In this document: positions 1 through 45,436 of the stretch, piece after piece | Position numbering within the stretch: position 1 is the first letter of the stretch | Layout of the letters: each line of letters starts with the position of its first letter | Assembly: GCA_049999805.1 (NCBI GenBank) | Contig: JBNGIO010006320.1 | Coordinates: 418,354 to 463,789 of the forward strand | Direction of reading: 5' to 3' | DNA from: Folioceros fuciformis | Lineage: Eukaryota | DNA: 45,436 bases | Notes under the pieces: generated by a model | What the model saw: only the letters and a program-made list of their open reading frames with translations | Database searches by the model: none | What the model was told of the DNA's origin: nothing | Made by a program: the position numbers and the translations under genes

Positions 1-90
1 GTGGGGCGGGGAGGGAGCAGCGGCAACGGCTTGCATTGATGCGGATTCCAGAGGAGGCGTGAAGGTCCTGCACGGGGAAGGAGGAGGAGG

Positions 91-1279
91 ATGGCGCAGA
101 AGGTGGATCCGCCCAACGGCGTAGTCCCGCCGGGGAAGCACCACTACATGCTTTGGCGGACCGTGTTCGAAATCGACACCAAGTATGTGCCCATTAAGCC
201 CATTGGCAAGGGCGCCTACGGGGTGGTGTGCTCTGCGCGCAACGTGGAGACGGGGGAGAAGATTGCCATCAAGAAGATCACCAATGCGTTCGAGAACACC
301 ACCGACGCAAGGCGCACGTTGCGGGAGATCAGGTTGCTGCGCCATCTTAGCCACGAGAATATCATTGCCGTGAAGGACATCATGAAGCCGGTGGGCAGGC
401 AAACCTTCAACGACGTCTATCTCGTCTACGAGCTCATGGACACGGACCTGCACCACATTATCCGTTCCTCTCAGACGCTCACGGACGAGCATTTCCAGTA
501 CTTCATCTACCAGGTCTGTGTGCCTCCCTGCCGTGCCGCCGTTGTGGGTTTGCGGGCTTGTGTAGGGGTGTGTCTCAAGGATTGTGGCTCTGCAGCTGCT
601 GAGGGGTCTGAAGTACGTGCATTCCGCTAACGTGCTGCACCGAGATCTTAAGCCCAGCAACCTGCTACTCAACGCCAGTTGCGATCTCAAGATTTGCGAC
701 TTCGGCCTGGCGCGGACTGGGAGCGAGAAGGGGCAATTCATGACCGAGTATGTGGTCACCAGGTGGTACAGGGCACCGGAATTGCTGCTCTCCTGCGAGG
801 AGTACACCAGTGCTATTGATATGTGGTCGGTGGGGTGTATCTTTGCGGAGTTGCTGGGCAGGAAGCCCATCTTTCCCGGGAAGGACTACATCCACCAACT
901 CAAGCTCATTATCAACCTCATTGGCACCCCGGATGAGAGTGACCTGCATTTCATCCAGAATCCCAAGGCCCGCAACTACATCCAGTCCTTCCAGTTTGTC
1001 CCCCGTGTCTCTCTTGCCAGGCTCTATCCGAGGGCTAACCCCTTGGCTATCAACCTCATTGATAGGATGCTTGTTTTTGATCCTCGAAAGAGGTTGACTG
1101 TAACGGAAGCCTTGGAGCATCCCTATTTGGCCATGTTGCATGACGGAACTGTGGAGCTTACCGCTCCTGCACCCTTTGAGTTCGAGTTTGAAGAGGAAGA
1201 TCTCAAGGAGGATGCCCTGCGAGAGAGAGTGTGGAATGAGATGCTGTGCTACCACCCAGAAGCAGCCAATGACCCCTGA
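91..1279 (+). CDS. Mitogen-activated protein kinase, TEY type, group C-like (MPK1/2/7/14 family); exons 91-513 and 596-1279
   Basis: Kinase motifs [27 protein letters not shown], activation loop [15 protein letters not shown]. One GT-AG intron (514-595) joins [11 protein letters not shown] in frame. The N-terminus ([25 protein letters not shown]) and the single intron at this position resemble plant group C MAPKs. Confidence 0.95.
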
Positions 1280-2358
1280 ACCCTTTCACTTTCTTCAAAC
1301 CTCCTCCCCTCCCTTCCCTTCTTTTTTTCTTTCTTTCCCTTCCAATCTTCTCCCTAAGCTTTCTACAATCTCTCCAGGCTGTGAATATGCGACTACACTG
1401 GGAGCCACCCCCTCCAGACAGTGGGCTTCCCAATAAGTAGATGCGTCAGCATGTACAGAGGAGGTAGTTTCTCTCACAGCTTGTTAGTGTGTATCAGCGC
1501 CTGCCTTTTCCATCCATCCTTCTTTGTACCTGGAAATTCCACTTTTTGTTCCCCAATTGCTGCTCTCAGATTTCTTGACGGGCTATACAACTAACAACAA
1601 TGAGCACCCGGAGTGTGGTTCGCTTCCCTGTTCACTTGCTGTTAGCAGCCCTAAACCGGGTCATGTAGTAGCACTGGAGTCCCCTCTTTGTCCAATCTCC
1701 TCGCGTTTTCTTCCTGGGAAAGGCGGGTATGGCAAGAGCGTGACACAGATGGTCAGCCTCTCTAGCGGCAGTCCTGCATGTTGGTCACTGGATAACGTTG
1801 ATGACATGGATGTGATGAGGAGAAGGACGTCGGTTTTCTTGAGTCACAGATTGTTCATGGTCAGCGTGCTCCCTTCCGGAGGTACAGTACATGCACAGGG
1901 CTGACGCACCTGGAGCCTGCCTATCTTGCCTTGTTAGGGCTAGGCTAGGGATGCATGAGTAAATCAAAGAAAGCAATAACCTGTTTGCCTACCTTGCCAT
2001 GGTGTGACTGAACGTACTGGGTAACGGTTGATAACTGATGTGCAGCAAATGTTACCCCTCCCTCGTTCTTATCATCGGCTCGTCTATTCCTGCCTCGTCA
2101 ATCATTCTCGTTTCATTTGCTAGTACTGCGTATCACCTGTAACGGTTTCTAGGTGTCAATGCTTCCATGTGCCTCAGCACAACTGCAATTGGTCAAATAT
2201 CTCTTCATTACAATTCGATCACCTCAGGACCTAGAAGTCTCCATTAATGCAGCATGATGCGGATCATACCATGGTAGCCTGTAAGTAGGTAACTTGTGAC
2301 CCACCAGATAAACTATACACTCCACCCGAGGCCAGACGCAGAGTTGTGGCATTTAATA

Positions 2359-4358
2359 CTAAAAATCCTCAAAGAATTTAGCAAAGCTGCTGTATCTCGG
2401 TTTCCAGTTGAGACTCTCCCTCGTGACATTGTTGGTCATCCTCTTCCCAAGAGGCCCAGAGGCAGCTACAATCATAAAGAAAATTATCTATTAATATACT
2501 TTGGAACGTGCCAAGATACTCAGAGTCTTGCGATGCTTCAGAAATCAGAATCGAACAACCTCTTCACACTGCGATCAGACTCACTTGTAAATCCTTTGAA
2601 CTCCCCTTCAAACTTCCCGCTCTTTCTTGCTGCCTCCATGATCTCCTGCCTGCAAAGCATTCACCGAAAGTCGACGGCGGAAAATGTGCAGCTTAGAGCC
2701 AAGGTCTGTAAGTCCAGAAATCAACCTTAACCTGACCTGTCCAGTGATCAATCTTGACTTCCGAGAGTGCAATTATGAGGTGACAGCAGGATCTTAAAAG
2801 AAGGGGATCCCACCTTGAGATTGGTGAACTATCACAACCCACGAACACCTGTTTTGACGTCCTTGCTTTCAGAGCGGCCACACATAGAGACGCCGCATCC
2901 TGAATGATACCAGCAATCACAAAGACAGCAATGGTGAGAAACGGTTGCTCCACCTGTGCATAGGAACCTCGGGAATACAAATATAACCCTACAATAGGGG
3001 TTGGAAAGCAAGCAGCTACCTCATAATGGATCAAGTTGATGACGTGATCTGGCCTTGCATCCACAGTGCCGACTTTAAGCCAGTAGATGTGTGCACCACG
3101 GTCACCAGTGTGTACAACTTTGAAGTTAAGCTACCCCCTAGCATCAAACATCTTGTTCCCGGCTACATTTCCTCATGACAGGCTTAAAAACAATTGTGTG
3201 AGGATATATAGAGGCCGGCCAGGCGGACGACGTTCCCACCAACTTTCAACACCTCGTCCTCTGCATACAAAAGCCGATCGGTTCGTGGGCTCACACCTTT
3301 GGCTACCACAGGAGCCACACCCTGTCCACAGAAATCACCTTCGGTCGCATCAATACCAACGACAAGGTCGAACATGTTGAGAACAGGGCGAGCTGAAAAT
3401 TTGAACTCTTGCCTCATCGCAGGGTCCATTGTCGCTCACATCAAAGACGGAACTGGCGGACGTAAATAGCAGAGACCCCTCTCCATTCCACCTCTGCGCA
3501 GCTGCTCTGCATGTCACCGATGAGAGCTGTAACCAACACGAATGCATGCTCTATTCATTCAGACAACCAACAAAGAAGTTTGATAGACATTCGAATGGAT
3601 TCAGGTGTCTACAATGCACACCTCACTTCCGCCGCGTAATCCTCATTCCCGTACGGAGGAGCGCAGAAAACAACATAAGGGTATTTGTCTGTCGCTTGGT
3701 CATCCTTGACCACTGGCAAAATACCCAGGGAACGTAGTTCTTCGTGGTGAATGCTCGTCCTTGTTTGGCCAACAACCTTGCTGCCTTCGAATTCCTGTCA
3801 TGCAAGTTTCCAGTCCACGCTCGTCAAACGCCGGAACTGCGAAGATCAACCACAAAAACCCTCACAAAGCACGGGCAGGTGGAAGCAAAGCAACCTCAGC
3901 ACACATTCCACACCTGAAGCCAATGCTGCGCAATGAGTCTCCCGAGTACCCCAGGGCCAACAACTAGAAGATCTTTCTCTGCCACTGGAGATGCCCGTGC
4001 TTCATCCTGGCCTGCCGAAGATTCAGATACCTGACCCATCCCCTTCAAAGAGGTGTCCACACTACGACTCCTCCCGCCTGTGAGGACCAAAGCCAACCGG
4101 CCGCCTCCGTGAGAAGAAGTCCTTGCCTGCTACAGGCACCAACCCAGAAACAAACCCAGTTCCTCAAGCTATTCCTCCCAGACAAATGCTGTTGCAGGAC
4201 GAAAACAGAAACGCCTGAACAAAAACCTTGGAGAAAGTGCCGATGTATGAGCCGTAGCGGTGCTGGCCGGTGCGGTGCAGGCATTGAGGCCCCAGACCAA
4301 ACAATGGGCTGGCAAACACAGAGAGGTCAGCACGGATCAGTTGGTTACACATGGCCAT
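2359..4358 (-). CDS. EMB2799: NAD(P)-binding Rossmann-fold protein, probably plastid-targeted (At2g39080/EMB2799-like); exons 4358-4227, 4126-3914, 3794-3622, 3506-3413, 3321-3208, 3109-3020, 2899-2814, 2649-2585, 2465-2359
   Basis: Spliced translation gives DLLVVGPGVLGRLIA, YVVFCAPP, WNGEGSLLFTS, SPRTDRLL, VVRLAGLY, RGAHIYWL, DARPDHVINLIHYEDAASL, GPLGKRMTN, WKPRYSSFAKFF, matching the recalled At2g39080 family. All joins keep frame. The first exon/start is least certain. Confidence 0.85.
3110..3207 (-). other. U12-type (minor spliceosome) AT-AC intron
   Basis: Minus strand: 5' end ATATCCTC at 3207, branch point CTTAAC at 3130-3125, 3' end ...GTACAC at 3110. Removal joins LAGLY|TGDRGAH in frame, collinear with the family motif GLY.xxRGAH. 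Confidence 0.9.
3322..3412 (-). other. GC-AG intron
   Basis: Minus strand GAG|GCAAGA donor and ...GGACAG| acceptor. Removal gives PCDE|GVAPVV, collinear with the family. Confidence 0.75.
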
Positions 4359-6528
4359 CACGAAATGCTGCCAAACCCTCTGTTTCAGTCTCCTTCTTGA
4401 ATGAGTTTGAATCACGTACATACCGGGCCGGGGGTTTTGGGTTTTTCCTTGATCGCAAATAGCAGAGACCGTACTGGTGGTTTGTCCCGGTATGGCACAG
4501 ACCTTGGACTACGTCCCCCACCGAGGTCGAGGTGCGGAAGTGATGATTCATGGGGTCAGGAGAAGTACCCTGGTGATTGTTATTCGGCTTGGGCTTCGGG
4601 ATGTAAGGATGACAGATGCATCGGTTATCTGAGCCCCAGCTGGACATTCTTCTACTGGGAATCTTTGCATACGCAGTGCAAGGACCGTGGAGGCCCCCCT
4701 CAGGAGCCCCATGTCCACAGTGTAGGTGCCCCAAGCTCCACGACACAAGCTGTGTTTGTCGTTCCTTGCTCTGCATTTGGTGTTTCGTGGTTGTTAAGGA
4801 TGGAGTGGCTTGCATTGTCACTTATGGCTGAGTTCAGGAGCCCAGCAGATTGTACAAAGAAGGTGAATATCCTTGTTCAGCGAATCTCATGATGCATTCA
4901 TCCGTTTCGGTAGGTAGAGTGCATGCAGTAGGTGGACGGCTGGGGACTGGGAAAGTGGGAAGGACAGCTTTCAAGGTGATACTCCAATGTGTTTCGTGCG
5001 GACTGGGGTGGGATAAGGAGCAAACAGCCCGTGCTTTCAGCTCTAAAAAGGCGAGCTCTGAAGGTCAAATCAACAGTTACACCATGACAATCCAGTTATC
5101 CTCAGATAAAGTGGCCAGAGCCTGTGTCTGCAATGGAATTCAAATTCGTGTTCTGGGGCTGATGCAAGTCTTGAAGGTGCTTATCAGGATTTGTTGAAGG
5201 TTGAGGCAGACATGAGTGAGAGAATGACGTGGAGGGACAGAATTGAAAGGTCTGAAAACTGAGCTCGCGAGGCCTTTCCTACTCTGTGGAGCCTTTTTTT
5301 TTTGTTGGTGAAGTCCGAGAAACGCAAAGCTGGCAATCACGCGAATGGTTGTTTTGGCGTGACGCTGTTGATGCACCTTTTAGAGAGCATCGTGTCCGAG
5401 CACCTTGATGCATCTTGCGTTGAACGGGTTCCTGAAAGTCGGTGAATGATTGGGAGGCTACGTGGGCACCAGGATATGAAAGGGACTGAGCAACAGCAGA
5501 GAGCCATGCTTTTGCATGGACAACATGGGACTACCACTCTTGCTGAACACATGCTGTTAATTGGGGTGTAATCTTACTCTGCATCAGGTGTTGTAAAGTA
5601 GGCAACTCGTTTATAAAAAACTCTCAGTGCACGAAACACGAGCTTAATCGCACCACCATGGCTATGGTGCTTCACAGGCCTTAAAGCTTGGCCATGGCAG
5701 CGAGGGCATCCAGGCGTGCCTATGCATTATGCAAAACTACTTAGAAAATAAAATTATGAAAATAAAGACGGTAAAATATACTTGGGGCATGATAACATAT
5801 TGTTGTTTATGCATTAATTAATTTAATAATACCCATTTGAACCACCCTCGGGGTACGGTATGAGACTAAAGTTTGGATAGCCCACAATCGGGCATAAGAT
5901 AGTGCTTTTTGGCAAGCGTGGTTTGACTGGTTTCCTCGTCGATTACTCCCTGAATGTGGGCCGTGGTTGTGGATTGTGGGTTGTGATCGCTGCAGATCTC
6001 ACTGAGTGACTGTGGGAGCTCATGGGGTAGGAAGGAAGTTCAACGGTGTGGGTCACGTTTGAGTGAAATTCGATCAGCTTGACAGGCCACGCCGGCGGAC
6101 AGACATTCCCACTAAGTACTCAATCCGGCCAATGGCCATGGATTTCTCAGGCGAGGTCACACTGTTGTCTAAATCCTGAAGCAAATGACAAGTGCCACGA
6201 ATCGTGAGTGAGGGAGGTTGAGCACGGGGTTCTGAGATATAGAAATTTGGATCGACGTGTACCAAAGGAACCAATCCATCCACCTGGAGGCGGTGCGAGT
6301 CCTGCTGTTGCTTCTGGCACACGGTGTGCAGTACCATGCGGTGTTGGCAATGAGAGCATCACCAGGTTGAGCAAGGAGGCTGGAGTGCTTTTCTTCTTTT
6401 CTTGTAGAAGATTCCGCTGTTTTAGTTTTTATTGCCCCGCCCTTCCCCACAGAGACCTGATGTTGTCGTATTGGTTCTACCTGTGATCGTTGTACCAGTC
6501 AGAAGATGCCCTTCGCTTTTGTTTGCCA

Positions 6529-6840
6529 CGGATAGCGCTGGGCACCATGTGCTAGATTTTTAGATCGTTGTTTGGAAGCAGAATGATGAATGGAATCACC
6601 GCCTAGACTATGTCTGTGCACTCATGGGCCGTGTGCCGTCGGGCGTCGGTACTGAAGTTCGGGTGGAGCGGGCCCTTGTGCTATCGGATAGCCCTGGGCT
6701 GCTGCGCATGTGCCAGATTTTTAGATGGTTTGGTGCCGATGCAGTTGTGATCAATTCTCTCATCAACACCTAGACTACTCCATCGGTGAGTCGTGGCCTG
6801 CGAAGATGGAGGCATCGTGGAGCGGGCCCTTCCGCTACCC
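6529..6840. repeat. Degenerate tandem duplication, ~155-bp period, 2 copies
   Basis: Shared blocks CGGATAGC (6529, 6685), CATGTGC.AGATTTTTAGAT, CCTAGACTA and GTGGAGCGGGCCCTT (6663, 6817). Confidence 0.75.
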
Positions 6841-6934
6841 GTCCACGTTATGGAAATGTCGGTGACCTGCCTCCGGGCCCCCGAGCTCCCCTAGTCCCCA
6901 TCGCCCTTTCCCTCTGCCCATTGGTGCCTTTACT

Positions 6935-6992
6935 AGACGCGGTTGCGTTTACCAGACGCGGGCTGAGACGCGGGCGCTTTTAGGAGACGCGG
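6935..6992. promoter_or_regulatory. Cluster of four AGACGCGG motifs (CGCG-box-like)
   Basis: Exact 8-mer at 6935, 6954, 6966 and 6985. ACGCGG fits the CAMTA CGCG-box consensus; function is inferred. Confidence 0.4.
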
Positions 6993-8280
6993 CCCGTCCT
7001 AGGCTGGGCTGCCTTTTACAAATGGACGAGCAAATTGAGAGATACGAAAGGCGGCACAGCTAGTAGGATAGATAGCACGGCCTTGCAACATGTGCTGCAT
7101 GTTTTACATATTCCAGATTACCGCGCACTATAATAACTGTAAATCTGGGACCCAACAACACCGAGAGACAAAGATATGTTCCGGATGAGGTTACATGCAT
7201 ATATCAGGCACCGTATCACCTATCAAAGCTGGGGGAAGAGCAAGGTTCAGAAGCCAGACCTGCATATACTTGTGAGAACAACGCCCTCCAGAGGCAAGCC
7301 TCAATGCAATTTGTGCAGGCTGCTAGTTGGGATCAATGCTGTAATACCCACCACATGAGCGTAGCTCCATCAACTGTGTAATCCATGCAATCTCAGATTG
7401 CTTGCCTGCAACAGGACTATGTAGCTTCAATGGCCCCCCAAGAGCATATGCAGAAGCGGTGTTTGTGTCCCAATGCACGTACGTACAATGAAGGGCAGAC
7501 GAGCATCATACCGTCATGTGGAAGAAGGCGGGGGGAAGGGGAAGGGAAGGGAAGGGCGGGGTCGTGGAAGCATGAAGAAAAGGAGGGAGGGAAGGAGGGT
7601 ACTGTAGTCGCCGTGCACTGTATTGAGATGCAGTCCACCGACAGGAGATGAGACAAAAAAGTGCAAAGCGGCAGAGAGGCGCAGGGAATCAAAAGAGCAT
7701 GGAGTAACAGAAATTGTTAAACAATTTGCACGCAAGTTGTGTCAACTTGTCAGCCGGGGTGCCGAGGTAGTGACACAAAGTCACACAGTCAAAGTCTGAG
7801 CTGCACATGGTGGAGGAGGGTAGCATCCAGCCATCATATAGCCGCCAGATGGTGATGATGAGTTTGTGCCAGGACATGTGTCCAGCCCGAGGGACATCTG
7901 TCAGCCAGGCTTAGCTGTTGCAGCGTCTCACGTAGCCGTCAGGCAACTGGGCCGATCGGCGCAGCTTTACCTGGCCCTGGCAATGCACGCGCACGCACAC
8001 ACACCATTCCACGCGGACATGCTCGCATCGCCTCGGCCAAACACCTTCCCAGTTCAAACAAATTTACTGTACATGGGCGCCCCTCCACGCTCCACCAGCC
8101 CCTGTCTCTGCCCGTGCACCTGCACCTGCAGGCCCAGCCCCCGGCCCGGCCTGCCACAATAAATGGCCGCGGACCCATACAACCGGATGGACTGCCCTCC
8201 CCCGCTCTTCCTCCTCCCCAATTTCCACTCCCCGGGCCTCCTTCTCGACACAATTTTGCACACTGTCCGCGGCGATAGAC

Positions 8281-10536
8281 ATGGGCCTCGCTGCTGCCTG
8301 CATGGCGTGCGCCGCCCTGCTGGCTCTCGCCCTTCTTGCGGGCGAGGGAATTCGGCTGCTGCTGGCCTACAGCAGGCACATGGTTATCAAGAGAACCATG
8401 CAGAGGCAGGGCGTGACCGGGCCCGAGTACAGATTCGTCATAGGCAACATGTTCGACATCTCCAAGTTCAAGGACCAGGCCGTTGCGCAAGACTTGCCTG
8501 TCGGGTGTCACGACATTGTGCCCAGAATCATCTCGCACTACTGGGTTTGGTCGCAGCAATACGGTGCGCCGCCTCCTCTTTTGGTTGCTCGCAATACCAA
8601 CGCGTTGTTTCAACCTCCCACCAGTTCCGAATTTGTGATCCTGGGCGCGTGGGTTTGGGGTTTTGGACCTGCCAGACTAAATCATTCTGTTGCCGCATTG
8701 TGTGGGCAGGGAAGAGATTTTTGTTCTGGTGGGGGACGGAGCCGAGATTGACCGTCACGGAGCCGGAACTGATTAAGGAGATCATCTCCTCTAAGTTCGG
8801 GTTCTTCGAGAAGTCTCAGTTGCAGCAGAAGATGGGACGTTTTATTCTCGGGAAAGGTTTGGTTCTGGCGCAAGGGGAGGATTGGGCGAAGCAGCGTCGG
8901 GTTGTTGGGCCGGCGTTTCACGTGGAAAAGCTCAAGGTATTCAAGGACGGTGCCTTTATTTCTTGGATTTGCGGTTGTTGTTGTCGATGATGTGATGTAT
9001 ACGTGCTGGGTGAATTCAGCCTGAAGGAAAGAAGAAAGGGTGCTGAGGGAGTGTGCTGGTGTTGTGCAGGGAATGGTGGGGTCCATGGTCAAGAGCACAG
9101 CTCAGATGCTGGAAAGGTGGGACAAGATTGTTGCGGATGGGGCTGGAGCAGCGGAAGTGGAGGTGAATGAGCACTTCTCCATGCTCACGGCGGAGATCAT
9201 TTCCCAAACTGCCTTCGGTAGCAGTTACGAGAAAGGGAAGCGCGTGTTCCAGAAGCAAGTGCAACTGCAGAAGCTGTCTGTCAAGTCCTCGAAGTATCTT
9301 CTCATACCGGGCTACAGGTTAGCTCGTGACTGGGTGTGGAACAAATGGCGAAGACTGAGTTCAGAACGTTGGTGTTGGTGTTGGTGGTTGTTGTTGTTGG
9401 ACGGTGAGAGGTGTTGAATATTTCCCTGACCGCTACGAGCTCGGAAACGGATGGACGATGTGCAGATTCCTGCCCACCGCGTCCAACAGAGAGATCTGGA
9501 GATTAACATCGGGCATCGAGAGGTCTTTAAGTGAGATTGTGAAAGCACGGAAGGACTCCATCAGGCTGCTAGGAGATAGGGCAACTCTGACTGGCACCAC
9601 GGATCTTCTGGGAATGATGCTGGCTGTGACTCAGGGAGTTGCATCTCAGAAGAACCCGAAGCATCCGGAGTTGACAGCACAACAGCTCGTGGACGAATGC
9701 AAGACGTTCTTCTTCGCAGGCCACGAAACCACTGCGTTGTTGCTTACGTGGACCATGATGCTTCTGTCCCTGGAGCCAGAATGGCAAGAGCGAGCCCGTG
9801 CAGAAGTGGACGAGGTGTGCAAGGGAAAGCTTCCCCAGGCTGACATGCTGTGCAAGCTCAAAGTTGTAAGATACAGCGCCTTCCTCCCCAGCCCAAACTT
9901 TGTCTTGACGAGTGTGATGCAGTTGAAAGAAAGAAAGGAAAGGAGGGTTGAGAGCAGTCGCAGGCGCAGGCGCAGGCGCAGGCGTGGGTTACACCATAAT
10001 TGCGTTTGGTTAGGAGAAGAAAGAGTGGCTCTGACAGTGGGTTTGTGGCGTGGCAGTTGGGGATGATCCTGAACGAGTCCCTCCGACTGTATCCTCCTGC
10101 CTCATTGCTTTCACGGCAAGCACTCAAGGACATGGACCTAGGAGACTTGTTCATTCCAGCAGGACTGTCCGTGTTTGTACCAATTCCTGCTATTCATCGC
10201 GATCCAGAAATATGGGGCCCGGATGCGCATTTATTCCGGCCTGACAGATTTGCTGATGGGATCGCTAAAGCCTGCAGGCACCCAATGGGATTCTTGCCGT
10301 TTTCTTCAGGTCCAAGAAACTGTGTTGGTCAAGCGTTTGCGACGATGGAGGCCAAACTGGTGTTGGCTATGATTCTTCAAAGATTTTCCTTCCTGCTATC
10401 CCCCAACTACTGCCATTCGCCTATCTCTGTGCTCACTCTGAAACCACAGTACGGGATGCAGCTCGTTCTGCAGAAGCTGAACAGACCGCGAGCAGTTGTG
10501 GATTTATCAAGAACATCGCAAAATAGTCAAGCCTGA
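8281..10536 (+). CDS. Cytochrome P450, CYP72 clan (CYP735/CYP715/CYP709-like); exons 8281-8563, 8710-8936, 9070-9317, 9466-9865, 10057-10536
   Basis: N-terminal membrane anchor, I-helix DECKTFFFAGHETTA, K-helix ESLR, PERF-like FRPDRF, heme motif FSSGPRNCVG. Five-exon structure typical of the CYP72 clan; all GT-AG joins keep frame. Confidence 0.93.
9959..9983 (+). repeat. (CGCAGG)n microsatellite in P450 intron 4
   Basis: Four tandem CGCAGG units. Confidence 0.85.
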
Positions 10537-11005
10537 CATAGCATATGCTTTTTGACCCATTTAATTTATCTAGTTTCAGGTAGAGAGACGTACAGTACAG
10601 TACTCCGCTCTTCACGGAACGGCAGCCACGCAGCCGGATCATTCATGGTACAGTCAGTACATACAATAGCCGCTGGAGAAAAACGGATACGTGTACTGCT
10701 ACCACTCCCCACCCCTGACCATCACCCTCAACTCCCTCACCTCCCTGACACATTCCTACTCCACTCATGCTCATGCAGCAGCCATACTACACCAATCACC
10801 AACTGCGTCCGTGCCCGCGCTTGTACAAATCTTATTACATATTCTGGAAAGAATAAAATTATCAAATATTTCGCTACAATCCCAATTGGGTTCACTGAAA
10901 TAGTCCGTACTAGACAAGTTCCTCCGGGAGGAAGACACCATCCGCGAGGCGCAAGCCACAAGCCAAAAGCCGCAAGCCAGCGCACTAACCAATCCGCCAC
11001 CGACC

Positions 11006-14000
11006 TCAGTTCATAAACTGTCTACAGTTCGCAGCGCCACAAAGACACTCCACTTTCTTCTCCTCCGGATCAAACCGGTAGTCATACCTGCGCGACACAA
11101 GCGTATTCCAAACACGGGCAATCAGGATCGCAGCTCAGGGACGAAACACGCCACGCCTCAACGATGTCAATCATCAGCCGGCTAGGCTAGCACACTCACG
11201 TCAGCTCTTCACCCGCCTTCACGTCCTTGCGTGCCATCAGCACGACCCGGCTGCGAATCTCCCCATTTTCATCAACTTCCTCGAATATTTTGGAATAGCA
11301 ACTTGGGTCGCACTGTAGACAGCAACAACTTGTCAGCACCAGCTAGGGCAACGCATTCAAGGACAAGTGGCCGCGTGCGTGTATCATAAAAAGAAAACAT
11401 GCATGAACAAAGCGTCACATACGGAGTGGTTAATCAGTCTGCCAAGATTGCCCTTGTCTGTTGCGTCAATCACTTCGTCTTCATTTACTTTGAACAGCTG
11501 CAAGACGTGGAGCAACCACAGAGAACAATTAGCACAGTCTATCCGTAACTTGAACGCGAACTCGAGCACAGATAACACACGCGTTGCAACAGGCTGGAGT
11601 CGGGTTGATAGCCAAAAGAAACACACGTAGCAATCCTTCCCCTCTGTGCGGTAATGCTCCTCCCGCAAATCAGCAACGCTGCCACGGACTCTCTCCCCCC
11701 GGTATTCCAGGACCTGAAACACAAGAAATGAGTGATGAAAATGACCGCATGTCGGACGAAGTACACACTCAAAATCTCAGTTCTAACAAGTAACATACCA
11801 TTTCACCCTCTTTGATCGCCCGCCGAGCAAAGAGCCCCCAACCGTGGATTGCAGATTTTCCAAAACAGACTCGGTTTTTCTCCATTTCCTACATTCCAAA
11901 AACACATTTTGAACAAAAACTTCTGGCACAACTCCCTGGAGAAGATCGAAAGTCCTGCTTGAGCACCACAGGATGCCATAGTAAAGAAGACAAACCGGAA
12001 GAGACGCGAGCCTCTCTTTAATTGTTAAGCCTGGCTCCACGTACTCCTGCCAAGAAAATCAGTGAGTTTTGTTTGGCCGAAAATTGAACATAGAACAGCA
12101 CGTGTCACTACAGGAAATTTGACCAGGACAAAGCAAGCACTCACCCTCAGCGCATTAATGTCTTCTGCAGAGTGCCAGCTGATGCCAGTAACTCGATAAG
12201 CTATCGCTTCCCCCCTCCTCCGCTGTCAGTCATTAAAAAATTGAAACAACTCCAATCAGTAACCTACCGGAACAGGTTCTGATATCTAGAATGGGAGACT
12301 GCGCCTTTTTTACATCACACCTAACAAGTAGCTGAAGTATCTGCCTCAAATACCTGAGACTTTTTGTGTTTATCCTGGGCATCATACGGCCGACACCTTG
12401 CGGCAGAAGACGTCTCGCCATTTGATTTTTCGAACTTGGCATCCAGCTTACGAGTCAAGTTATTTCCCGAAAGGATGCCGACAACACTTGCTGCCCCTCT
12501 GGAATATGTAATATCTCTCTTTTCTGCAACCTTCCCTTCTGGTGAGGTCAGCTGCAGCCTACCCTCTGGGTTGGGAGTCCTGCAGACACCAGTTACAACA
12601 ACAAATATAACATCCCATCGTGTGATTATCAGCCGTTCATCCAAGGGAAAAGAGAGCTGAACAGCTTAATATTACCTGTGACCAGAACAATATGATATCA
12701 TTCGGGTGACACCAACCCCATTCCTATCGTTATAGCTGTTAATCTGTGAGCAAGCCGTGCTTGGCGTTAGCCAATGCTGGAAAGGGAGCTTCAAGTTGGA
12801 AAGGCAGCCAACATGACATTGAAAGGATAAGAAACTGTACCTCCATGTAATAGCCAGCATTGAATGCACACATTGTGTGATACACCTTTCGGCACTTGCT
12901 ACCACAGCACTGGATAACAGCCCCATGCACTTGACGGCATATTACACAAGCCTTCACCACAGAAAATTAGCATCAGACAACCGAAAAAAGAAGCCTAACC
13001 GCAAGCCACCTTGAACTACTCAACTTGCCATGGGAATGACCAATGAAATACTGAAAACAGGGCAAAAAGGGTCCACCTGTCGAAACAATGCCAAATCAAT
13101 GTTGGTGATTCCCTCGGCTGGTTCCATCTTTGCGGCACTCTTGAATGTTACCTCTCGAATGAACCAAGCACATGTAACGTGCACCCAGTACCCACTAACA
13201 CTGGTGGGCTTCATTGCCCCTCCTGTAGATAAAACAGCCCTCTTTGTGTCAATGGGTATGGAAACTGAGGTTGGTTGCTCAATCAAAAAGCTTAGTGAGG
13301 GCAGACGAAAGTATTCGCTTGTGTAATCAAAACTACATCAGTATGTTTTACAGGTTTCCAGACTTGTGCAACAAATCATAGATGCGGAATTTTATCTGTT
13401 AAAGCATAGGTCTTCCGGATGATACAACACAGCGAAACGAGTTCAGAGCCAAACTGCAATGATGAAAATATCATAGAGCAACGTACCTTTCACTGGACAT
13501 AAGCAACATTCTCGCTCAATCTCAGGAGTCTCACAAGCTCGGCAGACCCAAGGGCCAGATTTATCGGAGTATTGTACACCATAGCACTCTTGGTGTACCG
13601 CAATCTGGCATCTACAGTTTTTAAACAACCTAGACATCAGACACAGCTTTGGGCACCAAAGACGGGCACAGTTGTAACATAGTGCTCAACCCATTCACAG
13701 ATTAGGGAGGAGTAACAAAGTTGCATCACCACACCTGTTACATACTACCATTTTGTTGTAGTCGTAATCCTCTACCCAACGACATACACCGCACCTTTCA
13801 GTGGTGAATGTTGCTCTGACGGGCTCATATGGCACTGCAAGGAGGAGATGTAGTATCAGCATCAGCAGGACAGGCAGAAGGAACACTGAAGAAGCCTGCG
13901 CCAAACGGCCTTCCACAATTTTGGGGTCCTGCACCAAACTTATGACAATTTCACAACTGAATTACTAACATTCTAGACTCGCAGCCAGCTGTTGAGCACG

Positions 14001-17000
14001 CATTTTGGGAGGGACCCGAATCTCTGGTCCAGCATATGCAAGTCCAATCGCCCCTCCTTGCATTAACCTTTGGATCTGTAAGGGAAAAGGTAATGTAAGG
14101 CCTTGCACTCGTTAACAGAAAAGGATCAGCTAGTTATCCTCTAAGTATCACCCCACAATATTGAGTCTCTTGAACACAGAGGAATTTGAGGACAAACCCA
14201 TGACAGAAGAGTCTGATCGAGATATCTCATCCTGATGCTCTCTTTCCACTTCTTTTTCCTGCAACCGGTGTGCCTTTCCCACTCAGAAGGCTTCATTAAT
14301 TTACCACTGGTTCCACACTGCTTGCACTTGCAAGATATCCTGCAGACAGAAACCATAATTCAAGATGTGAAGGCAGCACACGTGGGTAGGAGTGAAGAAG
14401 CTTTAACGAGCAGAGCCTCAATGATGAAATTCAATACGAATCTTACTGGTGTATCTTCGGTAGATAATCAGCTACCATTTCAGAGCACACCACAGCCACG
14501 GTATCAGGGACGTCATATGGACTCGCTTCCATGCCAGCTCTGAAGATGAAAAGAAGAGAAGAATAAGTTGCAGAAGTCTACTAAGGCTGCCAAGCAGAAG
14601 GATAAGGTCACATATCTGTTTAACAGCGTACCTTCCAGCCAGGGTTTTCTTTCTTGGTGTCTGCGTCTTTCTGCACTCAGGGCATTTGTATGATACCTTC
14701 TCCAGTTCCTGCTTACCATAAAACACATGAAAATACAGTACATTCACTTGAACTTCTCCATTGCAACTGCATGTCAGGATCTTCACCTTCAGACTCTTGT
14801 TGCTGATCTTATCACAGTCAGCATGGACCCATATATTGCATGCATCGCACTGCACCTGTAGCCAGGATGAAGTTGTGGATGCCGGCAGTCAGTACTCAAG
14901 TAGGCAATCTAACACACATGAAACGATCAGATTTTCTGAAAGGAGAAACTCACCCAATTTCCTTTTTCATTGGGTTGCCAAACCTTTTTGCAAACCCCGC
15001 AATACTGTCTTGACCTATACAGCTGGAAATACATGCAGTACGTGAGAAACTCAGTCTTTCTGATCCTTCTAACAGAGAAAAGTGGCGTTTGTAGCCGACC
15101 TTCACACAATGCTTGCAAAGAGGGTTATCTTCGACACCCGCATTTTTTGATTTTGGAGCTGCCTTCACAGAAAGCTTAGCATCACATCCAAAACACACGC
15201 TTTTGGACGTGTGGCTTGTTGACGCAGGCTGCACACAAATTGTCGACAAAGGAGATGGCATTTGTGAGGGATAGGTCAGATAGTACTATTTGACAGAAGA
15301 CCATCAGAACATGAGACTACTTAAAGCCATTTTACCCAGATGGTTTGCAGGACGAACCTTCTTCCCTGTAGGCTTCTTTGCACTCTTCTCAGTGTCGCTT
15401 ACAGTATCGTCTGCATCTTGACCCTCAATCGTATCCCCTTGAGCATCCACTGGCGAAACTGAAGGATGGCACTTGCCTGGAACTCCTTGGTACGAATCAA
15501 ATCCTGCATCGGCTAAGGTAGCTTCACTGATCGCTCCAACAAAGTCCAATGGCCGGTACCTGTTAAAATTTGTCTGTCCCTGGAACCTGCAAGCACAAGA
15601 CCAATATGAAGCCAGTGGAAATGCAAGGGCTTGCATCAAATAAGTAAGGATTTGGCAGGAACCATTTAACTTCAGATGGAAATTCACAAGAGAAAAGACT
15701 GCCTACGCCCTTGTTTCACATACCTGTCCAAATAGTCCATAAATGGATAGATCATACCCTCCCTAACCCATGCGTAATCCTGCAGAATTAAGTCAAAAAC
15801 GTCAGCACAAAACCAAAGAGCCGACCTCCTCCAGACTGCCCACTTCTGTGTGCTTGCCCTAATCCCCTCCACACTTGTACTGAAAAAGACTTGCAACAGA
15901 TGTGACATACCCGCTCTTTCTTTTTTGCCAATGACTTCCCAAAGAACATGACGCAAAGACGGCCAGGGACACAGAGGCGCCGGACACTATCTGGGACTTC
16001 CTTGATGGGGTCCACGACCTTTGCAGGCCACACAGGATCGTTCTTCTTCCCTGATCTGGCCCAAACCACATCACCCACATCGAACTCTGCCAAATCATGT
16101 TTCGATGAACCAGCCACTGCTGCGCCACTGCTTCTCACTGCAGAATCCCAGGTGACTTCAACATCAGAAAGTGGGGACGATTTGTGTTTCAGCCAGGGTG
16201 CTGCACGTGCAGCACCTTCTGAATCCTTCAATGCCTTTGGTGACCATTCCTGAGAATTTCCTTGACCACTATCTCCTTTCCCCAGAGGAGTCCCATACTC
16301 CTCCTTCACAGGATATGATCCAAGGTTACCTTTATCCTCTGAGCCCTCTCTCATTCTTTTCGGCGGATTATCATACATTCCGGATCCTGAGTCTGGATCC
16401 TCAGAGTGGTCTCGCTTGAACCCCTTCACAACAGGAGCTCCTTTCTTTAAAGGCTCCATTACAGAGTCCCGGAGACGGGATGGAAGCTGTTGTGCCCTGC
16501 CTCGTTTGGATCGTATCAACGGTGCTGTATCAACCTCCTTTGGCGTCCTGCCATCATCTATAGACCTCTCTGCATCTCGGTCTACATCCCTGGTGCCGGA
16601 GAGGACACTGCTGTCAGTATTGAACATATAGCATTCCCCTATACCAACATCATTAGTAGAGCCATTGCTCTCTGCACCAAAACTTGACTGCCTCTTGAAA
16701 ATGTTCTTTGCTCTCCGTAACACTTTTTTGCGTACGACATGTACACCCTCATGTAAAGGGTGGTCCTGCTTTTGAGTGCTGGCGTGGACAACATTCTCAG
16801 GTTCTGCAGTGTTGTTCTCCTGCATCGAGCCTGAGGCAACCTGGACGGCATCCACAAGCATGTCCAACGCGAGCGGATAGCCTGCCTTGGGAGCAGCATC
16901 CGCAGGAAAGCCACTGTCAGGTTGGACTTCTCCACTTTCCCCCACCTTCCGCCTCTTACTTGGTGCAGAAGCACTATCATCTGATCCTTCCGGCCGAGCG

Positions 17001-20000
17001 TGAGCCCTCCCAGGCTTCATTGTCAATGCATTCTCCGCATCTTGAGAATTGGACTTCAAGTTAACAGGTGAGCTATCCAGACAGGGTAGTGAACTTTGTT
17101 CAGGAAACACATTTGTCCCCTGGTCACCAGAAACAGCTGTTTTAAAAAACAACAAGCAACAGTCAGCACACAGTGCCAGGCAGGTTAAAGTGCAAGCCGG
17201 CAAGCATTTCAGTTTACACACAAACTCCCATTCCCTGACCTCCCCTCTCTAAAAGAAACGACAGCGACAGTGTTGTGCGAACCCGAAACGGGGGGACTCG
17301 AGACAGGACCTGGTCCTCCAAGCGGAAAAGAGAGACAGAACTAGTTTCACACCTGAGGAGGGCTGAACCAAGTTTGCACAGGTTATGTCTGACAAAGAGG
17401 CAATTGTCGCATCATGTGCCACTTGCTTGGAAGGCTCAAAATCACCACCATGAGGACATTTCAACTCCATTCCATCAACAATATCACATTTTTCTGGAGT
17501 AGGTGGTGCAGGCTCCCCTTCCTGAAGAGCATCACGTGTCTCACCCCTTTCTGGATACACCCTAACTTGGATGATCTGATTTTCCGAGTTTACCCTGTAG
17601 CCTCTCCCCTGGTCCTTGCCCATAAGCAACCTTGATTCCCTCGCCCTACCATCAGAGTGACCTCTCAACGGAATGAGATCGGAGCAGTTTGAGGGGATTG
17701 GGAACCTGGGAGCGACCTCAGATTGAGCAGGTTGGAATCTATGGAGAGTATTATGTTCCTGTCCTTGATGCAGAAGAGGTAATGACTGGTTTTGCAAACT
17801 GTCAGCGTAGAGCCTTCCTCCAGTGGCTAACAGTGATCCTGTGTCCATGACATGGTTATCTGCATGACATCAATTTGGAAGACACCTTGAGGAAGGAATC
17901 CCATGTTTTCACGACGAACAGGGTTATTTAGTTTTTCAACGTACACCCCTCACATTTCCCAGACCCCTTCCATATCTTTCAAAATGACTAGATATGCACT
18001 CCGTCCCTGTCTGAGTTGTAACTTTCGATTCCAAACCCACAGACGGCTCATTAATTACCTCCCGAGACGGAAATGCAACGACTCTAGGTACTGGTTCAGA
18101 AATTTACCTGGCGCTACAGAAGACTGATGAAGATGCAATAACTCCATCGTTCCTCCACCTGCACCACCTCCACCGTGATGACCAAAGCTATCTGGATTCG
18201 ACCTGGAGTCCACCACATCATTGCTGGGCCTTGTATTCCAGCCATTCCTATCCGCTCCCATCCAGTGCTGCTGCTTCTGCGCCATGTTACCGTCGCCTCT
18301 GCTGATCAGCGCCCTTCCTGAGCCTTTCACAAGCTGGTCTGCACTGAGCTGAGGGGGCCCGTTATGCCCCGGGCCCAGGCAGCTCCTTCCAAAGTCACCG
18401 TTCCCCGCCTGCTGAGCGGCGACGTCCAAGAATTGCTCACCCCCAAGACCCGAATCCCTTGCCCAAGTTAAAGCATCTGCGGCCTGCTTGTAATCGAGAC
18501 CCGGTACCCCGTTTCCCTCGAACTTGGAGAATTGATGTTGCTGCTGCTGTTGCGGCTGCTCCTGAGCCTGCATAACGTGGTTGTTCCTGAGTCGCGAAGC
18601 CTGGAAAGAGGTCACGCTCTGAATCCGCTCCCAATTGTCATGCACTCCATTTACCCCATTGTACGCGATGTGGCGGTTATAGGCGGGTCTGTTGGTCGGG
18701 GGGAATCTCTGCTGCTCGTAGTTGGCGAACACGGGAGCATTGAAATTGTTCTGAAAGCTGGGCATCCCCACGAACCTATTCACCTGCGACGTGTAGCTCT
18801 CATTCGGCGCAGCAGAATGCAAAAATTGCGGGGCAGGAGCCGGAGTAACATACCTCCTGCCCATCTGCGCTCGGTCCGCCTGCATCTCCATGGCAGGATT
18901 CCTCTCCTGGCCGAACTCCTGAGCAGGAAAGGAGGCCCGGGACTGCTGCATGGACGATACGCGCCCGGTAGAGAACTGCTGAGTGCGCTCGATCTGGGTT
19001 CTGATATTGTTGACAAACTGACGATGCCCCGCAGCAGTCTGAGTCTCCCACTGAGAGGGAGATATAGACATCGCTGCCGCCCACATGGGAGGCTTATTGT
19101 CCCTCTGATATGCGCCAGACTCGGGCATCCTGGAGAAAAATGTGTTGCTGCTGGTATTGTCGTGCATTCCCTCCGGCACAGGTTGCGTACTAGAGCTCAA
19201 GGACAGCCTCAGCCCTTGCAGAGGCCTCTCCGCGTTGTTGGGCATAGCAAACGCTGTCTGCTGCTGCAGGCCTCTGGACTGCCCAGAAATCGCGACTCCC
19301 AGCCCCTGCCCATGCCCCTGCACCTGCACCCCCTGTCCTGCTCCATCCCCGTTGGAGCCCATGTACCCATTCTTCTGCTGCTGGTGCAAGGAATTTTCAA
19401 AAGTGATGCCATTGTCCAACGCCGCCAGGACGCCCTGGTCTCTGGCCATCGCCAACCTTGAAGCATCCTCGGACACAGGTCCTTGATCCGAAAGATCAGC
19501 GTACGGATACCCGGCGAATCCGCCATTATTCGTCTTCATCTCAGCCGGGGGCTTCCAGGGAGTCGGAGGCGAGCGCCTAATTTCTGCGGTGACGATTTTG
19601 TTCCCGACACCATTGCCATTGCCCGTAGGAACGACCTGCTGCTGGTGCTGCTGCACCTGCTGTTGCACCTGCTGCTGTACCTGCTGATAGTCCATCGCAT
19701 CTGCCTTGTGCTGGCCCCAGAAGTCATCCGCAGGGCCACATTGCAGCGGAGCCTCCTGGCAGTAAATGGAGGCCTGCTCCGGGACGGAGGATTGCAGGAT
19801 GGGCATCGAGTTGAGGGGAGATTCGCGAGAGCCAACAGGCTCGGAATCTGTAGGGCGGTCGGTCACCTGCACAGGGGAGAGAGTAGAGGAGGCAACAATT
19901 CCCTCAGGCGAAGGCAGAGTAGGAGGAACAGGGTTGGGGAGCGGAGGAGAAGGCTCACCCAACCTCTGCAGGGCTTGCGGAGGCTTCCATGGCTGGATAG

Positions 20001-20088
20001 GCTGGGTAGAGGAAGCCAGAGGGTGCGCGGGCATGGCCAGCCCGCCGGCGTCACAGCCCGGACCCGGAAGATGGGGTGTTGTTACCAT
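11006..20088 (-). CDS. ATX3: ATX3/4/5-type histone H3K4 methyltransferase (PWWP, PHD fingers, SAND-like, SET, post-SET), 25 exons, ~2011 aa
   Basis: Exons: 20088-18108, 17859-17353, 17136-15911, 15779-15724, 15586-15358, 15228-15100, 15022-14954, 14855-14787, 14708-14632, 14539-14447, 14339-14198, 14075-13970, 13834-13735, 13611-13487, 13222-13077, 12951-12841, 12743-12676, 12579-12354, 12222-12145, 12046-11996, 11888-11799, 11713-11627, 11497-11423, 11312-11200, 11087-11006 (6036 nt, in frame). Motifs: GDVVWARSGKKNDPVWPAKV (PWWP), YCGVCKKVW..WVQCDACNIWVHADC (PHD), ERCGVCRWVEDYDYNK, FGKSAIHGWGLFA, GRLINHSC, GEELTYDY, CLCGAANCR. The exact paralog within ATX3/4/5 cannot be resolved. Confidence 0.92.
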
Positions 20089-21310
20089 AAGCAGATTTTC
20101 TGTTCTGCACTATTTCCCCCTCTCCCACACGCCGTCACTTCACCACAGCAGCTGCCGGTCCCTTCACAAAAATTCGCTCCCCGAAAACCACAGCACCAGT
20201 CGCGGCCACCAGCTGCAACAACATCACACACCACCCGATGGTTACGGGACCCTAACCAAAAAAAAATTTGCTCCGCTTGCTCGCTGGCTGGTCAGTTCAA
20301 CACCCCGGGCAGCACCACCAGTCCCCAGTCTCAGCACTAGCTGCTGCACGGGACTCGCACGGCCCAGGGGCAAGATCTCCCCATCCCGCCCGCCCACACT
20401 AGAGCACCAAAAGACTCAGGACCCAGCCTGGGCAGGCGTGCCCCATTCCCCAGGGCCGGCCGACCCACATAGGCGCATACATACATGGCAGGCCGTAGAA
20501 CGCACGCCTAAACCCGCACACTAAAGACTAGTCCTCCGACAGGGGGCAGGATCCCGCGCCAGCGGCAGCGGCAGCGGCAGCAATTCAGAGCCCAGTCCAC
20601 GCCACGCCACACCGCGCACCACACCGCACCACACCACACAAGACACGACAACACAGACCGCAGCAAGAGCGCAAAGAAGGCGAGCGCAGCAGCACATCCA
20701 AAATTCACCCACCCGCCAATCTCAAACAATGGGGCGCGCGCACGGGTACAATTCACACCCCTCATCACACCCTCATCACAGGGATGAGCCAATATGGAGC
20801 GAATTGACGAGAAAGGGGAAGAGCAAAGCAAAAAAAGGCACCATGGTAAGGCGCATCCCGCAAGCCGCGCCCTAGCACAGCTCCAACTGCAAAAGCGCGC
20901 TTTCCTCCTCCCTCCCACTGCCTCCCCGGCCGCGCTGCGGTGACCCCGTCCCTCCCCAGCCCGGTGGCAGCCCTGGCGCATCCGCTTCAAGACTGCATCC
21001 GAAACACATCCACCAGCACGCAAACCCTACGGCAGCAGCGCGGGCGGGGCTGAGCGCCCCAGGCCGGCCATCACATCACTCGCCACCCCGGAAGCTCATC
21101 GGGAAAGGGCGGCCCAAATGCAAGAGCCTGACAGTGGCGGGCGCGGAGCTCGGCACAGACGCGGCTCAATCGGGATCGCACACAGCAGCAGCAGCAGCCG
21201 CAGCAGGGGCAGACGCGGCGGTGCCAGGATCCGGATGCCTGCGCTCCCAGCTCTCTCTCCGCAGCCACGACAAGCGAAGGCGAGCAAAGGCAGGGAGGGC
21301 AGCCTAGCCC

Positions 21311-21347
21311 CGTCTCGTCTCGTCTCGTCCCGTCTCCCGTCCCGTCC
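21311..21347. repeat. (CGTCT)n/(CGTCC)n pentanucleotide tract in the probable 5' leader of the ATX gene
   Basis: cgtctcgtctcgtctcgtcccgtctcccgtcccgtcc seen directly. Confidence 0.75.
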
Positions 21348-21579
21348 CGGTTACAAAGCGCACCAGATACACAGCAAATATGTACATACAAAAAAAAGCT
21401 CCAGGCCCTCACAACACACAAGTCACCCTCCTCCAACTCCAGCGGGAACAGGGAACTGGTAACAACCAGGTCCGGAGCGGGAAACGAACCTGCTCGGTTC
21501 GGTTCTACTAGCTTCGGCTCCCTGCGGTTCGGGTCCAGTCGGGTTACGTCCGAGAGTCTCCTCCTTCCGTAAATGAAAC

Positions 21580-21606
21580 ACAGGCCAGGCCAGGCCAGGC
21601 CAGGCC
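21580..21606. repeat. (CAGGC)5 microsatellite in the probable ATX promoter region
   Basis: caggccaggccaggccaggccaggcc seen directly. Confidence 0.8.
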
Positions 21607-21745
21607 GGGTAAAACACTCTCAAGAGTTCTGTACATAGAGGACCTTGACTTGCAATATCCTTTGCCGCATATATAGGATAATCCCAGATAAAGACTTTCG
21701 GTTTAGGAAGCCGTCTATGTACATCACCCAATCCGATCAGCTACA

Positions 21746-21786
21746 ATTATTATTAGTATTAGTATTATTAGTATTATTATTATTAT
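21746..21786. repeat. (TAT)n/(TATTAG)n microsatellite near the GC-rich to AT-rich boundary
   Basis: attattattagtattagtattattagtattattattattat. Confidence 0.8.
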
Positions 21787-22265
21787 CAACCAGATGTTTT
21801 ATTTAGCCCTCTTAATCCATCCTAGGTTATGGGGATTTTTTAAGCTTCTTATAACGCTTCTCAAGTACAAGAACCAAACAAAACACCCACCCAAGAGCAA
21901 AGTACTATAATGTAAGTGAATTAATTTATGGTTTAAATTTCTCAAGACTTCAAGCAATAAATCAGTTCGTTGAATCCTAGAAGCACTTGAAACTGTGCTC
22001 AATCTTGCCCACCATTCTCCAATGCATACAAATTTCAAGCATTGTTGTGCAATCAAGCATGAAGCTATTTGTCAGACTAGATCACAAACTACTAGAAGTT
22101 GGGTCGCTTTGATGCACCTCAAGGCGCCACATCTACTCGGCTCATGGCTAAACCATACTCACACACGATTGATTTGGAACAACGCTCCTAGTTGATAGGC
22201 ACAAGTGTTGCAACACCTTGATATTCAAATTAAGAAGGTGATTTGTATCGAAGATAGGAAACTCG

Positions 22266-22537
22266 CTCAAGGGAGTCTAGCGCACACGGCTCTCATCAAC
22301 AACAATTGTTGTTAATACTTCAAGCGTCTATTGCAAGGAAATGGAAAGGAAGATAGGTAAACAAACATGGTTGCCAACAATGTAAAGAGTGTGTTGAAGT
22401 TAGAAAACTTCCTCGAGGGAGTCTAGCGCAAGCAACTCTTGTCAACAGCCATTGTTGTTGATAGTTCAAGCGTCTATTGTAGGGATATGGAAAGAAAGTT
22501 ATAGGTGAACAAACATGGTTGCCAACAATGTGAAGAG
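22266..22537. repeat. Direct duplication, ~125-bp unit, 146-bp period
   Basis: GGGAGTCTAGCGCA at 22271 and 22417. Shared ATTGTTGTT.ATA.TTCAAGCGTCTATTG and AACAAACATGGTTGCCAACAATGT blocks. Confidence 0.9.
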
Positions 22538-22827
22538 CAATTATACATGATTAGTGGCTCTAGGGAGAAAGATACCCTTGAAATCCTTGCTCCACTTCCT
22601 CATTACTGTTGGGTCCCCACAATAGGTGTAGTCTTAAATACAAAGATACCATTCTCTACCTTACATTGAATCTACCATCAACTACAAAGTCATGACTAAA
22701 AGACAAGGTAACAAGATGATTTCCTCAAGACTCTCTACCTTATGTAGCTTCAAATAGAAAGACACCTTTGACTCACTAGACCTACCTATCCTATTGTACT
22801 ACTTTCTACAACCTACTCCTCATGGAA

Positions 22828-25800
22828 CTATTGAATTGTTTGTCTCCTATACTCCTTCGGAAAATAAGTAACCCCATGATTATCTTGTAGACCGTAAAAC
22901 GTCTCACCTTCACTTACATCTTGCATTGCAGCTATTTTCTCAAACTCTTTCTTAGCTATGTCCTTTTTACCTTGAATGATCAAGGTATTCCCATATTTGA
23001 ATCTCACAGTGACATTTGTTGGCCTCTCATTAATTGCCTCATAATATGCCCTTTCAGCACAACTACATCAACACATGAAAGATGATCTATCACAAATTGC
23101 CTATACCCATAAGTCAATCAATCAATCCTAATGCGCAACAACGTTACAATAATTTCATACCTGTACATGCCGGAATTCGCAAATGAATCACCTATATCTT
23201 CCAACAACTTGGGATTGAGAAAGGTTTTCAAGCTTTGCTCGAGTGATAACTCCGCATCTTTAAATCTCTCGAGAGTAAGAGCCATTAGTATCAAGTATCC
23301 CCATATCTTAAAATTTGTAATGTCCTTACAGTTTCCCTCTACCAAAAAAATCTCTGCTTGTTCAAAGTTTCCCAAACAGTAATACGATATGCCAGCTCCA
23401 AGCCAAAAGCTGCAAAATTCCGGCTTCAATTTGCAGCCTTTGATAAACAGCTTTCGAGCAACATTATAGTTCCCTAATTGTAGATTTGAATACCCAAGTT
23501 CGATATAAACATAAATATTTAAGTTTCTATTTTGAATTGAACGTTCCTCGATGTACCGCCTTAACTGCATTGTTACATTCGAAACAAATCAAAACTCAGT
23601 TAAGCATTCCAAAGTTTTCTTTCTTTTTGATTGTAAGTAAACGATGCAACACATTAGTCTTCTGCACTCGCACCTTTTCAAATGCGAAAATTGCATCCTC
23701 ATGTCTATGTTCAAGATATCTCAAGTGACCTAAACTATACCACAAGGATGTGTCATGCGGATGCTCTTCCAAGGATTCTACAATCACTCTTCCAGCTTTA
23801 ACATATTCGCCCATGACTTCATATGCTTTTGCACAACATAGGGCTTTGTCGGTCTCACAAGAGAACAAATCGGTATCTACTCCCAAGAGCTGGAAGCATT
23901 ATTATTAATGCATATTATTTCATATTAATTTTCTGATTTTAAAATTTATAATATACATAATTATAAATCAATCCAAGGTGCACATAACATGACTCGATCA
24001 TAAAATGTACCTGAATGGCTTCCTTCGGTAGATGAATATCTACTAAGAAGATTGCTGCATCCACGAAAGGTGAGCTTGCTCCTAATGCACGAGACTCGAA
24101 GATGGGTTGAGAAAGACAAAATGGAAAAATCCATTGTGGGGATAGTAAAAGGTGCGGTGGAGCATATTCATTAAGATCTTTTTTCAATAATTCATGCAAT
24201 TTCTCAGCTCGTCTAATGCACGTTTTGCTATGTATTCTTTCTCCACGAGCTAAATAAACCTGATAGGTTTGCCAAATATCGTCGTGCACTTACTTAGACC
24301 AAGTATCGAAAACGATCTCGCACACATCGATACAATATGATAAGACAAGACACTCTGTTAAGTGACTTACTTGACTAAGAAGCATCCATGGAATGAACTC
24401 TTCGTCAATGTGAACATCTGTGGCTTTGCGAAATAAAACTTGTGCTTTTTCCAAATAATTTCGATGCCACATAAGTGCTCCCAGTGCCATCAAGCTTAGA
24501 ACATGATCTTGTTTCAATGAGATTGCCTCCCTGAAACACTCTTCTGCTTTCCCATGATCTTTAGGTTTAACCTATGCGTAGTTCAAATAAACATGTTTGA
24601 GTTGCATATAAATAGTCAAATTATTTAAATTAAATTAAATAATTAAACATAAATGTGAAGGGGATGGTGTGTACCCGCATGCAAAATGTTCCATATTCAA
24701 ACCAAATATCTGGATCTTTAATGCCAATTTCACCAATCAACCTCTCTAGATGATATTTATTGGCACTCCTCCAATCTGCATCATTCTGTAAGTAATTTTA
24801 TTGGAATTTATAGTTTCATATTTATTGTGTCATATTAAAATATATTATAAAATATATATTTTAAGATATAATCAGTAATATATATGATCATCTATTATGT
24901 TCTTTGTTACCTCATATTGATCAGCTTTTTCTCTTAAATTTTGAAGCTTAGCAATGGACTCTGGTTGGTCCCTATCAAATCTTTCCGCCATCTTTTCACA
25001 AGTGTTCTTTCTCTATATAATAAATAATAATAAGTAAATAAATATTGGATATATTAAAATTTTAAGTAATCTCATAATATTAACTTATACTTTCCTCTTA
25101 GTTGCGTACATACATACCTTGTTCAGTAGATCCAACAAACATTCTTGAATTTCGTCCATTAAATACATATATAATGCATTACAAAACTCAAACTTTCCTA
25201 CTCCCAAAGCTTCTTGCTTATCCACTTTGAACTTTTCAGTAGCTATTTGCATGATCTTATCTTTCATATCCTCTCTAATCTGTTTCCATGTTCCAACAGC
25301 ATGAAGTTCTTGAACAAGAATCTTCCTTCTCCTTTCTTTGTTCCTCGATCTTTACAAAAGGATCAGAAATCCATGTACTTTAGAATGCAGATTAGAATGA
25401 AGTAACATGTGGATAACATAATTCTTCAAACCAAACCATGCACTTTACCGGTTACTTGGTTCATCATCTGGGTCCTCCTTCTTAGCATTCGAAGGATCTA
25501 GTTTGCCATCATCAACCAGAGTGTGATAAAAGTTTGCAAGCTCCACAGCACTTGACATCACAAAATCTCTAAATTCTTGGGCGGCAATTTCTCCTGTGTC
25601 ATAAACGGTAGGAGCTTTTGGCTTTGCTCCGATAAACGATAATAAGTCGACTTCAGGTTGTGGAGGAGGTACCCAAATTGGCTCTAATGGCCGACTTAGC
25701 TTTATAGTCATGATAACTTCTGCTTGGACTTGATTCCATGCATTTAGTATTGGAGTCAAGGGTGTTTGTTCTGAGTTGGGTTTTTCTCCAGCTTCTTTGG

Positions 25801-28163
25801 GTGATTTGATGTCCTTAGCTGATTTAGGTGACTTCACTTCCTTTTCCTTAGTGCCCTCGACGGCTGGTTTTCCCTTTTTGCTTATTGCTTCCTTTGTTTT
25901 AATCGTAGTAGTCTCTTCGTCATCAACTGGCTTTGATTTAGCTGTGACAACTCTATCAATTTGAGGAGGGCATAGTGGCGGAGGTTCTTCAATTACAAGC
26001 TCAGGAAGTATTGGACATGTTATTGTAACCTCTGTGGCGCCTTCTCCAAGCAAACCTGACAAACCATACATATCAAAGTTTCCATGATACCTTTGGAAAA
26101 AAGGATCCACTAGATCAGGTTGCTCATCCTTGAGATATCTTGCGATTTCTCCTGAATATTTCTTCTTCTTTTTTAGACTCAAGAGTAGCTCGTCTACTGC
26201 TTCTCCAGGCAAAAATCTTCTACAAGAAGCTGCCTCCCACTTTAAGAATTTCTTCTTTCTCTCCAAAAGTATTTCTTCTTTTGTTTTCTCAACAACTTTG
26301 GGAGTATCTGAGTGTTTCCCATCTTTCGAAGAATTTTTAGCAGTATTTTCCTTTGCTCCTTCTTTTCCTACCCCTTTGATTTCAAGATCTCCTTCCTTCT
26401 TTTTGGTTTTCTCTCCTTTCTCCTTGACCTTACTAGACTCTTCCTTTTCTTTGGTTTTCTTTGAATCTCCTATCTCTTCATTAGGTTTGTTGCTATTCAA
26501 TCCGGCATCTAGAGTTTGAGCTTCTGCTAGCTTAGCTTCTTCAAGCAATTCAGGGAATAAGACTGGAGGTGGTGGGTCCATTTCAAGTGTATCAGTACTT
26601 GCAGTTATTCTACACAACTCATTCTTTTCTTCTTGCTCAATTCCTCTTAAGTTTTTCCACCATGCGCCTGTAAATCCAGGAATATAAAATCCTAGCTTAT
26701 AGTTGAAGGGATTAGTGCCTTGCTCAAAAAAATCTAAGACTTTTAATGGAAGTGGTCGCACTTTAACTTCAGTAATCTCCATAAAAAGACCCTCTTCTTG
26801 ATTGATTTTTGACAAAAGAGGGTAGCTTGTATGCAGTGTGACTTTAAGGGAAGCCCCTGGAAGCAAAGCAGGCTCTTGTGTTGCATCGCTCTTCCCCTTC
26901 TTGTTTGATGATTTGTTGTCTTTCCCCTCTTTCCCTCCCTTCTCTATTTTCTTCTCTGGTGGGTTCTTTGGAGGTGCACCTTTTTTTCCTTTTTTGCCAC
27001 TTGTTTCATCTGAACTAGACTCCACTAGTAGCTCTAGTGGATAAGCAAATTGCAAGGGATTTTCAGGGCTGCCTTCGGAGTGTGTGTGAAAATGTAGTAG
27101 AGGGTTTAGATCTACTTTAGTCTTTGCAATTGCAACTTTGGAACTACCATCATGTGATAATTTGTAAAGTGTTATTACGATTGGCTCATGCATAAATGTA
27201 TGCCACAGCTTCCATTCACTAAATCTTTCAATTTCCCTGAAGATTCATGAACTAGAGATGAAGATGGGCTGTCGATCAAGACAAACAAAAATACATGTAA
27301 AAATCGAACAATAAAAAAAAAAATTTACCTGCCGACTCTCATCTCAAAGGTGGCTGGTACAGGTGGCGGAGGTGGCTCCTCGGCTTCCTTGGCTTTCTTA
27401 TTTCCCTTCTTGTCATCTTTCTTCTCTTGGGTTTTCTTCCCCTCCTTTGGAGTATTTCCTTTGCTATGGTCACTTTTCTTACTACCCGGCGTGCTTGGTG
27501 CAGAATGCACAAAAACCTCCCTACCGGGCATGATATCTTCTTTCGGTGGGATATTTGGTGTTGAACCCTTTAAAGGCAGAAGCATCTACATGACACTAAA
27601 GTACATGAATGTCAGATTTACACTCGGCCAATACATCAGCAGAAACCAAAGTTCTCACACTAGTATTCAGGCATGTATCCTCCTAAAACATAGGCTGGGT
27701 GTTGTACTTGATACGGAGCAATGTCAATTTCAGATGCGTCAGCCGACATCGGGCTTCTTGGTGTCTTGGGAGATCTGGATGACTCAAGGTCGCTGGCCTC
27801 CTCCCCAGATGAGGAAGCCTGTTTCTCTCCTGGAAACTGAATGGAGACTGCTGCTCTAGATTTCGGCACATCGTCTCCTTCCAGATTCCACACTCCTTCT
27901 GCTGTAAGAACGTCCAGCCTAATCACACAAGGAGGAGTCGGTACGATAGGCGGAGGCTTTTCCACATGTATTCTACAATGTGGTTTGTATCCATGATCTT
28001 CCGGGATGTAGGGCTTCCTGATTTCATCGGAGAAATCAAAAGATGGATTTACTCCCACCGGGCCTCCTAATTGCAACGGCGGCACCTGGTTGAGATATTG
28101 GAAGTGGGCAACTTCTCTTTCTCGAACCGGATCTACGGGGTAGGATTTGGGAACTCTGGCCAT
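22828..28163 (-). CDS. CFAP70: Cilia- and flagella-associated protein 70 (CFAP70/TTC18-like; C2-like N-terminus, C-terminal TPRs)
   Basis: Well-supported exons: 27585-27329, 27236-25449, 25349-25118, 25012-24911, 24785-24675, 24571-24371, 24259-24011, 23889-23674, 23564-23161, 23062-(22828). Motifs HEPIVITLY..AKTKVDLNPLL, RRRKILVQELH..GTWKQIREDMK..EKF, LYMYLMDEI, ERL..PDIWFEYGTFC..KAEECFREAISL..HVLSL, plus TPRs, match recalled CFAP70. Inclusion of the first exon (from 28163) and the exact 3' end are uncertain. Confidence 0.8.
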
Positions 28164-28827
28164 CCTTGAGAACCGTCGACGCTCAATTATGCAGTGAGTA
28201 AAGCTCTTGCCTCCCGAGTTTCTTTCTCACGCCCATCCATATCATCGAATGTCTGGCATTTCCGCTTACTCCAGGCTGGAAAGACATCCCATCTTTCCCA
28301 TGTCACTTTCATTCCACCACCTCATGAATGTGTAGCTCCTGTAGAACGAAAGTATTTGTTCCCACACATCATGCCCCACCAGAGTCATGCTTAGGGCATG
28401 GCAGGTTCATTTCAACCTCAACCTGAGGCGGTCTTCTTCTCATGCATCGTCTACAGGTGACATCAGCCTCGTGCATGGCGCCCGGCGCCAACACAGACAG
28501 CTTCTCCACTATCGTCCCTACAAACGCTTTCCGAGACACAGCGACCGACGGGGCAAGCGCTATGCAACCGACATAAGACGGTTCTGTTTCGTCTCTGTTT
28601 AGTCTACATCCAGCCCAGCTTTGCATCTATGCTAATTTCTAACTAGGGCCAGACCTGGGACGGTGCTGAAACAGGCCTGAACTAGCCCTAAACTACCACT
28701 TACTGTCCAAGCCTCTGATGATGCACTCTTCACAGCTGACCTTCTAACTGAAAGAACCTCATGGTATCTCTGTTACACACGGAGACAAGAACAAGATGAA
28801 GAACGCAATCAGCGTGAAAACCTGGCC

Positions 28828-28911
28828 GGTGCTCAGATACAGAATGGATTTAGGTTTCATCCAAGCCTTACAGAAGGCTCTGCTTAACGAGATATAGCTC
28901 ATCACTGCACC
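28828..28911 (-). ncRNA. U30: Box C/D snoRNA, U30-like (25S rRNA 2'-O-methyl-A guide), copy 1
   Basis: Minus strand: terminal stem GGTGC/GCACC, C box GTGATGA, guide ATCTCGTTAA, D' CAGA, internal stem AGCCT/AGGCT, C' GGATGA, element AATCCATTC, D box CTGA. Guide and extra element are complementary to the conserved LSU rRNA sequence GAAUGGAUUAACGAGAU. Confidence 0.88.
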
Positions 28912-29388
28912 CCAAGCTCCTGAGGCCACTGATAAAGGGCACAAGGCAGCAATCACAGTGTTATCCTCCCTGCAGGAAATTTTTGCATCACACATCTGCA
29001 GCCCTAGGAGGTAAATCGGATCGACCTCAGGTTGGTGGCAAGCTGCTGTGGTGTCTGGTAAGGGCACCGGCTGTAAGATGTGAGAACGTATTGTCTAGCC
29101 TTCACCATCCAACCGTGCGCTGTATCACAATGCTCTGCCTCCACCATTGTAACAAAAATGGATACAACAAGCGAAGGATTCACAGGTTATGCTACGGGAC
29201 ACGCACTAAACAATTCTTTGAATGGGACTAGAATGCAAAACTCCCTAAAGAATCCACCTGAAGAAACAAAGAGAGAACACACGCAAGTACATCAAGGCAC
29301 AAAAGAGGAGGATTCCGCTGCACATAGTGCGATTCTGGCTGTCTGCGCGCAAACACGAACCCGCTGTGAGCAGCAACAACAACGAACT

Positions 29389-29949
29389 TCAGTAGTTCAC
29401 ATCCGCTCCCTCCTCTGCATATCCCCAGAAATCGTTGTCATCGTCGTTCTGCTTAGCAGACCTCTTGGCAGCATCTTCGCCCTCCCGGGGCTGGAAGGGG
29501 CCGCGCCGGGGCTTCCTCCTGCGCGCGGCCTGCTTCCGTTTCACGATATCCTGCGGTGTCTCGAAGAAACGGCGGCGGCGGCACTCGGGAATGACTCCCG
29601 CCTGCATCACAGCCTTGCGGAAGCGTCGCACCACGCTGTCAGCTGGCTCGTCCTCCCCGCAGAACACCTGCGCGTTGTAGGCTCCCTTGAACCACATGAG
29701 ATTTGCATGCTGCAGCGCCGGGCAGCTCACCACAGCCGCAGCGTCTGTGCTCCAGCTCAGAGCTTCTGTTGCCGCTGCTAGCGCCGAGTTCTCCCGGACT
29801 TGCACCATGAGCCGGCCATGACCGGGGGTGCTGCTCACGCTCACGCTGCCGCTGCCGCTGCTCCCGGATGTGGATGCGTCCGAGGAACAGCGCGGCGTGA
29901 TGGCCACTCTCGCCAAGGACCCCAACATCGTCGCCATCGCCAATGCCAT
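29389..29949 (-). CDS. RPS21: Plastid 30S ribosomal protein bS21 with transit peptide, no intron in the CDS
   Basis: Ser/Ala-rich N-terminus, then LQHANLMWFKGAYNAQV..EDEPADSVVRRFRKAVMQAGVIPECRRRRFFE..KRK, the plant plastid S21 signature. Confidence 0.92.
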   Translation of the reverse strand: MALAMATMLGSLARVAITPRCSSDASTSGSSGSGSVSVSSTPGHGRLMVQVRENSALAAATEALSWSTDAAAVVSCPALQHANLMWFKGAYNAQVFCGEDEPADSVVRRFRKAVMQAGVIPECRRRRFFETPQDIVKRKQAARRRKPRRGPFQPREGEDAAKRSAKQNDDDNDFWGYAEEGADVNY

Positions 29950-32125
29950 CTCGCAAATGCTTAGGGCCTTCCTCCTTCCGTCCCAACGGGTTTGGCTTAT
30001 TTACCGACTCCTATCCTGACTAAGTGATTGCAATTACGTCCGAAACAATGTGTTTCCGAAAACCCACGTTGTAGCCCAACTGGCATGCAGAATCAGGCAG
30101 GCAGACAACGAGGCTGGAGGGCGTGGAGAACGCTGGGCTGGGACATATGCTGATGTTCACACTTGGAAGGGAGTTCACGTTTCCGAGTCGAGATTGGAAA
30201 TTGGAATGTCGATGTCTCTCACCACATTTGCAGACTGTGGCATGGTTCTCGAATGCTGCCGCCTAGCTGTCTACCCCATCAGCTCCCAAATTCGTTTTGT
30301 CAACTTGACCGAATGGCTGAGAGTACTCCTGCAGGCAGCGTAGCTGCTGCTTTCACTTTCACTCAGCTTCCACATCCATTCTGTCACCTTCACAGCCACT
30401 AGCTTGAAGTTAGTGCTCCCGCCATTGTCTCAAGGGACACAGGGCTGTTGTGCAGGTTATGCCATGGATGCCCTTAGACGGATGATCCGCAAGTGGTCCG
30501 CAAACCCTTCATTCTTGCAAGGGCTTGCACTTTCTCAGGGGGTGCTAGCGTTCACAGTAGGAAGGAATTGTTCATGTTTCTGAATCCGGAATGGCCCGGA
30601 ATGTCCACAAACCTCAGAACATTTGCAAACTGCAGCATGATTCTCAGAACCGTAGAGAGCAACAGTTTCACGATCAAAACATCACGGCATCCATCACGGG
30701 TCTGGGCTCAAATGCTCAGAATCTCATAACTGTATTAGACAGGCACAGCAAGGAGGGTTTGGATAAGGTAGATACATATATTCATGCGGCATAGGTAGCA
30801 TGGCGCTGCAAACGCGGCCGCATCAAGCATGGATCAAGAGCTTGAGTTCTGGGGAACTAGCGGCTTCATACTCAGGTGACCAGGTGACACTATCCATGGA
30901 TTAAATGGTAGCGGCTACGAATCACGAAGGCTTCGGTACCGCTGCCAGACGAGGGGATGGTCTTGGATCGTGCGCATTCTGACTTCAGTTGCTGTAACAT
31001 GCGTCCATTAATACGGTACACAGATCGCCTCTGATTGACGGTGCCAGATGACCAATTTGGTATCGTGTGATCAATGCATTTACAAATTCAAAACTTGCAT
31101 ATGCTAGTAATGTGTATTGGCGATGGACCAACTTGTGGATCTCTATGATACACCAAGTTATGGACGTCTATATGATGCACCTAGATGATGATGCACTTTC
31201 AGTCAATTCGAGGGCGTGTCCCGCAATGCCGAGTGGAAAGTGGTGTGAAGCCCAGCGTCGGACCTGGAACGATATCTTCGGATCGGATAGGGCATCCGCC
31301 ATCAACCAGTGTGCTGCAGGATCTGGGGGTGCTTGAGGTGCTCGACTGTTACGGTATTTCCAGCCCTTTTCCTGAAGCCGTAAGGCTGCTTAAGAAGCTG
31401 AGATCGATCGTTGACGCCCACCGGCACCCCGTTTTTCGTCCCGCTCCCGCGCATCAACCCTGGCAGTTGCGGAGACCAATTTCGTCGGTGCCATCCCTCT
31501 CTTTCGGAAACCTTGTCTTGCTCAAGGAGCTGTGGATCGGAGCCTGGGACGGCGGCATAGAGTGGTGGCGAGGCGACGACGAGCGGTCCTCATACAAAAG
31601 TGCGACTTCTGGATCTATCCCTCGCTAGCTAGGGAAGCTTTCCAACTTGAAGATATGGCTTGCCGCTCGCCTGTCCTTCGCTCGTCTTCCTCCTCTTCAA
31701 TTTCTACCAAAGAAGTCCTGAACAAGCTGGTCATTCACGGCACTCCGCGTCCGTGATTGTGGATTGTCCGGCGATTGTGAGAGGGTACTTCAAATAAGCA
31801 TACAGCTTTTTAGTTCAGGAAGGAGGACCTGTACAGAGGTTAGAAATTCGATGTACAGGTCGGGAATTTCTTCACCTTGTAATCCTAAACCTCTGCCACA
31901 AGGACCTTACCAGCAGGTTTCAGGGTTTGGATCAGTGTGGCGGTGCAGATCAGAAGGGCCCCCGCACATCAGGTGGTTTTGGTTAGTGTGCAATCTGTGC
32001 GGCATCGATCTTTACACATCCTAAAACCTGCAGATGCTTCAGGGACAGCATGCTAAGGGCGCATCTCAGATCCGACTGAAACAAACAAACAACCAGAACA
32101 AATATAAGAGGAGGACTATTTCACC

Positions 32126-32209
32126 GGTGCTCAGAAACAGAATGGATATGGTTTTCATCCAAGCCTGCAAGAAGGCTCTGCTTAACGAGATAAAGCTCAT
32201 CACTGCACC
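32126..32209 (-). ncRNA. U30: Box C/D snoRNA, U30-like, copy 2
   Basis: Same 84-nt architecture as copy 1: GGTGC/GCACC stem, GTGATGA, ATCTCGTTAA-G-CAGA, GGATGA, ATCCATTC, CTGA. Differences lie outside the boxes and guide. Confidence 0.88.
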
Positions 32210-32400
32210 TTCTTTCCGACAGCGACATGACTCAGCCAAAACCTACAAGGCAAATCACAGTCATATCCGATGCTCACGCTCCAGACAAAGATCTGACCTG
32301 AAGCCCAGCGTTTCGCGATGCCGGTATAGCCTACGGTAGAGATAGCAGCACTCCATGACAGGACTTCCAAAACTCAACCGAATCGCCTGAAATGCTGAAA

Positions 32401-32422
32401 TTTATACGACTCTAACCCTAAT
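32401..32422 (-). promoter_or_regulatory. TATA box plus adjacent telo-box-like element; probable promoter of the snoRNA host transcript
   Basis: Minus-strand TATAAA at 32406-32401 and AACCCTAAT at 32414-32422, ~200 bp upstream of snoRNA copy 2. Telo-box plus TATA is typical of plant ribosome-biogenesis and snoRNA promoters. Confidence 0.6.
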
Positions 32423-34839
32423 TTGGTCTCGGCCACCTATCAACCTACGTGTGGTTCCCTGATGGCAAGGATACGCTGGATGGTCCCTAAGGCCCTTGGA
32501 CAAGTGACCTGCCAGCAAACAATGTCATGTCCTTAGGATCACGGGTAGGCTGTCTATAGTTCAGCAACTAGAAGATGGTTGACTTCGTGGGACACGCACA
32601 GGAATGAGGTTTGAAGATAGGATGAGAAGCATTCATGAAGCGTAGCGAGTATGCAGCTGCAGAAGCCGCGTCAGGTTAGAATCTAGAGCTACAGTCCTGA
32701 GAGGAAGACTTGCAGTTTGAGGTGACCGGGTGGGGCGACATCGATGGATTGAACTCCCCAGCTTAACGGTTATGTCTGAAACCTTCCTTCCTGGGGGGGT
32801 GAGGAGGGATGCCAGTGTCCAAGCTGCGCTTCACGTGTGTGAAGTAGGCATTGTCCAGAATGCTTGATACGGTGAGATGCACCGTTACAACCATACCAGA
32901 CGATCACGATGGCTTGGAGCAAAATATGTAGCAGGCTACAGTAGCGTGGTCACACAGAAAAGAGTCCACGAAAACTGCCTCATCGGGAGGATTACCTACA
33001 CTGAGTCCGGAATGGAGTACCGACCCATATCTTAGAGAAAGTTTGGTCCACCACCTTGAGCAAACACGCCATCAGTCTTGCGTACCAGCCCCTCCCTTCC
33101 CCACTCGTCAGAGGTTGTGCTTCCACGGAAGGGAGCGTGCGACAGGTCGCGAGTGTCTGTATCAGCAGCGCAAAAGCCGTGAAGCTGGTGCAACGTGGGA
33201 GGGGTACTTTGTTTCTCTCCGTCTTCACGTCTTGCTCACATTGCACCGAGATTTGCAACGGAGAACCCCATGTTTTGGGACTCACTAGCTTTGGGCTCGT
33301 GGCTGGCATATGCTTAACCCACCTGACGTTGGCATCAGAGATACTTACACCATTTGGCCACGGGATCATTCCGTTTGCGTTGAGCCTTCAAGTTAGCCGG
33401 TGAACGTGTGCAAGAAGCATGCCTTCTGCTTTCATTTTTGCACCCTTCCACATTTTGTCTGCCATGCTGGTCGCTCTCATCTGTTCGAGGTTCCGGAGCC
33501 ACGCCTATTGCCGCAGGCTGTGTCAGCGATGCGCACATAATGATGACCGAAAAGGACACAGTGCAAGGCTGCCTTGAGACACCCGGGCGTGGTAGGTACT
33601 CTGGAACGGAAACGTTGCAGAGAAGTTACAGGGACGCGGACACGGACCATGATACTCACGGCGCCATGGGACGGCGAGTACTGCAGGGCGCGCGACAGTT
33701 CTTGAGGTAACGGTACCGTCTGCGAAGGGCCTCACAAACTGTCATACCTACCCACCTTCGTCCGGTACAACATTTTTGAACCAGCATCGTTTTCTGCCGC
33801 TCTGCAGATTCAGAGAGGAGAACTTTGTGCTCTTAGGAGCTTAGGGAGCGTTACAAGTAAGACCTTGTTGTCGTTAGAAGTGGATCGGATTTCTCACACT
33901 CCTCCCTCCATTTTGTCTGCACCAAACCTTGAGAAAGCAACCAAACCAAATGCGCCTTCGCCGCAACCGTCCTTGGAACAAATATGCTCAGATGAACAAT
34001 CTTCAGCCTCCATATGCTCACAATCGAGCTCGCTTCTTGTGTTTGTCCCACCAGTCCAGCCTAACTCAGACACTGCTGTACTGGTGACTGTAATCCTGCA
34101 TTTCGCACATTACCAGAAAACTATAATCATTTCTTCAACGAGTCAGAGAAATCTTTGAGAAACAGCTACACTGAAACTCGCTGTACCCTGATTCAGGATC
34201 TTCCTAAGCTGTCTGTTTTGGGTTTGTGCGACTAAGAGTGCCGGCATCTTTCTTGAGACTGACAGTGACGAGGAGACCTAGTCGTCCACGTTGATCACAA
34301 GGCTGGCACCATGCGTGCTGCTTGTAAAGAAAGATCATACAATCAGTGAGGTCTGAAGACTCGCAAGGCAGTATAATCGCTACGGCCGAAAGACAGTAAT
34401 TGTCTGAGAGGGGCCACGCCCTTCATGGCCACTGACAAGATGCGCCCCTTCCGAGTTCTTCAGCGGCAACGAGGGAGTCAGATGGTGTCTTCTAGTTCCC
34501 CCGATGCGCAAATTCCAGTGCGCTGCAAAAGGCGTGGGAGTCTTGTTGGAGCAAGCTTTCACTTGAGACCGGGCTTTCGCACCGAGACCGCAAGATTTGG
34601 CGGCCTGTAGTTTTCTTGTGTGCCTCACCGACCAAGGGCCCCTGTGACGTCTTTTCTCCCTCGGCCCGCTGTTGTAAGGATCTGCGATGTTAGCAACTTC
34701 TGGCAGTATAGTTTGCAATGGGAGGTGTTTTCCCTTCCTTCAGCGAGCCTTGACGAAATCTTTGTGTGGACGTTGCCCGTATGTAGATTGAGACTGACAT
34801 TGTAGAGCAAAGCTTGATGAGAGTTTTTGTAGGCATTCT

Positions 34840-36204
34840 ATGATGTGGTGGACCCCCGTGAGGAAAATTCGGGATGGAGGTTGCAGGGAAATGGTGGTTG
34901 CTGGCGGGGGGCAACCTAAGCCTGCTCTTGGACAGCTGAGTCCTTGCTGGATGTGTTGGATGCTCCTCAGGTCCACGAGGATTAAGTTGCTTTTCATGAG
35001 CGGGCTGCTAGTCATAACCTTCCTAGCCTTCTTTCCTCGGGTTTTTCTGACGACGCTTTCAGGGAGTCCCACGATTCCTGACACTAGGTCTGCTAATGTG
35101 ACTTTGAATTCCGCGCTTCATGACAGTTTGTACAAGTTCGCCTCCGTTGATGTTTACAGTGAGAAGGTCGAAAACCCAATCATAGCTAGGTTGCTGGATA
35201 CAGAAGTCGGTTCTGATGGGGTATCCATCGGGAAACAACAGACGGACCGTGGCAAGCTGGTAGCAACCATTCAGTTTGGTGATCGTTGGGAGTACAGGCG
35301 GTTTGGAAAGGAGAAGTATGACAGACGGCGTTGGACGAGGCCAGAGAGGTGGGAAATTGAGCTTCGGAGGTTGAAGTACGGGCCCTACTGGCCTAAGTTT
35401 TTGCAGATGTTACGAGAATGGTCTTCTGCCAGGAAGTATGATCCTCAGGTCATGGTCCGCTTGATGGATGTGGTCGGAAAGCCACTCAGAAGTTTTGGCA
35501 CCTCAGACGAGAATCACAAGTATGGGACATGTGCGGTGGTGGGAAATAGTGGAATTCTTCTTTCCAAGGAGTATGGGAAGTTCATAGATTCACATGACAT
35601 GGTCATCCGGATAAATGGTGCGAGCACAAACACCTTCGAGCGCTATGTAGGCTCAAAGACTACACTCGCCTTCGTAAACAGTAACGTTCTTCGGATGTAC
35701 TCTCGGTTGCGAGGCCAGTGTAGGTACCCCTATGGAGGGCACGTTCCAGTGCTTGCATACATGTGCCAAGCTGCGCATCTCATGGACGTTGCTTACTGTC
35801 AAGGGGTGCAGCCAGAAACTCCTTTGCTTGTCACTGACCCAAGCTTTGACATCCTATGTGGGAGGATATCGAAGTGGTACTCCGTCCAGGATTATGTCTT
35901 AAATGGTGGCAACATTAGTTGGTGGCAATCGAAGCATGGAGGAACGCTGTTTCACTACTCCTCAGGGATGCAGGCCGTTGTTCTTGCCTTAGGACTCTGT
36001 GAAGAAGTGCACCTCTTTGGTTTTGGTAAAGTTGCAGGTGTGAAGCATCACTATCACAGCCAACAGAAGGGAGAGCACTCCATTCATGACTATGAAGCAG
36101 AATACCTTTTCTATGATGACCTGGAAAAGAACAGGACGGGTAACATAGCCTTTTTGAATGAGGTGACAGGATTTAATGTTCCTCTTGTCCGCATTTATCA
36201 CTGA
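34840..36204 (+). CDS. GALT29A: Glycosyltransferase family 29 (sialyltransferase-like; beta-1,6-galactosyltransferase GALT29A-like), intronless
   Basis: Type II membrane segment (LLFMSGLLVITFLAFF), sialylmotif L CAVVGNSGILL..IDSHDMVIRIN..VGSKT, motif S YSSGMQAVVLALGLCEEVHLFGFG, HHYH, motif VS HDYEAE. The start could be a downstream Met. Confidence 0.9.
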   Translation: MMWWTPVRKIRDGGCREMVVAGGGQPKPALGQLSPCWMCWMLLRSTRIKLLFMSGLLVITFLAFFPRVFLTTLSGSPTIPDTRSANVTLNSALHDSLYKFASVDVYSEKVENPIIARLLDTEVGSDGVSIGKQQTDRGKLVATIQFGDRWEYRRFGKEKYDRRRWTRPERWEIELRRLKYGPYWPKFLQMLREWSSARKYDPQVMVRLMDVVGKPLRSFGTSDENHKYGTCAVVGNSGILLSKEYGKFIDSHDMVIRINGASTNTFERYVGSKTTLAFVNSNVLRMYSRLRGQCRYPYGGHVPVLAYMCQAAHLMDVAYCQGVQPETPLLVTDPSFDILCGRISKWYSVQDYVLNGGNISWWQSKHGGTLFHYSSGMQAVVLALGLCEEVHLFGFGKVAGVKHHYHSQQKGEHSIHDYEAEYLFYDDLEKNRTGNIAFLNEVTGFNVPLVRIYH

Positions 36205-37791
36205 TGGTGAACGCCATCTCATTTGCCTATGCGAAGCTTAGGCGTGCAATTCTTTGCTCTCTGGCAACTTCAAATTGCCATCTACATTCTGCTTCGCAAA
36301 GAAAGCAGCCCAGTCGATGGATTTTGCGACAATAGCAGATTTAGCGGTCAGGGTGCCAATTATGTCAATGTAGTTCACTTATTTATTGAACTGGAAACGC
36401 AGTTCAAAGATATTTCCTGTTGTAGGTCTTCCTCAACGCTTACAGGGAAAGCATGCAGGAGCAGGTGATGACGGTGCTCTCAAACATTTTGATATTATTT
36501 ATTTCAGGCCCCAGGTCATTACTTATGCCGTCCAGGCAATTGGGCTCCGATTTTTCGGATACTGTCGCTTCCCCTTACCTATTGCAGACGAGACAACCAA
36601 AAGAAGCATACACACAGACACACACACACCATATGACCTCACAGCCATACGATGGTCATGATTTGGCACAGAGCACGCACATTTCTGCTGAAGCCTCGTG
36701 AGAGCGGTGACTACGCTGTCTCTGTTGATTTGCAGACACACAACCCTTCCAAGCAATCATGCCTGGTGAGGAGAGGAATATAAAGACAGAGAAAAGTCTG
36801 GCTTCTTTTTGTGCTCCAATCACGCCGCAACCCACCACCACTGGTTCATCCTATCCTTTTGAAGGGAGAGCTCAACATTGCACAACCTGTTGCGGGGGAG
36901 TGACGGCAATGATGTTGTAGCAGCAGCTTCTGCGTCGATTCCCCTCTCCAGGTAAGCAACAACATCACCTCCTCACAACCGCGCTGCTTTACTCTCTCTG
37001 CGTCATGATCCTCCAACACATGACCGCGCGGATTATCCAACTGTCTTTGCTGTCAGTGATCGCGACACCGGCAACTGCCCTAGGCACTTAGGACGACTTC
37101 TGCTTACAGGATCCCACCAAACTACCTTCCTGGAACACGAATGTCAGATGTGGAAACTGAGGCGAATTTAACGACATGCCCAACTTCTTGCACTGGCTCT
37201 TGCAGAATCCACCAACGGAGGGCGTGATGGAGGTAGCTTACACGGAATATCTGGTTAGATTCACCAAGCAAACCTCTATTTGTCTTGATACCCAACTTGT
37301 TTTGTTTGCTTGTTTCAAGTTGCACAAGGCCGCTCAGAATATGGACCGTAAGAACGGGTCCAATGCCCAATGAATATTCCCAAAGTGGTTTTGGTGTGGC
37401 AATGCAGTTTAGAAGCAATATAGGGACCACATTTCTGCTTGGCCTTTGGGGCAGTGTGGCATGTGGGCTGAAATTGGAAACACGCCTCCTTGGCCCCACA
37501 TCCTCAGTCCCGTGCTCAACCTGCCCTATTTTTTAGCCGGGCCAAGTGAGACCAGCTTATGGGCCAAGTGTGCAAGGTTATCTATCACGCAACCGCTTTT
37601 AGTTCCAACGTTCCTACCATCGTATTCTCACGTTCCAGCTAAATTTGTAATCAGGCCTAGCAAGTACTTGAGACTTTATTTAAAACAGATTCATAAATCT
37701 TCCTTCTTCATGTTAGGTTAGTGTGAATTCAACAAGCCTGGACTTGACCCACATCGTTTAAGAGCTTTGTTCATTATACTAGTAACACAAC

Positions 37792-39887
37792 ATGGGAGAA
37801 AGTGATGCTTCGAAAGAGGAAAAGAAAGATGATAAACGTTCTGAAACTTCAAAAAATTCATCAACTTCTTCTGAAGTGAGAAGATTATCTAAAGAGACAA
37901 AAACCACAGTATCAGAGCTTATCAAATCCGAGGAGGTGAAAATCAAGGCTAAAGAGGATATGCAAATCGCCAAAGAATCAATAGAAGAATATGATAGCAA
38001 AACTTTGCTAGAGCGAACAAGAAAGGCCAATTACTATTTACACTTGGAGAATTGCATGCTTGCTGACCATCTCACAGTAAGTATATGATCTAACAAATAT
38101 CATCTTCTTGCTTGAGACTCCTATCGCCACCATCCAACCCTGAACTAATATCTGTATGCCATATTTTGATGCTAGAGAATAATGGCGAATTGCACCGGAC
38201 ATCCAATTCCGAAACAGCTAGAAGTTCTAAAAGAACACGCAGATGAGGACTCTGAGGATACAGATTCTACAGCTGAGAAGAGCAGAGATGGGACGTCTTA
38301 TTCAGGAAAAAGTAGAATTTGGCCAAGATCATCTGATTATAGTCCAGCAGATAGCTTTTCAAAACCAAACTTAACGTTCAAAAAAATTGATAAACAATCT
38401 AGCTCTGGTAGTAGAAGCAAGGGATATCAAAGTAGCCTACGAAGCAGCATAAATCAAAGATTAGATCCACAACGACCACTGGATTCCGAAGAAAAATGTG
38501 ATATAGTCAACAACGAAATCAAGTTATTAAAGCAATCTATGAAAGAATGTCAGGCTAATAGTGAAAGAATTTTAGATGATATCAAGGCTATGTATGATGA
38601 GGCATGCATGAAGTTAGGAGAGGCAAGTAGAGATAGATCGGACTTTTATAGAGAAGTATGGTGCCCGTTCAAACGAAACCCATCAGGCAAAGCATGCGCA
38701 GAAGTTATTTTGAAGTAATGTTTATTTTCAAGTTATTTTGTACATGTTCTATGCCACTTTGGAAAACTTAACCTAATCCAGCACTTGAATTTGCACCTCA
38801 GGTTTTTTGACGATAAGATGAAAAATAAAAGTCTACAAATAAAAAAGATTAAAGAGCAAAATAATATCGCTCAAATTAATATTTTAAATATTGAAGATCA
38901 AGTGAAGAATAAAAAGGAATTAAGTGATGTCCTACATGCCGTTGATTTCGATCGATTCACCATTCAAAACCAACAATTACATTACGATTATAATGCTAAA
39001 TCACGCGAGTATCAAAAATTGAAGACTAATTATTTGAAAGCTTCAAGAGTGAGTGTGTACTTGTGAATCACATTGTGAAATGCATTCAATGTTTGTTATG
39101 TTCTTATTCTTGTATGGCATATTGTAAATAAAAATATTTCGCAGGCCATGGCTAGTACAAGGAGCCAATTGTCATGTGTGGACTATCAAAATTGGAGTGT
39201 GAATGATTCATTGTCTAAACATAAACCCCATTTACAACATGTTATTCGTGAGGTTGCCGTGTCTGCTTCTAAACAGGTCTATCTAAACTAAGCTTGAAGT
39301 TTTTTAACTTATGCAATGTTATAGAATACACACTAATGCATAATCTTATGAGCAGAAATTCCTAATCGACGACCTTCATATGCTTGCTGTCCAAGAGATA
39401 CATGGAGCTGGCCAGCCACATGGTTTAGAGTACATGCAAATACGGATTAAAGCTGCACAACTGCAGAAGGACTATATAGATTGGAAACGAAAGGTAAAGT
39501 CATTGAAGTATGATTACATTTTCGTCAAGTAATCATTTGTATCTGCAAACGATGCATGTAAGCTTGACTTGGATGAAAGAACCTAATTGTACTTTCTTTC
39601 TAGGCACTTGATTTCCATGCTTCTAATATGTTTGTCAATTGCACTATGTTCAATCCCTTAATGCAATTATTTTAATCTCGTTTTGTTTTACAATAGTGAT
39701 GTGTCCTTTTCAATCTTTTGTTGCATAAGGATAATAATTAAAGCGACTAAGATGAATGTACACTTATGAATTTTAAAAAATTAACTTTATTCAGGTGGAG
39801 CTTGCCGAGCTTACAGCGCATGAGCTAGACTACAAAGTGCGAAAAGTTCAAGGGTTTCAAAGCTCTAAACTACTAATATGTGAATGA
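37792..39887 (+). CDS. CCDC113: Coiled-coil axonemal protein CCDC113/CFAP263-like (DUF4201); exons 37792-38076, 38176-38714, 38802-39048, 39145-39276, 39356-39493, 39795-39887; ~477 aa
   Basis: Spliced product has EEKCDIVNNE, KKELSDVLHAVDFDRFTIQNQQ and terminal LQKDYIDWKRKVELAEL, matching recalled CCDC113 motifs (LHDVDFQQLKIEN; WERKVEIAE). All joins are GT-AG and in frame. Confidence 0.82.
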
Positions 39888-40660
39888 AAAAAGGTTCTAA
39901 TTAAATTGTACATTATTGTAATTTATATGTGATGCGATTTTATATCATTATTCATGGTTTAGATACAACCAAGATAAAGACGAAATTAATATGATTAAGT
40001 TTATTCAAATTTGTCATATGAAAGCTACTATTGTGAATGCATTAGAACTTCACGATCCACCATATTTTGGATAGATTAATGTTAAGATGAAGTTTTGCAT
40101 GTCCTTTGTTTCATGGATTTGTCTAAGGGGTCGAAAGATATTATGCCCTCATTTCCACATTGTGCAAAGCTATTTGTTGTAAGACCTGTTAGACTACTTC
40201 TAAAGGAAAGCTTTGTACAACATCAATGTAGACTTGATATATTCATAAAGTTTGTAGATTTGTTTAAATAAAAAAAACTATCGTAAACATTTACAAACTT
40301 GTAAATTTGTTGAATTGGATGAACGACCCATGAGCCATATATAGCAAGTTTAGAAACTAATGCTACATGGGAGATGATTTAATTCTTGAAGAATTGAATC
40401 ATCTATGAACTTCAAAGTGTGCAAATCAAGCACACACAAGTAAATGTCGAAAGAAAAGATGTTAGATTAATGGTAAAACAATGTAATGAAAGGAATGTTT
40501 TCAAGAGGACAATCAATGTGCAAAAAGGAACATGATTGTTTGTGTCATGCAGTCTAGACTAGCTTACATAACGAATATTGTTATTCTTAACTTACTACTG
40601 TAAGCAAGAGTAAAGAAAAGTTATGAACCATCCACAAAAGTCATCCCAAAGCCCCAACAT

Positions 40661-40741
40661 TGCTGGTCTTTCTATAACGCATTTCATGCTGGTCTTTTAA
40701 TAAGGCATTTCATGCTTGGGTTTCAGTAAGGCATCAGTAAG
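40661..40741. repeat. Short degenerate tandem repeat, ~26-bp unit
   Basis: TGCTGGTCTTT....AA.GCATTTCA occurs twice, plus a partial third copy. Confidence 0.7.
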
Positions 40742-41699
40742 AACATAAGAATACTAGTTACTCATAGGAGTGTAAGCTAAGAATTATTTCGGAGGCACCA
40801 TTTTCTCACAAAGGAAGTGAAAATGCAACATTATGTGATTTGGTTGAATGTAAAATTGTGACCTCCATGAAAACCCATCTATAGGTTGGTTGTCACAAAG
40901 CAAATGAATAGGGCTAGAGTGAGCAAAGGCCAAGTCATAAAGTGGCCCACATAGTCAAATAGGTTCCTTAGCAACAAAAGCAATGAATTCAAAATCCATC
41001 AAATTGAAAACAACTATGTTTTGCTCCTAGGATTGTAAACTAACAACACTGCCAGCAGTACAATTGAAACATAATAATTTTTAAAGGGGCTTGATATACT
41101 TGAAGAGAGTTCAAAGCAAGATAATCTTTGAAGGGGCTTTCATTCGGAAGCAAAATGCTTTTTGTAGTGCTATTCCACAATGCATGGTGAACATGTTATA
41201 ACCTCAAGGTTTTAAGAAACTCAATTATGAAAATAAATGGTGGATGTTAGTAGGGACATCATTGAAAAGGGATAAATAGAGCCCATAGTGTGCACCATTG
41301 GCTACACTTACTTGAGTGGATAGCTTTTGACCATAATGTCTCAATGGGATGTTAAGTTTTCGATGAGAATAGCTTAGTGAGATGTTATAAATAGTGGATG
41401 CATGTAATTTGAGCTCAATTTGAAGGATACATTTCATCTCTTGAATGGGGAAAGTGAAAGCAAAGTACATTATCCTTGGAAAAGGGATTTAAAGATGTGA
41501 TGTATTATAAGAGCATTGGCCTATGTCCTTGTTCTAGTGGCCTTGATATTGCAAGGGATATGTATAGTGTCTCGTATAATCGTTTACAATATATTTTGAG
41601 ATTTAAAGGGTAAAATCCCACTTTTTTGGCGCAAAGAAAATGTTTGTATGTTGCAAGCTTTTCCAGCCTAGGAAAGGTGATAGGGTGGGAATGGTTATG

Positions 41700-44600
41700 G
41701 GCCTCGACCTATGGATAGTTTCTGGCCAAGGTATCTAAGGTTCAACGCTTGATGCTTGACAAACCTATCTTAGCAAAGGAGGTTTGTCCAAGCATTGAAG
41801 GCCATGTCAAGAAATAAGTCGCTGGGTCATGATGTCATCTTGCTAGAGTTTCTCCTCTAGGGTTGGGAATTTATGGGACCCTTGTTCATAGAGGCAATTA
41901 GTTTGATTTGGGAACAAGGCACAATGGGTAGGTTATTCCAGCTAGGTGTTATCTCCCTATTACCTAAGCAGGGGGTGAGCCTGTCAATCTCCAAATGGCG
42001 CCTTATTACATTCTGAATCACAACATACAAAGTTATTGCTAAGGTACTCGCAAATAGGATGAAGCCATTTTCTGATGAATGGATAGAGGAGGAGCAAAGG
42101 GGTTTCATACAAAATACGTGCATCCTCCATAATCTTTTGCTCTAGTGGGAAGCCAAATTTAAGGCCTTGGCTCAAAACAGTCCACTGGTACAAAGCCCAT
42201 GACTCGATGGAATGACATTTTTTATGCCTGTAGAGTTTTGGGCTGGGGAAAAACTTCTGATGTTGGGTGATCATTTTATGTGAAGATGCAGGTGTGAAGG
42301 TCATGGTCAATGGAACCTTTGTGGATAGGTTTGACATCTTGTACTATGTTCGTCAAGGTTGTCCGTTGGCACCTTTCTTATATATCATTGTTACTGACTT
42401 TCTAAGAGCAGTGATGAAAGACTACTCCAAGAGCTACATCGTGAAGGAGGAGAGGAGGAGGCAAGGAGGAGAGGAGAAAGAGAGGTCACACTCTCACAAT
42501 GTCTCGCATTGCACGGGAGCTCAAAGGGGTATTTATACCCTCTAGAAAAGCTCCCTAAAAAGCTTCACAAGAAGCGCACAGGAAGCTGCGTAAGAAGCTT
42601 CTTACATATTAGCTTAAGCTAATCTAAATTAATGATAATTAACTATACACTTATCTTAGACTAACCACATTAGTCTCAGCACATTGGGCTTTAATAACCC
42701 TACAAGTGAAACAAGACCTAGAGGTAAAAGGTATGTGCCTACCTGATGGTTCTCAACTCTGCATTTCTGCCTTTGCGAATGAAACTCTTTTGTTTCCGAC
42801 TGTTGCGGATGCATCACTTCAGGCACTGCTGAGGCAGGTCCAAGTCTTTGGTTATCTATCTTAGTATAAGTTCAACTTGAGCAAGATGCACATGATGTGT
42901 ATTAATCTGGACAGGGGGGTTCCCGAGTGCATTAGGCATATTACTAGGGTACAATTGGGCTCGCTCTATAAGTACCTGGGACTGCCATTTCAGGATGCGG
43001 AGGAGAATGGAGAAATTGAGAAGTTCGCCTTCCTCAAATTCATTCAGAAAGCTACAAGCCTTCGACTTCTCAATCTCAACTTGGCAGATAGGCTTGTCGT
43101 AACTAATCTTATTCTTTTAGCTTCCTTATGGTATTACCCTTTCTTGTGGGCGCTCACTTGTTTGGACAGTAAGAAGTTGCAACAAGTGATTACTAACTTC
43201 TTATGGGTAGGTCATAGGTGATGACAACCTCATCCCATAGAGTGGCATGACAACATGTCATCCAACACCGAAGACTAGGTGGCATAGGGCTGGTGGACCC
43301 CTTGAGCAAGATAAAGACCTTACATGCGCAATGGGTGATAAAGGCAGTGAACCCAGCTAGCTATCCTTGGAAAAGTATTCTAACTTAGCTCTTGGAATGC
43401 ATGCAAGCACTACCATAGGGAAGGAGGTCAATTGACAACATCCTTGCAAATAAGCCGTTGTTAGACACGACAAATTGCTCCCCATTATTCAAGTCCATTT
43501 GGAGCAATTACTTGGAGGTTAGATCTCTCTTGAAATCGTTCATCCCATGTACATGGACGATGCCTTAGGTACCCCTCTACAAGGATTTCAAAGGCTTTGG
43601 ATGCTAGAGTTTGTGTTGCAAGTGTGTCACTCACAAATTTTTGGGGCTGTGGGTTGTCAAGGGGTGTACCAACTTGGACATTTGTGAAATAGGATCGAGG
43701 TCTGCTAGAAAGAAGTAGAGGATGTCCTAGAGGAATTTGGCATCCTAGTACGCCATATTCGCTTTATGCTAACCTGGTTGCAAGTAGGAATGGAGGCAAA
43801 GATCAAATAAGCTTTGCTATAGAAGACAAAGGTGGCCAAGGAGACATGGGGCACATATGGCATGGACTGCGGGGAAGGAGATTCCAACGTTGAAGACCAG
43901 GAGATTCCCCTTGACTCTGACCAGACAATTTTTGTTTCTATACAAGTAGGTGGAGAAGTATCTCAATCCTTCAAGGTTGTTTCGTTAGGGGGTCTCTATG
44001 GGAAGCTTTACAAGGAAGAAGAGAAGATTTTCGGCAAGCTTTGTGTCCCATCACCGTCTTGACAAGACCCACGCGGGTAGAATAATGGCTTACGCAAGAG
44101 AGACAAAGCACTAGACAGGCCTCCATAAGCAATCCCCTAACATAATGCTGGTTCCACTTGATGGAGAATTGGCAATTGATTTTGAGGCCTAATCTTCTTA
44201 GATGGCCTAAGCGACAAGGTGACCAACAGAGGAGTCTGAGGTCCTTGTTTAACTATCAAACAATAAATATTTACCTTTCCTTGTTTTGCTTGTAGAAAGC
44301 TAGATAGCGTCGACTGATGGCTCCTAGATGGAGAATATCCTTATGTCTCTAGGAGGCAGCCATCAGTCTCTTTTGGTCGGCTGTAGGAGTTAATCGTAAG
44401 GTTAGATTTATGGTTTGGAGCCTATTTTCCTAATGCAGACCGTTGGCATGGCCTATTGGTAGCTGCAGAGTAGAACACATGTAGGTTGTGCAATATTGGG
44501 GCCCCCCACAAAAGCTAACATATGTTCTTCTACTATGATTTTGCCCACGGGCTTGGGAGAGAGGTGGAGAGGTGGCTTCATAGGCTCTTCCCTTCTGTCC

Positions 44601-44700
44601 ACGTGGTGCTCACTGAGCAATTAGCTCTCTTTGGTGTAAATCAGGTTTTTGGCATGGCAAGCCTTTGCTTCAAAACCAATGGTGGGGACTAATATTATGC
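41700..44700 (+). mobile_element. Degenerate L1-clade LINE (ORF2 reverse transcriptase plus zf-RVT-like remnant) with multiple stops and frameshifts
   Basis: Fragments LDKPILAKEV..ALKAMSRNKSLGHD, GVISLLPK, TTYKVIAKVLANRM, EEQRGF, VMVNG..VRQGCPLAPFLY, ISAFANET (decayed YADD), YKYLGLP, NFLW, GGIGLVD, CRLC..HMFF. Boundaries approximate. Confidence 0.88.
42415..42704 (-). mobile_element. Solo LTR (290 bp) inserted into the LINE RT, 5-bp TSD AGTGA
   Basis: Termini TG...CA. AGTGA at 42410-42414 and 42705-42709. Excision restores the RT frame (TDFLRAVKQDLEVKGMCLPDG). A minus-strand TATAAA near 42535 followed by a CT-rich tract suggests the orientation. Confidence 0.85.
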
Positions 44701-45436
44701 TTCTTTGTCTTTTGCCTTTGGCTAAATTGGATGGCTGTGGTTTAGGGTGAGGTGTTCATTCCATAGTAATTTATTAATTCCTAACACTAAAGTAGGTAAG
44801 ATATGGTAAGTAGTGAAAAGATGTACAAATTATTATAGTCAAATATTTAACCAAGTTGGATGCTTGCATACGTCTTGTAAGCATAATCACATCCACTACT
44901 GTGTACTAGTATTGACTAAACTGTTGACTCAACACTGTCCGAGTTGAAAATACTATTTGTATTTGTCCCGAGCGTCTTATTTGTAGTAAGTGCATGAAAT
45001 AAGTCCACAAGATATATATCCGATAATCTTATGTTGAACTTGTGTAACATTATTAGAATGGGAATCATGGGATGGTTAGTTGTCTTAGTCATGAATCTAG
45101 AATAATTTATTAATGGAATATATTTATAGAAAGGATACGGAAAGTGGAACTTTAAAATAAAATATTCCTAAAGCATTGACTAGCACGACTTGAGAATGCG
45201 GGCCATGAAAAACAAAAGAAACAAAAGTTGCTTGGTTTGTTTTCCGAAAGTTATGGAGCTTTATTTACTTTCTGTAGATGGAAATGACTCGATGTGCGTG
45301 AGAAGTACAATGTTGAGAAAGTTAGAGGTGACCCATGTGTAATATTAAGGGATTACAGATGGGTCAGATGGATTTTGAAGGGGCAAGTCCCTTTTTGGCC
45401 TTTGGCTCTCTTTGGGTTGGTCCTTCTCATCTTTGG

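Follow-up and report, generated by a model that had tools for sequence, protein, structure and literature searches.

Downstream of a plastid-type rps21 gene, and on the same strand, lies what is, judged by its sequence, a genuine box C/D snoRNA gene of the U30 type (copy 1), a predicted 2'-O-methylation guide for cytosolic 25S rRNA. A sister copy (copy 2) lies farther upstream in the window, by which we mean the whole stretch of 45,436 nucleotides that was analyzed. The RNA around copy 2 is spliced, with copy 2 in an intron of a transcript that is apparently non-coding, and copy 1 was found only in unspliced RNA continuous with the rps21 coding sequence. We put at about even chances the reading that copy 1 is a functional U30-type paralogue that plants would free without splicing from a longer Pol II transcript, itself unspliced. 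Below, the two snoRNAs are described, followed by the genes and RNA around them and by the other origins that could be proposed for the copy 1 RNA.

Copy 1 and its sister copy

The elements of copy 1, and the position of copy 2, are as follows.

28828-28911, minus strand: U30-type box C/D snoRNA, copy 1 (reading of the sequence, C/D scan and Rfam)
28911-28907 and 28832-28828, minus strand: terminal stem of copy 1, GGTGC/GCACC, 5 bp
28905-28899, minus strand: C box of copy 1, GTGATGA, which fits RUGAUGA near the 5' end
28893-28884, minus strand: guide 1 of copy 1
28882-28879, minus strand: degenerate D' box of copy 1, CAGA
28863-28857, minus strand: C'-like box of copy 1, TGGATGA
28849-28842, minus strand: guide 2 of copy 1
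28836-28833, minus strand: D box of copy 1, CTGA, which fits CUGA near the 3' end
32126-32209, minus strand: U30-type box C/D snoRNA, copy 2, the sister copy (BLAST, MAFFT, C/D scan and Rfam)

Copy 1 is 84 nt long, and its 5' end was measured 477 nt past the rps21 stop, in agreement with the preliminary description of this DNA, which had placed it about 480 bp downstream on the same strand. A small hairpin is found between D' and C', and the terminal stem is lengthened into the flanks in the MFE fold. The C' (TGGATGA) and D' (CAGA) boxes are degenerate, yet they have the same letters in both snoRNA copies. Folding of the stretches with copies 1 and 2 revealed no unusual structure (z-scores of +0.33 and -0.43, respectively), and the ORFs overlapping the snoRNA region had no credible Pfam match. 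No tRNA was found within the window, and a tRNA-snoRNA dicistron was therefore ruled out for copy 1.

The top Rfam family for copy 1 was the plant snoU30 family (RF01283), with 34.4 bits and an E value of 8.9e-4, and copy 2 reached 29.1 bits against the same family; both copies fall short of its gathering score of 45 bits, and the whole window gave zero Rfam matches at the gathering threshold. The locus is named U30-type from its guide elements, not as a curated Rfam member. In the Rfam alignment of copy 1, the antisense element before D' (ATCTCGTTAA) equals the snoU30 consensus at 10 of 10 positions, and the element before D (ATCCATTC) does so at 8 of 8. Under the C/D guide rule, an antisense element of at least 10 nt is complementary to the rRNA, and the target is the nucleotide opposite the fifth one upstream of D or D'. 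Since the fifth nucleotide upstream of the copy 1 D' is a U, the predicted methylated base is an A, which fits the 25S Am2322 assigned to Arabidopsis U30 in the accessible part of PMC8053127. We infer the rRNA target of copy 1 on these grounds. Overall, the C and D boxes and the stem are in place and both guides agree with the Rfam consensus, and the methylation guide claimed in the preliminary description would be a real U30-type box C/D snoRNA.

When both strands of the full 45 kb were scanned strictly for C/D snoRNAs, copies 1 and 2 were the only loci returned, and a 27-nt piece of the snoRNA is present twice in the window, with 0 expected. The C box, the D box and the 5-bp GGTGC/GCACC stem are also present in copy 2, as found by the C/D scan. 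By BLAST, the two copies are 90.7% identical across 86 nt; 8 positions differ in the 82-nt core, and the D'-C' linker differs at 3 positions. None of the 8 differences falls within the 50 functional positions, by which we mean the stem, boxes and guide cores as we defined them (hypergeometric P = 3e-4). Because of this distribution, both copies look kept by selection, and expression of copy 1 is to be expected.

The likeness of the two copies is limited to the snoRNA itself. Their flanks could not be aligned by BLAST or MAFFT save for one 26-nt match between 28941-28966 and 32245-32268 on the minus strand (84.6%, BLAST E value of 0.76). This element (ACTGTGATT..TGCCTTGT) precedes each of the snoRNA copies by about 40 nt, and it may be due to chance or be the remainder of a duplicated intron.

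Genes and RNA around the snoRNAs

The neighboring genes, transcripts and introns are as follows.

27708-28163, minus strand: first coding exon of a CFAP70/FAP70-like gene (intron 1 is 27586-27707)
27874-29680, unstranded: X1 contig of 1807 nt, depth 49.1, colinear with the window (0 other letters, 0 gaps)
28770-29025, minus strand: predicted intron of the preliminary description (motifs present, splicing not observed)
29389-29949, minus strand: rps21, plastid-type ribosomal protein S21 gene, single exon, 186 aa (ORF and Pfam)
30758-33035, minus strand: host transcript of copy 2 (X1 records and splice joint)
32298-33035, minus strand: exon 1 of the copy 2 host
32076-32297, minus strand: GT..AG intron of 222 nt around copy 2 (RNA joint 32075->32298)
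30758-32075, minus strand: exon 2 of the copy 2 host

The RNA evidence comes from X1, a single public run whose RNA label was guessed and in which 82% of the sampled words of 27600-33000 were found. X1 behaves as RNA, with GT..AG splices at two sites in the window, and as RNA from the same strain as the window: when its contigs were aligned to 24000-34000, 9 of the 12 records were at least 99% alike to the window. Within the part compared, 24000-27339, 30012-30679 and 33352-34000 have no X1 cover. X2 and X3, which represent other organisms in the same study, gave no match at 80% likeness. Contigs of this kind merge overlapping transcripts, carry neither strand nor local depth, and drop rare variants.

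The rps21 ORF contains a Ribosomal_S21 domain (Pfam PF01165, E value of 1.6e-13). The proteins related to it over their full length come from bryophytes and ferns; most bear the name 30S ribosomal protein S21, chloroplastic, and one of them (P0010) carries the name "mitochondrial." The named bryophyte matches show 48 to 59% identity to rps21, and the best match, which is unnamed (P0001, from a 14.8-kb contig), shows 69%. At the N-terminus, some 90 residues rich in S and A form an extension that can be aligned with that of the relatives. In the window, rps21 is without an intron; in the genomic contigs of three relatives (L005-L007), residue 148 is followed by a gap of about 920 nt. X1 also contains a more deeply covered, paralogue-like contig with a depth of 170, about 10% different from the window across 29510-29730. 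The rps21 of the window may be a copy that lost its intron, or else a retrocopy. Three peat-moss-like metagenome sequences (L001-L003), spliced and cDNA-like, extend 532 to 809 nt beyond the rps21 stop with no terminal poly(A) run, and long 3' regions may be usual for rps21.

On the other side of copy 1, the CFAP70 label of the downstream gene is plausible; the large exon weakly matches FAP70 chains with an E value of 0.0075, and TPR repeats are found further down. An X1 contig has a loose end at 27585, the 14 letters of which match 27708-27721, and this gives a second GT..AG intron besides that of the copy 2 host. Within the first coding exon, two X1 contigs abut at 27873/27874 without overlap, and the mean depth changes from 49.1 to 2.83; either an abundant transcript has its 3' end here or the assembly may simply be broken. 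Elsewhere in the window, we noted a glycosyltransferase family 29 (sialyltransferase-like) ORF at 34840-36204 on the plus strand (E value of 1e-37), a PWWP-domain ORF at 15788-17221 on the minus strand, and a cytochrome P450 fragment at 8163-8990 on the plus strand.

The 1807-nt contig runs without splicing from the rps21 coding sequence through copy 1 and into the first exon of the CFAP70-like gene, and it is the sole record over copy 1; a contig of 342 nt covers 29670-30011, the 5' part of rps21. A colinear contig makes co-transcription of rps21 and copy 1 possible, although merged, unstranded contigs prove neither one molecule nor sense RNA. The X1 contigs show no splice joint in 28008-29343, where each of four depth bins gives the depth of one contig. 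This argues weakly against splicing, in that a rare isoform could be dropped from contigs. The contig mean depths (81 for record 3 and 49.1 for record 2) were set aside as a guide to the 3' end of rps21, since a single mean value for each contig hides any local change in depth.

Copy 2 is placed differently. The joint 32075->32298 reads CT..AC on the plus strand and has a depth of 26.5, and the unspliced form was also assembled, with a depth of 27.5. In its 222-nt intron, copy 2 is separated from the donor by 85 nt and from the acceptor by 54 nt. The spliced transcript has no sense ORF longer than 50 aa, and it is therefore apparently a non-coding snoRNA host gene. It lies 2.2 kb upstream, and one intron and one snoRNA were seen in it. 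Since plants are said to have few snoRNA host genes of the non-coding type, the copy 2 host may be the more notable half of the locus. Intronic snoRNAs are themselves few in plants, according to the accessible part of PMC5122169. Antisense to exon 2 of the host, an ORF of 147 aa is found at 31185-31628 on the plus strand; it looks leucine-rich-repeat-like by eye and has no Pfam match. An X1 contig of 2783 nt, with a depth of 145, can be matched to 31296-31652, from which it differs by about 15% and by a segment of 63 nt that is replaced. This suggests that an expressed paralogue exists elsewhere and that 31296-31652 is a gene fragment or a repeat.

Origin of the copy 1 RNA

Next, we consider the signals between the rps21 stop and copy 1. 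A search with a small set of motifs found no TATA, telo-box or site II element in this interval, and none of six AAUAAA-like hexamers. A scan for an snRNA-type USE gave 36 matches, with 33.8 expected by chance. The preliminary description had seen no dedicated promoter here; none of the few motifs was indeed found, but the check is too weak to confirm that claim. Without a promoter motif or an AAUAAA-like hexamer, the interval might lean slightly toward read-through from rps21. A U-/UG-rich stretch at about 29150-29310 would resemble the ordinary 3' end of a plant rps21, ahead of copy 1. The pentamer TGTAA is the poly(A) signal of green algae, and its occurrence at 28777 was dropped as a candidate for such a signal, because the protein matches indicate a land plant, with bryophytes as its nearest likeness.

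To place the neighborhood of rps21 and copy 1 among relatives, 14 rps21 loci on metagenome contigs were gathered with an alignment of S21 relatives (53 to 88% identity in the best segment), several of which extend 1.4 to 6 kb downstream of the gene. The 10-nt guide motif was found at none of these 14 loci, a C/D candidate by scan at 0 of 14, and a CFAP70-like match likewise at 0 of 14. Rfam matches at an E value of at most 1 were sought at 11 of them (L006, L010 and L012 left out), and none appeared. Since the snoRNA is missing from all 14, its linkage with rps21 is, on the evidence of relatives 53 to 88% identical in protein, not an old or conserved feature. The synteny of rps21 with U30 in related plants, which had been put forward as a check, thus finds no echo in the guide motif at these loci.

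In the reading that we hold at even chances, copy 1 would lie within a transcribed, unspliced stretch between rps21 and the CFAP70-like gene. An RNA of about 84 nt would be cut from a longer Pol II transcript, presumably by endonuclease cleavage and then exonuclease trimming, and a snoRNP assembled on the C/D boxes and the terminal stem would shield its ends. The precursor may be a read-through or long-3'-end transcript of rps21. Copy 2, in contrast, would follow the classical mode, from the intron of a non-coding host transcript. In the accessible part of PMC5122169, plant snoRNAs are described as usually excised from their precursors by RNase III-type endonucleases and trimmed by exonucleases. 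As for the promoter that copy 1 depends on, that of rps21, acting by read-through or a long 3' end and with unspliced and spliced forms taken together, comes slightly short of an even chance; a promoter of its own is rather unlikely, and the leader of the downstream gene is a very weak contender. We regard as doubtful the proposal that the rps21 unit is a dicistronic mRNA-snoRNA gene, in which passing the proximal poly(A) site would give an unspliced extension and copy 1 would be carved out by exonucleases halted by the snoRNP. If that were true, a plastid 30S protein and a methylation guide for cytosolic 25S rRNA would share one promoter, and the choice of poly(A) site would set their ratio.

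The preliminary description had proposed instead that copy 1 lies in an intron of the rps21 3'-UTR (29025-28770), with possible NMD control. If this intron were real, copy 1 would be freed from the spliced lariat, and the mRNA could be an NMD target. We consider this improbable. Both splice motifs can be read in the sequence, GAG|GTCGAT with its GT at 29025-29024 and GTAACAG with its AG at 28771-28770, and the additional acceptor-like sites reported near 29258 and 29071 are there as well. The tail of copy 1, 59 nt long and pyrimidine-rich, ends in CAG and resembles the 54-nt tail before the copy 2 acceptor, and the confirmed copy 2 donor also has a C at +3. Moreover, the contig joins the rps21 coding sequence to this stretch, and a spliced form sensitive to NMD could, through its rarity, be missing from the contigs. 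However, the only form in X1 is colinear, unspliced and without a joint, though copy 2 gave both spliced and unspliced forms in the same run, a point that weighs weakly against the intron. The donor GTCGAT departs from the usual plant consensus at +3 to +5, a donor-like GGT within about 100 nt is what chance would provide, and neither AT nor U content sets the predicted intron apart from its flanks. The MAFFT alignment places the copy 2 donor CAG|GT opposite CAG|AT in copy 1, in a region where the alignment is weak (the BLAST E value of 0.76 given above). The flanks of copy 1 would fit a duplicated intron segment with a decayed donor and an acceptor still usable or recently lost. A junction between exons that lies about 365 nt beyond the stop is expected to expose an mRNA to NMD, which argues against a 29025-28770 junction on the main rps21 mRNA. 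As for the idea that one transcript yields both rps21 and the guide, the unbroken contig makes co-transcription possible, but no spliced 3'-UTR intron was seen.

Copy 1 could also be a snoRNA gene in its own right, driven by a promoter within 28912-29388, and the proximity of rps21 would then be incidental; this is unlikely, if less so than the 3'-UTR intron. Such a gene would be in keeping with the missing linkage at 14 of 14 related loci and with the U-/UG-rich stretch at about 29150-29310, if this is read as the end of rps21 before copy 1; most plant snoRNAs, according to the accessible part of PMC5122169, are non-intronic. Neither TATA, telo-box, site II nor USE supports a promoter there, although these few motifs may not be the ones that this lineage uses. 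Furthermore, the snoRNA units of plants are usually clusters, and here a single gene is found. A long 5' leader or leader intron of the CFAP70-like gene as the site of copy 1 is very improbable. The gene is on the same strand, is expressed and spliced, and has its first coding exon entered by the colinear contig (27874-28163), but no joint leads from the snoRNA region to its exons, and the leader would exceed 700 nt and hold several upstream ORFs. The least probable reading of all is that copy 1 is a decaying duplicate, passively transcribed and giving no stable snoRNA. It is true that copy 1 is outside a demonstrated intron and that copy 2 alone could supply the function; the boxes, stem and guides of copy 1 are, however, all intact, and the functional positions carry none of the 8 differences while the flanks diverged past alignment, bar the 26-nt match.

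Comparison with known snoRNA systems

In a limited open-access search of the literature, judged by titles, no chloroplast ribosomal protein gene was found to host a snoRNA. Such a gene is an unusual neighbor or host for a snoRNA, yet this is not a new kind of system. To call the arrangement undescribed, as had been suggested, is an overstatement: in the accessible parts of the sources, exonic snoRNAs in yeast and excision by endo- and exonucleases in plants are described (PMC5122169), and so are NMD-sensitive splice variants from human snoRNA host genes (PMC4233243).

What the locus mainly contributes is a pair of U30-type snoRNAs from the bryophyte-like plants, whose snoRNA repertoire is little charted. 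In this pair, two modes of expression stand next to each other, one in an intron spliced out of a non-coding host and the other in a spacer that is transcribed but unspliced, and the pair may be a snapshot of duplicated snoRNAs changing hosts. Should copy 1 truly rely on the transcription of rps21, it would exemplify a splicing-free mRNA-snoRNA unit in a non-seed plant, and it would physically link the expression of a plastid and a cytosolic ribosome component.

Compared with the U30 snoRNA of Arabidopsis and other plants (RF01283), the copies described here have the same C/D architecture, a similar length, both antisense elements equal to the consensus and a predicted A target. They differ in their scores (34.4 and 29.1 bits, below 45), in a D' box that reads CAGA and not CUGA, and in a diverged D'-C' linker. 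UHG and GAS5 represent the animal type of non-coding host genes for intronic snoRNAs. Copy 2 resembles these cases in that the GT..AG intron around it is spliced and the transcript lacks any ORF above 50 aa; unlike them, the case presented here is from a plant and has one intron with one snoRNA, and no intron is demonstrated for copy 1.

For copy 1, the closest parallel in plants would be splicing-independent processing of snoRNAs, reportedly described by Leader et al. in 1999. As in that system, the snoRNA would be within a longer unspliced Pol II transcript, and folding extends its stem into the flanks. The known cases are mostly polycistronic clusters, whereas here a single snoRNA follows a protein-coding gene.

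In yeast, the accessible part of PMC9351541 describes hybrid mRNA-snoRNA transcripts that form from known introns when splicing is inactivated. These arise under splicing failure, and copy 1 was seen only in contigs, but in both settings the snoRNA is continuous with mRNA sequence in unspliced RNA. Yeast also has exonic snoRNAs that followed the loss of splice signals, as covered in the accessible part of PMC5122169. The lineage is another one, the neighbor of copy 1 is protein-coding, and the homology of the flanks is weak (E value of 0.76). Nevertheless, the likeness is that the sister copy lies in a working intron, while copy 1 is found in unspliced RNA with what may be intron-like remnants, namely, a pyrimidine tail ending in CAG and, possibly, a lost donor.
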